A stretch of 64,000 nt of DNA, from NCBI GenBank assembly GCA_010405405.1, contig MU004231.1, forward strand, positions 732,153 through 796,152, given 5' to 3'. Below, piece after piece: positions 1-64,000 of the stretch. The position numbers and the translations under genes are program-made. Source of the DNA: Microthyrium microscopicum. Its lineage: Eukaryota. Numbering within the stretch: the first letter of the stretch is position 1; every line of letters starts with the position of its first letter. The notes beneath the pieces are model-generated. The model made no database searches, was not told the origin of the DNA, and saw nothing but the letters and a program-made list of their open reading frames with translations.

Positions 1-1196
1 GTAATATCGCCATCAACTACGCCAACGCGGAAGAGCCTGCGCAAAAGCTCTCCGAGAAACTGAAGAAGGAATACGGCATCAAGACTCTTGTGCTAAAAGC
101 TGTAACTTTACCCTCTATCGATTCTTGTTCAGTGCGAGAGACTGAAATAGACAGGATTGTGGAGTGATTGCCGAGATTCAACAGTTGGTTAAAGACACGA
201 TTAAGGAGTTTGGCGGATTAGATGTGGTTATTGGAAATGCAGTAAGTGTTTGTTATCATTCATATTTTGTTCAAGTTTCAATTATGATATTGTCATCTCG
301 TTTAGACGCTGTCAGAAAATGCTATCATAGTTCGCTTCATGTTTTTAGTATACAGGTTTTCTTGTTACATTTCAGGTCTCCTTCCTTTTTCTCTGCGAAT
401 GCTCTTCGCGTTTTGACGATCTGGTCTGAAGGAAGAACGGCAACATGCTAACGGGAGAGCAAGGGCTGGACAAAGTTTTCGACATTCGGTGACCTCGATG
501 CGCTCACGGAAAAAGACTGGGATAAAGTTGGTATTCATCCATTACATGTCGAGATTGTTTGCTGATGGTGCACTAGTGTTGGGCAGTGAATGTCAAGGGC
601 CAGATGGCTCTGCTTCGTGCTGCGATGCCAACTTTCAATGCTAACGAACAAGGTGTGTCATTCCGACTGGAAGTAAGGATGGTTGATGCTCTCCAACATC
701 GGTCTTGATCAGAGTCTAACAACCCTCTGTAAACAGGTGGAGCTTTCATCATAACGTCCTCCATTGCGGGAACATCGACGGCAGGGTCCAGTATGCCATA
801 TAGCGTTACGAAAGCAGCGCAATTGCATTTGATGCGTTGCCTTGCAAGCACCCAGGGTCCTAAGGCCAGAATAAATGCAGTACTGCCAGGTCTGCTGCTG
901 ACAGATTGGGTAAGCATTTTCGTGCAAGTCCAGATTACTCCGTAGTAGCTGATCTTCGTTTCTCCTGACAGGGTCTACTCTATTCGAAAGAAAAGATAGC
1001 TCAGATTACAGAAGCGGCTGCTTTAAAGACCGTCACCGATCTTGGCGATTGCGCAGACATGTACGTAACCATCGCCAAGAACTCCTCGATGACTGGGCAG
1101 CGGGTTGCGATTGGTAAGTTTTGAATTCTTCTTCGACTCTGTGACTCGGAGCTGACAACCAGTGAAGACGCCGGAGTGAATATTACCGCCTTTTAG
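1..1196 (+). CDS. Short-chain dehydrogenase/reductase (SDR), 5'-truncated by the window edge, at least 7 exons
   Basis: Spliced reading gives NIAINYAN..., FGGLDVVIGNAG, ITSSIAG, catalytic YSVTK and RINAVLPGLLLT. GT-AG introns with CTRAC-like branch points. Stop TAG at 1194-1196. Confidence 0.9.
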
Positions 1197-1504
1197 TGCA
1201 GATAAACTCAATCTTGTATCAAGCGGTTCTCAGTAACTGCCTGTGGTTAGACGTAGTCCAGGAACTGATACAGTCGGTGGAGGGGGCCATAGCCGTTGGA
1301 CAATAGCTGGATTGTACGCATTTATCGGCGACTTGTATGCAGACCTCTTGGGTTCTGGGTGTTTTGCCTGAGGCGTTGGTGTAGACGGCGCGAGTGCAGT
1401 CTGTGGTGTAGGATCTTCGTGGTATCTAAAAATAAAACGACGGATCTTAGCCCCCGATCTTTTCAAAAATATCTTGGGTAAAGGGGTAAACAAAAAGATG
1501 TGCG

Positions 1505-2753
1505 CTATGCATGGTGGTCGGCATACTCTTCAGTTTCGTCGAGCGCGCGGATACACTCTTCCGCCTCTTGGGGCGATGTGATTCCCCAAACACCACCACC
1601 TTTGACTTGCCCTTTCATGCCCACCTCTTTGCCAACTAGATTGCGACCAACCTTGCCTGGACCGATACCAATCCATCGTTGTACTTGCTCTTCTTGGTCA
1701 AGATAGCGGACAGACTCCCACCAGCGAACAGTCTCTGTACATTGGCGAGCAAGTAAGTCTTTAAGATCGGCACGTGATTTGAATGGTCGTGCTGTGACGT
1801 TGGAGATGCATGGTAATCGAGCTGGAAAGTTGACAATATCTTCGTTCGTGATTGAAGAGGGTGTCATTAGTATTCTTTTCATAAAATCTTGAGCTGGTCG
1901 CATCATCAGACTGTGAAATGGGCTTTCTGATGACAAGCGAACAGCGCGTGGATCATGGCCTCCAAATTGTCGCAGATTGGTGAGTAGAGTATTAATTTTC
2001 TCAATACTGCCGGCCAGCACGATTTGGTTCTTGGAGTTGATGTTTGCGATAAACACCTGTTGCACGCCAGGGACGTCTTCCGATGAGTTATACTTGGAGC
2101 CCTCGGTACTGAGCCCAATAAACTCATAAATGCCTTTTACTAGTGCTCGTAGACGATTTTCATCTTCTGTGACCAGAGCAACCATACCCATTGCGCCTCC
2201 TGTAGTCTCTGTAGCCAGTTTTGTTGCGCTTGCCATGACCTCACCCCTCTTTCGGACCATCTTCAAAGCATCCTGGAAATTGAGATAGCCCCCCGCAACC
2301 AGGGCTGCAAACTCGCCCAATGAATGCCCAAGAGTGAAATCGACGCGCTGTTCAGTCCGGAACCCAAATTCGTTTTCAAGAACTCGTAATATTATATAGG
2401 ACGTGGCCATGATGGCAGGCTGAGAGTTTTCTGTGGCGTTCAAACTGGCATTTGGACCTTCCGCTATGATTCGGGAGAGGGGCATGCGTAGGACATCATC
2501 GACCTCCTCTAGCATGGGTTTGACTGTTCGTGGATATGCTTTGAGCCACGGCTCGATCATGCCTACGCGTTGGACGCCGTGACCTATAGACTGTCAGCTT
2601 GTGTGGTCCAATCGGCCGAATGCCGTATAGCATACCTGGAAAGAAGATGGCAGTCTTCGGTCGCTTGGAAGGAGGTCCAGAGCTATAACGAGCAGCATAT
2701 CTGGTTGCTGGCAGAAGAGAAGAGGCTGGTAGTCTAGCAGCGAGAGAAGACAT
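1505..2753 (-). CDS. MCT1: Mitochondrial malonyl-CoA:ACP transacylase (FabD family), 2 exons
   Basis: IFFPG|HG.Q motif across an intron, GHSLGE nucleophile motif, ANINS..QIV, SPFHS. Arg/Ser-rich presequence-like N-terminus. Confidence 0.92.
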
Positions 2754-3393
2754 AGTAGCGAGAATCGGAGCGACGCAGTGAAGCTGGAGACGGGGCCATG
2801 GAACGTATTCGTATGAGGTATATAGCTGAGGGATATACCTTTGACAAAAGCAATGGAGGAGGCTGAAGGTCAGAAGGACAATGCGAGTTTTGAGTGGAGA
2901 AAGGAGTCAGAGCAAAAGACGAGTTGACAGACCAAGAATGGAGAGAGGGGGAAAGATTGAAAGTCACGATGTGGGAGAAGTGGGAGTTTGGTCATGGCAT
3001 GCTCAATCGTCGACAAGGACCCAATGTCGACCAACGATGACTGGCTAGACTGATATCTGGGGCGCATCGTGGTCAGCCTTGGCGTGGGCACGGATCATTC
3101 AAAACAGCCAAGACAGTTTGAGCTTGACAGCCCGCAAGCCTGAACATCTCCGCACTCAATCGGAACTTTTCGGCTGCCCAAAGTCTGGGGTTGATCTTTG
3201 AGATGCAGTTTATGCTGTTCTGATCTATCTTACTTTGACTCCAAAAGATGATTTGATTGACATGGTACGGAGGTCTATCTATTCGCTTGGCATAGCTTTC
3301 TCATTTGATTCCTCAGTTCACTTCCTGCTACCATGGATGTCTCCAAGTATAGCCACATAGTTCCCGATAAGAATGCCATCTGATAGTTCTGCC

Positions 3394-3604
3394 AACCGGT
3401 GGACAAAATAACTGGCGTGCCCCAATCAACTCCAATGGCTCCCACCAACGCTTCCAAATAGCAAATGCTAAAATACCCACCACAATCGATTGATAGTGAT
3501 GGAATAAACGTAGTCCTTGGGAAATAAAGCACTCGATAACAAAGCGTGGCAGATGGGAGCCATAGAAGTCGATGGGGGCACGCCAGTTATTTTGTCCTTC
3601 GGTT
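3394..3604. mobile_element. 211-bp foldback element/MITE with ~60-bp imperfect inverted arms and an 8-bp flanking direct repeat
   Basis: aaccggtggacaaaataactggcgtgcccc... (from 3394) is the reverse complement of ...ggggcacgccagttattttgtccttcggtt (to 3604). gttctgcc flanks both sides (3386-3393, 3605-3612). Confidence 0.75.
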
Positions 3605-6600
3605 GTTCTGCCTATTTTGCGTATTGAGTATAAAGACCGGCCTCCTTGATAGAGTATGCTTCAGGGCCATCTTTCATCTACCTCAGGATTAACCTGATCT
3701 ACCAGACAAACTCCGAGGAGTTCCGTTTCGACCACACGCGACACTACATGTATCGCTCTATCCCATGGTTTCATTGGTGATTACTTGCTCCTCTCCAATA
3801 TTGGTCTCGTGTCTTTCCCGAGGTCGCAACAACGTCTATTGCGAGCTTGGATATACAAGCAACGCATCTCCCGTACCTTTCTCGTCATCATCAACAAGTG
3901 ATCAGCTGCAGGGGCCATGATATCATTGAAGCTGCTATGATGGTGACTGATAGCCATGTCAGAATCACATCGTACACGTCTGCAAGTACTTGATGAATGT
4001 TACTTGGAATTGGAATCTTGGTAGACTCTTGGATGGTATCAATTGATACATTCCTGGCTATGCCTTGTTTTCTCTTTCAATCTCGCCCGCTGAAGCTTGG
4101 AAGCACTGTATGTACTCAACACCCCTGTTTATATATCGTGGTTGTTACTTTGCGGGGCCCACCTGGGCAAGAACTCCCTCAAAATTGGGAAAGAGCAAAC
4201 AGACCAGAAAGGACCCGTCAAGCTCGACTAAAGTGAGGATTAATTTACATACAAGGTGAGCTCGTAGCGTACTACAAATGGGCGTTTTCGATATACCCGT
4301 ACGCCAATCTGAGCAGCAGTCCTTCTCTTCAGATGTTGTGCACTACACTGCCCAAAATGTTAGACCATGAGTTATCTACGATCAACGAGGTGATGGACGC
4401 AGCGCACTTGCTATTCCTATTGATATAAAGTATTAGCCGCTATACTAGATAAGTAGCCTTGAATAGCACGACTTGGTACATAACTAAAACTTATAAGAAT
4501 TAAAAGGTTATTTTTGTGCTCTAATATGCATTGCGACATCGGCGTAGCATAATAATAGTAGAGCTTCATCATGATCTTGACAATCCCTGAACAAACCACC
4601 CAATGGAGTTGTCGAATAAACATGCGGCTTGATGGGCTTTGTAATATCTATGTCGCTCTACAGTAAAGTCCCAGAGGCTGCTAAAGTAGCCGTCTAGTGG
4701 TAGCATATCATGTCCCAAACTTACAGCTTGATAACTTCGCCAGAATACGAGGCTTCTACACGGGGCAAGTTCAATCCTACCCAAACACCTCCTAGTACGT
4801 CCCACGGCGGCTGAGTTACGTTAAGGCGAGTGATACACTCCCTATGCAGCGCGCATCAGCCAATAGTCGTACAAGATGGTTTCGCGTAGTTGCATGCTCT
4901 TTGTCCGCCGAGAGGTTGTTATGCTGTATGTTCCGCCGAGGGGGTTATTATGCTGTATCACGCAACCAGCAGGAACTGATTGCCAGAAAGAAAGAAAGAA
5001 ATCAGATGATATTGGCCAATTCTTATTGGCCAAAACCTACCACTGTCGATAATGTCGTTGCGGACGGTTGCACGGAGCCTGGTGTTGTGGGTGGGAATCG
5101 GATGGATTCATGGAATCTGGACGATGTTACTGCATGCTGGATTGAGAGGATTTTCTACACATGGTGTGATTGCGTATGCATACGCCCCGTTGCGATGTTG
5201 GGTTTTGTTGCTTCGGAAGGATTCTGGAAGCTTTTGCGCAGGTGTCAACGTGTTGTCTTCCCACGAGATGTCATTGGCGATCGCTTGGTAAATCCATCTG
5301 CAGCAAGTATTCAGAAGGAAGTTGATCGCCGCTCCGCAAGGTACCAATGATGAACTCCTATAAAGAAATGACGGACATGACGGGGGCAAGTGAAGAGAGG
5401 TTGAGTTTGGGATACGGCAGCATATTCCATTTGCCGTTGAACGCCGTGTTCAGCACACTTTGTGGCGCTATAGTAGTGACGGTATTGGAAAGCTGTTTGC
5501 GATCCGCCTCACGATCTTGAGACTTGAGCAAGTCCGGCGCTTATATCACTCATGGGCAGTTCTAAGCGAATTTGTGCTCCCCAACGCTGAGTGCAAAGGG
5601 AGAACGCATTCAGCAAGAGACACGAACGCGACGACATCGTGGTGTCCGCGCCTCGAAGAAAATGCTCGTTCACACCCCCCAGGCTGCGCGCTTGTTCAAA
5701 TCAATCACCCACTCACATTATCCAATCCAAGCGAGGAGCTGGCACATGGTTGCTCAACGTGAAACGGCTACACATCTGAAAGGTGAAGATAAACCCGATC
5801 GCATGGTTTGATAGTTTCGGTTGTGAAATTGGATTGACAGCACTATCCCAAATCCCACGAGGTTCCTCAAGGCGCGGCCCGTTGGTACTGTTTGCTGGGA
5901 TCCCACACAGCCAAGGCAGTATTGTAGGCGTGTGGTAATAATAAGCATGAGGAGAGTCAAGCATTGGTGTGAGACTGTGGCAGATATGACCCGCTAATCT
6001 AATGTGGCCCAAGAACCCCTGAGCGAGCTGGATTTAAATCATTTGAGGCCGTGATCCATGGCCCAAGAGTGACGGTTGGAATAAAGGGCGAGGAGGGCTT
6101 GGGCTGACGTGCATCATTTCAGATTATTGGAAACGGCAGAAGCAAAAGCAAGTCAAAGACTCTGAAGCAGTTCAAGATTCAAATGCAGGAAGCGTTTGAG
6201 AGCGGTACTGCGTCAACAAGTTCGCTTCTGCGTCAAGGAAGCGGATAATAGACGAAAGCGCGCGGTGAGCGCGAAATGTCGCTTGAAAGATTGAGTGGTG
6301 AATCCTTCTGCCGCTTTGATCCCTTTGTGCATGCAAAGGGAATGAGTTGGCCGCAATGCCCCAAATCCCTCACCGTAAACTTGTTAGATTATGCAGAATA
6401 TACATGCAATCAGGGATGCACCGCAGCAAATCTGTCCTTCTGACCATGGCACAATGTCTGCGCCAACGGCGGGCGAGCTGAGGAGTCGGGCCCGTTTGAC
6501 AATTGGACAGTCAATTGATTCCGCGGCAGGACTGCACCATAATTCGCGCCAGGCGGCCACGGCGGCAAGCAAGCGACACATAAAAAGAGGAAACTGGCGC

Positions 6601-9550
6601 CCGATTTGACTTAGTGGAGACTAGGGGCATCAAAGGCGCATGTTCAGGGAACTGTCAGACATTGACATGCTATCATTCGCTAGTTGTCTTGGACCTTTCA
6701 TTCCTTCCCAGATTCCCAGTAGCGGGTCACAATGCAAGTATTCCCGACGGTCGTGTCTTCGGGGATCTTTGGAAGATGAGACGTTGTGATGGTGAATAAT
6801 GGATGAACAATGTGCGAAATCACCAATATGTCTCCGCATGGCCTGCTGGGATTAAAAGGCTTGGTCGCAAACTGGGCCATATAAGTGACTCTCAACTCGC
6901 TAATGGAGTTTGTAATGGTCTGGTGAGATTTTCGAGGGAAATCATCTGAAGCCACCTTCCTTGCTCATTCCTTGCTGGTCTTCATGAGAATCATTAGTTT
7001 GGAACTGCCTTGCCACTCACATCAATAAATCTTTATTGCTTGTCCTAGAGGCAGGGATTCGATGCATAGATTTAATCGCGTTACCGCTCGTGCCGCTTTA
7101 ATCTGCTCGATGTTGGCAATTTGATACCCTTAGATAATATCAGATGATAGATCAAGCGCGGTTTGTCGAAACAGTCCGAGCTTCAAAAGAGTTTCTAGGA
7201 TAGCTTTAAGCGCTTGATTGGAGCAAATGCTTTGAGGTGCTTAATTTCTGTATCGTTTGGACCGTGAAAGCAACAGTAATCTGCAGCCTGAGGAGATTGT
7301 GCGGCACAGTAAGTCGGTCGCTTTGGTACATCCGACTCCTTCATCGTAAGCGAAACAACAGCGTGGCCGTCTTGGGGACCGCCCGGGTTACGCTGTAGAA
7401 TCTTATCAAAGAGGTTAAGTTTTAACGACCTCTTCACACCATCAGCTATGGAGTTCCTTTTCAACCTCTTGAGTAGTATGAGCTTCGCGAGGATTCCGGA
7501 TGAGGTACGAAGGTTATGTCCAAAGACTGCCTTGTTGTTCGTAGTGGCTGTTCGTCAATTATTACCGAAACTCAATCTGGCATCGAACACCGCAAGTAAG
7601 GTAATGGTCAAATGAGTAAGATCATATTCGTCACCATCGATTCCGAGGGAAAGGATTGCCGACGGCATGACCGCTTGGTACTCGTCCGTCGTCCACTGAG
7701 CTGGTGTCAATACAACACTGGGCCGTCAAGTAGGTCGGTTTTTGATAGTGGTCTGAAAAACGGCCTCCAAGCGGGTAATCAAAGGTGTCATGTCCGATTG
7801 AGGCAGCATAGAAACCAATTCACTATACGGAGTACTTTCAAGTCGTACATGGTTGGAACAACAATGACTGCTCTTGGTGGTGAAGTTGTCTTGTAAAATG
7901 GTTATCGATATGGGCCAAGCTTGAAATATTTTCAGCAGTTGTCCCAACTCCAAGTGTTCACCATCCAAAGGTCCCACAAGTCCCATAAATCCTAGTACAA
8001 CCCCTGTCCCTGTAAAAGAGAGATTTGGGTGACAAGCAAGAAGATTTGCCGCCCATGGCCGGCTCGAAGACTACGTCTAGCGAATCACGGCTGATGCCAC
8101 TTTCTAGCTCAGACGCAACGGAACACGCGCGACAGGCCTATCCGCAGTGCAGACAGGCTGAGACTGGCTGGTTGTGCGCCCAGACGCTGAAATGCATGTG
8201 CTGGCTCTTGTCGATGACCTTCGCGCCAGCCGGCCGCCCCCAAAGCGCCGCTGCCCGCTGGGCCGCTGCAGGTTAGGAGCTCCAGAGCCAGAGCAGAGGG
8301 ATGGGCAAAAGATGGAACTTGACATCACATTTGGTTCTGTCTTGTAACGAGCGCTTCCGTGTCAGTTCCTTGCAGGCGGAGCATTGTGCTGACAGAAGAG
8401 AGTTACGCCCAGCTATCCGGACAAGATGCTAAGATGCTGAAAGAGGTGCTGAAGGCTTGGAGGGTGCAAGCAAAGGCTGAAATGCGAGCCTGATGGAGAT
8501 TGACTGCGGATGGTGGCTCGAAAGCATCATTCCGACCGTCTGGACCTGACTGCTGGCCATGGACGATTTCAGTGTGCCCTGCGACACACCGCCCGACCCG
8601 CGCTTTACTATGCTGGGCCCTGGTCTGCTGGGTAGGAGGACTCAGGCTCAGGCTCAGGCTCAGCAGCAACAAGCTTACAAGCTTGAAGCAAGCAAGCAAG
8701 CAAGCTGGTTCTGTGGGCACTTGGAGACTTGGAGTGCTTGGGTACGGTAGTGGGTGGGCTCGCTCGTCTGGCACCTGGCTAGGCTGGCTTCCCCCATGTT
8801 GAGAGTTCGTCTGTAACCGCCAGATCGCCCGCCCACCATTTTCTCCCGCCCATCCTTTCGCTTCTGACCTTCAATTCTCCAGTCCTCCAGTTCCTTCCAA
8901 TCCATCCCCTCTTCTTTTTCCATTCCAACTCGTGCCAACCGCTTCATTGTCGCCAGCTGAGTGGTTCACACGTATCCTTGCGTTTGTTGTCACCATTTGC
9001 CGTTCCGTACCACCTCGAAGATCGGAGCGCCATCATTCCACTTTTGCTTTGACGCGCCAGCGCCGCCGCGAGCGCGCTCATCCGCATTTACCGACCTGCT
9101 CTGCTCTCTCTGCTCACTTCCCCAGCTCTTCACCATCTCCAATAAGTTTGTTGTCAGTCTTAACATCTGGACCTGCAGCACTCGCTTCACCTCTCAACTT
9201 TTCATTTGCGCTCTGCATCTCAGCGCGCTCGGCAAAGGCAATCGCAACTTGGGAGCGCGCGGTAGTGGGAAGCCGCGCTGCCACCTCGACCTTTCCTCCA
9301 TCAACATCAACATCAACATTAGACTTGGTAGGGACGACCAATTTATTTGGTAGAATAGTTACAGTACTATTATAACCTACCCCGCCAAAGTAATTCCCAG
9401 ATCTTCTCAGTTCAAATCCATTTTCTGGATTTAATTACTACTCTTAACATTTGACAATCTTTTAACACCATTCCAACCTCTGGAGCCTCTGATCCCACCA
9501 CCTAATAGGCTACCATCACTGGAATTAACATATTCTGATTCCGCGAATCC

Positions 9551-11603
9551 ATGGTGCCTTTGTCTCCTGAAAGCATTAGCTCGGGAGATTTTCAGCGCAG
9601 TTCTATGGCTGGCAAGGACGAAAAGACCAACAGTTTTACTGCCGTCAACGACGACTCTGTACGCAGCCTTGCGGTCAAAGCTCTTGACCATAACGACAAA
9701 GAGTGGTCTAATTCCAACGGCGACCCAAACGCTTATCAGCCGTATCCTGCGACAGCTCCAAAGCGCCGATTTGGTGAAATGGAGGCCGGTGGGGAAGAAA
9801 TCACTATACGCGGCTCTGCTACCATCTCTCCTGGGGTCTCAGGTCCTACGACTGATGGCGCAGCAGATGCTCGATCTGGCCCGCCAAATGTTGCAGCTCC
9901 AAGAGAATACAACCTAAATGATCAACAAATTGCCAATTTAATTCAACAAGAGGATTCGAGACCCGATCCTCTCACCAATGGCTCGCCTCAAAACCGAATG
10001 AGCCAATCATCACAAGAGGGGCCGTCTCCGGATCAAAATGGAGCTGCAGGTGATGTATCTGTCATCACTAATGCCGGACTTCAAGTTGATATGAGAAAGC
10101 GTAAGCGTGTAAGTCCAACTTCCTTCCCGGGCAAGAGAATACCTGAATCGTCTCCATTATTTCGTAACATAGCTTGAATCTATTGGAAACGCAATCTGAC
10201 TTCGTTATCAAGGCATTCACCAACCGAACCAAGACTGGCTGCCAAACTTGTCGTAAACGGAAGAAGAAGTGCGATGAAGGAAAGCCTGCTTGTACGTAGT
10301 CCAATTCATGGAGGACGATTATCTTGTACTAACAACCTAGGCAACAACTGCATTCGAGGTGGATTCACCTGCTTGGGTTATATGCAGAGAAAGGATCCTG
10401 CGATGAAGAATAACAATCTTGCTCGTGGAATTACTCAACGAATTGAACCAGCGCATACACCACATCGAGACTACTGGACTGAATCATCAAGCACAAGGTT
10501 TGTCATTCTTGGCAATATACCTATTAAGCTAACCTGACAAAGAACGAACACTCCTCGTGCGCCCAGTCTTGATCAAGGTGGCCACCCTATGGCCATACAG
10601 GATGGACGGCATAGTGGCTTCATGGATGATAGACCATTGACCTCCTGGTCCAGTCCCAGTTACAACCAATCGGCACCACGGCCTATGGGCAATGATAGAT
10701 CACTCCCACCTCCGCCAGCTTTCAGCAATCCTCGAGAGCAACCAATACCGTGAGTAGTGTTTTTTAATGTTAAGATTGCACGTGCTGATTTTGTCCAAGA
10801 AATATGAATTACGCGCCCATGGCTGCGGCACGCAAGGCATTGAACCACACAGTGTCTTCGGAGCCCCGAATGGATTATAATCCAATGTCGAATCCAATTG
10901 ATGTACGCCCATCAAGCGTTACCGCGGAGGACAAGCAACCCAAATTCAAGCCAACAGAACGACTCATGACCAGAGAAAGAGAGGTTTGCCGGACCGCTTG
11001 TGGAAAGTTCAACTCGGCAATGTTTGAAGGCTCGGGAGATGATGAGATTAGACGGCGATTCCGCCTAATCGTTATTCCCGATCCACACCAAGGCTCATCA
11101 CCATCAGACCGACAGGCTGCGGTTGGAAAGGACGTTTGGGTGGATGCGCCCTTCAGTGCCGACTATGGACACAATCTCCAGATTGGGGACGAAGTTCGAA
11201 TTGAATCTGGCTGCAAATTGAAGGATGCTACGACAATCTATATTGGCAATAAAACTGTCATTGGCCCAGGAGTTACTATCTCTACCGAATATGCTATCCC
11301 GGATACGGCTTGGGCCGGTTGGTGCAAGAAAATACCAGTACGAATTGGCACTGGCTGTTACATTGGCGCAAACTGTACTATCCAGGCCCAGGATAAAGAC
11401 GAGCTCGTCATTGGCAACAATGTCTATATCGGCGCCGGCCACACCATCACTATGGTATGTTCACTCTGATACTTGAACGACAATACACTCGGTGCTAATC
11501 AGTTCAATAGGATATTCCAGCGGGTACAGTCCTTCCGGCCCGTGATACTCGAGGGCCCATGGCGCAACCATACGATAGTCATCTCTCAGGACTGATGCGA
11601 TAG
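9551..11603 (+). CDS. Zn(II)2Cys6 protein fused to a maltose-acetyltransferase-like left-handed beta-helix domain (VadA-like architecture), 6 exons
   Basis: Spliced RTKTGCQTCRKRKKKCDEGKPAC|NNCIRGGFTCLGY. C-terminal APFSADYGHNLQIG followed by [IV]-G hexapeptide repeats. The start could be 9551 or the next in-frame ATG (MAGKD). Confidence 0.85.
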
Positions 11604-12581
11604 GATGCTGGTCATGGGGCATGATTTTTGTGTTTTGAGGAAAGAATGAATATTCATCTTAATGACTTTTAATATTGGGGGTTTTAAGGCGTCTGGCTGG
11701 TTTGCCTGGCGCAAACAAAAGCCATGGAGTAGGAGGGGCGGCAAAGATACCAATGGCGTTTGAGTCAATGCTTTTGAACAGCTACGTCATAGGGATAGGT
11801 TTGCATGACTCTCGAGAAATCCACGAGAACGGTATGAGAGGGAAAATACACTTTTATGTCTACTGTGGTTTACTCTATTAGGGGTTTGGCTATAGAGCTG
11901 GCAGGGCCCAGATAAAATAAAAGCAACCACTATTTAGTTAGTCAGTAATGTACCGAAGAGCCAATGGCTTTGTTTGCTATTGCCAGTCACCTTATCTTTG
12001 AAAGAAAGTAAATATTTGACTCTTCAGGAAGTTCATTGTAGTTGAGAAATTCATAATGAGGCCCGGAAGAGGTGTCAATAAGAAGCTCCGAGAAATAGCC
12101 GGGCATTGTTAGATGGCTGCAACCAAAGAGAAGGCATGGCATGGCTTGGCTTAGGTCGCTTGGTTTGGCTGGGTTGTTCCTTCCACGACACTTGCTAAAG
12201 AAAGAGTAGTCTACCATCCAACATATCTCAAGCAGCCCCAAACTCATTCAAACCACCACCATCAGCTTAACCCCTTTCACTTCTTCAATCGCTTTATTTG
12301 CCAGTTGCCTTCTGTCGCCCATCTCTGCATTACCTTGCGCTCTCTATTAACAGCATCTCCATTCCTCACCGTCCGCGTGTCTTCTTAATCCTTGCCGTTA
12401 CGTTTCACAACTTCGGACCGCTACTTGGCTTCGGACACTTCGTCAGCTTCCAACTTTCCCGAGTCCAAACCATACCTCTCCCATTCCAATGAGCTAGGAC
12501 GGCCACGACGCCAATTCCTTTTCATATTCTCCATCTATCAGGAGTTTGGGCGTTGATCACATTGGGCTTCAAGACGAGAGA

Positions 12582-14714
12582 ATGCGGTGGTTGTCGTCTG
12601 CCTCGCGGCAGCCGCCTCGGCGGTTGTTAGATCTCGTTTGCATTTTTCTCGGAAGCCTATTTTTATTGCTGTCGACAGTATCAGCGCAAGCTGCGGACAA
12701 GAAATGTGCAGCGGATTACTTTGTACACAGCTTGCCAGGTGCGCCGGAGCCGCTGCTGAAAATGCATGCTGGGTGAGTGCACTGTTCCTAGATCACCATT
12801 GGGGAAGATCTGCTATACTTGAGGAGCTGTAGCTAACTTATTCGATATAGCCACGTTGAAATCACCCCCGAGCATCACGGCAACATGTTCTTTTGGCTCT
12901 TCCACAATCGACACGTCGCCGACAAGCAAAGACTAGTAATATGGCTGAATGGCGGCCCAGGGTGTAGCTCCGAAGATGGCGCATTAATGGAGATTGGACC
13001 ATATCGAGTACGAGAGGGCGGCAAGTTGGCATATAACAACGGATCATGGGATGAATTCGCAAACCTGCTATTTGTCGACAACCCTGTTGGAACTGGCTTC
13101 AGCTACGTGGACACTGATAGTTACTTGACTGAGCTTGAGGACATGGCAAAACAGTTTGTCGCCTTTCTAGAGAAGTGGTTCGAATTATTCCCGGACTTTT
13201 CACATGATGATGTGAGTAATGCGACTGGCGAGAAAGAGTAATAAGCTAACATGAATAGATTTACTTTGCTGGCGAGTCCTACGCTGGCCAACATATCCCA
13301 CACATTGCTGAAGCTATACTGGATCGCAACAAACAAAGCGCCAAACCTTGGAATTTGAAAGGATTATTAATTGGTAACGGTTGGATATCGGGTCCTGACC
13401 AGTATCCCGCCTATCTACAATTTGCATACGAAAAGGGTCTATTAAAAGCTGGCACTCAAGAATCACGGGTCATAGAAGCCAAGCAGAATGCCTGCACCCA
13501 GGTTCTGTCAGATGGCGGCAAAGATCGCGTTGATGTGCCCGAGTGCGAGGCCATCTTATCAGAAATTCTCTTCCAAACTTCAACTGGGGATGGTAACTCC
13601 AGGATGTGCTACAATATGTATGATGTGCGTCTGAAAGACAAGCACCCCAGTTGTGGCATGTCATGGCCACCGGATCTGGAACAAGTTACACCCTATCTTC
13701 GACGACCGGACGTTACTGCTGCATTGCATATTGACAACGCTAAGCAACGAGCCGGATGGACTGAATGTAACGGCGCCGTTGGAGGCGCATTCCGAGCGCG
13801 GGCTTCTACGCCCGCTGTTAAATTACTTCCCGATATTTTGAAAGAGATACCCATCATCCTCTTCTCAGGCGACCAAGATCTTATCTGCAATCATCTCGGC
13901 ACGGAGGAACTAATCCACAATCTGGAATGGAACAATGGCAAAGGATTCGAAATCTCACCCGGTACATGGGCGCCACGCCGCGCCTGGACTGTCGCCAGCG
14001 AATCCGCTGGCTTTTATCAGGAAGCGCGCAACCTCACCTATGTTCTTTTCTACAACTCCTCCCACATGGTGCCATTTGACCACCCGCGACGCACACGCGC
14101 CATGCTTGATCGGTTCATGGGCGTTGATATTGCCAATATCGGTGGGCCTCCAGCGCTTAGGTAAGATTTTCCAATTTCTAAAAACACTCCATCGTAATCA
14201 TATGCTAACAATCTCTAGTCTTATTGACGGCGATGAAGATCCCCAGACCAGCGTGGGTGGCACTCCTAACAGCACCTTAGCACACCAAGAAACGGACGAT
14301 AAGATCAAAGACGCTGAATGGAAAGCCTATAGGAAGTCGGGCGAAGTTGCGCTCGTCATCGTCGCAATTGCCGCCGGCGCATGGGGTTTCTTCGTCTGGC
14401 GCGCACGCCGCAGACGCGCTGGATATGCGGGAGTGTGGACTCGCGATCCTGATGAGGAAGCTGGTGCTGGACTTATGCTCAATGGGCTGCGCAATGGCCT
14501 AAGGGGTAAGAGTGCGAGGCGGAATGGCGATATTGAGGCGGCGGATTTTGATGAGAATGAACTAGAGGATCTGGGGGAGGGGAGTAGTTTGGATTCAAGT
14601 CCGAAGGCGAGACATGAGGAGAAGGGCGGGATTGAGGATAGGGAACGGTTTAGTTTGGGGGTGGATAGTGATGAGGAGGAAGAGGCGAGTGGGACGAAAC
14701 GTGCGCCTGGTTAG
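12582..14714 (+). CDS. KEX1: Pheromone-processing serine carboxypeptidase (peptidase S10), 4 exons
   Basis: [31 protein letters not shown]-terminal TM helix ([19 protein letters not shown]) and acidic tail with DFDENEL. Confidence 0.95.
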
Positions 14715-14833
14715 GTATCAAGACGCACAATTCCTAGGATTACGTTTTCTTCTCCCTAGAATATATGAAGCCTTTTTTGCATGTATATTAGACAGTTCGG
14801 TGCGCAAAAGCAACTTTCGTGTGGATCTCTATA

Positions 14834-15394
14834 GATCGTTATTAACCATCCACCCCAGAACCTTAGTTATCCACCTCTTGATATTATTTGTCCACCCTTT
14901 CTCACTAAAATAGTAACTATTCTCGCTAAATAGTAGCCTCATCACTCACTCGTTGAGGTCCAGAGGTCTTACTATAGGACCTTTACCAAACTATCTCTTT
15001 TAAAATATATCGAAAATAGATTTTAAGAAACGTGATAGTAGCTACTAAGAGAGTTAAGATAATGGCTTTTCTAGAATTTTGGAAGCTTCTAGGTAAAGCG
15101 AAAAATCCTTAAAAGAAGGCAAAGTAAAGTATATGTATAAGGGGGACAATTTAATAGCGTCCTCTCTTGATATATTAACCTATATTTGAATTTGCTATAA
15201 CTCCCTCAATATAAGTGATAAAAGAATTCCGAAAAAGCTAAATGGAAGAGCGTAATCTACTCTATAGTAGAATATTTTAAAATTATAGATAATTCTTATC
15301 TTGGAGCTTCAATGTAGAGTATAAAAATAGGGGTGGATGAATAAGATCAAGGGGTGGATAATTAAGATTTTGGGGTGGATGGTTAATAACGATC
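14834..15394. mobile_element. 561-bp non-autonomous Mutator-like MITE, AT/TpA-rich
   Basis: ~65-bp TIRs beginning gatcgttattaaccatccacccc, each with three tccacc(c) sub-repeats. Perfect 9-bp TSD atctctata (14825-14833, 15395-15403). Most TIR mismatches are transitions. Confidence 0.9.
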
Positions 15395-16598
15395 ATCTCT
15401 ATATTGCCGCCGCAGCATTGAGGCGAAGCAACATGCCCATTGGGTGGCGGACTTGGCAAAGATGCATACGAGCTGTACAAAGGGGTACTTCGAGTAGTTA
15501 AGGACCTTCCTGGAGCTGACCATATTGTGAGATCTCTAGCAAACACACCGTTGTCAGAAAGATCGACAACTTTTACCGCTATAAGGATAGTCACCCATTT
15601 TCACCAGCACTTCTCGACGCAAGCAACTGAGATCATGGGTCAGATTAGCTACTCACCATTGAGCGTTGAAAAGAAGGAGATCCGGCTATTGACTCTCTTT
15701 TCAAAACCTACCGTTATTGAGGACGCGCGCGATGCTGCAAACAAGGCCCTGGCAGATCTGAGCATCTCAGGCGAAAGTCACCCTGCGGACGGCTTCCAAA
15801 GCCAGGACGAGTCAAAGCCCTGCGGCGGGTCACTTACGATAGTTTCATTGAACGATAACCCCGAGTACGAAGCATTATCTTACGTATGGGGAGATGAGAA
15901 CCTGAAATCTACCTTCATTCTTGACGGCGTGGAGGTCAAAATCACCGAAAACCTTGCCGTTGCACTTCGACACCTGGAACCGACCGAAAAACCTCTAGTA
16001 CTGTGGATCGATGCGGTAGGTACTCTTACAACCGCTTTGGCGATGCGAGTGGAACATATATGCTGATTAATGGCACAGATATGTATAAATCAATCCGACA
16101 ACGTAGAGAAAAGCCATCAAGTCTCGCAGATGAAAGACATATATTCAGCCGCAACTTCCGTGACAGTATGGCTTGGTCCTTTCGCCGATGGCAGCGATTA
16201 TGTCATGTCCCAGTTTGAGAAGTTTGATGAGAAGTTTGACGTCTTTTCAGACTCTAATACAACTACCCTGGTTGGACTCGTGCGCCAGGCTATGGAAAGC
16301 GGCTTGACGACTCTAGAGCAAATCTGTTCACCCGTCGTCAAACAAACTGCCGCACAAATTGAGCAGTTGTTCAATCGTGAGTGGTGGTACCGTGTATGGG
16401 TGAGTAGAGTAGCCCTTGTACAAAGACTGTTTCTTCTAATATGTTTATTCTGACGAAGTCTAGGTTTTGCAGGAACTGGCCGTAGCGAAAGAGGTCGTTT
16501 TTGTGTGTGGTAACAAAAGAGTGAGTTTAGACAGACTTGAGCGCGCAGATGCCACGTTTGTCAACTTCATCTTCGCTCTGCTATTAAATGTGCATGAA

Positions 16599-16695
16599 GG
16601 GGGAGTAGTACAGTGGTAGTACTTGCGATCTCGCGGCAGGCCCTACCTGTTTGAGAATCCGCAGGGCACGGGTTCGATTCCCGTCTCCCCCACCA
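16599..16695 (+). ncRNA. tRNA-like cloverleaf head (internal Pol III promoter); isotype not assignable
   Basis: Acceptor stem GGGGGAG/CTCCCCC + A + CCA. D stem GTAC/GTAC with A box TAGTACAGTGG (16606-16616). T arm ACGGG-TTCGATT-CCCGT with B box at 16671-16681. Anticodon arm extended into a long hairpin. Confidence 0.85.
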
Positions 16696-17800
16696 CCCCA
16701 AAAAGGCAATCGTTACTCGCTTTTAAAGCCACGTTCACCCCTTTTTAGGGAAGGTTATCCTTCCCTTTTTAGCAGGTGTGGAGGACGAGCTACAGCTCTT
16801 TTTAACACGTCGCGGAAGGTGCAAATTTTTGTATCACGTGACCGCTGTATGCAGCCACAAGATCATCCTTGTCGAAGCCCCACCAACAATAACGGACTAG
16901 CGTCAAAAATCACATGATTGGAAACCAGCCACATGGCACGCAAAGCCACACACAAAAAGCCACAACATCGCCGAAGCGCAGCAAATTCGGCATGCCGAAG
17001 CCAATTCTTTTACGGCTCTTGGCAATTAGATCGGACGATCGGCCCTGGCTTAGTAAGACCGAAATCCCAGCCGCGTGAGGCAAGGATCGGACCGAACGAC
17101 ACGGCAGAAACTCACGGGATCTAGGGACACCACGGCTCGGTAAGTACGGTGCCCGCGGGTCGGCAATATGGCGCTATAGGAAAAGTCGGCAGACTCGGGG
17201 GAGGTGACCCAGAACACGCCGGTCCGAAGGACCCTAGATCTTGGCTTGAAAGCGAAGCACAGCGTAGATGGATAGCTCTTAGCAGACTGTTGGCGCTGCC
17301 TCGGACTTGGTATTGCGGCACGAATGGAGGGATCTGACATAATAATAAGGAAGGAATCTTGGCCCCTTGGGGGACGACAATATTGGCAACTTTAAAGAAC
17401 TTGAAGCAGTGGACTGAATGGAAGAACAATAATCCGTAACGGATACTGGCCTAGAGAGGTGCCGCGGTTGGATACTACTCGGAATTCGGCTCTCCTGACT
17501 TACCAATGCTTCTGTGGCTTGGGAAGCCGATGGGGCTTAGCATAGTATTAACGGCCTTGGCATGGATCGGCCTACGGAACACGATAGTGGGGTTTTCCCT
17601 TATATAGTTAGCGCCTCGGTTTGCTGAACATGTAGGGGTTAGCCGAAGCCGGACTAGGCCTTAGGCCTGGAGTGAGTTAGCTCGGCTAGATTCGGGTAGA
17701 TTGGCTGATTAGATAAGGGTTTTTACCCGCTTATTAAGAGTAGCGTCTGCATAGCCCATTAGCGTAGCTGAAAGACAATAAACAAGATTCAATAAAAAAA
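16599..17800 (+). mobile_element. tRNA-headed SINE-like non-LTR retroposon, 1202 bp
   Basis: 14-bp TSD taaatgtgcatgaa (16585-16598, 17801-17814). 5' tRNA-like head with A and B boxes. 3' end ...gacaataaacaagattcaataaaaaaa. Confidence 0.92.
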
Positions 17801-19332
17801 TAAATGTGCATGAACGAGGAGTCGCCTCTAGCAGGTCTATGCCGAAGCTCCCTTTCAATTATGCTGCTCGCAGGATGCTATTTCAAAGGCGTAAATACCA
17901 AAACAGACTAGAAGGTTACTCGAGTTGCACTTTAGGAGCCTTGCTGCAAGAGCTGTACGGGGTTGAGGAATGGACAAGCAGTCTACAGACATCTAGAGCT
18001 GTGGACAGGATCTACGGACTACTTGGTATAGCGCAAGATACAGAGGTACTAAACCTAGTTCCAGACTATTCGAGGGACACGGAGTGGGTATACACTGATG
18101 CTGCTGGTAAAATGCTGCAGCGCGGTGAGTTTGGGCTTCTTTCTCTGGCTCAACACGCAACACAACCATCGTTGTTACCCTCCTGGGTTCCGGATTGGCG
18201 TCTTCCTATGAAGGCACCCGTTGCCAAAAGATCTTTATCGCCAGTCTTTCGTCCATTTGGCAACATAGAAATCGTCTGCCCGTCTCCCCAACCAAACGAC
18301 TTCAGAGTACTCGAAATTGCCGGAACTGCCGTGGATGAGATTGAACAGGTAGGATTACCTCTCGGTTACAGTTACCAGCAAACCACGGCAGAAAACTTGC
18401 AGCATGTCCAATGTTATCTCTCTCAAATACAAGCCTTCTGTCGTCAATCTGCTTCATTAGCTACAGGCCTCTACGGCGACTCTGATAGATGGATGGAAGA
18501 TGCTTTCTGGCGAATACCTATTGGAGACTTGGCAAATCCGACCCCAGGCCAATACACTATGGTGAGAGCAACCGAGACAAGTTTCACCTACCACCAAAGT
18601 CTACTAAAGGTCATCGCGGTTTCGAATGAAGCTAAAGACAGCACTGTCGGAAACGAAGAGCCTACGAAGCTGGCTGCTGTTAGATCTGCCGAGTTCGGAA
18701 AGTACGAACAATATCTTTTTGGAGTTGTGAACAAAGCTGGACAAGCGCCATTCATAACCAAACGAGGCTACGTGGGTATTGGGCCGCCAAATATGGCCGC
18801 TGAAGACATTATTTGTATATTCTATGGAGCACACGTGCCGTACGTTCTTCGACCTGTGGAGGACGGGCGGTACACTCTTATCGGAGAGACCTATGTCTAT
18901 GGGATCATGGATGGCGAATTTATGATAGACAGTCCAAAGAAAGATATTTTTCTTGTTGTATGAGCTTCAGAAGTTGGTCTTAAAGTCTTAAATCGAGTCT
19001 TCAGAGTAGGAATGAACGGGATTAGATAGGTGACAAATACAATGGAACGAAGTAATCTGAGAAACACGCGAGTCATATATTGATCGTCAACCCTCAGTAT
19101 GTCATTACTACTGAATGAAGCATAGGTATGTAGTGGACCGTTAGTGCGGGAAGGAGTTTGGAACATTCTAAGCACAATCATGAAGCTTCCCCGCGCCATC
19201 AAGATGCTAAACACTTCAACTGTTGAACCTGAACCGTTCTCGACCTTTGGCATCAAAATCAACGGTGATGAGATATACGTTCCTACCAGCAACTAACCAC
19301 TTCACAAAAACCGAAGAAAGAGATAGGATACA

Positions 19333-20137
19333 ATGGAAGACCAAGTAAACAATCTCGTCCAGAAGCTATGGAGTACGTCCTCCCAATTACCATCACAACC
19401 ATCATCCATCATCTGATATCCTGTCAGCAAAATACCAAGCTACAAAGTCTACTCAGCGCCTACTCGTAGGCATAGCCGGAATTCCAGGCTCAGGCAAAAC
19501 CACTCTCGCCGCTCTCATCACTGCTCGCCTCAATGCGCTCAGTGCGCTCAGTGCGTTCAGTGCGCTCCAAACTCCAGCCATATGTATACCTATGGACGGC
19601 TACCATCTAACGCGCGCCCAACTTTCTGCAATGCCTGATCCAACAACCGCAAACGCGCGACGCGGAGCAGCATTTACGTTTGACGCAGATGCCTTTGTCA
19701 ACTTAGTGCGCGCACTACGAGCGCCGATAGGTGAGGGCGTCGTGTATGCGCCGAGCTTCGACCATGCCGTTAAAGATCCGGTGGCAGATGACTTGGCGGT
19801 ACATCCCAAGCATCGCATCGTAGTGCTGGAGGGGTTGTATCTAGCGCTTGATGAGGAGCCATGGCGGGCGGTGGAAGGGATGTTGGACGAGCTGGTTTTT
19901 GTGAAAGTTGACTTTGACGTTGCGCGGGCACGATTGGCAGCGCGGCATGTCAGGGCGGGAATAGTGCAGACGGAAGAGGAAGGGAGACGGAGAGCTGATG
20001 AGAGTGATTTGGTGAATGGGCGGCAGATTTTGGATCATCGGGTAAAAGGAATCACGGAGACTGTGGTGAGTAGGGAGGATGGTGGATGGAAAGATGGGGG
20101 AGCTGTTGAGGAGGTTAAAGAGGAGGTTGTGAGATAG
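19333..20137 (+). CDS. Phosphoribulokinase/uridine-kinase-family P-loop kinase (Yfh7-like), 2 exons
   Basis: LLVGIAGIPGSGKTT, PMDGYH, RRGA.FTFD, APSFDHAVKDP, VVLEGLYL. Confidence 0.9.
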
Positions 20138-20201
20138 GTTGGTATTATGATATCGCTAACTGTAATCTATTGTTCAATATGCTGCATTATGCTGTGAAAG
20201 A

Positions 20202-21434
20202 CTATCGCACGCCTTCTGCGTGTAGACCTTTGCTTTCGTTGGATCCCAATTCTTCTTCTTTCCAGCCTCCTCCGCTGCCGCCAACTAATCGACCGCCTTC
20301 TTTCCGCTTGACTCGACACCACAAACCTACAGCGTCGTCTAGGATAAATTGCCAGATGACATATACCCAGCTCTTGTGGTGTGGTAGGTCGGCATAGAAC
20401 TCCTTCGCCATGCTATGTAATTTCGGCAATCGGGTCCATGGTACTGCCGGAAAATCATGATGCTCGTTGTGTAGCCCAACATTGTACGTGAAGAGATTTA
20501 GTGGGCCATAGTATGAGTAAGTCTCCGGAATGGGTATTGTAGGGTCGTATGGTGTCCGTTTCTTCATTGATCCACCCTCGCCACGCGCGAAAACATAATG
20601 TTCAGCAATGAAATGTGCGGCGCAAGGATGAATGCTGCCAGCCAGGAATGAGCTCATGATCAAATAGAGCAGTGGCTTCCAGGAACCAGTCAGGGTGATG
20701 AGTATATAGTCGAAAGCTACTTGAACGATAACATTGAATATCTGAATGTTGGTGACTGGTAAGCTGTAGACAAACATGGGCCGAACGGCGTAGAAGAGGA
20801 TCTGAAATGTGCAGAAGAACGCTTTGCCGGCAATCGAGTTTAGAAACAAGGCTTCGAAAGCTGTAGGGAGGTCGGTATCAAGACCATCGACACCGAGGGA
20901 TTTGTGGTGTGTAAGATGATATGGCTATTCAGTTGTTAGTAATCTTTTATAACGACAATACGGAGACTTGAAGCATACTCGAAAAGATGCGCTGTACGGA
21001 ATTCCAATGGGTAAGTTTGCAAACACGGCCAAGATCCGATTTTTCCAGCCTTCCTTGAAAGCGAGATTGTGACTGATCTCATGTATTGCCAGGAATAGGT
21101 TCTGATTCAAAGTCGCTCCAATAACGTATGCTGTAGCCAGAAATTTCCAGTTCAATGGGTGTGTATCTCTCAGCATCCAAGCACAGGCGATCTGAAGACT
21201 GACGACTCCCAAAACCAGCCATTTTGTCAATGGCTCGGGACCACAAAGCTTTGTAATTTCTGGATGAGCTTTTATTATAGCCCGTCGTCTCGATCGATGT
21301 GGCTCCTCGGTGTATGACCAGAAAAATTGTTCGTAACCTCCTTTGGCGGTGTCGGCTGGTAGGGGAGCTTGGGCGGGGCTGGAGGCGGCGATCTTGGTAG
21401 ACGCTCTGGTCTTGACGGTGGTGGATGAGGCCAT
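20202..21434 (-). CDS. DES1: Sphingolipid delta(4)-desaturase, 2 exons
   Basis: FFWSYTEEPHRSRR, His boxes HEISH, HLTHH (after the intron) and HNEHH, HPCAAHFIAEHY. Confidence 0.95.
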
Positions 21435-21704
21435 CGTACCAATATGAATGACCGAACGGGTCAATGGCGAGGGACTTTAGCGAGAGAAATTGAGCATTGC
21501 AGGACAGGATGCAGAGACGAGGAGAGAGAAAGGGAATAGTGGGTGGTTAGATTTAAAGTTTTGGAGCCTTGTGCCTGGACCCTGGACGTGGGTCATCTTG
21601 CTTTTGCCTCAAAAAGGGTGGATATCGTGATCTTCATTGCCAAAGGGACTTCATTGTTACTTCATACATTATCATCTTTCCATCTCTCGGCTCAATCTTG
21701 GTAT

Positions 21705-23715
21705 CTATTGCAGAACAGGCACAACCCATCCGCTTTTAAACCGCTTGATCACTTCGTAGCTCTCTAATGAGCTGATCGGTCTCTCAATCCGCGCAACAAT
21801 ATCCATTGGCCTCTCTACTCCATCCTCCACCAACATGATCGCATCGCAGATCTTGGTATTCCAATTTTTACTCCATATTTTTTGAGTCGACAGGCCTTTG
21901 GCCACCTTCTCGATCAACCGCAGTGTCACTTTGCCGTTGTGTCGTCCAGGATGTAGCCCGACCTTGAGCAAAACGCCATTACCCTTTGTGATGAACGACG
22001 TGCCTGGATTGAGATATCGGTGCTCTACGACATCGACAAACCACGGCGTTCCCTGAGCAGCTTGCAGAGTCCATCGTGTAAACACAATCCGCTTGTCTTG
22101 TGCGACTACCATGTTTCCTGAGACCACCGACGCGCCTTGCAGACGACGTTCCCACCGCTTCATGCTAACCATACCGCTCGCGCCGCTTACATGGCCAACG
22201 ACGTTGAGCATGGCCTTGTCCCCTTTCGTAATGTTTCTGTCCACGTCATTTGCGTTCATTTGTTGTACTTTTCGCATTTTCCTTTCGTAATGTTTCTCAA
22301 GTATGCCGACCTGCTTTTCAGAGTAGAGTGGCAGAAGAGGTAGGTGGGAAAGATGCGCGTAACCTGGCGCGTAACCACCAGATTGTTCGCCTTGCTCTGG
22401 AATTCCCTCCTCAGCGGCAGCCGTAATTTTGGCATCGATGCGCTTTGTGGGGATCTTGTTGAGAATGGAGGTGGCTGACGGGCCGCCAGAAGATGGAACC
22501 GCGTCAAATAGTTCAGTGACCATTTCAAAATCGCGAAGCAGGTGAGTGTCAGACTGAGTCAATATCAACCTAATCTATTGCGCGAGATATCTGGCAGACA
22601 AGGTGTAGAGCCGCTTTGTGTTTTCAACGAGGGGACGTGTTCCTGTGATATATTCTACTTGTCTGGTGAGACACTCCTCCCTCATTTGCTTAACTTCTTT
22701 TTCATTAGGTCTGTCTATCGACGAATTGTAGCACTGCAGCCTCGCGTATACCGAAATACCATGCACTCAGCTCATGCATACCAAGGAAATACTGCCCCTA
22801 ACACGCCAGTGGCGCGGCCTAGAACATCACATTTATAGAACCACTGGTTTCTTGTCACCCAAAAGCTCTTGGCTTTCTATCTTAACTTATATTTGTATCG
22901 ATAAGTTGTTATACTGAAGACTGGACCGAGTATTATTCGACAAATCCTCGAACATCCTTAGATTTTGGGTGCTACTTCAACTTACTCTAACATTCTTCGG
23001 AGGCATTCATACAAATTAACTGCTACCATGACCTCCTGAGTAGTCGCCTTGTCCGCCCGTCCACTGTGACGATCTCTACGTCTATCCCGAGGCTGTACAA
23101 CCATCCGATCCTCTGATTCCTCTGCTTCTCCAGCACGTTGCTCGGCTTCCTGTTGCTCTTCGAATCGGCGCAGAGCTTCCGCCTCCTCTTCAGCAATCCG
23201 CGGGGCCTCCACTTCCTCTCGGATACGGCGTATGGCTTCCTTCTATTGCTGACGCTTATGTCTGTTCTCTTCTTGTTTGGCCACGCGCTGTGTTTCCTCC
23301 CATTCGTTTTCAAGAGCTCACTGGACAATAGTCTCTCGGGTCTTCACTTACTTGGGTGCATGATGGCATGCGATAGCAGTACGCTGTGTGGTTTGGTGGA
23401 CAAATTCGATATAGGGAAATTTCGCGATCTTGAGCAGATTTCGTTCCACCCTGTTGAGCGTGGCCAAGTCCCCACTTGGAATCGGGCAGATGCCATCTCT
23501 GAAGCGGAAATGCTGTTCGAGCAATGTTTTGTGGACCTCCTGCTTTGCTTGACCCCGGCGGCTGTCTATATATCAAAAAGGCTTGGTAGCGCTCGCCCCG
23601 CCACTCTCGCTGTCTCTCTATGCTGGCACTGTCCTCTGGCTTATACTTACACAGCGAACGATGATGCTTTCGTACAGCTCAACAATTGTGATATGCAACT
23701 TCCGCGCCACAATCA
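21705..23715 (-). pseudogene. Orphan gene remnant: intact 287-codon 3' ORF, upstream Glu/Arg-rich coiled-coil frame with several stops
   Basis: One minus frame reads ...KQEVHKTLLEQ...APK*VKTRETIVQ*ALENEWEETQRVAKQEENRHKRQQ*KEAIRRIREEVEAPRIAEEEAE. The link to ORF 21705-22568 is inferred, not shown. Confidence 0.45.
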
Positions 23716-24666
23716 TCCTAGGTCAGGCTATGGCACATCTGGCAGTGCTTATGCGAGCCGATCACAGTCGAGCACTCTATCCCTTCAGATAAAGCTATGA
23801 GATGGCTAACAAGCACTCAAGCATTGACGATCGAGTTAGATCCGTTGTGCTGGTAGTATACGAGTAGGATGCCGCGGATGAGTTAATATGCAGCGTCATT
23901 TCCTGCATTATGCAAGTGCTCTCAGAGCGCTAGCGGATCTCGAGAGATTGATATACATTGACAGAGGCAGGTCGAATCCCTTTTGATAGGCAAACCAACT
24001 TTGAGGCGAGATTATCAAGTGATAGAAGGTAGCAGACTTCTTTAGAACAGCTCAGAGATGCTAACCTACTTTTGAGGTGACTGTATCAAGCATCCAGAAG
24101 GCACGACAAGTACTCCAAGTGATAATCAATATAAAGGTCAATCTCTTCAAAGTTTTATGCCGATCGACCACAGCGAGTTCTCTTCAATCACTTCCGGCCT
24201 CATTTTAAGTAATCTTATGGAATGGAAGTTTTTGAACAACAAAGGAGTGGCACAAGTCAAAATACTTTAAGCTGTGTATTATTGGATACGTATGTTGAGA
24301 GACGCTTTGGTTGATTGATCTATGGCATACATGAGCAGGTAATGCTTTCGACATAAGCAACAGTCCTCGAAAATAAATGAAACTGTATGATGGGCGAGTT
24401 AAAGAAAAGAGAATGAAGAGGAAATTTATCATTGAAATTATCTTCGTGCTGGCTTGGTGGTGATATCTCGATATGGCCATTACTTCCTTTAGGCATGCTA
24501 CTTCCTGTCGTCAGCACCAGTACCTGTTTCTGAACTTCTTACGTCCAACGACTTAGAGTCTATTTTCTCGAGTGTGGTCTTCGACCTGATCAGATCTGTT
24601 GGCTAGAGCCGAGCAGATCAGGCAAAGTATAACGACTCAAAGCCCTTCGCGACTGGTGGAATGGAT

Positions 24667-26241
24667 TCACTCATCCCAGCTTCGAGTGGTTGCTTCTTCA
24701 AATTGTTCATCTTCTTCATCAAACGCGTTCACTTTCTCCTCTTCGGCAACTAAACCAGTTTCCTCCTCTTCGACCGTCACATCCAATTCCTCCTCTTCAG
24801 CACTCGCGTTGATTTCCAGATACGCCGCTGCGCGTGCATGCTTTTTCATAGTGGCATGGACGTATTCCATCTTGCTGTGTTTGGAACTCATATCCAGGTC
24901 AAGCATTAGATGGGCTAAGGTAGTCGATTGGTAGTCTTCGGAAGCGATCATCGGACGGTTTGAAGCTGCCTGAACACGATGTTGTCGATTGTGAGGACCC
25001 CGCTGGGGTTGCCACTCAGTAGGAACAGGGCCCACTCCGCCATTCTTTTGTATGTGCTTCTCCAGTCGCTCTGCGTCCTTCTTCATTCGGTATTTGACAT
25101 TGTCAAATGCAAGCTTGCGCTGAAAGTTATCGTACGCAGTCTGATTCTTCCGTCGTCGCCAGTCTAATGATCGCCGATCAGTTGGAAGGATGGGACATAG
25201 TGACGTGTGATGGCTATCTACTGCGTAGCAATTGCTGCAAGAAACCAAAGCTCCGCAGTTGTCATGATCATGTCGGTTGCAGTGCTGACAATGCGTGTGG
25301 GTACCCACCAAACATGGAAATGGCTGTCCGCTGAGTGACTTCTTTAACTCGTGGATATAGAAATTAGCATTGAGGATGGAGTTGGGTCCCAACACAGAAT
25401 AGTAGGTAAGAACGAGGCCGCAAATAAGTTGGTAAGCAGCATCGTTGCCAGCATTGTGCAGAAAGCTCGTGTTGCCCTTGTCGATTCCAAGAGCTGACAT
25501 GACTGTGTGCACGCTGGGACGATGGCCGATGGTGGTCACTAGATCTGACCACTTGAGGGTCTTGAGAGCTTCGTGTTGGTTATTCATGGTCCAGCTCTCT
25601 CGGAGGACTTTCTGGAGATCATAACCGAATTTTTGGAATTTGGTCTCTTCCGCCCGATTTGCATGTCCATAGAAAATGCAATCCCGATGTCCTTCCTCGG
25701 GATTTCCTAGGATTCTTATCATGGCCTCTTTGAGCTGGGATTCTTGCACAAACTGCGATTTTCCAAATTCAAAGTTGTCCGACTGATCCATATTGCACCC
25801 CTTATCTCCCAAAATCCATGGTTCATCACTTCGTCTCATGCGATGATCCGAGACTCGGATGTGGAGGACTTGTACTTGAGCAATCGCTTCCTGGAGAGTT
25901 GGGACTCGGTCCAGAAAATTTCTCAAGTCCAGAATAGCTATCCCGATCTCAGATGTGAGACCATGGGGATTAGATGCTTGAGCTTTGGTCATCCAGCCTT
26001 CAGTGTCCAAGGACATCAAGACCGCGCGGTTTCCCTCGATAGATACTGGATTGAATATATGATCTGCCAGTAGCTTGAGACTACCAGTCCCTGAGCCTTG
26101 TTTGCTCTCTGAGGACCACTTCTTGTCAAAGAATTCAGCGTTCTCCGCCATGTTCTTGTAGAACTTGAACCATCCATCCTTCAACATGTTGAAAACTGGA
26201 TCCTCGGCCACTTCGCCAGTGGAGACTTCATTTAGAGCCAT
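24667..26241 (-). CDS. DEDDh 3'-5' exonuclease of the Gfd2/YDR514C (QDE-2-interacting protein-like) family with C-terminal Cys/His cluster and acidic tail; intronless
   Basis: SLDTEG (ExoI), SEIGIAILD, FEFGKSQF, FYGHA, LHNAGNDA (ExoIII), CQHCNRHDH...CSNC...HHTSLC. Confidence 0.85.
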   Translation of the reverse strand: MALNEVSTGEVAEDPVFNMLKDGWFKFYKNMAENAEFFDKKWSSESKQGSGTGSLKLLADHIFNPVSIEGNRAVLMSLDTEGWMTKAQASNPHGLTSEIGIAILDLRNFLDRVPTLQEAIAQVQVLHIRVSDHRMRRSDEPWILGDKGCNMDQSDNFEFGKSQFVQESQLKEAMIRILGNPEEGHRDCIFYGHANRAEETKFQKFGYDLQKVLRESWTMNNQHEALKTLKWSDLVTTIGHRPSVHTVMSALGIDKGNTSFLHNAGNDAAYQLICGLVLTYYSVLGPNSILNANFYIHELKKSLSGQPFPCLVGTHTHCQHCNRHDHDNCGALVSCSNCYAVDSHHTSLCPILPTDRRSLDWRRRKNQTAYDNFQRKLAFDNVKYRMKKDAERLEKHIQKNGGVGPVPTEWQPQRGPHNRQHRVQAASNRPMIASEDYQSTTLAHLMLDLDMSSKHSKMEYVHATMKKHARAAAYLEINASAEEEELDVTVEEEETGLVAEEEKVNAFDEEDEQFEEATTRSWDE

Positions 26242-26527
26242 GATGAGCGAAATAGCTATTCTAATCAGTATATCAATGCGTTCAAGAGCGAGAAATGTAT
26301 GGTGTGAACGTATATAGTGGAGGCAAGTAATATGATATTACTGGGTGGCTGCAACTGATGAAGGTCAAGAATGCGATGGTTGTCCTGACGAGTATATTGG
26401 GGTTTGGTGGTATTCAAAGAGCCAAAGAGACGGCTGAGCTTTAAGGGCAGAAAAGCCTGAGCTAAACATGACCGTCTTCACTGTTTATTCAGTGACTTTG
26501 TCCACCTAGAAATTGAGACTACCCGGT

Positions 26528-26585
26528 CCAGTGAACGCGATGAACAGGTGAGCCAGTGAACGCGATGAACAGGTGAGCCAGTGAA
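26528..26585. repeat. 25-bp perfect tandem repeat, ~2.3 copies
   Basis: ccagtgaacgcgatgaacaggtgag at 26528 and 26553, partial copy at 26578. Confidence 0.95.
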
Positions 26586-27810
26586 TGAGGCACGCTTTGA
26601 GCCACCTCAAATGGACCACCTGGAAAGCCTCCAAATCGCAAGAACTTTAGAAACATAGCTGCGTTAAGCACCCGTAACCAAAGCCTGGGATGCATACGAT
26701 ATCGCATGGAGGCATAAGGAGTGAATGTAGCCTGCGCCATAGCGACCAGAATGATAAGCTGCTAAGCATTTCGCCGTACTCTCTACTCTGCATGGATATT
26801 GCCCTTGGTTTGAAGGGTACTGCATAAGCTTCGACGTGTTATACGACTGACGACATGGAAAATTAACTGGACAATATGCCAAAGTTTTACTTAGCACTGT
26901 TTGGTCAAGACCTGCAGACACCTAACAAAGTACAAAACTTTCGGTCGACATTCTCCCAAACAATATAAGAGTTGATCGAATTTTAGTACTGCTCCTCATT
27001 TCGCTCTGCACTGCTGTTCTGATAAATTCAGATAGATAGTTTGCTAAACACGCTTGATCGGTAGAAGCATGTTTTCTACCTGTAGTTTGACGGGCTCGAA
27101 TCAAACAACTTTGTTCGCCTATTTGGAAACCCCATTCTATTGTCATTGTAACGCAACGATATAAAGCTTGCTTGACCTCGCTTGATCTATGTCTAATCAT
27201 CATCAAGTGCTCTTCGCACTACTTCACGATTTGTTTCGCTGGAACACTGCAGGATTGATTGTGACCATTAGCAAACATTACTCTAGCCCGAGTCCGCTTA
27301 TTGAAAGACTTTGCTCAAAATCCTTGGTTGCACTAGTCGGATCATCAATTGTGTTCTTGATCAAGCAATTCATATTCTTAGTAAGTCTAGTTGTGTCATG
27401 GTTGCGCCACGTGCTGCGTTTTGGCTTCGCTGCTTTCGTAAACGTGTTTCCATGCGCTCTCTAGACGGTTCTAAAGGTCGCTTAGTTGAGTCCGTTTTTA
27501 AGCAATGCAGGCTGTACGATATCATGTGAGGACTTGATCGCGCATTCAGGCTGTAAAGACTCCAGTCTACTGTCGCAGCGCGCCGATTGGATAGCCTGTT
27601 GTCCCTGCCACCTTCGGATATATTTCATATTCTTGATCATATCAATTTTTTTCTGCAGGAAGCTGGCATCATTTATTGGAAAGGGAACGATCGCGAAAAG
27701 GGGTCTGAAATTCATGTGTTTACTAACCCATTACGTTGCCACAGCAACTTGAAATTCGATCGACGTAGCCTGAAATCCTACTCACATCTGCTTTTCAACT
27801 ACCAGTCATT

Positions 27811-29037
27811 ATGCCGTTATCGCAATCAACGTGTATGAACCCATCAGATACAATGATGGCCCATACTGGACTCACGTATTCCAAAACTTCCGCGTCTTCC
27901 GGCGGCCACAATCTCCACACGCTGCCTGGCGACGTGCTCCATGAAATCTTGCTCTTATGCCCTACTTTGAGGTCTCTGTACCATCTGGTTGAAACCCACC
28001 CGGCGATATATCGAGCCTTCGATGCAAGACGCCGTCTAATCTTACGCACCGTCTTTGACAAGGAAACGAGGGGCCGCGTTGGCCGAAGAATCGTGGACGC
28101 ACTACTTGCTCGAACAGCAGTCGAAAAAGCAGTAGATGCTGTTGCACTGCGTGAAGCATTATATCGCCTATATGAGCCATTTTGGCCAACCCGGTTGCGC
28201 TGCAAACTGGCCATGGTGCTGCTACACAGTTACCGTGCGGCAAATATGAAGGATGAAGCTCTTGCATTCGCAAAATCTTTAGCTCCTACAGTACTAAGTT
28301 GCAAATCGCCCATGAGCGAAGCTCGTCTGCTAGCCCGAGCTCTGGTCCAGACGTACGAAGGCGCAGACCTCGCTCATGACGCCCTTCAATTCCAAGAGTC
28401 ATTCTTGCATCTGATTAAGCCACAATCGCCTGAGCATAATACATGGGCTAAAGATCTGGTAGCCAGGTACCAGACTATAAAAGGGCCTGAACAAGCCTGT
28501 CAGCTGCAGGGTACTTTTTGGGAGCTTTACCAGACGACTCTAGGCCCGGGCAATGACATTACTTTGAGCTGGGCACGATTAATTGTATCAGAACGTCAAT
28601 CTGCGGGTCAAAACCAACAGGCAGTGGCCTTTCACCAACAAGTTAGACGTTCACTGGATCCCGCATCAGCGCAATATGTTGCATGGTCACGACAGCAGAT
28701 TAAAATGCTGCAAAAGTTGGAGCAAGATGATAAAGCAATCTTGGTCACAGAGGACGTCTGGCGCCATCTTCAGCCTGAGTCGCCTGGATATAGGGCATGG
28801 ACAGCACAACTCAGTGACCAATATGAGGCTGCAGGACGATCCGAAGATGCAATTGCGGTCTGTCAAACTGCTTGGACAACGACAAAGGCATTCTTGGACG
28901 GTTTGCCAAACGACAAAGCACGAAAATATCGCGCTCGAGGCGCCGCACTTTTGCTTGCCAAAGCTTATCGAAGAAACAATCAAGCAGAAGATGCCAACTC
29001 TATTGAGGCAATATCGGAATCGTATTGCTCGTCGTAG
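27811..29037 (+). CDS. F-box-like N-terminus plus TPR-like helical repeat protein, intronless
   Basis: LHTLPGDVLHEILLLCPTLRSL (F-box-like). ~38-40-aa repeats with recurrent P..S..Y..W...L...Y...G....A. Confidence 0.7.
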   Translation: MPLSQSTCMNPSDTMMAHTGLTYSKTSASSGGHNLHTLPGDVLHEILLLCPTLRSLYHLVETHPAIYRAFDARRRLILRTVFDKETRGRVGRRIVDALLARTAVEKAVDAVALREALYRLYEPFWPTRLRCKLAMVLLHSYRAANMKDEALAFAKSLAPTVLSCKSPMSEARLLARALVQTYEGADLAHDALQFQESFLHLIKPQSPEHNTWAKDLVARYQTIKGPEQACQLQGTFWELYQTTLGPGNDITLSWARLIVSERQSAGQNQQAVAFHQQVRRSLDPASAQYVAWSRQQIKMLQKLEQDDKAILVTEDVWRHLQPESPGYRAWTAQLSDQYEAAGRSEDAIAVCQTAWTTTKAFLDGLPNDKARKYRARGAALLLAKAYRRNNQAEDANSIEAISESYCSS

Positions 29038-29239
29038 TGATCGAAAACAACATGCATTCGTGGAGTGTGTCAAAGATCAGACGCTAAAATTGATATCGAT
29101 ACATACCGCACTCATGGTAAACATGTTGCACGTGTATCTTGTCTCGAAACGTAAGGATAATTTGTACGATTGAAGGCCTCTTAGTACAGAAATATTACGA
29201 GCCAGGAAGATTACCAGAGACATCCGACCAAGCACAAAA

Positions 29240-30411
29240 CTAGCCATTCGGACGCATAGGACCGGAGGCCTATTTGTCCACAGTCAGTTCACAGTCTACT
29301 GTAGATGGATGAAGGATATTAAAGACATACCCTGTAAAACTTCTGCTTGTTCGCTACTCTCTCAGTTGCCCACGATGCCGCAGCACGTGTGATGAGCTCC
29401 TTTTTCTGCATTTTCTTCTCCGTTAACATAAGGCTCCGCTTCTGCTGATCCGAGACACCAATGAGGCCCATTGCACCTCGCACAGCCACTCTTCGATCCC
29501 GAGAAGGTTGTGCTGCTGTAGACTCATTCGGATGCTCCTCATCTTTAGGAGCATCTGCATCTAGCTCTCTCGTGATAGCCTTCCTCGCTACATCTTTGGC
29601 AGGCCGCTTTTTGGTTGTACCCTTCGGTCCTTCATGCTGTGATCCGACAATTTTTCCTGAGGCCAGCAGTAATGTGTCGTCGGGCATCTTTCGATAGGAC
29701 GCCGAGTTTACATCCCCTGACATATATTCTGGCCGAGCCTTACTGATACTTTCTGAATCTTCATCAGAATCAGCTTCAGCATCGGAGAAATCCCAGAACT
29801 CCAACAGCTCTGGTTCACGTTCGAGGTTGATCATACAATGACCTTTCTCCAACATATGTTGCTTAACGCCATTTGCGGAGCGTTTCGCTAGTCCACAGTA
29901 TATACATTCATGGTACTGATTTATCACTCCCCAGATGTATTCGACAAAAGTCTCCACGCTGGCGAGATGATCCAGTTCTGGGATGTAAAGCCCATGCTCG
30001 GACGACATGTGCTGCAAATTGATGTCCAATGTCGGGAGGGTTTCTTTGCAGAACAAACATTGGTTGATATCTGCTTCCTCAGTGGGCGTGGGCTCATCAA
30101 TATCCAAGCCCTCAACATCATCGGCCAAATCTTCCATGGATGGTTCGGCAGGTGCTGATGGCTTCTTCGGCTCAGCGGTGGATGATGGCATCTGTTCCGC
30201 ATATCTTTCAGCGGACATTGGCGGTAAAGATGCCATACGTCTTTTGAGGTTATACACACTATGGCCACTCATTAGCAGTTGTGACGTGGAAGATACTGGC
30301 TTGAGCTTACTGCCATGACTGTCGCATGTGCGCTCGCTGCTCTACGGAGGTCGCGAAAGCAAGCTCGCAGCCATTACAAGTGAATGGCAATTGCGTTCTT
30401 GATATCTCCAT
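29240..30411 (-). CDS. Rei1/Reh1/Tri15-like C2H2 zinc-finger protein (pre-60S factor family, short divergent form), 3 exons
   Basis: FTCNGC...QRAHM..SWH|VYNLKRRMASLPP, QCLFC...HMSSEHGLYIP, ECIYC...QHMLEKGHC...EFWDFS. Confidence 0.85.
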
Positions 30412-31024
30412 TGTAAAACAATAAGATTGGTTGATAACTCGTAAGATTGATTTTATGCGTTTTCTGGTCAGATTTCCACCGACTTATTTGAGCGCCCGTT
30501 CGAGGATATGTCTTGCGAAATATTCAGGAAGACCTCCAATCTTTTTATGTAGCCATTTTTACTATTTGATGTAGCAGCGGGAGTATGTTCCACCGTTTAA
30601 GATGAGTCAAGATTGGGCTGCGCCCCAGTGCCTGCATATAATAATAGGTGTTATGACGCGGTAGGATTATTGCTTGCAGGGATCATTGTCTCCCCTTTTT
30701 TGATAATATGCCGATCTGGATATCGTCCTTTTAACTTCGTCTTGCTTCTGCCATGCTAAGGTGTCGTTCTCTCTCAGCCGTAAACTCGAAAGATAATATC
30801 AAACTGGCGGCTGGGACTACCCACCCGTACAATGACTTCGGGACCCGAACATCGTTGATAAAGAATCATATTTCTGATTTAAGACGACATAACGAATACG
30901 AGCAGGACATGTATTTGCTATCTATTCTATACCATTACGGAACAGACCACTGAATGATCTCGAGAAGCTCCTATATCTTTGTCTCCGCCTTCAATGCTGA
31001 CCAAATTAACAGCCGTAGCAGCCC

Positions 31025-31451
31025 TTAGCAGTCAGATAGCCGCAAGCGATGATGTGCAACGCGTAGATGGAGAAACTCCATGTGAGAAATGGCTTCTTCT
31101 AGACTCGGTGGGTCGCATTTGAGTTTTTGTGTATCCACGAACGAAAAGCCAATTACTGTAGCCGCAGTACCAATCGACTTGCCAGTCTTGGAACCAGTGA
31201 AATCGATCCACAACTCAGTGTCCAGGGACATGAGAATAGGGCCATTGGCATTAGTCAAGTCTCCAGGCTTGAGGCCCAGAGCTTCTTTGATGCTCTCTAG
31301 GGAACCGGTGCCCGAGCCGGCGCGAGGATTCCAAACGGTGTCTATATGTTGCTCATTTCCGCTTGCTGCTCGTAGAACGCGATATACTCCCCTTCTTGTC
31401 TTCGAAGTCTTGTTGACTCCAAGGAGCAGATGCGCTGTCTGCAGTTGCCAT
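31025..31451 (-). pseudogene. Truncated, frameshifted paralog of the exonuclease at 24667-26241
   Basis: FYEQQAE / W..RAGSGTGSL...ILMSLDTE...IGFSFVD...PSLEEAISHMEFLHLRVAHHRLRLSD aligns with FYKNMAE...QGSGTGSL...VLMSLDTE...IGIAILD...PTLQEAIAQVQVLHIRVSDHRMRRSD. Confidence 0.85.
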
Positions 31452-32103
31452 ACTATATGGCGGTCCTTAATGCAGCTAGGTGGAAGTCAGACATTAGCAG
31501 AGAATTTTCAAGAGGAAGACAAACATATAAAGGTGAGCATAAGAAATATGACGAGATAAGAGTAGGAACACAAAGATATAAGAATCGAAGTTCATGTGTA
31601 TATTTAGACTACCTTAAGTAGTTCTACACGAAAAGCTAAAGGTGCATCAATCACCAAGAAAATTCCCTTTTCGACAGACGCCCCAAATGTGGGAGTGTAT
31701 CATAACGATAATGGGCCGGGAGACCACACTATCTCTAAAAACGCCCCAGCGCCGGTGTTCTTTCTATCCGAACATGTAGTTTCCCCATCTGTAGATACGA
31801 GTACGAGCTATAAAAAACATTCAAAATAAAGACGCTTCCGAGCCGCCCATGGGGTGTTTGTAAAAGCGAGAAACGATCCCAAGCAAAATAATCATATTCA
31901 TCAAAGTCGTGCGCGCGCCGCCTCTATTCCTCGTCTTCCTCATCATCACAATCAAGCTCCAAATCGGTCTGCTGTGGAGCAGTGGAGGAGTTGGTGCTGG
32001 ATGGAGGTGGTGCAAGACCTGGAATAGGTGGAAGAAGGCCTGGGATAAGACCGCCGCTAGCGGGTGTGGTGTGGTTGGTTGGTTGATTGGACGATCCATT
32101 ATA

Positions 32104-34620
32104 CTACTCTGGTCGCCAAAGAGCCAACGTGGCACAGAAGTTGCTGCGGTTGTCGGCGTCGGGTACTTGTACTGAGGCAACGGCACGGCTGTTGGCAAGG
32201 GTGGCATTGGCAGATCCCATGGCGCCAACGGTGTAGCCGGTGGTGCTAACCATGTTGACGGCGGCTTTGGTGCTGAGACCAAAGAGGTTGAGATTGTTGG
32301 TGGTACCCTCAATGCTGACCATGCCGTTTTGGCACGTTTCAGTGTTGACGCACTTTTGGTCGTAATTTTCGAAGAAGGAGTAGAGACCAGCACCAAAAAC
32401 GAGGACATCAGATGAGTTGACGATACGCAGACCCCAAGCTTTGTTGTCAGCGTTGGACACGCCAGTGAATTGAGGGTCAGTGGCCTGGACCTTGAAGGGA
32501 GCCGGGGCGGCCGGATTGGTTTGGAAGTATGGGGTTTCGGACTGAATGACGGACATGTAGACATTGGCAGCATTGTTGAGTTGGTATTGGTACATGACGG
32601 AGTGTTCGCTTGCAGTGCCATACATCCAGACCGGGTTTTGCGACTCAAGGAGTACACCACGACCGTTAAAGATGTTTATCTGATTGTGGTCCTTGATATC
32701 GAGCTCGTGATCGGCAACCCAGAACCAGGTGTTCTCTAATAGAACTGACGCACTTTGGGTGGCATGGAACAAGGTGTGAGCACCAATACAGGCTGGATTA
32801 GCAGCGGCGATGGCTGTTGGATCCTTGGAGCACTTGTCAGATTGAAGATCAGTGCCAGCGCTACCTCCGATGCGGAAGTGCACATCCCATAATCCGTTGG
32901 TGCCTTGCATAGCGGCGTTGGAATTCCATTGCATCATAATAGCACCAGGGACAGAACCAACAGTCTCGAAAATGAGATCGGACATCTCAACAGCACCGGT
33001 GTCATTGGCCTGACCAACGGAGAAGACAGGTTGTGGGTTTGTTTCGTCGCCGAAGAATGTACCCTTGGCCATAATGAGAGGCCAGATCTCGCCAGTGATC
33101 TTGATGTTCTTGTTTCCGGGGACGTTGACGGTCTTGGTGACAATGTAAGCACCATGGTCGAAATACAAGACTTGGTTGTCCTGAAGAGAGTTGAGAGCGG
33201 TTTGAATGGCAGCAGTGTCATCCGTCTGACCATCACCCTTGGCACCAGCGGACTTGATGCTCACGAATGAGCTAGCAGGGTAAGATTCGTACTGAGGTTT
33301 GCTGCGCTCAAAGATCTTGCCATCAGATCCCATCAAAGCCTTTGGCTTCATAGCAGCAGTGACAGGTCCTTGTTGTCTAGTGCCAGTGGATCCCGCGTAC
33401 ATTTGACCTTGAGCCCAGGAATCAACCACACCGCCTCCGTTCAGAACGGTGGCACCTGTGTATGATTTGACAGCAGCTGGAGATCCAGTGAAGTCGACAT
33501 TGTCAATGATGAGAGTTCCGCCGCCGGTAGGAATGCTTTGTTGGGCGAAACTGGTGTTGACACCAACTGGGGTGTTGAGAATCGAGCTGTCTTGTAACAA
33601 AACAGAGCCAACGGTTTGATTGGCTGGTGAATTAGCCATGTCCAGACCAACCTTGCAGTTGTTGACTGTGATGGACTTCCATGTCCACAGCCAGTTCCAG
33701 TTCATGAAAATGGCAGTGTTGCAGTTGTTGAAGGTCATATTGCGAGAGGTAAACTGTTGGCTTCCGACAAAGGCGCCAGTGTTACCACCATTGAAAACCA
33801 AGTCACTCATGAAACCTCCAGAGCCATTGTCCATGAAAACACCTGACTGTGTGCTTGCGCCCTGCACCATTTCAAATCGGATGTTTTGAAGTGAAGTTCC
33901 TTGGGCAACTTGCCAGTGGATTCCGGCACCATTCTTGGCAGTGATTCCAGTGAGATCAATAACAAAGTTGCGAACTTGTCGGAAGAAGTTGTTTTGATTG
34001 GTGTACCAATTGGCAGCTGTACCGTTGACATATTCGTAGGGATCAGCGTCAATGACAGCCATGCCTTCAAAGGCAGCTGAAGCTTTGAGAGTTGGAGGAT
34101 TTGTTGCATCTCCAATCATTTGCGTGTAATAGTACTGAACAATCGGCTTGCTCACAACATAGGTACCAGCTGGGAAGTAGACCAAGGCGGGAGTTGTGGT
34201 GCTGGAATCACAGCCAGAGCCACATCGATTCCCATCAGAGATAGCCAAGTTGATTGCAGCCGTGTCATCAGTGCTTCCGTCTCCCTTGGCACCATAATCT
34301 TTGACGTTGCGGTAGACTTTGTATCCAGTGGTTCCAAATGGAACGGTTCCTTGACGTTGGACGGCGGCTAACCAATAGCCTCCGGCAGCAGCTGGAGCAG
34401 CAGCTGAAGATGGTGCTGATCCTGGAGCGACATCTCGGACTTGTTGTGAGATGTAGCCATCTGGAGAGGGCTTGGCTGTATCGAAAAATGAAGCCAAAGT
34501 CTTTTTGACGAAGTTGAGAGGGTTGAGATCAGACCCATCCAAAGTGAAATGGTTATAAGGCCGTGCGTTGACGAGGGTAGTGGCAGACAAGCCAGCCAGG
34601 GCTACGAAGGAGACCTTCAT
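32104..34620 (-). CDS. Secreted GH55 exo-beta-1,3-glucanase, intronless CDS
   Basis: Signal peptide MKVSFVALAGL. Two pectate-lyase-3-like modules (RNVKDYGAKGDGSTDDTAAI and GAKGDGQTDDTAAI). NQNNFFRQVRN, WVADHELD, GTASEH, QSETPYFQ. Confidence 0.96.
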   Translation of the reverse strand: MKVSFVALAGLSATTLVNARPYNHFTLDGSDLNPLNFVKKTLASFFDTAKPSPDGYISQQVRDVAPGSAPSSAAAPAAAGGYWLAAVQRQGTVPFGTTGYKVYRNVKDYGAKGDGSTDDTAAINLAISDGNRCGSGCDSSTTTPALVYFPAGTYVVSKPIVQYYYTQMIGDATNPPTLKASAAFEGMAVIDADPYEYVNGTAANWYTNQNNFFRQVRNFVIDLTGITAKNGAGIHWQVAQGTSLQNIRFEMVQGASTQSGVFMDNGSGGFMSDLVFNGGNTGAFVGSQQFTSRNMTFNNCNTAIFMNWNWLWTWKSITVNNCKVGLDMANSPANQTVGSVLLQDSSILNTPVGVNTSFAQQSIPTGGGTLIIDNVDFTGSPAAVKSYTGATVLNGGGVVDSWAQGQMYAGSTGTRQQGPVTAAMKPKALMGSDGKIFERSKPQYESYPASSFVSIKSAGAKGDGQTDDTAAIQTALNSLQDNQVLYFDHGAYIVTKTVNVPGNKNIKITGEIWPLIMAKGTFFGDETNPQPVFSVGQANDTGAVEMSDLIFETVGSVPGAIMMQWNSNAAMQGTNGLWDVHFRIGGSAGTDLQSDKCSKDPTAIAAANPACIGAHTLFHATQSASVLLENTWFWVADHELDIKDHNQINIFNGRGVLLESQNPVWMYGTASEHSVMYQYQLNNAANVYMSVIQSETPYFQTNPAAPAPFKVQATDPQFTGVSNADNKAWGLRIVNSSDVLVFGAGLYSFFENYDQKCVNTETCQNGMVSIEGTTNNLNLFGLSTKAAVNMVSTTGYTVGAMGSANATLANSRAVASVQVPDADNRSNFCATLALWRPE

Positions 34621-37256
34621 ATTGACCGTGAGATTGTTGTAGCTGTAGATTTGGAAGGGGAATGGCAGAAAAAGTGTGAGAATGAGAGTGCTTTTGATTT
34701 TATAGCAAAGAGCTCGTCGACCAGCGGCGAACAAGCAAAGAAATGATGGTGTCAGGAGAACACAGTAAACCAGACGTGGTGAAGACAGAGGGTGGTGGAG
34801 TGCAACAAACGACAAAAGAGTGAGCGGAAGAAGAGGCAGCTGATGATCCTGTGGAAGTTGTTGGAAATGAGAGCGGTTCGTTCCAGAGTAATTTTAAATG
34901 TCGTAGTGAGCGGCAAGTTCAACACATTGGAATGGTGAACAATAGCAAGTGAAGAAGTTGAAGAGAGAATGAATAAACAATGAATTGCCAGCAACAATCA
35001 ACAATAAACTCTGATCAACAGCAATAGGAAAAGGCTCAAAGCTCTCAGAGCGCAGGTGCACACCAGGTGGGGGAGAGAATCAACTTCAAGGAAGGAAGGA
35101 GCAATGATAAAGGAACGGAAAGAGCTCTTGGAAGAGAAGGGCAGGTGCGATGGGTGAGGGTTTGCAAATATACAGTCGCGACTGCCTTATGGGCCCAGAG
35201 ACTATGGCGATCCACTCCCATAAGAGAGAGAGAAGGAGCACGGACGAAGAGTGGCAATGGAAAAAGTCTAGAAACACAGGGAGCTTGAGCCAGACACCCC
35301 CGATTGCCAGGTTGAAACAACACACTAATATATCCAGTTTGCTAGGGATATGTCCTATCATACACTTTTGCTCAACTGTGTTCCATGTTTCTGCGCGGGT
35401 CGCTGCCGCTGCTCCCAGCATTGCGCTAGATCCGGCGTAAAGCGAGCGAATGCCATGGTCGCTTCTTGAGGTCGCAGTCGGCCATGTCTAGTGTTGTGGG
35501 ATGTTGCGATGAGCCACAATGAGTGTACCCAGCCCAAGGACAGTGGAATGGGCAAAGATTTAGAGACAACATTCGTGCAGTTGGACAGACAGATGCCAGT
35601 CACAACGGTAGCAGTTGAAACTCTGAAACACCATCTTGTTTAAGGTTCGCCTCAACGGCAGCGGCGCATGCAGCTACCCCCTGTCCCACCAATCACCGAC
35701 CCCGCTCCAGCGCCACGCTTCAACTAGCCCACCACGTCTGTCTGGGACCTGGCGTGCAAAAGGCCTTGGGGCCCGGCCTACTGGACTCCTCAAGACGTCC
35801 TCTGTTGGACCACTCCTTTAAAGAACTTCACCTCGCGCCCAGAAAACTTGATCTCGCCCTGTCAAGTTTCACAATCAAAAGAACTCTGCGCTGGTCGTTA
35901 TTGTACTTGCTTTTGGTTGTACAATCCCGCTGCGCAATTTCGCTGCCTAGGCTATCGCCATTCATCTCATCTCTGTTGTGGCAACCATCTGTAAATCCAT
36001 GCCCCCTCTCTTCACGATCAGCGCATACCTTGCCATGATTGCTATTTGCACCGCTATAGGAGCTGTGCGTTGAAACAACCCCCCAGGTCATTCAGGGCAA
36101 GCAAACCTTCCATTGGTTCTGTACCATTAGCGACGCGGCTGTTGGCCCTGACCCAGAACAAGAAATGAAGAACTAATAATGATTAAAGGACGTCCAACTA
36201 GTCATCAATTGTCCATGTTCAGGAGAAGACGGCAAGAAGTGCCGTGAGTTGCGCGTTTGCTTTTCAAGTTGATCCATTTCTGTGCAACCGTCCCACACTG
36301 GAAGCACAAACTTCACTGCCCACTTCCCAGCAAGGGGCAAATGACAGTCCCTGTTTCCGTAATTAAGGTTGCGTAGATAGATTGTTCCGTTCTTCCAAAC
36401 AGATAGGCATCTGGAAGTTATGGTAGCAAACATATCGTGACTTTTGAATCGCATGTCCACCTTTTTGTTCGGAAACGCCATACCAGGCGCCCAGCGAGAT
36501 CGTTTCCATTGTCCGATTAAAACATGTTTAGCCATCTTGGTAAACGGAACGTACAGGGGCTGCATGACTACACGGCAGAGGCTTGATCGCCTGCATGCAA
36601 GCTACAACTCGCTGACAGCCGCTGTGTAGCCATTGTATGATTGCTGTTGGGTACCAAGGAAATGCCGATGCCGAGTACTTGACTACTCCAATCTTTCTTC
36701 TAGTACACATAATAAACTCAAAGCTTCTGAGCCAGAGTGCTTTCTGGAAGTTATGGTTGTATTCCTCTAAAAAGTGTTCGAACCCAATTCTTTAATATGC
36801 CATTGGCTCTTGGAGATGTCAATGATGCCCAGGTGTTAGAGGTTGACTATAAGCAGTACTTGCATTTGATAGTTCACTTATTCTTAACACATCCACTATA
36901 GTATAGAAGCCTTATATCAAAGAATATTCCATCAGGTACCGTCACACCATTCCGAACCCTACCAAAATACAGTTTGGTCTATCTTTTGCTTCAATTTATA
37001 CTTTCATTGCGAACCCTTAGAGGGTCTTCATTGAACTAAGATTTCTAATTCTCGGCCGTTGGATTAAGCTCATCATAGTACAGTGACATTTGCAAGTCCA
37101 CGAAACTATGATTGTATCCCGAAATCTGCCTATTCCATGAGGCAGATTGATGTTGCACTTAGTGGCTTGTTTTGTAGCGCATTTAACTTTAACGTGGACA
37201 GATTAAGCTCTACATCGTTGTAGCATTAAGTCAGCCAATGAGTACTATTCTATGCT

Positions 37257-38987
37257 CTAACTATACTGATTTTGGTTAATGCTAGATGACCTTTCTCCAG
37301 AAGAATGTGAAGATGGGTCCTCAATCATCCGCTTAAGGGCTTTGCCTAGTCTCTCAATGCTCTCGCTGAGCATGTCTTCATCTTCCCAAGCGAAACATAA
37401 TCGAATGAAACGATCTTTGGCTTTGTTGGGCTCCTTTCCTCCACTTTTTGGAATTGGCACTCTACATAGCGCCTCTGTTTGAATGATAACATTCTCTTTC
37501 ATCGCTTGCTCCGCAAGATCTGTCGCGCTGATACCTTTCGGTAGGAGGGCATAAATGAAATATCCTCCAGCCACAACATCAGGTACCGATTTGTCTCCAA
37601 AAGTTTGCTCAGCCAGCTTTTGGACCTCCGCATCTGTCGACGACCTGTCATTAACGCTCGCAACACTGATGCTTTTCCAAGGCAACTGAACTCCCAAAGG
37701 TTCTAAGTGTTCCTCAATTGCTTGTACCATGGTCTTCCAACGTTTTGCATAGTCTGGTATCAATACTTCCGTGATATGTTTCTGCAGATCTCCATTTTCT
37801 AGTGACCTCGCCACAAAAACGCCCGTCAAGTTCGATGACGCCCCGCCCGATCGAATCGGACCAGCCTGTGAGAGCGCAAAAGCGAGTTTACTCGTCGCTA
37901 AGTAATATTAGCAAGCTGACTTTGGTAATAAAGCCTTTACTTAGCGCAGTCACAGTTGTACATTACCTTCAACCCATCCCGTTCGCACTCCAGGCCCGCA
38001 AATCTTGCTAAAGCTGCCATTGCTTAGCGCATTGCCAAAGCCATCTGCGCCCTTGCGCTCTGCACCACCATCAAGCACCCGATCAACATCTACTATTCGC
38101 GGAATGACAGCTCGAATTGCGCCCTTCTTTGGAACTAGTTCATAGTTTAGTACTGGCTCGCAATTCCTCGAGGGCCCGTCATACCTTCTCCCTGTGCTGG
38201 CCACCAAAGCACATCATACACATCATCACAAACAATCAACGCATCAAACTCCCTCGCCAGCCTCACAAGCTCCACGCGTGTCTTCAGCGACATACACCTC
38301 CCAGTCGGATTGCTGAATGACGGAACGCAGTAGATGATATGCTTGTATAGCTTCGCCGGCCAAGCGCGTGGCATCGGCTTGTAAACCTGTATTCCCATCA
38401 GCCAGCTGCCCATGATAACCACTGATATCATTATTCAAACTCACCGGCCCAGTCTTCCCCTCCCTCACAGCCTCGTCCTCAACTTCCCTCAGTTGTCTCC
38501 TGAAATCCGCAAAATCAATCCCATCAACTCCATCTTCCACGCTCTTCGCCTTGAGCCCTGCATCGTCAATGATCCGGCAGGCGAGGAAGTATGTTGGTTC
38601 CACAACCCAGACGGCGCGCGTATATCCCGGATCTGCACAAGTGTTTAAGATAATGCCGAGGGACTGTGACGCGCCACCAGTGGTTGATATCCGGTCTATA
38701 GGAACGGGCGAGTGTGGTGAAAAAGTTTTAGTGAGGAATGTTGATAATGCGTTCCGGAGCTCGGTAGGTCCCTTGTTAGGCGCGTATTGCAGGGCTGGCA
38801 CGAAGACTTCTGGCTCTTGGAGGACTGAGGTGGCGGCTCTGAGTAGGAGTTTGGAGGGCAGCAGTGATGGGGCTGGCCAGCCTGTTCTATGTTAGGCATT
38901 TGAAGGAATAAGGATGGTTGATACGGCAGCTGAGAGGTTCATTGAAGACTTACCTCTGAGGAGATTGATCAAGCGTGGAGAAGACAT
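37257..38987 (-). CDS. PLP-dependent class I/II aminotransferase (YER152C-like), 5 exons
   Basis: INLLR|GWPAPSLLP, TTGGASQ, VPSFSNPTG, CDDVYD, NGSFSKICGPGVRTGW (PLP Lys), FIRLCFAWE. Confidence 0.93.
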
Positions 38988-39183
38988 TGGCTGATCTAGT
39001 CTAGTTTGGATATGCTGATGCTTTATTAAAACCATGTTATTTTTGATTAAACTTTCATGTTTTGGATGTTTCTACAGAAAATTAAGCAAACGATTTGGGA
39101 TGAGATGACGTTGATATGTGGACCCATAATAGTCGAGCTGGAACCCAGGTAGGAGAGCTCTACGGTGAATATGGGAATCACTA

Positions 39184-40514
39184 TTATGGCAACATACTCC
39201 ATTTCTCCATCTGACTGCGGAAACCATATGGGTAGTAAAAACAATAGAAAATCAATTGATCTGTGGTTTGTTGAATACAAGAAGGCTCAATTTCAGGAGT
39301 GAGATGGTTATGTTGAAATGCTAATTTTAGAGTATTGTAACAACACAAAGTGAGTTCTTGACCTTTTTGAAATGTGCCAATTGTTGTTGCTTCAACCCAA
39401 AAGTCGTCAAAAAAGCTCCCATAAAGTCGCTGTTCCTGTGTCATCGTTGAGAAGAAGGGCTTTGGGTGAGAGCAGAGAAATTGACAAATGCCGCTAAGAA
39501 TTATCTTGAAGTTCGGATTTTCGTGGTAGCTGTGAGGGATAGCACCTCGAAGGATCTGTAGCATATTCTCAGGATCTAGGGCGAAGATGGCATCAGACAA
39601 GGGCTGGCTCATCTTGAAGCTTTTATAAGCCCGCTGGCTTAGCTGATGTAAGAACGACTGGACTTTGAGTAGAATGAAAACGATTGGCAAGTTTGATGGC
39701 CTTGGGAGTGATTGATAAGATAGATACATTAACGGACTTAGTGATGGCTGCGATCTTTGATGGAGACGTCGCTTGTTGTGGTTTGGCAAATAAGGTCGAG
39801 ATGTCGTTTGTGACCACACAAGCCTTCTCTGAACGAGCTGATCTAGGCTTGGGCTTCAGTTGAGAAGAGAGCCATTTTCCGCATTGCTTTCCAAAAAAAA
39901 CTCTTTGAGTAAGGTTGGTGATTCCAGTTGGCTTTGAGCCTAGTAGAGACTAATTGGAGGGTTTCCGTGAGCTTCTTTGAACGAATGAATTCATAATCAA
40001 AATCAAGTTTGTGCTGATGGTCCCCAGGGCGTCCTCCCTCAACGGCGATGACTCCCATAGACGCTCCCAGATAAAAGAGGCTGTATTTTATTGCCCACCA
40101 GAAGCGTTGGAGCTTCACATCTGTCAAGCTAAAATTTCCGATCGCGGTCAAGAACCCATCGTCTGTCTTCATAATGGGTGATGGCGGCCAGCAAGTGTGA
40201 TGGAGATTTGGCCCATTTCTTGTTATTACCCCTGAGTACCAAAACACTTGGAAATCCAACGTCAATAGAGAGCCTCTTAATCTTGAGCTTATCTTTCGGG
40301 AGCATACAAGAATGAATACGACCTGGCTTATAATATTCAAGAATTGCTTACCTGCAAATCCGGCTGTGTGCTCGCTTATAGCAAATGGTTCTAAGTAGCA
40401 GTCCACGGCAACTTGCATGGCGTAGGGTAAGTGCTCCAGAACGACATTAGCAATGTTGATATTATCATACTTACCTGAGTAGATATGATCAGTAGGATAG
40501 TCATCTCTGTACAT
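39184..40514 (-). other. One or two hypothetical/decaying orphan ORFs
   Basis: Tandem 223- and 211-codon ORFs with no recognisable motif. A possible intron lies near 40250-40320. Confidence 0.35.
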
Positions 40515-41261
40515 CAGTATCGTTCTGCGTAATATTCATTGCGGTCACCTGTTTCAGCTGCATGAATCGATTAATCAGCCTTGTTGCTTCATTCAGTAGG
40601 TCCCTCCTCTTCCATCTATCTTTCTTGATTAGCTCCTTCACTTCATTCAAACTGATATCTTTTATGCTGTCTACAAGATTTTATCGACTCTCCGCATGCA
40701 TCATAGGCAATCAATAGCTCCATGAAGTTCCGAGCATCTAGTCTTTGAGAGTCTTCTTGGAAACAGAAATTACTCACTATCAACAACGTCCGCGGCCATA
40801 CATACCTAGCAATCGTCCTTCCTCTTGATTTCGCCCCACCTCTGTCTCATACTTTCAATATAAACAGCTCTTTCGTACCTCATGGTCGTTTGAGCCTCAA
40901 CCGCTTAGCAACAAGCCCTAGAGCAACTTCCTCAGAATCTCAAGGCTCACAGACCGCTTCACATCGTGAGGCAGTTGCCATCGACTAGCCCAGCCCGCTG
41001 GTGCCTTCCATTGCTCCTTCTAAAAGCAGTTGCTCTGGACAACCCGCCTCACGCACTGAAAACCCGACACCTTTTTAAATCTTTGTCGTGTCCTCAACTT
41101 CTTCCTCCTCCCACCACCTTTGCGCAATCTTCTTCATCCTCTTCCTATCAAATTTGCGCCTTTCCATCAACTTTACTAGAGCTGAAGCCTTCTGCTCGCC
41201 TTTATTTAGTTCTCTCTACTACCTAAAGCTCTTTCAACCACTTCTTCCAACTCACTTCAGG

Positions 41262-43098
41262 ATGTCTGAGTGGGACACTCCAACAAATGGCGCTGCTGCA
41301 ACAGATGATGCTTGGGGCACCGCCACCAATGGAACCCCCGACATCATGGCCCAAGGCGATGATTTTGGCGCTCCTATCAATGCCAATGATGCCGCAGGAT
41401 TCGACTTCGACGGCGAAGGCGCTACCAATGGTGAAGAGAAGCCCGCCGCTCCGATCGTCATCAACCCACGCGGAGCCTTCGAATTCGACTTCAAGACTTT
41501 TGGAGTAGTCATTCCAGAGATGACTGACGAGGAAGCATGGCACGCGATGAAAGTTGCTGACGACAATCGTGATGTCCTTGGCCTCAAGGCTGTGAGTGTT
41601 CAAACACCGTCGGTTATTTTCGTTGCTAATGTCATAAGCATCTCATTGCCTACGCAAAGGCTCTCCACAACCAAGGTGTCGCCCTCAACCCCGCCGATGT
41701 GGCCGCGAGCATGAAGGGAGACAAGTTCAACCTCCACCTTGTCGCTATCGTATGCCAAAAGACTGCCTGTGTTCAATGAAGTGCCTGCTAATAATGTTAT
41801 TCAGGATCGCCCACTAGGCGCTCGCTATTGCCCAATCGGCTTGCAAGGTCAACAAGGCCTCAAGTATACCTTGACCATTCAACAGGGTCCCAATCCACCA
41901 AACAACAAGATGCATTCTCACTGGCCGACCTCTGAGGGACAGAACATGGAATGGCTCGCCTTGTCCGGATACACTGTTGAGTCAGACGCATTAGTTTGTC
42001 ATAATTGTGGTGGTACTGAAGTCATGCATTCTAGTGTCTGGACAGTTCGCTAACTTATATCTCTTAGGTGTGGGCCATGGCCGCTCCGGTTGCCCTGAGC
42101 CAGTTGAGGAGCGCGTTGCGCTGGTAGCATCTTGTGTTCACTGCTCTGGAGAGCACTTCAGTCGCTATTGCACGGAGCCTCGAGTTGAGCGAGGAGGCTC
42201 GGCCAAGACGTGCAAAATCTGCGAGAGTCCAGACCACCTTGCGTCTGAATGCCCCGATAAGCCAGTTCGTGACAACCGCTGCTTTAACTGTGGCGAAGGA
42301 AAGTATCTCGTGTCCTTCTCTTGAAACCCACTGACTTATCTAGATGGTCATTCCAAGGCCGATTGCACGAACGAGCGCGTCATGATCTGTAGAACCTGCA
42401 ACCAGACTGGACACATGGCGAGACAGTGCCCCGAGGGCGGTGACAATGAGGGCGGCGACAATGATGGCCGAGATGATCGCGGTCCAATGGTCTGTCATAA
42501 CTGCAGCCAAGGTTCTTCAACACTATACAGTGGTTAGCATCATTGACTAATCAGATGTAGAGGGACACAAAGCATCAGACTGTACAGAGCCGCGAGCAAT
42601 TACTTGTCGCAAGTGCGGCGGTGAGTTTTATCGTAACTATCCTTGATACAAATACTCACACTAGACAGAGGTGGGACACATGGCTCGCGAATGCACCAAC
42701 ACCGAGGTTGCTGATCGCGCTGTAACGTGCAAAAATTGTGATGCCGAAGGTAATACTCCATTTCTTTCATGTTTGCTACGGGATGCTAACATAATCGTAG
42801 GTCATTCCGCTCGCGATTGCACCAAGCCGCGCGATTGGTCTCGCGTAAAATGCAGCAATTGTGATCGCACAGGTCATACTGCTAGTGAGTGGATCTGCAA
42901 AAAGTGAATGTTAACTTGTACTAACCTAGCATATCAGTCCGTTGCCGTGCTCCAAAGAAAGTTGTCGCTCCAGTCGCTGAGGTCAATGACCTGTCTATCG
43001 CTGGGGATGCGAATGGAGACTTTGGTGGAAACACCAACGGTGGCTTCGACGAGTTTGACAGCTCTGCGAACCCGGCTCCAGCGGTCAGCGATTGGTAG
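41262..43098 (+). CDS. Multi-CCHC zinc-knuckle protein (CnjB-like fungal family), 9 knuckles, 9 exons
   Basis: Spliced CHNC..GH, CVHC, CKIC, CFNC, CRTC, CHNC, CRKC, CKNC and CSNC knuckles. N-terminal EEAW...WP..E.QN.E.L region. Confidence 0.9.
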
Positions 43099-43597
43099 AG
43101 GATTCCGGTTCACCTTCATTCCTTCGGGTTTTGTGTTTTGAAATTGTGATTACTTCGATCTTCGATCGATTGGGGACAGTGGAAACTTGACTATCGATGA
43201 CTTGGTCTTGTTGCAATGCTTGACTCATGGCGGGCAATTTTCGACTTTGCCTTGCAGAATTGTGTTGCTCAGGGATAGAAAGGCTGAGAGCATCGGTGCT
43301 TATCGAAATTGGGATCACAAAGATGTGTGGCGATTATGTGCGGTAAACCAGGACTACCAGATAGATAGTTCATAATGAAAAAAAGTAGTTGCTTCGATTC
43401 TTCCGCTCCAATTCTGGCATTGTGCATCAAATGGACAGGTCCATGATAGATTTAGTCTCCATGGGAGCCAGGAGTTCTTGTTTGAGTTTGGTGACCGAGT
43501 CTCGAATATGAGAATGAAACTACATTATTTCGAGTGCATGGACTATGTACAGTGATAGAGTTACAAGGGCCATACCGCGTTTCTTTTGATTGAGAAT

Positions 43598-44418
43598 CTA
43601 TGATTGTGGTTGTCGTTCGAAATATGACCATTGACCTTCGGGTGCTTTTTCTGTCAAATCTTCCCATCTACACGGCGGTTAGCAGAGCACTCCAAAGGAT
43701 CTATCAGCATTACTGACACTTTGTTTTCTATCATTGTGTCGACAAGCTTGTTCTCGCCTTCAGCAACCTGAATAACCTCTTCAATAAGCCCTGCACCGAT
43801 CTTCTCCTCAAGCTCTTCGATTCTATAGCAAAGGTCAGTATCGGTTTCTGTGACGCAGTATCCACGGTCAACTTGCTGTGACACCGTCAACAACGGTTCC
43901 TGCTCCACAGTAGTATGCCTCTGCTGCTCCAGTTCATTCTTAACCTGAAACGCCTTCAAATCTCGATCCGCATCCTCCTGCGACTGCGGCCCAAAACTCC
44001 GACTCCACAAAATCTCTCCATCCCATTCCAACTTTCGCAAATCAACCGGCGGCTCCCACATCTTCGCTGGCACAAATGTCCGTCCCTTGTACTGGAAAAG
44101 CTTTGCCCGTTGCTCCTCGCTCATATTGCCCGTGAGCTCCGCAAGCTCGTGCGCCATCCGTGATTCCCAACGGTCAAAGCCAGCTGGTCTGACAGCTTCT
44201 ACGATGGCCAGACGTTTGTTGGTAAGTGCGGCGGTCGCTTGGCGGTATATGCTGTGCTCTGGGACTTGTTCGAGCTTGGAGAGGATGCTGCTGTAGAGAA
44301 AGATGAGGGTTGAGCGTGGGGATGGGTGGGTTGCTAGGCCGGTGAGTCCGGTGGGTGTGCCAGGCTCTAGGGTGCGTGCTGAGCGCACGGCGGCGAGCAG
44401 ACGAGTTGCTGGCCGCAT
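43598..44418 (-). CDS. NDUFA5: NADH:ubiquinone oxidoreductase subunit A5 (29.9-kDa subunit), 3 exons
   Basis: PTGLTGLATHPSPRSTL..LY...L.KL...PE.S.YRQ, IEELEEKIGAGLIEEVI..AE.E, WEDL.E.AP.GQWSYF. Confidence 0.95.
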
Positions 44419-44800
44419 TGTATGTGGTTTGGATGCTCAATTGACCAAGGAGATGGTGCAATGGGGTGAATTGAGCTGATATGGCTGGTGTATAGAAAGT
44501 TGGTGATAGCAGTGGTGGTTGGAGGCAATTGACAGGGGTGGGGCTTGGCACTTCCTTATGGAATATGGACAGGCAAAATCAATGGCATCTTGATGCTTCC
44601 ATCAGCGTCGCCGGCTCCCATCAACGCTACGCAAGGAAAGAGGCTGTATTTCTAATTACAGTTGATGAACAGTCAAGAAAGTAGCACCAGCTTTGGAAAA
44701 TAAAGCGCTCGATAATACCAAGCAGCATATGGGAGCCACCGAGGCTGATAGAGCGCGCCATTCATTCTGTCCATCTATTGATTCCCGTACAGTCATATGT

Positions 44801-45030
44801 CTACCATAAGCTGTGCTTTACTATCAAGTGCTTTGCTGCCCATCACATGCCTGAAAATTCAGATCTTCATCGAATGCACTGGGAGTCAAAGCATGTTCTA
44901 GTTATAAAGTGCCATTCCTGCCATATGCTACGCTTTACCACCAAGTGCTTTATTCACCATCAAATGCTTAAAGTTACAGACATCACCTGGAATGTAAACG
45001 GATTTAAAGCAAGCTATCTTATAAAATGTG
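44801..45030. repeat. Diverged 117-bp tandem duplication in the divergent intergenic region
   Basis: ctaccataagctgtgctttactatcaagtgcttt... (44801) vs ctgccatatgctacgctttaccaccaagtgcttt... (44918). Both end ...ttataaa(g/a)tg. Confidence 0.8.
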
Positions 45031-45397
45031 GTGGTTGATTTCGTAGTTGATATAGGCATGAGCATAAGGCTTGGCGCGGTTGGACGAGTGAGGTTGTGGC
45101 TTCCCCTGCATCCCCAGACGCTACCAAAACTCGCGGTTTGGAGACGTGGTGCTTACTACTTTCCATCATCGCCTGTTTATTATTTACCCTCCTCCTATCT
45201 ATCTATCTGTACGACTTGAACTTCTCCCACCCGGCTTTCATCGGCTTCTTGTCTTCGTTTCTGCGAGCGTTCTCTCGCCTCCATATCTGACTCGTATGAC
45301 CGTCTGCGCCAATATCTAGGGCCGCCCCGTGAGGCAACGACCTCCCCTTTTTGATTCCCCGCTCTCCTCCCTCTTTTCCACATATACACACGCAGTA

Positions 45398-47609
45398 ATG
45401 AGGTTGTCATGGCTGCTATCGCTGGCAGTCCTGGCAGCGCCCTTATGGGCCGCTACAGTCGAAGCCCCAGCTGAATCGCCTGAGGATGCCTCGACAAAGT
45501 TCAACGGCATAGAAGTTCCTGCCATGAAGCAGCTAAGGGGTGATCAAGTGGATGAGACGATAGCCAGCGGGCATTGGTATGAAGACACTACGACATATGG
45601 AAGGTGACATGAACTAACAGAGTCTTACAGGCTTGTCGAATACTACTCCCCATACTGCGGTCACTGCCAAGCTCTGGCACCAATACTACAGACGTTATAC
45701 GAATACTACTATACCAGCAAGCCTGTAGGAGCTCCTTCATCTTCCACCGACGAAGGTCTCAATTCGTTCTCTGGCTTTTACAAATTCAAATTCGCAAAGT
45801 TAGATTGTGTGGCGTTTGCAGACGGATGCGTTAGCCACAAGGTTGAAAGTTGGCCCACGCTTGCATTTTACAAGGACGGAAAAGAAGTCAAGAGATCAGT
45901 TGGTACCAAGCAGTTACCAGAGCTCAGCAAATGGCTGGAGGAAATTCTGGAATCCATCAAGCCAGGGTCTCGTCTTCCCGAAGGACCAATATTACCCAAA
46001 GTTGGTGATCACGAGGCACCAGCTGGCGCAAAGACCGTCAACCCCGACCAAAAGGATAAAGATCCCGCTGCTGGCAAAGCTGCTGGTAGTAAACACAATT
46101 CTATTGCTGCTGCGACTGCCACAGGCGCTCCGAAAGTGGTCGACAAGAACAAGCCTGTGCCAAATCCACAGGGTACTTCGACTCACCTCACCCAAGAAAG
46201 CTTCCAGAGACTTGTCACCACTACTCGCGATCCTTGGTTCGTCAAGTTCTACGCTCCATGGTGCCATCACTGTCAGGCTATGGGACCAAACTGGATGGAA
46301 ATGTCTCGCGAAATGAAGGGCAGCTTGAATATTGGCGAGGTCAATTGCGATTTAGAAAAGAGATTATGCAAGGATGCTAAAGTAAAGGGTTTCCCAACTC
46401 TTCTCTTCTTCCGTGGAGGTGAACGAGTGGAGTACAATGGGCTCCGTGGCGTTGGCGATCTCATCGGCTTCGCGAAAAAGGCTATTGACGTTGGTATGGG
46501 GGTTGATGACGTTGATAACGCACAATTCAAGAAACTGGAAGAAACGGAAGAAGTCATATTCACATACTTCTACGACCATGCTACCACAAGCGAGGATTTC
46601 GCTGCTCTTCAGCATCTCACCCTCTCCTTGATTGGCCATGGAAAGCTCGTCAAGACTAACGACCCCAAACTCGCTGAACGATACAAAATCTCTACCTGGC
46701 CTCGCCTCGTGGTCAGTCGCGATGGCAAGCCCAGCTATTACCCTTATCTGGCACCCAAAGATATGCGCGACTACCGTCAAATTCTCACTTGGATGAAGAC
46801 CGTCTGGCAACCACTTGTCCCAGAATTGACTGCATCTAATGCGCGCGAAATCATGTCGAATAGTATCGTCGTTCTTGGTGTGCTATCGCGTGCGCGCTCC
46901 GACGAGTTTATCATTGCACGGCGCGAGATGAAGAGCGCAGCCATAGAATGGATTGACCGCGAAACACATCTCCGCCAATTAGAGCGCCAGGAACTTCGTG
47001 ACGCAAAGCAACTACGCATTGAAGAGGCAGAAGACCGTGGTGACGATCGAGCTAAGAGTCGCGCACGCGGAACGCGCATTTTCCTCGAACCCAAGCCAGA
47101 AGTCAAATTCGCCTGGGTCGACGGCATTTTCTGGCAACGGTGGATTAAGACTACATATGGCGTAGATGTTGCTGATGGTGAAAAGGTAGTCATTATCGAC
47201 GAAGATGTAAGTTTTATGAATTCACTCCTTTTAAACTCACACACGAGTTTATCACGACGACGAATACTAACATATCCATCAGAACAAGCGCTACTGGGAC
47301 ACAACCATGACTGGAAACCCCATCGTACCCAGTCGCACAAGTATTCTTGAAACCATTCCTCGCGTGCTCGCAAACCCACCCAAAATTCCACCAAAATCAA
47401 GCGCCTCCACCATCGGCACAGTATTCTATCGCGTGCGCTCCACCTGGCGCCAGCACCCGTGGTTCAGCACGCTCTTACTCGTCGGCTTCCTCATCGGCAG
47501 CTATGTTATCGCACGGCGTTTCCGCCGACGGCCCTTTGGCAGCGGAGGCTGGATCAACCTGGACGGCGAAAAGGGAGCATTTGGCAATGGCGCATCCAAG
47601 GTCGATTAA
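45398..47609 (+). CDS. ER membrane protein-disulfide-isomerase-family protein (Eps1-like), 3 exons
   Basis: Signal peptide, thioredoxin motifs YYSPYCGHC and FYAPWCHHC, C-terminal TM helix, tail ending SKVD. Confidence 0.92.
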
Positions 47610-50600
47610 TCAAATATATGTTTGAAAATGGTGGGATGAGGGTGGAACAGTTGTGTTACTGATATATTGGCTTCCCGGAACGGTGGGGGAGCATAATGCG
47701 GAACTTTTCTCGTTTATGATGATCATTGCGGTGCGGGATTGGGCGTGTTTTCTCAATTCTCACATTGTTTTTATGTTGTGCTAATATTAGCTATTCTGGA
47801 CGTGTGAGATTGGGCACTTGGGGCATCTTGTATATTGATTTTCGCTACACTACCCCTGGCACACAGCCTTATGGGATCGGAATGTGGGTTTTGATTCCCG
47901 GGATATGGCGTTTCTGGTACATCTGGATCTTTGATAGATGGGAGTTCCGATACAATTGCCATGGCGCATGTGGCATTTTCCATATTACCTGAAGAACATA
48001 TTTTGATTGATGTGTGATATATTCACAAGCATCCCTTGGCCGATGCTATTGAGGCTGTGCTTTCGTACTTCATATTCAAGGACCGAAAGCTTATAGAGCC
48101 TGATAAATATACGCCAGCCTGTAATTGACATGTGTTGAGGCAACATGTGCTTTCAACCTCGCCGATATCGATGATTGCCATCATGGGCAATTGACAATGA
48201 CATGACACATTGCGATAGCCCTGATATAGTTCACTGCGGTTGCGCAAATGATGAGAGGTTGGGATATCAAATATTCCAATATATCACTCCAGGAGCTACC
48301 CTGGCGCAAACTGTCCTGTACAATGCTAGCATAGACAGCAATGAGCTTGTATACGAAGTTCATGCATATCATGCATTTCGTCCACGAACCCGAGCTTGCG
48401 CTTTCATCAACAGACCTGCGATTGCAATCTTCTATCCCGCTTGCAGCAATGAGAACGAGCCGTCGACTACCGTACCAGCCTTGCGATTGCTGAGGCAATT
48501 GTTTGGAGGGTAGCGAATTATGCACTAGAGACGTAAACAGAGTCATACATAACAATGCATCACAACCTTATCGATGTTTATTGACATGACTACCAAGGGT
48601 CATACATAATAGCGACATTGGCGGCCTCTTTTAGAACCTACACTTTACTAACAATGGCCAATCGCCACGTATCGTCACTATGCTTTGGTGATGTTACTTG
48701 GGCCCGGGTAAAAGGCTTATCCGCCCCACTGCACATTCCGCTAACTGCATGGCATAGATAGAGCTGTGTAGTTAGCGTGAAGGCCAGCAGCAATGCTGCC
48801 TGCCTCATTATTAAAGGAAGCGCTAAACTCAATCGCTGGTTTACCAATTCGACTAAGACCCCTGGTAGTACCAAGTAACGACGGACTTAGCCGTGGATCT
48901 GGGATTTTTGGTAGCATTCTTTATCTTGAAGATTGGAACACGATTGGACGGGCCAGCATACCTACAGCGACCGGGCCCAAAAAGCTTGCTGCAGCTTGCA
49001 TGCTCCAAAGCTTTGGAAGAAAAAAGGAAAAGCGGAAACAAAGTCGTCGTTTAAGGTTTTTCGATTGTGGAAGTGGCAGCCGGAGACTGGCGGAAAGGAT
49101 CCCGCAGAGCTTTGGTCGTTAGTGCTGTCGAGATTGAAGGTGGTTGCATTCGCGCCAAATGATTAGAGATGATCTTTGTTTGCTATCTTGCATGTTTTGG
49201 CTTCTTTCTATTGTGAGGAGAAGGATCTCGAGTATGGTGTATGAAGTACCAAAGGAGCATCACGGTTTGAAGAGCTCATGCTGTCAGTGGTTAGCTTGGA
49301 GTACGGTTAGCATGCAACAGTGCAGAATGTACTGAATGCCATGTCGGCTTCGGTTTTCGGCGCTTATTTCTCGTTCGGGTTTAAATCATCGATCGACAGA
49401 CGCGATGATCGGCATCGAGAGCAAGCCAAGCACGAGGAAGACAGCTAATACCGACGGGTGGAAGCCCGCTTGGCAGACACCAGCAGGAGCACGCTTGGCA
49501 TCATGACACGGATAGGGCCAAGAAGTGATCGGGTCTTGGAGATATAACTTCCAAGCGCAGAACAAGTGTACGCGAACTCGCACGATCCGAAGTACAGACA
49601 TTGGTTGACCGTAGATTTGGGCCTTTTGAACCGTTTTCAGGAGTAATTGATGGTCTAGAAAACAAAAGGCAAAATGTGTCATTCTTGACAGGTAATAGGT
49701 GCCATTGGTAGTCGCAGACGCTTGAATTCCCGTCAAACATGGTCCTTTTTGCTTTTGGTCGCACGATTGTAAGGGAAATCAAGACTTGGACTCCAATGGT
49801 CATTGGTAGATGGCAAGCAACGGTTTTATTGCCGTTGCGAATTAGATGACGACGCTCGAGAGAGTTGAGACGGAAATTGCTGTTTTGTTGAAGCTATCCT
49901 TGCCGTAAACCCGGAGAGATCCTTTGCTGGGTTGAATTCGTAGCACGGCAAAAGCCATTGAAGGATTCTGGTATAGCATTGCAAGGCATGTCACAAAGAC
50001 TTGTGGTAATTGTCCCATCCAATATGATAATTTCAGCAGATATCTATGATGATCTGGCGTCATGGGCATTTTAGGTGGGCGCAATACATTTTCAAACACT
50101 AGAATGTGCAGCTTGAACCTTGTACATGCAGACTGGTGGCTTGAATGCTGCAACTTGAGTATCTTCGTACGTTTAAGATCTTTGGTTGACACTTTCGCCC
50201 TTTAATTCCCGGCATGGAGGAGAAGCTTATAAAATGTAAAGGTTGCGACTTGGGACAAGATCTCCCCTTGGATGTCTGGAACCACAGTTCAGACAAACCA
50301 GTGAGGCGAGTAAGGCAATTGAGACGCATCAGAACCTTGATACAAAGTAGAAGTTGTTTTTCTATACTTGCTTTGGTATCCGTAATTTTGTAGGTCGTCG
50401 GATCGTCCAGTCGGAATTTGCCAACCCCAGGGTCTCAATAAACGGCTGTATCCATTGAATTGAGTGAAGTAGCAGTATCCTATCAACGGCTGTTCCCTCA
50501 GCACTGGATTTTTATCTCGCGTGGACGTGGGACCTGTTCAATGCCGTCGGAAGTCTCTAGCCAGTTACGGGATAGCCGTTTGATCTTGGGCTTTCTTGGG

Positions 50601-51290
50601 TCTGGTAGATATCTACGCGGAGATAATTCGGGCTCGAGTCCGTGATTCATCCAGCAGCCTTTCTTGGAGCCTTTGGACTTCAATAGTGACCACCCGCCCA
50701 AGGGGTTTGGCTGTCTGGTCACTCTGGCGAAGCTTACCAGCTTCCGAAGGCGTCCATCAATCGATGCTGGCGCTCCTTCGCTGATGGACAACCGAACGCC
50801 CAGCAAGCCACACCGCTGTCATGAGTAGCGAAGAGACGTGGTTGAAGCCAGACTGACCAATCAGCGAAATAGACAGCCCTTTTGGAGAACATGAAATCGG
50901 GGCTTTGGCCGTGTCGGCCGACAAGCTGCGGGAATAAACTTGCAGGGAGAGAGATCGACAGGGAGTTACAAGCTGGGTGGTAGTTCGAGAAGTCGAGCGA
51001 GCAAGCTGTGAGAGCTTCTGTTTGCTGTGGTCTACCGCTTGGCGCTCGGATTTTGGAATTGTTACGGGCTCTCAAACCAATCAACGGCCAAGTGGTGCAT
51101 CTTACGTGCTTCGATATGCCCCAAAAGGTCTAGTGCTGTCTGATTTGCCTCTTCCAAGTTCAACTTGTCACTTCGCATCCGATTATGCTCTCGGAACGAG
51201 CTTCCATGTGGCTTGCGCAGCCGACTGTAACATTTGGCCTTGTTCTGGGGACTGACCAAAATCACAATGAAGTTGGGATATCAAATGATA

Positions 51291-54200
51291 CCGTAGAAAT
51301 CCGACAACATGTCCGCAAGGTCGAGGGCGCTGGAGAGGCGTTTTTAGGGCGGTTTCTGTAGAAATGCCCCCTATAGTAATTTTGCAGTAATCTATTTTTA
51401 GAACGCTAAAAGCTATAATGGCGTTCCTATCCCTAAACCTACTGAACACCTAAAATTGAAGCTATATAATGATATCTTTATTAGTACAAAATAGTAAGAA
51501 TAGGAAGATGTAGTATTATATATAAGTAATGCTTTTAAAGCGTGTTTTTAATGCTAACATAGAGTAGATGTTATCTATGATTTCTATCGCTTATCTATAT
51601 TTGCTATAGGCTAAGAATACTGCCTAATTTAATGTCTAATCATTGATTTGAGTAGTCCTATTGATGATAGAATATCGCTATTAAATACTAAAGATAGATA
51701 TTTTGGCTAGGTCGTTTAATGAGATAGAGGTTAGATTGAAGAAGCCCTAGATGCTAGAATGCTAGTGTCGATATTAGTAATAAAGAGGTAGTTAGATACT
51801 AAATTTTAGTAGGATAGGACTCTTTATATCTACTAAGTAATCCGTTTTAGGGGAGGCTATTGGACGACTTAATTGCCTATTAATTTTAGTAAAAATAGTG
51901 GTAATACTGCTTAAAATCCTTTAGCGAGGGAACTTAGTAATTAGGCTAAGGGTTAGGCTGAGGGTTAGGCTAAGGGTCAGGGTATAGTAAGATAATTAGT
52001 AATAATACGGGTATTAGGTCGTTTATATATAGATTTTGCTATATATCTTCTATTAATTTAATGAAGGATAAATTTACTATAGCTTCATCTTCGTTAATAG
52101 GTAGAGGAATATAACCCTTAACTTCTTCTTTATTATAGTATTCCCTACTATTATTATTACTAATATCTTTAGCTTCAATATTAGGGTCGTTTATCTCTTC
52201 TTGCTCTTTATCTTTAACGGCACTAAGAATATTAATAGATTCTTGCTTCACTACACGCCAGTTCAAGAAGTCTAATAATAATATTAAATCTTTAATGCTA
52301 ATATTATTCTTCTTGTTTGTAATAACATTTTTAGGCATAGTATTCAACCCCGTAGTAATAAACGAGCGTCTAATTATTAGAGAGCTATTAAAGTAAATTT
52401 GTCGCTAGGCCTTTGTTATAACATAAGTTATAAATACTTAATATTAAGATATATTCTAATTAAGGGGGTCTAAATCTTTGATATTTATATCCTTAAAGCA
52501 CTCTTATGCATAGAATGTAGAGGCCTATAGGTCTTAAAGGTTCTTAACGAGTTATTTAAATAGCTTATTTACGCTAACATTAAGCAGTTAGATTTTAGAT
52601 GTATAACTAGGAGGAACGATAGTAATAACAATATTGTAGTCTTTATACCATTACTTAACGATAGCCGTTTTATAAGCAAAGAAGGCGTCTATAATAAGAA
52701 TAGAAGGATTGGAAATACATATTATAGATATTAAAGAAGTAGAAGATATTAAAGATATTAAAAAGGTGCAAGATATTAAAGAGGTGCTAGTAGGGCTTGA
52801 TTTTAGAAGAGATGTTATTAAATTAAGCTCTAGATCCCGTAGTTAGTGCTAAAATATTTCCATTTTAGGAAGGTACGAGAAAGGAATTACCTAAAGTAGA
52901 AGGAGACGGAACATCTTTAGACCGTTTAGACCCCTCTAAAGGCTCTTTAAGATTCTCTACCGCTATATCTAATCCTCTAAGATAATAATATTCTAACCAC
53001 TACTACATAATATCCTTATTATTCTACGCCATCTTATTGTATTTAATAAACACCTCCTAGTTATAGAACGTACCCTTAGTCTTTAAGATACGACCTTTAT
53101 CTTTATTAGTAGTACTATAGAAGATAATTAGTAGTGAGATTTAAAGCGTGCCATTAGCTGTTATTACTAACATGACCGTTATTTAACGTTTATCATCTCT
53201 ATCTTTATAAGTATAAATCAAAACCGTCTTTAACCCTACATTTACTAAAGTATAATCGCTAAAGTTATAAAAAAGCATTAGCGTCTCGTCTATATTAACA
53301 ATTTGATAGGCAGACACTATAGCTTTTAATTCTTCATCTAATACTGTATTAATATTTACTTAAAGACTACTAGCTAGCGCTATGGCCTTATAGGTCACAA
53401 GTTTTATAAATCTAATAAGATTGCTACATTAAGAAACTTATTCTTTAGGCAGTTTCTAAGCTACGTAGGTTACCTTTCTTCGCACAATCCTAAAGCGCTT
53501 TAGGTAGTTTTAAAGCTAGCCCTATAAGAATTAATAAATCGCTAGTATCTCTTAAGCCTTAATTTTAGCAATATAAATATAAGGGTACAACGCCTTAGCT
53601 TTCTAAAGCAATTAATAAGTACCTATAGACCTATTCTTAGCTCGCTATTCATAGTACTATACATAAACGGCATCTTTAAGTCTAGGAAAGTGCTCCCTCT
53701 ATATATCTAGACGCTCAACTCGACGGCTTACATGCAAAATTAACCATAATAACTAGCGCTAATGCCACCACCATCATACAGTTCTCTTATTTAACGCGTA
53801 GTATTAAGTAGCTTTAATAGCTATACCAGTACACTACTATTAATTAGTATCCAGACATTTATACTATTTTATGCCCTCTAATAGTAAGTATCACTATTCA
53901 TTAGGGGATAGCATATAACGCTATTATAGTATCTACGCTACTACTTCTATTTATAGTTAAACTAAAGCGGTGTTAAACAACTTAGATTTAGGAGCGATAG
54001 TAACGACCTTCTAAAGATTAAATCCCTTACTCTTTTTAGCATGTAGTTTTGCCCTTAAAGGACGTAGATAATTTATCCCTATAACATTTAAGTCTAGTTT
54101 AGCTAATAACGCTCATTATAATTAGCGTGCTTCTTTTAGTGCCTTTAGCATAGTTATAAATATCGATTTTGATGTTTTTTAATTAGATTAAGTCAAGATA

Positions 54201-54539
54201 ATAGATATTCAAAGCTTTTAATTAGATTAAAGAAGAAGATAAAATTCTATAGCAAAATCTACATATAAAGTTCTATATAAGGCTTTAGCCTAATTATAAT
54301 AAATATACCCCTATCGTCAAAATAACAATATTCTGCTCAAAGCAGGTTAGCTTATCTTTAAAAACGTCAAAATCTGTCAAAATAGCTTGCTTAGCGCTGA
54401 TATTAGGGCGTTAAAAACGGATACTACCTAAATTACTAGCGCTACATTTTCGACGCCCCCTAGCGCGCTATCCTCCTCAACACCCTGTTTTGGCTAAATC
54501 GATTAGCTACCTTGCGGACATGTTGGTAGATTTGTACGG
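51291..54539 (-). mobile_element. Full-length, heavily RIP-mutated Tc1/mariner-superfamily (pogo-like DDE_1) DNA transposon, 3249 bp
   Basis: 30-bp TIRs ccgtagaaatccgacaacatgtccgcaagg / ccttgcggacatgttggtagatttgtacgg (26/30 match), TA on both flanks. Minus-strand remnants IVNIDETL and ILIIDAF...IVPPSYTSKI*LLNVSVNKLFK. Strong TpA excess and abrupt AT shift. Confidence 0.92.
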
Positions 54540-56715
54540 TAACTTCTGGTTCATCCTGACACTCTACTGGTTAGCGTTCCGTCGTGGTCCGCCAGGACAC
54601 CAGCCAAGATGTGAGAGCCAAAGCTGGGCGAGCGACTACTCTCAGGGCATCTCGATTGTCTGATTTGATCTCGCTCATGATTTCATGTGCAAAATAACGG
54701 GCTTGTGAACCTGTAAAGGTCCAAGGAGAGAACGAGGACCAAAATTGCTGCTGAGACCACGGGAAGCCATTGGCGCTGTGCTGTGCGATCCATGCTTGGC
54801 CATGTCAGACAGGCGTCAAGTTGCAGACGTCCTTGTCATCCTACCGAAAACTTCTGTTGAAACGCAACATGCTAGCGTGCCTATTTGGGTCGCGGTCCCA
54901 CTAAATTTAGCGGGCGCTGCCCCTGTTGGTGATCATTTGTCCCTTTTGAATCACCTGAAGGTAATTGGCTCGAAAGGAGTTTCCCTTAAGCCTCTATCCG
55001 CTTTTACAAGGATTAATGAATAAGTTAATACGGTAAGTAATCCACATTTAGAAGAGAATTATCCCTGTTAACACCCTTCCTGACCCCTTTTGCCCCATCT
55101 AGCGCAAGCCCAAAAGCCTTCTCTAATCCAAATAGGCACGCTAGCATGTTGCGTTTCAACAGAAGTTTTCGGTACGCCTGAAGTCTGCTTGCGCAGCTCT
55201 GCATCATCCATTCAGAAGCGATACATCCAACGTCCAGGCAGTTTAGGTGATTCCCCCTTTGATTGCGTAAGTGACTATAGCGTGTTTGAGGAATCAATTG
55301 ATCCCCAAGGACGCGCAGCATAAATATTTGTTTTGCTGAATGAATCTGAGCCGCTGAGAAGCTTCTCAAAATAATAGTGAAAGTCTAGAGAACTGGTCGC
55401 ATAGAGTTAGTGGACCAAAAAAGCCGGAAAACAGATGTGAGAGCACAAATTCCGCGTTCCTGGAATTGGTTCCGAGTTGCTTGATAATAACAGCGACGAC
55501 GTAAGACGAAGAAAGACCTTGCGCCAAACATGATTCAAACTAGAGCCAGGGACCGGACTTGTAGCTCAAACTTTACTTGAGCGTTTTCGCTGTCAGTGCC
55601 ATTGCTCACAACTGGCCAAAGCATGCATACGAGTGATAACTAGAGCAGATATCATATGCATAGCAGGCATAGAGATCAAGGCACCCTTCGCGATACACGC
55701 AAAAGTTTGCAAACAACGAGCAGAATAACGAGGGATGCTGCATTGTAACTCGTACCCATCACAAGAAGCTAGGATGTTCCAATTATAGTTACCATGCTTT
55801 TCTCCTTGGCCCCAGTGGCCCCTTCCAGAATGGTGGGAGGCCGCTTCAAACCACCAGAATGGGACTGTCAATGCTGTGAAATTCTCGACCTCCCTGCTTC
55901 GATTAGAGTGTGTGCTCAGATGTGTAACCGATAGCTTCAACACTACCTAAGTAGCTTTGCTGCGGCTCCGTCTTCGCCATTCCAACGGGAACCCTGCAGC
56001 GTGGGAGTACTTGTAGGTATGGCATTTGTTATCACCAATTCGTCACTAGTAGTTGAGCGAACATAATTGATGTTACTCTGGGAATCTCGCGATCCGAATT
56101 GCCCGAGCCAGGAACTTAAGTCGTTTCTAAAGAGTCAAATGTTACCGTAAGTTGTGAAGTGATGACGGCATCACGGTGGAACGATTGAGGCTTGAGCCAA
56201 TGGCCGAGAGCCGCCGTACGAGGCTGAAAGACACGACGTTCGCGTGCGAGAGAGCTGGAGGCTAGTAGCATCGACATGTTAGTGTAGTTGAGGCGCGCGA
56301 AGCATGAACTACTGCGTCAAAATAGCATACGCCGACAAGATAATGACGAACACCACAGCTCGTGGCCTCGACTGGCGGGCAAAGTAACGGAACGGAGATG
56401 ATGTTGCTAATTCGTGGGATTGGCGTTGCTGGCGTTGAAAGGTACTTCAGCGTTTCCAAGCAGTTCCAAGCAGTCCAAGGCTCGTTATGTGTGCCAGCTG
56501 GTGGCATGGATTTGATGTGCAAATCGGTCGGGCGGCACACAAAGTTGATGAGCGCGTTCCGACCAGGTTCCGAGATAACATGGATCAATGATGAGAGAAG
56601 GGAAGGATAAGCCAAAAGGGAAATAGCAAAAGGCTAAAGACACAGAGCGCGAGCCTTGTTGGGGTGTTTGACTATCCAGAGTACGTGGTAGTGCCTGTTG
56701 GCTGGATTTGTAGTT

Positions 56716-56787
56716 GAAGTGGTGGTGTTGATGGTATTGGTGGTATTGGTATTGGTATTGGTGTTGGTGGTGGTATTGGTGGTGGTG
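56716..56787. repeat. Degenerate (GGT/GGTATT)n microsatellite
   Basis: ggtggtgttgatggtattggtggtattggtattggtattggtgttggtggtggtattggtggtggtg. Confidence 0.85.
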
Positions 56788-57968
56788 AAGTGCTTGCGTT
56801 GCCTGCATTTCAAATGTCAGTTCATCGGGAAAAGGCTCCTTGACCACCATTTCAGTATTAGTCTGAGCCTTTTAGCCTTTTAGCCTTTTCTTAATCCCTT
56901 CAAGCATCTTGATCCTGATCCAGTCCAGTGTGTGAACCTGAGCCTGAACCTGAGCCTTTGATTACTTAGTATGCTTTAGTCCCCCAAGTGCCACACACGG
57001 ACTCGAAACCTTCTTGCATCTGCATACTACTCTAGTCTTCGACCTCCTGTACTTTGTACTTTGTACTTGTATCTGTAGTAATAACCTCATTATCCTTCTG
57101 TTCCTCCTCTCCTCCATCCTGGATTCCTGATCATCCCTCCTCTTCCTCCTCCTGCTTGCTTCAAAGTTCAACCTGCTTATCCTGAGCGTCAAGCGTTTCC
57201 TCGATTCCTGGATTGGCGAATATACTTTATTACACGATTACGACTTTTTACCTGGTTCCTGGTCTCTTCTGGTTTCTGGATCCTGACTTGTTATTGGCTT
57301 CTCTTCTCTTCTCCTTTCCAACGTAGAGTAACTTCCAGTTTCGACTCTTGGACTCCCACCTCAACCAGTTCCCGCCCCTCGCCACTGCCTTCCAATTCTC
57401 TGGTTTCTAATTTCTCCCAAGTCTTCGCCACCAATCCTCTTTCAAATTAGTTCTTCAACCTTTTACACCTGTGATCGCGAATTTGCTGGAACGCCAAAAT
57501 TCGGTGCCAATCCGCCAACTCCCCTCTTCAGCTTCCTACAGCTGTCGATAGTCAAGGTCTTATTACCACTACTCGAGTTTAATTCTTTTGACCTTGACAC
57601 ACAAGGTTCAACCTAATCAAGCGAACCGTCGTTCTCCTGCCCATCAAGGTCATTGGCATCCCAATCCCAAGGGTTGCCGGCAGATCCGCTCATTGACCGG
57701 GTCTACTTAGTCCCGTTTAACCTGCAGACAAGCTCCTGGATACTCAGTCCTGTTCCAGGATCTCTTTAAACAATTTCTAGACTCGAATTAAGAGGCTAGA
57801 AATATAGGTTCGTTCAATCTGCAAGCCGTCAACTTGAGGGGCGACGAGCCCAGCTCGTACGGCGGCTATCCGCTGTCGAACCAGTCGTCAGCTACGACTC
57901 CCAACAGCATCATTTCGAATTCTCAGCAGCAGGCTCTACTAGCTCCTAATAGACTGCAATTACCTGTC

Positions 57969-58950
57969 ATGGCGCAAACTCAACAATATCTGCCGCATTG
58001 GCCGACCCCGCCTCACCACCAAATGCATCAAATTCCACATCAACAGTCATATCTGGACCAACATCAACAGATGCATCAATGGCATGGTATGTCATCATCA
58101 ATGCCGCCTCAACAACAACTTCCACAACACACTGCGCATCCGATGCTACAGCACAATTACATTTCACATGACCATTTACAACCGACAAACCAACGGGGCT
58201 TGACTATCAACACATCCCAATCCTTAATACCGCATACTCAAGCGCTTTCTCATCCTCAGCAAGGTCTTCCACAAACACAGCTCTCGCTTCCACCACCACC
58301 GCAAACACCATTATCTCAGGCTCAATTAGATCGGTACAATCAACCAGTTCCGCATCAAGTAGTAGGACAGCAAGGAATTCGCGGTGTGTTGCCTAGTGCA
58401 ACTGGAGATCCGTCTTCACCTGATGAACCATGCGAACCAGAACAAGATGAAAAAGACGGAAGTTGGCCCTGTAAATGCTGCGGAAAGCGATACCGTCATG
58501 CGAAGCACCTTCGCCGACATCATTCAAGACGTAAGTTATTCAACCAGCGTATTGAAGAGAAAGAGGCCCCTCATATCTAATTCGTGACTTGTGTGAGACT
58601 GAGCTGCACTATGATGTACGCGCATTGAATCAATTGCTAACATATATGCTATAGACACTGGCGAAACTCCGTACGAATGCCCACTGTGTTCTCGTCGCTT
58701 TGGTCGCTCCGACGTGCTCAAACGCCACTACCATAAGTGCGCCACGCGACGCGGTGCAATTGTGGGTGACCACCTGGCCGGCCAGCGCGGACACCCCCGT
58801 CGTCAGCGAATGAAGAGTGGACAGCTCATGGACATCAAGGACGACGAAGGCTATCTGGGCATCAAGCATGAACTGGGTTCGCCTATCACTCCTGGACCAA
58901 TCGACAACAAACCGGCAATGGGGGACCAAATGTCAAATTTCTTGTCTTGA
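57969..58950 (+). CDS. Two-finger C2H2 transcription factor with Gln/His/Pro-rich N-terminus (resembles the RfeC-like family), 2 exons
   Basis: WPCKCCGKRYRHAKHLRRHHSR|HTGETPYECPLCSRRFGRSDVLKRHYHKC across intron 58531-58653, preceded by VVGQQGIRGVLPSA. Confidence 0.88.
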
Positions 58951-61377
58951 ATGGTCACAGATTTGCGCGTCAGACCCACCTTGGAGTCTGATGCGTATCT
59001 GACTCCAAAAGTATTCGGCAAAGTCTGCGCGTCGGTACGGTTTCTTTCAAAGGCGTTTAAGGTTGTTTCATGGGAGCATTACAAAAAGCTGCAGGAAATG
59101 GGACTGGTCGATAGATTTGATATGGTTCGGATACCATACGGCGTAATCTGGGCATGGGAGCAGAATTCTGTTCGGTGACGAGGGAACACGAACGTGAGGT
59201 GCATGCATTTATTATAATGCTGGTATGCATAGGCGGAGTTCTCCAAGGATGCTATATTTTTTGGCCCAGCAGGCCTTATTCAGAACTGAACATATGCCAC
59301 CGGCGCAAAGAGGGAAATGGAAAGTTCACACATAATCGATGAATTGGTCGGACACCAGTCCTATGGACCATTAGACATTAGCCCTTAACGCGTGAGAGGA
59401 TTCAATACTTCCTCTGCAGATACATTAATACGAAACAACACGACCAGCAACGAAATGCCCAATTCCCAGATCAAAACATGAATGAAAAGTTCAACATTGA
59501 AATTCGATTCTATCACGTGTCTTCCTCTGCTCAAATGACGATGGTGCCCGTTAACCTTTGGCTATAAAATTACAGGACTCTTTGGACCGTGGTCAAGAGG
59601 CTTTTGTCATCTTTGTTTTGACTTCTGAAGTAAAAGTGGCTTCCAAGGCTTCTACGGGGCTAGCTGCGTACGCATCTACGAATCATCAACACCCGCTGGC
59701 CAGTGGGATCCTTTTCAACCCCTGCTATCTGATCGACAATCTGCCCATGGATTCTTCTGCAGACTGCAGCAAACACGTCTCGCAACACGTTATCCGGCCT
59801 TGAAAAATGATACAGGTATTTGAAGATCGGTAACAACTTTGATTCTTCCTCTTAGCGGCCATCAACAATCTCATACAACGTCCAATAATCCGCCAATCCC
59901 AAATCAGTATTTGATTTTCCTTCACGATTCGATCTTCATTCCTTTTCCGCCCCAACATCTCGCTGAACTTTTGATGCATGGCCCCGGTCACAGCCGGCGT
60001 TCTTCGATGTGGCTTGTCAACACACGAGCTCAACATCAAGCATTGAACTGCTGGCTTGCATAAAAGCTGCCAGGCACGCGGGTGACAAAATTAGCGAGAC
60101 TCGAAAATCTAACTCGCAGCTTTTATATAATATAGAACAACCATTTCATGTCTGTTGGACTCCAAAATTATGTCTATATGTAGATAATATCTTCTTCTTT
60201 AACCTGCGAAATTTTGTTTAGATAAAATAAAGAAATGAGCTTGTAGTGAAGGATAGTCATAGAGAAAGTATGTTTTAGCGTTTATCGCTTAATATCTTAA
60301 CAACGAATCTACTGATTATTCTCAAATTTTAACAGCTTATTTATACGGCTCCTTTATAAGCCCGACATAAATTTCGAGCGATAAAGTCTATTATTGAAGG
60401 CGTGATGGTAGAAAGTATCTCTTCAGAGCCTTTTTGGAGTCTCGCTAATATTGTCACCCGCGTGCCAGGGTACCCGGAAGCTAATCGTCCATGCACAGCC
60501 AAGAAAAGCTCAACAAGAGAGAGAAAAAAATCTCCGACAAGTCTAGTCCGTAATGGGAGCACTTCAGCGCCGCCTTTTTTGCGAGGCTAGGATTTCAAAT
60601 CGTTCAGAATCGGAGCCGCGTAGAGTGGGCTTGCACAACAAGGCGGGTTTTCAGCCTCGTCGTGTTCATCGGTTTGTTTAAAAGTTGGGCGTTGCACATG
60701 CCGTCAAGCCGGTGGTTCCTTCCGTCGGAAAGTCAGGGTAGGTTTTGGTATATTTGGAGTGGTTTGAGTGATCCTTTGAAGTCAGGTTAGGCCAGAGTTG
60801 TGCGCCATGGGTGTTCTTGGGAGAGATTGCTTTGCGGCCAGGAGGATGTTGTTGGTCATGAATGATATGATGGCTTTGTCTCGGTTCCGAGATCTAAAGT
60901 TGGTTGATGTTCGATGTACGAGATGCGCTGATATGCGGTCGTTCCACTTGTCATTCGTTAAAGTGCCAACCTGCAAAATTTCCTGATAGCTTAACCTCAT
61001 GGATTTTCTTAGACGCTGTTAAGGACTCAAGGCTGTCTGCTCTCGGTTTCCATGTCGATAAGGTTTGGGTATCTATATTCAACGAAGCGTCAGACACTAA
61101 TATAGACTTGGTAGCTTCAACTCACGACGGCACAAGATGAGTTTCAGCGAAGCATATTGATATTGTTAATGCTATGATTATTCCTCCCGTTCATTGTAAG
61201 CAATAAGGATGTTCCAATGCACTCTCCTCTGATAAAAGTCCTTTGCCGCGGTCGTTAACCTCCTTGTATACATAGTAATTAAGGGATGAGTCATGCGCCC
61301 AACTTTCGTTCCGTCCTTCAACAAGTTCGCTTCTCCAACACCGCCGACAAAATAGGGAATCCCCCAAGCCGCGTCGT

Positions 61378-61935
61378 GTCCAACCGCCGATTCTAATCCG
61401 CCTTGATATCCTGCATAGTCCCGAGATGGTCAATGACTAGTGAAAGTGCACGCACAAACATTATGTCAAAGAGACAAGTCCCACCAAAAGATTCCTCGAG
61501 TCCAACCGCCAATTCGAAGCCGCCTTGACATCCTTTTGAACTCCTGAGATGGTTATTGACTAGTGGAAGTGCATATGCACAAACATTTTATCAAAGAAAG
61601 AAGTTCCATCAGAGGATAGCAAAGGAGATGGGCAGTGACTAGTGAAAGTGCAGATGCACAAACATTCTGTCAAACAAGAAGTTCCCATCCCTAGGCCGCA
61701 AGTGAAATTCTGGGCGGGCAGTCGATGTGGCGAGGATTGTGGGTTGCCGATATGATTTGGCTAGGAATAAGAAGTGGCCGTGGAAGGCGCTGATTGTCAT
61801 GCACCCAATACTGTCAAGCTCTCACCCCAAGGCCGCAAATGGAATGATGGACCGGCAGTCGACGTCGCTGATTTGACCAGGAATCAGAACCGACTTTGGA
61901 AGGCGCCGATTGCTATGCACCCAATGATGTCAAGT
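61378..61935. repeat. Cluster of diverged ~120-bp tandem duplications
   Basis: Unit A at 61378 and 61500, partial third copy at ~61624-61689. Unit B at 61753 and 61869. Confidence 0.85.
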
Positions 61936-62200
61936 TCCCGTCCCAGCAGTGAGTGAGGGGCTGGTATGATGTTCGAATCGATATAAAAAGAGCTGTGGCG
62001 TACCGTTGTACAGAAATATCCAGGCACGCGGTCTTGATGCCAAACATGGAATAATAGTCGTAATCCGGACTGAATCATCGTGGAAACAGCCTCGCCCAAC
62101 CAACCCTCCATTTTGATTAAGTTGGAGAAACTAGGTCTATGACCAGACCGATGAAGAGAGGCTTGAGAGGTCGACATGGCGGATGAAGAAGTCGATATCA

Positions 62201-63421
62201 TCAAGAACCAAAAAGCGAGAGGAAGCGGAGGGACGACTGCTTCAGATGTGGTGAGTTGAAGATTTGCCAAAGGTCGTCACTATTGCCATGGGGCGTGGTT
62301 TTGTTGCAGTTGCTATCAGCCGTAGCTTGGATATTTGTCTGGATGTTGGTCGAGCTTGCAGAGGGTGCTCGCTGGATTGCGGTAGGTGCTGTATTGGGGA
62401 CAACATCGGAAATGCTGCTGCCAGAAGTCGCAGTGCCTGCCGGTGGATGGACCTGGCTAGTACCTGTTGACGAGGCGGCAGGAATGCTCGCGTCAACATC
62501 ATTGCTGCTTGTAAGGGTTACTGGATGTTGCAGAACGGGATAGGTACTAGCAGAATTGGGAACACTTACCCACTGGAGATGACTGAACCAGGCGCGGATC
62601 ACAGGACTTGATGAGAAGCTGGGGAAATTGGTTCTCATCCACGTCTCGAAATCTTGAACGAGCGCTTGCAGCCGCCACTTGAGATAGGCCACGCTGAGTT
62701 TCGCGAACCACTTCTTTGGTGGCTGTGGAAGCAACTTCCGTTCAGGAGTCTGCGAGTTCGACATCTCAACATCCTTTTGACAAGCGACATCTCTTAGAGG
62801 AGAAGGGGCATTGTCCATATCCACATCACCCCCCAAGTCTTCGCGCTTGCATCTTTTCTCAGGAGAGAAATCTTCGCTGACTTCAAAGTCGGAATCCCGG
62901 GAGCGCTTGCGAGGCGCGTCAGTCATTACTACTCGTTCCAGGTAGCCAGCCATCATCTTTGCACCACGCCGAGAAAGCTTGAGGCGGCTTGTTGTAGGGT
63001 TGGTTGTCGGCTGTTTGACTGGTTAGTTCGGAGCTGTTTAGAAAGAGCAAGGAGCAGTACCACGGCTTCCAGTTGGTCCGACTTATCAGACGCGCATTCC
63101 TTTCGCGGAGTCTCACTGTTTAACAGCTGATTAGAACGTTTCGCGGATTGCTTGTGGTATAGTCAAGTCTTACCTGCTCAATGACAGTTTGCTGATACCC
63201 ATGGTCAAAAGCTCAATGGGTCCACATGCTGGCAAGATCTCCCTGTTGAGCAGCTGGTTAGATATTGCCGCGGCCCGATGTGGCATGGTAGAATCTTACT
63301 TCTCTAGGGAAAGCTTGCTGATCGCTTCGGTCAACTTGTCGACGTCGCTTTGAAAGAAGCGCCGAGTGCCGCAGCATGGGAAGAAGAAGGCAGTGAAAGA
63401 GAAGCTGGGACTGAAATACAT
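62201..63421 (-). CDS. Orphan Ser/Thr/Pro-rich protein with basic NLS-like motif (PRKRSR), at least 4 exons
   Basis: Introns 63243-63299, 63116-63173 and 63011-63060 (GT..CTAAY..CAG) join MYFSPSF...ISKLSLEK|EILP...ISKLSLSS|ETPR...EAV|PTTN... in frame to ORF 62201-62956. The 3' end is uncertain. Confidence 0.7.
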
Positions 63422-64000
63422 CTTGAAGCTGATGATGTTGATCGAAGGAGTAGTTTGAAGGAGATAGAATTGCTGTTTTGATGAACTCCGATGGATAGCT
63501 TGAAGGCTTGAAGGCTTGGACTATCAACGATGCTCAGAGCAGACTGGGAGGAAGAGGGAAGAGGTGAGGGAAATTCGAGAATCAAAAAAATTTAACGGCG
63601 TCAGTGGGCCGTCCCCTCCATCTACTCTGGGAAGGTACGGGTGAATGTCTCGTGGCTTCCATAAGGTGTAAGTGCCTCGTGGTTGCCAACTATAGACTGG
63701 CGAAGGGAGGTAGTCGCACCCGCGAGGGCACCTCATGAGAAGGCAGGTACGCCGATCGGCATTCAACATGGCAGGAACTACCTAGCAGATGGGGATTACT
63801 GTACTGAGCAGTTCCACCTCATCACAAGATGGAAGGCGCCATGGAGAAGAACTTAAAACACGATAGAGAGGGCCCGAATGGTTGATTAGATATATATGTA
63901 TATAGTCTCGCACAACTACAAGCTGAGACGGAGACTGTGAGTTTGAAATCAGGTTAGACCATGTCTGATTCGAAGTGCTGTAATAGTTATACCTTCTAGT

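Follow-up and report, generated by a model that had tools for sequence, protein, structure and literature searches.

SINEs are usually defined by a size of roughly 80–700 bp. The fungal elements listed in the part of PMC5063351 drawn on here range from 140 to 900 bp and include two from Magnaporthe, Mg-SINE with 472 bp and mgsr1 with 800 bp; in the same text, AfuSINE2 of Aspergillus fumigatus is given target-site duplications (TSDs) of 4–14 bp, and a CCA is annotated at the end of its tRNA-related part. MINE of Magnaporthe grisea consists of fusions of WEIRD, Mg-SINE and MGL, and identical 14-bp direct repeats flank a tripartite, LINE-made chimera (excerpts of PMC2104539). The non-LTR retrotransposons L1Tc/NARTc of Trypanosoma cruzi carry an HDV-like ribozyme at their 5′ end, according to the cited parts of PMC3185411, PMC3383444 and PMC4035085.

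Here we describe a retroposed, non-coding, tRNA-headed, non-autonomous element that interrupts a HET-domain gene in a 64-kb window, by which we mean the whole stretch of DNA that was analysed. With a probability of about 0.82, we regard window positions 16599–17800 as a young copy of a LINE-type non-autonomous retroposon family; the copy is full-length, and the fungus, a Dothideomycete, is most likely Microthyrium microscopicum. Its length of 1202 bp lies outside the usual SINE size range. Like Mg-SINE, mgsr1, Foxy of Fusarium oxysporum and AfuSINE2, as far as the cited part of PMC5063351 describes them, the element opens with a tRNA-related head in which A- and B-box-like motifs lie, continues with a non-coding body and closes with an A-rich 3′ end; here too TSDs vary in sequence and copy number is low to moderate. 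As in AfuSINE2, CCA closes the tRNA-related part. It is set apart from the descriptions of those fungal SINEs by its 1202 bp, by an array of T4–T5 runs behind the head and by a 25-nt insert in the anticodon arm. The likeness to MINE, within the excerpts of PMC2104539, lies in a composite of apparently unrelated RNA copies in one pair of direct repeats, in fungal LINE machinery and in the transcription of many members. Unlike MINE as described there, the composite here is a multi-copy family with a common 5′ end and 5′-truncated members, and its 5′ module is tRNA-like, in contrast to a copy of a LINE or of WEIRD.

Among the papers listed for SINEs and for the species, screened by title and abstract opening, none describes the family, which is apparently undescribed. 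The preliminary description had proposed an undescribed, long SINE family. A tRNA-headed retroposon family for which we found no description does emerge, but the SINE label is called into question by the T runs and by the 1202-bp length. To call the element the best candidate for a new system was an overstatement: the family is new, but its kind is well known. It adds a retroposon family to a barely studied order of Dothideomycetes.

The insertion and the interrupted HET gene

The 1202-bp insertion lies between perfect 14-bp direct duplications. The left copy, TAAATGTGCATGAA, stands at 16585–16598 (+), where the host frame reads it as ..L N V H E, and an exact-match search placed the right copy at 17801–17814 (+). 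In all 64 kb of the window these are its only two exact occurrences, against an expectation of 0.03, and two matches were obtained in 0 of 100 shuffles. Exact direct 14-mer pairs 50–5000 nt apart number eight in the window, compared with a mean of 1.14 and a maximum of 5 in 50 Markov-1 random windows. Because exact direct 14-mers are not unique in the window, the weight of the TSD lies in its coincidence with other features.

The element starts at G1 of a tRNA-like fold (16599) or one base earlier: A16598 can be assigned either to the element or to the TSD, and other copies align from 16598. The 3′ end (17777–17800, +) carries AATAAA at 17777 and again at 17791, followed by a run of seven A (17794–17800). 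A repeat search revealed neither an inverted nor a long direct repeat between the termini of the element. Its 3′-terminal 101 and 141 nt fold no better than shuffles (z –0.45 and +0.41, respectively), and thus no LINE-recognition hairpin is evident there. The perfect TSD and the AATAAA with a short A-tail had both been noticed in the preliminary description and are confirmed; of its claim that the element starts exactly at G1, the fit of G1 to 16599 stands, but A16598 leaves one base ambiguous.

The upstream part of the HET-domain gene (15635–16598, +) begins with an ATG at 15635 and comprises 279 codons before the insertion, interrupted by two GT..AG introns at about 16016–16078 and 16400–16463 (+). 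The downstream part (17815–18963, +) consists of 382 open codons and a stop. The element splits exon 3 at a codon boundary in sense orientation, and the HET frame now ends six codons inside it, giving 285 aa as against a predicted 661 aa. Both TSD copies translate N-V-H-E in the host frame; removing the element together with one TSD (1216 nt) fuses ...FALLLNVHE with RGVASSRSMP... in frame. Homologous HET proteins are colinear over the insertion site to within a few residues. This in-frame join and the colinear homologues bear out the proposal that the element sits inside a HET gene and that its excision restores the frame. The locus represents a fresh knock-out of a HET gene (allorecognition/cell death) by an element of this type. 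The public gene model P0001 (374 aa) begins at the first Met downstream of the insertion, which splits the model and has misled the annotation.

The interrupted gene is also seen in a public run (X4) that was identified as RNA from its spliced contig. In this contig (record 9) both HET introns are removed, after which exon 3 continues into the element as far as 17035 with 0 differences. Independent DNA and RNA contigs (records 1, 8 and 9) agree on the insertion junctions, again with 0 differences. As to coverage in X4, the HET read-through contig is the only one that spans the head (16599–16927) and the body has additional contigs; gaps in this cover carry no evidential weight.

Head, T runs and body of the element

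The tRNA-like head (16599–16695, +) sits within the inserted repeat and inside an exon. Its acceptor, D and T arms are intact, the discriminator is A16692, CCA is encoded at 16693–16695, and the best call is tRNA-Glu(CTC)-like. The Rfam tRNA family (RF00005) matches 16599–16692 over the full model (1–71) with 52.5 bits (gathering score 29, E-value 5.2e-10), with an anticodon loop of 32 nt vs 9 in the model. When introns were allowed, ARAGORN called tRNA-Glu(CTC), with an intron-like insert of 25 nt where tRNA introns usually lie and CCA after the discriminator; its drawing lacks base 26 and has a variable loop of 3 nt. Run without introns, the program returned the tRNA type as undetermined. 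The insert (16634–16658, +) follows position 37 of the anticodon loop and makes a long extended anticodon hairpin. The predicted cloverleaf has a folding energy of –42.8 kcal/mol (z –3.07), and 2 of 200 shuffles fold equally well. Taken together, the Rfam score over the full model and the Glu(CTC)-like call uphold the tRNA head that had been recognised by inspection. The Rfam search revealed no ribozyme family in 16400–18000.

The consensus sequences of the Pol III boxes are TRGCNNAGTGG for the A-box and GGTTCGANTCC for the B-box. Reading the head against them by eye, we found an A-box-like motif, TAGTACAGTGG, at 16606–16616 (+) and a B-box-like motif, GGTTCGATTCC, at 16671–16681 (+).

Directly behind the head is a cluster of T runs resembling an array of Pol III terminators (16721–16830, +), with T4 at 16721 and T5 at 16742, 16766, 16799 and 16826, within a repeated CCCTTTTTAG-type unit. 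On the sense strand the element has five runs of at least T5 and eight of at least T4; five (T4–T5) fall at element positions 123–232 and three lie beyond. They are enriched over chance, as 2000 shuffles average 0.44 runs of T5 or longer and 0 of 2000 match the observed counts. A near-identical copy that comes from a run of a different study (X6 record 23, differing at 2 of 321 nt) retains these runs.

The body (16696–17776, +) is non-coding, without a Pfam family, a protein relative or another Rfam family. The longest stop-to-stop open reading frame (ORF) in the element is 113 aa, and none of the 11 element ORFs, all of which were scanned, gave a Pfam family above threshold. The search for protein relatives covered one ORF, the longest; its sole match among 1.84 billion proteins (E-value 1.3e-6) was a 9-kringle repeat protein aligned by repetition, and was rejected.

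Copies in public sequencing runs and their decay

The evidence for a family comes from contigs of one sample (runs X1 and X5 being the same sample), of the RNA run X4 and of the low-depth run X6. Contigs were compared with a 2801-nt stretch spanning the element and its flanks, and they give neither copy number nor RNA ends. DNA contigs 80–100% alike to this stretch numbered 131 in X1 and 181 in X5. At likeness of 99% or more, 95–99%, 90–95% and under 90%, the counts were 23, 15, 50 and 43 in X1 and 32, 31, 66 and 52 in X5. Summed depth in X1, which is not a copy number, rose from about 111–114 on the flanks to 260–2094 over the element; the rise is confined to the element. At a single 3′ place one variant is carried by up to 13–15 different contigs.

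Several of these contigs show where copies begin. AT-rich unrelated sequence stands directly before 16598 in five contigs and before 16600 in one; we take these as at least six further copies with a common 5′ end. Another copy spans 17615–17792 only and has its own 14-bp TSD, AACATTAAAAATGA, on either side, and is thus 5′-truncated; more loose contig ends lie before 16933 and 17737. Both summed depth and variant counts peak at the 3′ end of the element. The dispersed copies amount to two independent insertions, with 14-bp TSDs of different sequence, and at least six other distinct 5′ flanks. The preliminary description had expected a multi-copy family with distinct TSDs, and the 131 and 181 contigs, the several 5′ flanks and the separate TSD of the truncated copy agree with it.

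No joint skipping the element, as an empty site would give, was seen in any of the four runs; the flank-bearing ones may all be one strain, so the result does not imply fixation. Metagenome scans gave 0 matches to the head-body junction (30-mer) and 0 to the 3′ end (25-mer with one R), which has no bearing on the genome of the fungus itself. Within the 64-kb window, blastn at word size 9 returned the self match and chance matches of up to 25 nt, and no further copy. An AT-rich block at 51.5–54.5 kb was considered as a RIP-degraded copy and rejected: RIP-tolerant local alignment scored 33 and 37, and 20 shuffled controls had a mean of 35.8 and a maximum of 42.

Other copies differ from the window copy by C>T at 95 places and by G>A at 89–92 places. 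Among the variants listed, CpA accounts for 8 of 13 C>T changes and TpG for 7 of 11 G>A changes. To judge from these base changes, most sibling copies show RIP-like decay. The window copy has a GC content of 0.515 and borderline RIP indices of 1.08 and 1.06. It looks young because its TSD is perfect, the HET halves are still open and, unlike in most siblings, RIP degradation is absent. These same features support the earlier suggestion of recent activity, and the family is probably still active.

Mobilisation and the template RNA

LINE-type target-primed reverse transcription characteristically leaves TSDs and 5′ truncation, and from these we infer that the element is mobilised in trans. A resident LINE, of the Tad1 clade or another, would supply the endonuclease and reverse transcriptase that act on the element RNA, with reverse transcription primed from the target at a nicked chromosomal site. 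Copying at the nick would give rise to the 14-bp target duplication, and incomplete copying would leave a 5′-truncated element. The window has 70 ORFs of 120 aa or longer, and in the 32 that were scanned no reverse-transcriptase or endonuclease family was present. The tail does not bear out a poly(A)-dependent route: it is short here (A7), and a second copy leaves the shared sequence after 17792, with CAAC in place of A7.

As the template we prefer, at roughly even odds, a Pol II transcript. RNase P, for example, could cut at G1 of the tRNA-like fold and so fix the 5′ end of this transcript at the head; the 3′ end would lie near the two AATAAA.

The element could instead be a canonical tRNA-derived SINE, transcribed by Pol III from the A and B boxes of the head over the whole 1.2 kb and copied by a LINE with a matching 3′ end; we consider this doubtful. 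The head fits the full tRNA model, A- and B-box-like motifs are intact by comparison with the consensus, at least six other copies start near tRNA +1, where tRNA-type SINEs begin, and both TSDs and 5′ truncation are found. On sequence grounds, the box-like motifs and a 5′ end near +1 would suit a Pol III start equally well. So-called SINEs of fungi reach 800–900 bp (mgsr1 and egh1, in the cited part of PMC5063351), but 1202 bp exceeds every fungal SINE in the Introduction of that paper. In addition, the SINE label implies a full-length Pol III transcript, and the internal T4–T5 runs, enriched over all shuffles and kept in the near-identical X6 copy, argue against one. A plain 1.2-kb Pol III transcript is the less likely template because the terminator-like array stands directly behind the head; T5 may be a weak terminator in the host fungus. 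The combination of tRNA head, terminator-like array and 1.2-kb body makes the family a test case for whether all tRNA-headed retroposons must use full-length Pol III transcription.

It is conceivable, if unlikely, that the tRNA-like head is an RNA-processing module and not the Pol III promoter of the element. Outside Pol II transcripts, such as the HET read-through RNA, would then be cut at G1 by RNase P, which would create a uniform 5′ end. CCA is an anti-determinant for tRNase Z and, encoded directly behind the discriminator as it is here, would protect the head-body junction against this enzyme. The 3′ end would be set by the AATAAA signals of the element itself, and the T-run array would confine Pol III transcription of the head to an RNA of about 125–230 nt. 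If this is true, the tRNA-like head would play the part that 5′ HDV-like ribozymes have in some LINEs, in a SINE-like element riding Pol II co-transcripts, and its use as an RNase P signal would give a non-autonomous element a new means of defining its RNA. The parallel with L1Tc/NARTc, as portrayed in the parts of the papers cited above, is possibly one of function only: with a structured module at its 5′ end, the element could free its RNA from a host co-transcript, and a co-transcript that runs into the element is seen here. The modules differ: where L1Tc/NARTc have a self-cleaving ribozyme, the element has a tRNA-like fold that is a candidate substrate of RNase P.

Very improbable is a one-off chimeric retro-pseudogene, immobile once formed, for which a LINE reverse transcriptase would have jumped from a polyadenylated cellular RNA to a CCA-ended tRNA. 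U6-L1 and MINE-type elements are chimeras of such a kind. A small RNA at the 5′ side and another RNA at the 3′ side within a single TSD would fit this origin, as would the CCA encoded after the discriminator, as from a mature tRNA template, and there is a fungal precedent with 14-bp repeats (excerpts of PMC2104539). Against it, the same head-body junction recurs in many copies with several distinct 5′ flanks, and the 25-nt intron-like insert would be missing from a mature tRNA; a chimera of this sort is plausible solely as the origin of the family founder.

There is next to no likelihood that the insertion is an assembly artefact or arose at the DNA level, be it as a MITE, as another DNA transposon, as a solo LTR or as a small LTR element that includes a tRNA-like part (non-autonomous LTR elements with such parts exist, cited part of PMC10886601), as the element ends without terminal inverted or long terminal direct repeats, the 14-bp TSD exceeds the lengths typical of DNA transposons and LTR elements, and independent DNA and RNA contigs confirm the junctions without a single difference.

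Insertion boundaries and the interrupted HET gene

The 14-mer TAAATGTGCATGAA has exactly two occurrences in the window, 16585-16598 and 17801-17814 (chance expectation 0.03; two matches in 0 of 100 shuffles), and its two copies enclose the 1202 bp of the element (16599-17800). The perfect 14-bp target-site duplication (TSD) proposed in the preliminary description is thereby confirmed. Since the window contains eight exact direct 14-mer pairs lying within 5 kb of each other (mean 1.14, maximum 5, in 50 random Markov-1 windows), the duplication is decisive through its coincidence with other features, not alone. There is a one-base ambiguity at the 5′ boundary: A16598 may be part of the element, since the alignment of other copies begins at this base. 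The 3′ terminus, AATAAACAAGATTCAATAAAAAAA, comprises two AATAAA motifs, 10-24 nt past which the element ends, and an A7 run adjoining the right duplication, matching the AATAAA and short A-tail described earlier.

The element splits exon 3 of a HET-domain gene. Ahead of the insertion, two ORFs carry a HET domain according to Pfam (E 4.2e-8 and 1.6e-16). The downstream 393-aa ORF has 46 relatives (best 39% identical, setting aside P0001, the window's own 374-aa gene model), which are mostly 520-680 aa long and carry PF06985 (HET) and PF26639. In 11 such HET proteins the fragments before and after the insertion align to consecutive parts; in P0028, a homologous HET protein, residues 2-45 of the upstream fragment align to 234-277, and residues 25-386 of the downstream fragment to 295-646. 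The proposed location inside a HET gene holds. The exon structure is fixed by record 9, a contig of the RNA run X4, in which two GT..AG introns (63 and 64 nt) are spliced out. From the ATG at 15635, the HET frame runs for 279 codons up to the insertion and resumes for 382 beyond it; the present frame meets a stop six codons into the element, giving a product of 285 aa. Both copies of the duplication read N-V-H-E in the host frame and, when the insertion and one duplication (1216 nt) are left out, the two halves are joined in frame, as had been claimed for excision.

P0001 (374 aa, window 17839-18963) starts from the first Met downstream of the insertion. Thus, the public annotation splits a retroposon-interrupted HET gene and treats its downstream half as a separate gene.

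Other copies and their substitution pattern

Contigs from public runs were placed on window 15800-18600, using the two DNA runs of the best-matching sample (X1 and X5), the RNA run X4, and X6, a low-depth run from a third study. This region attracted 131 contigs in X1 and 181 in X5, with likeness classes from 99% and above to under 90%. Each HET flank was represented by one long contig with 0 differences in both DNA runs. Summed depth in X1 was 111-114 over the flanks and 260-2094 over the element, a figure that cannot be read as a copy number. Single places close to the 3′ end have the same variant in as many as 13-15 different contigs. Depth and contig data show that the element exists in many sequence variants. 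No second copy lies within the 64-kb window.

Unrelated AT-rich sequence directly precedes position 16598 in five contigs and 16600 in one; because the upstream flanks of these six contigs are unrelated, there are at least six further copies with a common 5′ end. One locus, found in X1 and X4, contains 17615-17792 only, with ...GATAACATTAAAAATGA ahead of the copy and CAAC-AACATTAAAAATGA-TTTATG... after it, CAAC standing in place of TAAAAAAA of the window copy. It is a 5′-truncated copy flanked by a 14-bp duplication of its own. Further truncated copies are suggested by additional loose ends that precede 16933 and 17737 (X4). These copies bear out that the element belongs to a family.

The truncated copy at 17615-17792 and its AT-rich flanks appear in the RNA run with 255-nt loose ends on both sides; the locus seems to be transcribed, or X4 contains some DNA. 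In X6, labelled as another organism, four element-only contigs (depth 2.4-4.5) fall on 16636-17624, the best with 2 differences in 321 nt, and the HET flanks are absent. Either the family is present in another organism, or X6 holds the same fungus at low abundance with only repeats assembled.

C>T changes, at 95 places, and G>A changes, at 89-92, predominate when other copies are compared with the window copy. Among the 40 differences listed (248 more lie beyond them), C>T falls at CpA in 8 of 13 cases and at CpG in 5, while G>A falls at TpG in 7 of 11, CpG in 3 and GpG in 1. These changes in sibling copies are the signature of repeat-induced point mutation (RIP). At 0.515, the GC content of the window copy exceeds the 0.473 of the window as a whole; the copy contains 76 CpG, and its RIP indices are no more than borderline (TpA/ApT 1.08; (CpA+TpG)/(ApC+GpT) 1.06). 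It looks young because its duplication is perfect and both HET halves are still open, and in this sense the recent activity suggested earlier is upheld. No empty site was seen in the contigs, and the runs that carry the flanks may all be from one strain.

A further class of differences was observed in window 17150-17700, where sibling copies carry C for a window T at 37-43 places (X1, X4, X5) and at 22 places in X6. A>G occurs at 6-11 places only, hence the T/C differences are strand-asymmetric; among those listed, 7 of 11 lie in TpG in the window copy and 0 of 11 in TpA. This pattern differs from the RIP pattern of opposite direction and could reflect single-strand C>T changes at CpG sites in the lineage of the window copy.

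Element type, tRNA-like head and transcription

The element has neither terminal inverted nor long direct repeats and no ORF above 113 aa. No Pfam family exceeded threshold in its 11 ORFs. The longest ORF alone was searched against 1.84 billion protein representatives, yielding a kringle-repeat artefact as the single match and no true relative. Because terminal repeats and coding capacity are lacking, 14-bp duplications are independent and 5′ truncation occurs, the anatomy is that of a non-autonomous non-LTR retroposon, copied at its target by the endonuclease and reverse transcriptase of a LINE. LINE-made chimeras of the ascomycete Magnaporthe grisea are likewise flanked by identical 14-bp direct repeats (PMC2104539). 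Scanning 32 of the window's 70 ORFs of at least 120 aa revealed no LINE, and element motifs gave 0 matches in two metagenome scans.

Over its whole length, the Rfam tRNA model RF00005 aligns with nucleotides 1-94 of the element (52.5 bits, gathering score 29, E 5.2e-10). No other Rfam family matches, and the element's start at G1 of a tRNA-like cloverleaf stands, within the one-base ambiguity at A16598. The anticodon loop region spans 32 nt, compared with 9 nt in the model. ARAGORN assigned no tRNA type in default mode; allowing introns yielded a cloverleaf resembling tRNA-Glu(CTC), in which 25 nt are inserted behind loop position 37 and discriminator A is followed by CCA. The head is predicted to fold (-42.8 kcal/mol, z -3.07) into a cloverleaf whose anticodon hairpin is long and extended, a stability equalled by 2 of 200 shuffles.

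Fungal SINEs listed in the Introduction of PMC5063351 measure 472 bp (Mg-SINE), 500 (nrs1), 700 (Egr1), 800 (mgsr1) and 900 (egh1). At 1202 bp the element is longer than all of these, as the preliminary description of an unusually long SINE implied. The SINE label itself holds in part: the tRNA head and A- and B-box-like motifs favor it, while the length and an array of T runs do not. In the titles and abstract openings of the papers listed, we found no account of Microthyrium microscopicum transposable elements and, among those listed on SINEs, tRNA-derived elements or Dothideomycetes retrotransposons, no description of this family. The family is apparently new and its kind well known. Its length and terminator-like array are unusual, which does not yet imply a different mechanism.

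T runs act as the Pol III terminator, four being enough in mammals and five to seven being required in yeasts. The sense strand holds one T4 run (element position 123) and four T5 runs (144, 168, 201 and 228) inside a repeated unit of the CCCTTTTTAG type, with three further runs downstream. The totals, five runs of T≥5 and eight of T≥4, were never reached in 2000 shuffles (means 0.44 and 2.13), and the runs are retained in the near-identical X6 copy. With runs of these lengths, a head-started Pol III transcript should mostly stop after 125-230 nt. Pol II passes the head and transcribes no less than 437 nt of the element, as a spliced HET mRNA contig shows. Given the T-run array, this passage and an end 10-24 nt past two AATAAA, we favor a template made by Pol II whose 5′ end would be fixed at the head (probability about 0.5). 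That Pol III read-through makes the template is a less likely alternative: the A- and B-box-like motifs are intact by the general consensus, the element starts at about tRNA +1 and T5 is possibly a weak terminator in this fungus, but the enriched array lies directly behind the head. A poly(A)-dependent route is disfavored by the tail, which is short (A7) in the young window copy and absent in a second copy.

In the boldest and rather unlikely reading, the tRNA-like head may be an RNase P substrate through which co-transcripts would be trimmed to G1. CCA is an anti-determinant for tRNase Z, and the one encoded here would prevent this enzyme from cutting at the head-body junction; the T-run array would restrict whatever Pol III makes to a small RNA. 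The putative analogue would be L1Tc-type elements, which are freed from co-transcripts by 5′ HDV-like ribozymes. CCA is not unique to this family, because it is also annotated after the tRNA-related part of AfuSINE2 (PMC5063351, Table 1 legend).

Other features of the window

A 580-aa ORF encoding a protein disulfide isomerase shares 96% identity with a protein assigned by NCBI and UniRef to Microthyrium microscopicum, ahead of matches at 77% identity or less whose named sources are mostly other Dothideomycetes; the window most likely derives from M. microscopicum or a very close relative. An AT-rich block at 51500-54500 (GC 0.27-0.33, about 0.47 around it) has about 99 stops in each frame and resembles a repeat degraded by RIP; sequence comparison ruled it out as a copy of the element family. 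A 184-aa ORF at 4796-5347 (+) has a borderline Pfam match (E 7.8e-6, 26.4 bits, cut-off 26) to the picornavirus core protein 2A family, Pico_P2A, which is odd for a fungal ORF. Exact 17-nt direct repeats occur at 22222-22238/22281-22297 (spacing 59 nt) and at 61434-61450/61636-61652 (spacing 202 nt); further similar sequence after the latter pair suggests a local duplication.

What the first reader, a model, noticed from the sequence alone, without database searches (positions are those of the whole stretch)
16599..16695. tRNA mimic with intact acceptor, D and T arms, encoded CCA and a long hairpin instead of an anticodon loop
Seen: perfect 7-bp acceptor stem followed by ACCA, perfect D and T stems. 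The anticodon arm becomes tgcgatctc-gc-ggcagg-cccta-cctgtt-t-gagaatccgca, with no U33-anticodon geometry. Known: eukaryotic nuclear tRNA genes do not encode CCA, SINE heads usually lose pairing, and RNase P/RNase Z read the acceptor-T arm, not the anticodon. Inference: the fold itself may be selected, for example so that RNase P cuts the exact 5' end of the element out of a longer transcript. A 3' CCA is also known to hinder RNase Z, which could keep head and body joined.
Basis: partly seen in the sequence, partly recalled or inferred. Interest (0 to 1): 0.75.

Follow-up and report, generated by a model that had tools for sequence, protein, structure and literature searches.

The report
tRNA-shaped head of fungal retroposon
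The tRNA look-alike is real, but it is the front end of a 1.2-kb jumping element that recently landed inside a fungal self-recognition (HET) gene, and it looks like a DNA copy of an unfinished tRNA that still carries its intron and its added CCA tail.

Summary
Bases 16599-16695 fold as a tRNA: acceptor stem 7/7, D stem 4/4, T stem 5/5, all core landmark bases present, then A and CCA. Rfam scores it 52.5 bits. A 40-nt hairpin replaces the anticodon arm.

It is not a free-standing gene. It is the first 97 nt of a 1,202-bp non-coding element (16599-17800). The element ends in two AATAAA motifs and an A7 tail and is flanked by an exact 14-bp target duplication. It sits in an exon of an otherwise open HET-domain gene.

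Public-run contigs show a multi-copy family with RIP-like decay. At least 5-6 other copies begin within a base of tRNA position 1. One 5'-truncated copy has its own 14-bp duplication. This is LINE-type retroposition.

The hairpin holds 23 extra nt exactly at the canonical intron site (37/38). Together with the CCA, this matches an end-matured, unspliced pre-tRNA, probably captured by reverse-transcriptase template switching.

Four T5 runs just behind the head, the AATAAA signals and a spliced HET-to-element RNA contig favour Pol II read-through RNA. No copies could be fetched, so covariation was not tested.

This is a new variant of a tRNA-headed retroposon, of moderate interest.

The parts
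16585..16598 (+). Left copy of the 14-bp target-site duplication TAAATGTGCATGAA. It is the end of a HET gene exon (codons ..L N V H E).
   Evidence: It matches 17801-17814 exactly.
16599..16695 (+). tRNA-derived head: full cloverleaf core, 40-nt anticodon-arm hairpin, discriminator A and encoded CCA.
   Evidence: Rfam RF00005 52.5 bits; ARAGORN; fold z = -3.07; landmark bases.
16606..16616 (+). Box A-like Pol III promoter element (TAGTACAGTGG).
   Evidence: Read. It differs at one place from the recalled box A consensus. Function was not tested.
16624..16663 (+). Extended anticodon-arm hairpin. Outer stem UGCG/CGCA; bulged A on the 5' side and a 3-nt bulge AUC on the 3' side; 5-bp helix UCUCG/UGAGA; bulged C; 6-bp helix GGCAGG/CCUGUU; loop CCCUA.
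16635..16657 (+). Putative 23-nt tRNA intron at the canonical 37/38 site. Its 3' part pairs with loop positions 32-36. The 3' junction lies in the 3-nt bulge and the 5' junction lies next to the bulged C.
   Evidence: The Rfam alignment has 32 nt where the model has 9; fold. Calling it an intron is inference.
16671..16681 (+). Box B Pol III promoter element (GGTTCGATTCC).
   Evidence: Read. It matches the recalled consensus at all specified places. Function was not tested.
16693..16695 (+). Encoded CCA directly after discriminator A16692. It forms the junction between head and body.
   Evidence: The 26-nt T-arm-to-CCA string has no exact match in the prokaryote genome collection or the viral collection.
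16696..16835 (+). Structured trailer with a cluster of T runs: T4 at 16721, T5 at 16742, 16766, 16799 and 16826. The hairpin 16747-16766 runs into the T5 at 16766.
   Evidence: Four or more T5 runs in 140 nt occurred in 0 of 20,000 shuffles and in 3 of 6,386 140-nt windows of the 64 kb. Fold z = -3.02.
16696..17776 (+). Non-coding body of the element.
   Evidence: None of 7 stop-to-stop ORFs scanned reaches a Pfam cut-off. Two ORF translations found no relatives. Rfam found nothing but the tRNA, apart from one chance-level hit.
17777..17800 (+). 3' end: AATAAA at 17777 and 17791, and an A7 tail at 17794-17800.
   Evidence: Other copies end at 17792-17803 (loose ends).
17801..17814 (+). Right copy of the 14-bp target-site duplication.
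15422..18963 (+). Host HET-domain gene interrupted by the element. Exon sequence runs from at least 15422 to 16014, then 16078-16398 and 16463-16598, and resumes at 17815-18963.
   Evidence: PF06985 HET, E = 4.2e-08. Both introns are skipped (GT..AG) in an RNA contig of run X4. Leaving out the element and one TSD copy gives one open frame of 732 codons; with the element in place a stop comes 6 codons into the head.

Best explanation
The 97 nt are the 5' head of a 1,202-bp, non-coding, A-tailed non-LTR retroposon (16599-17800). A LINE-type (target-primed) reverse transcriptase moves this element, and this copy recently inserted in sense orientation into an exon of a HET-domain gene.

The head is most simply a DNA copy of an end-matured but still unspliced pre-tRNA. 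Its 5' end is at tRNA position 1. A 23-nt intron at 37/38 pairs with the anticodon loop. The post-transcriptional CCA is present. In yeasts this RNA species is the one exported to the cytoplasm.

I infer that a LINE reverse transcriptase, copying the body RNA from its poly(A) end, jumped onto the 3' end of such a pre-tRNA. The chimera then became a master copy.

How it works now is also inferred. The intact acceptor/T-arm core makes the head a substrate for RNase P. The element's 5' end can therefore be regenerated at position 1 from any longer transcript. Full-length RNA probably comes from Pol II read-through ending at the element's own AATAAA signals. The CCA would keep tRNase Z from cutting the head off the body. 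The box A/B promoter probably gives only short Pol III transcripts that stop in the T5 cluster.

My sub-odds are:
- retroposon head: about 0.95
- CCA-bearing (pre-)tRNA retro-copy: about 0.7
- the hairpin is a true intron remnant: about 0.5
- RNase P defines the 5' end: about 0.4
For: Shown:
- An exact 14-bp TSD, an A7 tail and two AATAAA motifs.
- The host frame is open over 732 codons once the element and one TSD copy are left out.
- The family is multi-copy. In run X1, 131 contigs were laid, of which 108 are under 99% alike. Summed depth in the element is 281-1858 against 111-114 in the flanks and is highest at the 3' end.
- Of the 249 differing places in X1, 184 are C>T or G>A. All 13 listed C>T rows lie in CpA (8) or CpG (5).
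- Five X1 contigs have unlike, AT-rich sequence up to 16598 and one up to 16600, so other copies start at the same place.
- A copy truncated at 17615 and ending at 17792 is flanked on both sides by the same 14 letters (loose-end consensus).
- The tRNA core is complete and exactly 23 nt are extra at the anticodon loop.
- A spliced RNA contig of run X4 (1,399 nt, both HET introns removed) runs on through the head to 17035 with 0 differences.
- The T5 cluster is far beyond chance.
- No ribozyme or other RNA family lies in 16400-17950.

From papers:
- LINE template-switch chimeras with 14-bp direct repeats exist in a filamentous fungus (PMC2104539 abstract).
- SINE heads can be acquired by template switching (PMC5729268 passages).
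Against: - Removing the 23 nt at 37/38 leaves the loop UCUCGCU, with C33 and C37, and a mismatched 31-39 pair. No functional tRNA reads like that, so either the head has drifted or the insert was never an intron.
- No source tRNA gene was found. The isotype is unresolved: the 5' half is identical over 23 nt to a prokaryotic tRNA-Trp and the 3' half is closest to prokaryotic tRNA-Gly.
- The origin of the body and the partner LINE are unknown.
- The only RNA contig across 16599 is uncut, and contigs cannot show RNA ends.
- Five of six other-copy contigs align from 16598, one base before G1. The flanks are about 60% A, so this may be chance (about 0.08). If real, it would mean a start at -1, which RNase P would not leave. 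The TSD here allows a start at 16597-16599.
- T5 runs are leaky Pol III terminators in yeasts (recalled), so Pol III is not excluded.
- Conservation of the head among copies is only hinted at. None of the 40 best-supported differences lies in 16599-16698, but 248 further rows were not shown.
Confidence: 0.6

Rival explanations
1. Classical Pol III SINE. The head matters only as an internal box A/B promoter. Pol III starts at or one base before tRNA position 1 and leaks through the T runs to make the full-length RNA. The CCA and the hairpin are neutral leftovers.
For: - Boxes A and B are intact.
- There is a TSD, an A tail, multiple copies and 5' truncation.
- Five of six other-copy contigs align from 16598, which would fit a purine start at -1.
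- Fungal tRNA-headed SINEs of 0.4-0.9 kb are in print. One of them, AfuSINE2-1a, has a long insert in the anticodon region, a 14-bp TSD and a Tad1/I-type LINE tail (PMC5063351, introduction passages and section 14).
Against: - Four T5 runs and one T4 run lie within 135 nt of the head, one of them behind a strong hairpin. Three more T runs lie further on.
- The 1,202-bp length is beyond the usual SINE range.
- Two AATAAA motifs sit right before the A tail.
- A Pol II read-through transcript is seen.
Confidence: 0.3
2. The head is a selected tRNA mimic, not an intron-bearing pre-tRNA copy. The hairpin replaces the anticodon arm because only the acceptor/T-arm core is needed. RNase P cuts the element out of longer transcripts, and the CCA is kept by selection to block RNase Z.
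For: - No register gives a canonical anticodon loop.
- All stems are perfect in a family that otherwise shows heavy RIP-like decay.
- None of the 40 best-supported differences among copies lies in the head, although the head holds 17 CpA/TpG/CpG sites. The next 111 nt hold 12 such sites and 5 listed changes.
- Read-through RNA exists.
- tRNA-like elements that set RNA ends through RNase P and RNase Z are known: MALAT1 and plant mitochondrial t-elements (PMC8457004, PMC1920247, abstracts in the listing).
Against: - The insert is exactly at 37/38, is of ordinary intron length (23 nt) and pairs with the anticodon loop as pre-tRNA introns do. This is what an unselected copy would look like.
- RIP is expected to fade at the edge of a repeat, which may explain a cleaner head.
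- The difference table was cut: 248 rows were not shown.
- No covariation could be counted and no processed end was seen.
Confidence: 0.2
3. Relic without present function. A template-switch chimera amplified briefly. The family is now dying under RIP, and this copy is merely one of the youngest.
For: - Most contigs are 80-95% alike, with a RIP-like spectrum.
- Only one copy lies in 64 kb.
- No coding capacity was found.
Against: - This insertion has a perfect TSD in an otherwise open host gene.
- At least two sequence variants of the element are present in RNA contigs of run X4 (contigs 10 and 12 with 0 differences; contigs 11 and 13 with 15 and 39).
- Repeated copies with the same 5' end need a way to regenerate that end.
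Confidence: 0.2
4. Okada-type origin. The head is the primer tRNA still joined to minus-strand strong-stop DNA of an LTR retroelement, which would also explain a CCA at the head-body junction. (The model is recalled, not read here.)
For: CCA lies directly at the junction.
Against: - A primer tRNA would be spliced, whereas here 23 extra nt remain.
- The body does not begin as the complement of an LTR end would.
- No complementary primer-binding site occurs in the window. The only other match to the last 18 nt is on the same strand, inside the HET exon.
- The A tail, the AATAAA motifs and the 14-bp TSD point to LINE machinery.
Confidence: 0.03
5. An ordinary, functional intron-containing nuclear tRNA gene.
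For: The Rfam score is high and the core is complete.
Against: - The CCA is encoded.
- No canonical anticodon loop can form.
- It lies inside a TSD-flanked, A-tailed, multi-copy unit in a protein-coding exon.
Confidence: 0.01

Closest known systems
Fungal tRNA-derived SINEs (Mg-SINE, Foxy, Blumeria SINEs, and AfuSINE2-1a of Aspergillus fumigatus; PMC5063351, introduction passages and section 14 read)
   Same: All share a tRNA-related head with A and B boxes, a non-coding body, target-site duplications (14 bp in AfuSINE2-1a), low copy numbers and dependence on a Tad1/I-type LINE. AfuSINE2-1a also has a long insert in the anticodon region of its head.
   Different: - This element is 1,202 bp; the paper lists 140-900 bp for fungal SINEs.
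- The head here folds as a complete cloverleaf, whereas the paper says none of the AfuSINE2 heads does.
- CCA directly follows the discriminator.
- A cluster of T5 runs follows the head.
- AATAAA motifs and an A tail end the element.
- By eye there is no sequence relation to AfuSINE2-1a beyond the generic T arm.
LINE template-switch chimeric retrocopies (U6/L1 in mammals; WEIRD/Mg-SINE/MGL chimeras of Magnaporthe, PMC2104539 abstract; SINE head swap in pittas, PMC5729268 passages)
   Same: A complete small RNA, from its own 5' end to its processed 3' end, is fused to the 3' part of another RNA inside one TSD. In the Magnaporthe tripartite case the TSD is also 14 bp.
   Different: Here the chimera has become a family with a fixed junction. 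The small RNA would be an unspliced, CCA-tailed pre-tRNA, for which I found no paper. In mammals, tRNA/L1 chimeras are mostly half tRNAs in antisense orientation (10.1101/2025.02.02.635956 passages).
HDV-like ribozymes at the 5' end of non-LTR retrotransposons (L1Tc/NARTc; R2 and RTE recalled; PMC3185411 passages, PMC4035085 abstract)
   Same: Functional analogy only: a structured 5' module that frees the element's exact 5' end from a host co-transcript.
   Different: No ribozyme is present (Rfam scan). Cleavage would be done by the host's RNase P and has not been shown.
tRNA-like processing signals in long RNAs (MALAT1 mascRNA, PMC8457004; plant mitochondrial t-elements, PMC1920247; abstracts only)
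   Same: An acceptor/T-arm mimic lacking a working anticodon arm is read by RNase P, and RNase Z is also involved, to set RNA ends.
   Different: In those cases the tRNA-like piece is cut off and released on both sides. Here the encoded CCA would keep it attached as the 5' end of the functional RNA.
End-matured, intron-containing pre-tRNA of yeasts (PMC5390780 and PMC4090602, passages)
   Same: Mature 5' end, CCA added, and an intron at 37/38 that pairs with the anticodon loop, with the 3' splice site in a 3-nt bulge.
   Different: This is DNA inside a retroposon. The loop left after removing the 23 nt is not canonical (C33, C37) and the 31-39 pair is A-C.

Membership tests
tRNA gene (Rfam RF00005) | Cloverleaf core with conserved tertiary bases | tested here: met
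   52.5 bits over the full model. Acceptor 7/7, D 4/4, T 5/5, and the landmark bases U8, A14, G18, G19, G53, U54, U55, C56, A58 and C61 are present.
tRNA gene (Rfam RF00005) | 7-nt anticodon loop with U33 and a purine at 37 after intron removal | tested here: not met
   The canonical register leaves UCUCGCU. ARAGORN reports 'tRNA-???' with a 2-nt anticodon.
tRNA gene (Rfam RF00005) | Eukaryotic nuclear gene: CCA not encoded, stand-alone Pol III unit | tested here: not met
   The CCA is encoded at 16693-16695. The unit is the first 97 nt of a TSD-flanked 1,202-bp insertion in an exon.
tRNA-derived SINE (SINE2) | tRNA-related head with box A and box B | tested here: met
   16606-16616 and 16671-16681. 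The consensus is recalled.
tRNA-derived SINE (SINE2) | Non-coding, non-autonomous | tested here: met
   No Pfam family reaches its cut-off in 7 ORFs. Two ORF translations found no relatives.
tRNA-derived SINE (SINE2) | Target-site duplication and an A-rich or LINE-like 3' end | tested here: met
   14-bp exact TSD and A7 tail. A second, truncated copy has its own 14-bp duplication.
tRNA-derived SINE (SINE2) | Interspersed multi-copy family | tested here: met
   131 contigs were laid in X1, with unlike flanks and summed depth 2.5-16 times the flank depth. Exact copy number is not known.
tRNA-derived SINE (SINE2) | Short (about 80-600 bp) and transcribed end to end by Pol III | tested here: not met
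   The element is 1,202 bp. Five T4/T5 runs lie within 135 nt behind the head and three more further on. Transcription itself was not assayed.
tRNA-derived SINE (SINE2) | 3' tail shared with a partner LINE | not testable with these tools
   No host genome is held and there is no LINE in the window.
LINE template-switch chimeric retrocopy | 5' part is a whole small RNA including its post-transcriptional 3' end | tested here: met
   It starts at tRNA position 1 (give or take one base) and ends in CCA.
LINE template-switch chimeric retrocopy | 3' part is a 5'-truncated LINE or mRNA with a poly(A) end, inside the same TSD | tested here: inconclusive
   The A tail, AATAAA motifs and single TSD are met. 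The source of the body is unknown.
Retrotransposon 5' self-cleaving ribozyme module (HDV-like, hammerhead) | Ribozyme fold at the 5' end | tested here: not met
   Rfam E-value scan of 16400-17950 gave only tRNA and one chance-level sRNA hit.
RNase P-read tRNA-like end-forming element (mascRNA / t-element type) | Cleavage by RNase P immediately 5' of the acceptor stem in vivo | not testable with these tools
   Only contigs were available and they cannot show RNA ends. The one contig across 16599 is uncut.

The most novel reading that the evidence does not exclude
A fungal non-LTR retroposon family may carry a 'CCA-locked' pre-tRNA mimic as a host-operated 5'-end cassette. The element has no Pol II promoter of its own. 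When it lands in a transcribed gene, as here in a HET gene, RNase P cuts the read-through RNA exactly at the head's first base. The encoded CCA stops tRNase Z from severing head from body. The T5 cluster aborts Pol III transcripts. The element's own AATAAA signals set the 3' end. This would be a protein-enzyme counterpart of the HDV-like ribozymes of R2 and L1Tc. It would also be genomic evidence that LINE reverse transcriptases can copy unspliced, CCA-tailed cytoplasmic pre-tRNAs.
Probability: 0.2. Interest if true: 0.75.

Novelty: new variant of a known kind. Interest (0 to 1): 0.45.

Why it matters
If the reading holds, this head is a genomic fossil of an RNA species (5'-matured, CCA-tailed, unspliced pre-tRNA) that is expected in the cytoplasm only where tRNA splicing is cytoplasmic, as in yeasts. 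That would extend the yeast pathway to a filamentous fungus. It would also show that LINE enzymes can copy that RNA.

It offers a testable case of a retroposon whose 5' end is set by a host tRNA-processing enzyme instead of a promoter or a ribozyme, and of an encoded CCA used as a guard against RNase Z.

Locally, the insertion truncates an otherwise intact, expressed HET-domain (heterokaryon incompatibility) gene. It therefore marks recent transposon activity that alters a self/non-self recognition gene.

Tried and rejected
- **Whole genome of the window:** none is held. Host tRNA genes, further copies and the partner LINE therefore could not be searched.
- **Other copies in the window:** blastn of the element against the 64 kb found only itself and two hits of 24 nt or less. 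Comparisons with C/T or G/A collapsed gave only low-complexity noise.
- **Metagenome scan:** I used a D-arm plus box B pattern. Of the 80 loci listed, 79 hold intron-less matches. ARAGORN on 21 of the 121 loci called the matched genes tRNA-Pro, Trp, Gly or Asp. One locus, L012, holds an unrelated intron-bearing tRNA-like gene. blastn of the element against all 121 loci gave 5 hits of 21-48 nt, all within tRNA parts. This produced no copies, and the pattern proved too generic to name the source tRNA.
- **Exact 26-nt T-arm-to-CCA string:** 0 matches in prokaryote genomes, 0 in viral contigs and 0 in the paper library.
- **Spurious-ORF route to other copies:** two protein searches with element ORFs found nothing.
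- **Earlier notes of this scan:** nothing by place, by sequence or for three word queries. The unrelated notes returned were not used.
- **Protein atlas for taxonomy:** it confirmed only a eukaryotic serine carboxypeptidase.
- **Sequencing runs:** no RNA holder is listed on record. I treated run X4, labelled 'RNA?', as RNA only because its contig skips both GT..AG introns.
- **Run X6 (another organism label):** it covers only parts of the element (9 of 30 bins) and none of the flanks. I draw no conclusion from the uncovered parts.
- **Joints 16631>16708 and 16805>16957 in one DNA contig each:** these are variant or diverged copies and could not be interpreted.
- **Alternative anticodon registers:** CGC with a bulged C in the stem; CUC with no base 26 and a 3-nt variable loop; and a resemblance of the stem to a recalled yeast tRNA-Asn arm. 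Each needs two or more indels, so I rejected all three.
- **Isotype:** the 71-nt architecture (7-nt D loop, 4-nt variable loop, discriminator A) recalls eukaryotic tRNA-Gly. That is recall only, and no NCC anticodon sits in a usable place.
- **Literature:** searches for an RNase P-processed retroposon head and for a retro-copied intron-plus-CCA pre-tRNA found no such report. Subscription journals, including the original Foxy, Mg-SINE and Okada-group papers, are not in the library.
Full report

Yes. Bases 16599-16695 read as a tRNA.
- The acceptor stem has 7 of 7 Watson-Crick pairs (16599-16605 with 16685-16691).
- The D stem is 4 bp (GUAC/GUAC) around the loop AGUGGUA.
- The T stem is 5 bp around the loop UUCGAUU.
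- The variable loop is 4 nt, followed by discriminator A16692 and CCA at 16693-16695.
- All the usual tertiary landmark bases are present.

Rfam's tRNA model matches end to end at 52.5 bits (gathering score 29, E = 2.1e-08 for the window). The only irregularity is 32 nt where the model has 9, which means 23 extra nt in the anticodon loop. ARAGORN finds the same span, cannot name an anticodon, and finds no other tRNA in the 64 kb.

The 97 nt fold at -42.8 kcal/mol with z = -3.07. The 40-nt arm alone folds at -16.1 kcal/mol with z = -2.78. The arm consists of:
- an outer stem UGCG/CGCA;
- a bulged A opposite a 3-nt bulge AUC;
- a 5-bp helix UCUCG/UGAGA;
- a bulged C;
- a 6-bp helix GGCAGG/CCUGUU;
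- a 5-nt loop.

**2. What surrounds it**

The window is fungal.
- The + strand around the finding encodes a HET (heterokaryon incompatibility) domain protein (PF06985, E = 4.2e-08).
- It has short GT..AG introns.
- The mutation spectrum among repeats is RIP-like (see section 3).

The tRNA-like piece is the first 97 nt of an insertion.
- The 14 bases TAAATGTGCATGAA at 16585-16598 recur exactly at 17801-17814.
- The stretch between them is 1,202 bp long. It ends in AATAAA (17777), AATAAA (17791) and A7 (17794-17800).
- If the 1,202 bp and one copy of the 14 bases are left out, the HET exons join into one open frame of 732 codons.
- With the element in place the frame stops six codons into the head.

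The insertion is therefore recent relative to the decay of the host gene.

The body has no coding signal. None of 7 ORFs reaches a Pfam cut-off. Two ORF translations have no relatives. An Rfam scan at E-value threshold finds nothing in 16400-17950 but the tRNA and one chance-level hit.

**3. It is a family that moves like a LINE-dependent retroposon**

The window holds only this copy. Contigs of public runs that hold the locus show many more.

*Copy number.*
- In DNA run X1, 131 contigs lie on 15400-19000. 23 are at least 99% alike, 15 are 95-99%, 50 are 90-95% and 43 are under 90%.
- The summed depth is 111-114 in both flanks and 281-1858 inside the element.
- Depth is highest in the last 120 nt, as expected if many copies are 5'-truncated.
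- Depth summed over contigs is only a rough guide to copy number.

*Mutation spectrum.*
- Of the 249 differing places in X1, 95 are C>T and 89 are G>A.
- All 13 C>T rows that were listed lie in CpA (8) or CpG (5).
- 10 of the 11 listed G>A rows lie in TpG (7) or CpG (3).

*5' ends.* Five X1 contigs carry unlike, AT-rich sequence up to 16598 and one up to 16600. Run X5 shows the same five, but it is the same sample.

*A truncated copy.* One contig begins to match at 17615 and another stops matching at 17792. The unlike sequence next to both ends contains the same 14 letters. This is a 5'-truncated copy with its own target duplication.

Taken together, these features are the hallmarks of target-primed reverse transcription by a LINE: an exact 5' end shared by full-length copies, 5' truncation, A-rich 3' ends at 17792-17803, and 14-bp duplications at AT-rich targets.

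**4. What the head is**

The extra 23 nt sit exactly where eukaryotic tRNA introns sit.
- With the stem register used by Rfam, position 37 is the bulged C16634 and position 38 is U16658.
- The 'intron' is therefore 16635-16657.
- Its 3' part pairs with loop positions 32-36.
- Its 3' junction lies in the 3-nt bulge.

This is the anticodon-intron helix and bulged 3' splice site described for eukaryotic pre-tRNAs (PMC4090602, passages).

Add a 5' end at position 1 and a CCA that no eukaryotic nuclear gene encodes, and the head has the form of an end-matured, unspliced pre-tRNA. In yeast this species receives CCA in the nucleus, is exported, and is spliced in the cytoplasm (PMC5390780 and PMC4090602, passages).

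A reverse transcriptase that copies an RNA from its poly(A) end and then jumps to the 3' end of a small RNA produces exactly this arrangement: a whole small RNA, from its processed 3' end back to its 5' end, fused upstream of the first template inside one TSD. Such chimeras are documented.
- One in a filamentous fungus has 14-bp repeats (PMC2104539, abstract).
- Head acquisition by template switching has been proposed for SINE birth (PMC5729268, passages).

I therefore read the CCA and the hairpin as inherited from the template RNA. One event explains the +1 start, the CCA and the hairpin together.

Weak points of this reading:
- Removing the 23 nt leaves UCUCGCU, with C33, C37 and an A-C pair at 31-39. 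That is not a working anticodon loop.
- Other registers need two or more indels.
- I could not find the source tRNA. The host genome is not held, and the metagenome scan returned only generic prokaryote-type tRNAs.
- The isotype stays open. A resemblance in architecture to 71-nt tRNA-Gly is recall only.

**5. How it probably works now**

Shown:
- Boxes A and B are intact.
- Directly behind the head lie T4 at 16721 and T5 at 16742, 16766, 16799 and 16826.
- Four T5 runs in 140 nt occurred in 0 of 20,000 shuffles and in only 3 of 6,386 windows of the 64 kb.
- One T5 run closes a strong hairpin (16747-16766).
- The element ends in two AATAAA motifs and an A tail.
- In run X4 a 1,399-nt contig lacks both HET introns (joints 16014>16078 and 16398>16463, GT..AG). 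It continues without a single difference through the head to 17035.
- Further X4 contigs cover 17006-17732 in two sequence variants.

So Pol II transcripts that run into and through the head exist, and at least two variants of the element are represented in RNA.

Inferred:
- Pol III starting at the head would mostly stop within about 235 nt.
- The 1.2-kb RNA that is reverse-transcribed is therefore more likely a Pol II read-through product polyadenylated at the element's own signals.
- For every new copy to begin at tRNA position 1 regardless of the upstream gene, something must trim the 5' end.
- An intact acceptor/T-arm core is the substrate of RNase P.

I rate it at about 0.4 as the way the 5' end is set.

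Points against it:
- The one RNA contig across 16599 is uncut, and contigs cannot show ends.
- Five of six other-copy contigs align from 16598, one base before G1. With flanks of about 60% A this may be chance (about 0.08). If real, it points to initiation at -1.
- T5 runs leak in yeasts (recalled).

A classical Pol III SINE mechanism therefore keeps about 0.3.

**6. Is the fold selected?**

I cannot tell. No copy sequences could be fetched, so no covariation was counted.

None of the 40 best-supported differences among copies lies in 16599-16698, although the head holds 17 CpA/TpG/CpG sites. The next 111 nt hold 12 such sites and 5 listed changes.

However, 248 rows were not shown, and RIP is expected to fade at the edge of a repeat. 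A review notes that SINE RNAs have apparently lost the cloverleaf (PMC3858429, passage). An intact cloverleaf is therefore unusual, but youth explains it as well as selection does.

**7. Comparison with what is known**

*Closest relatives.* These are the fungal tRNA-headed SINEs (PMC5063351, introduction passages and section 14 read). AfuSINE2-1a of Aspergillus fumigatus shares a 14-bp TSD, a LINE-type tail and a long insert in the anticodon region. This element differs in five ways:
- its length is 1,202 bp;
- it has a perfect cloverleaf;
- CCA follows the discriminator directly;
- a T5 cluster follows the head;
- it ends in AATAAA and an A tail.

It meets most SINE criteria but fails 'short and Pol III-transcribed throughout'.

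*By origin.* It matches LINE template-switch chimeras.

*By possible function.* It resembles two known systems, with a host enzyme in place of a ribozyme and a CCA lock in place of release:
- the HDV-like ribozymes that free L1Tc-type elements from co-transcripts (PMC3185411, passages);
- the tRNA-like end-forming signals of MALAT1 and plant mitochondrial t-elements (abstracts).

*Not found in print.* My searches found no report of a retroposon head copied from an intron-plus-CCA pre-tRNA, or of RNase P-defined retroposon 5' ends. The exact 26-nt string was also absent from the library. The library lacks most subscription-journal papers, including the original Foxy, Mg-SINE and Okada-group work.

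**8. Verdict**

- The object is the head of a LINE-mobilised retroposon, not a free tRNA mimic.
- The CCA and the hairpin are best explained by descent from an end-matured, unspliced pre-tRNA.
- The RNase P / CCA-lock mechanism is plausible, fits several features of the sequence, and is untested.
- It is a new variant of a known kind. Interest 0.45.

Noticed in passing
window 18277-18294 (+): A 16-of-18 match to the head's last 18 nt (T stem through CCA) lies on the same strand inside the downstream HET exon, about 480 nt past the insertion. About 0.06 such matches are expected by chance in the window. It is probably coincidence.
   Followed up: no
window 17615-17792, seen through contigs of runs X1 and X4: There is a 5'-truncated copy of the element elsewhere in the genome. 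The unlike sequences next to both of its ends share the same 14 letters, which is its own target-site duplication. It also appears in the RNA-like run.
   Followed up: partly
window 14834-15394; 3393-3605; 54842-55174; 60070-60469: Four pairs of inverted repeats (38-64 nt arms, 88-100% complementary, 109-433 nt apart) look like MITE-type small DNA transposons. One sits just upstream of the HET gene. The arms at 3393-3605 have related sequences at 40035 and 44598.
   Followed up: no
window 52001-54000: This AT-rich block has GC 0.305 against about 0.47-0.50 elsewhere and contains short AT-rich direct repeats. It may be a RIP-degraded repeat relic.
   Followed up: no
window 17682-17710: A 10-nt unit (TCGGCTAGAT) is repeated 3.1 times in the 3' part of the element. 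This region has the highest summed depth among copies.
   Followed up: no
window 16636-16956, contig 23 of run X6: A run under a different organism label holds a piece of the element that differs at only 2 of 321 places, covering the 3' half of the hairpin, the T arm and the CCA. The family therefore occurs nearly unchanged beyond the source sample.
   Followed up: no
L012 1501-1580 (-): A metagenome contig carries a eukaryote-looking tRNA-like gene with a long insert after a GCC anticodon and a T run behind it. ARAGORN does not call it. It is unrelated to the element.
   Followed up: no
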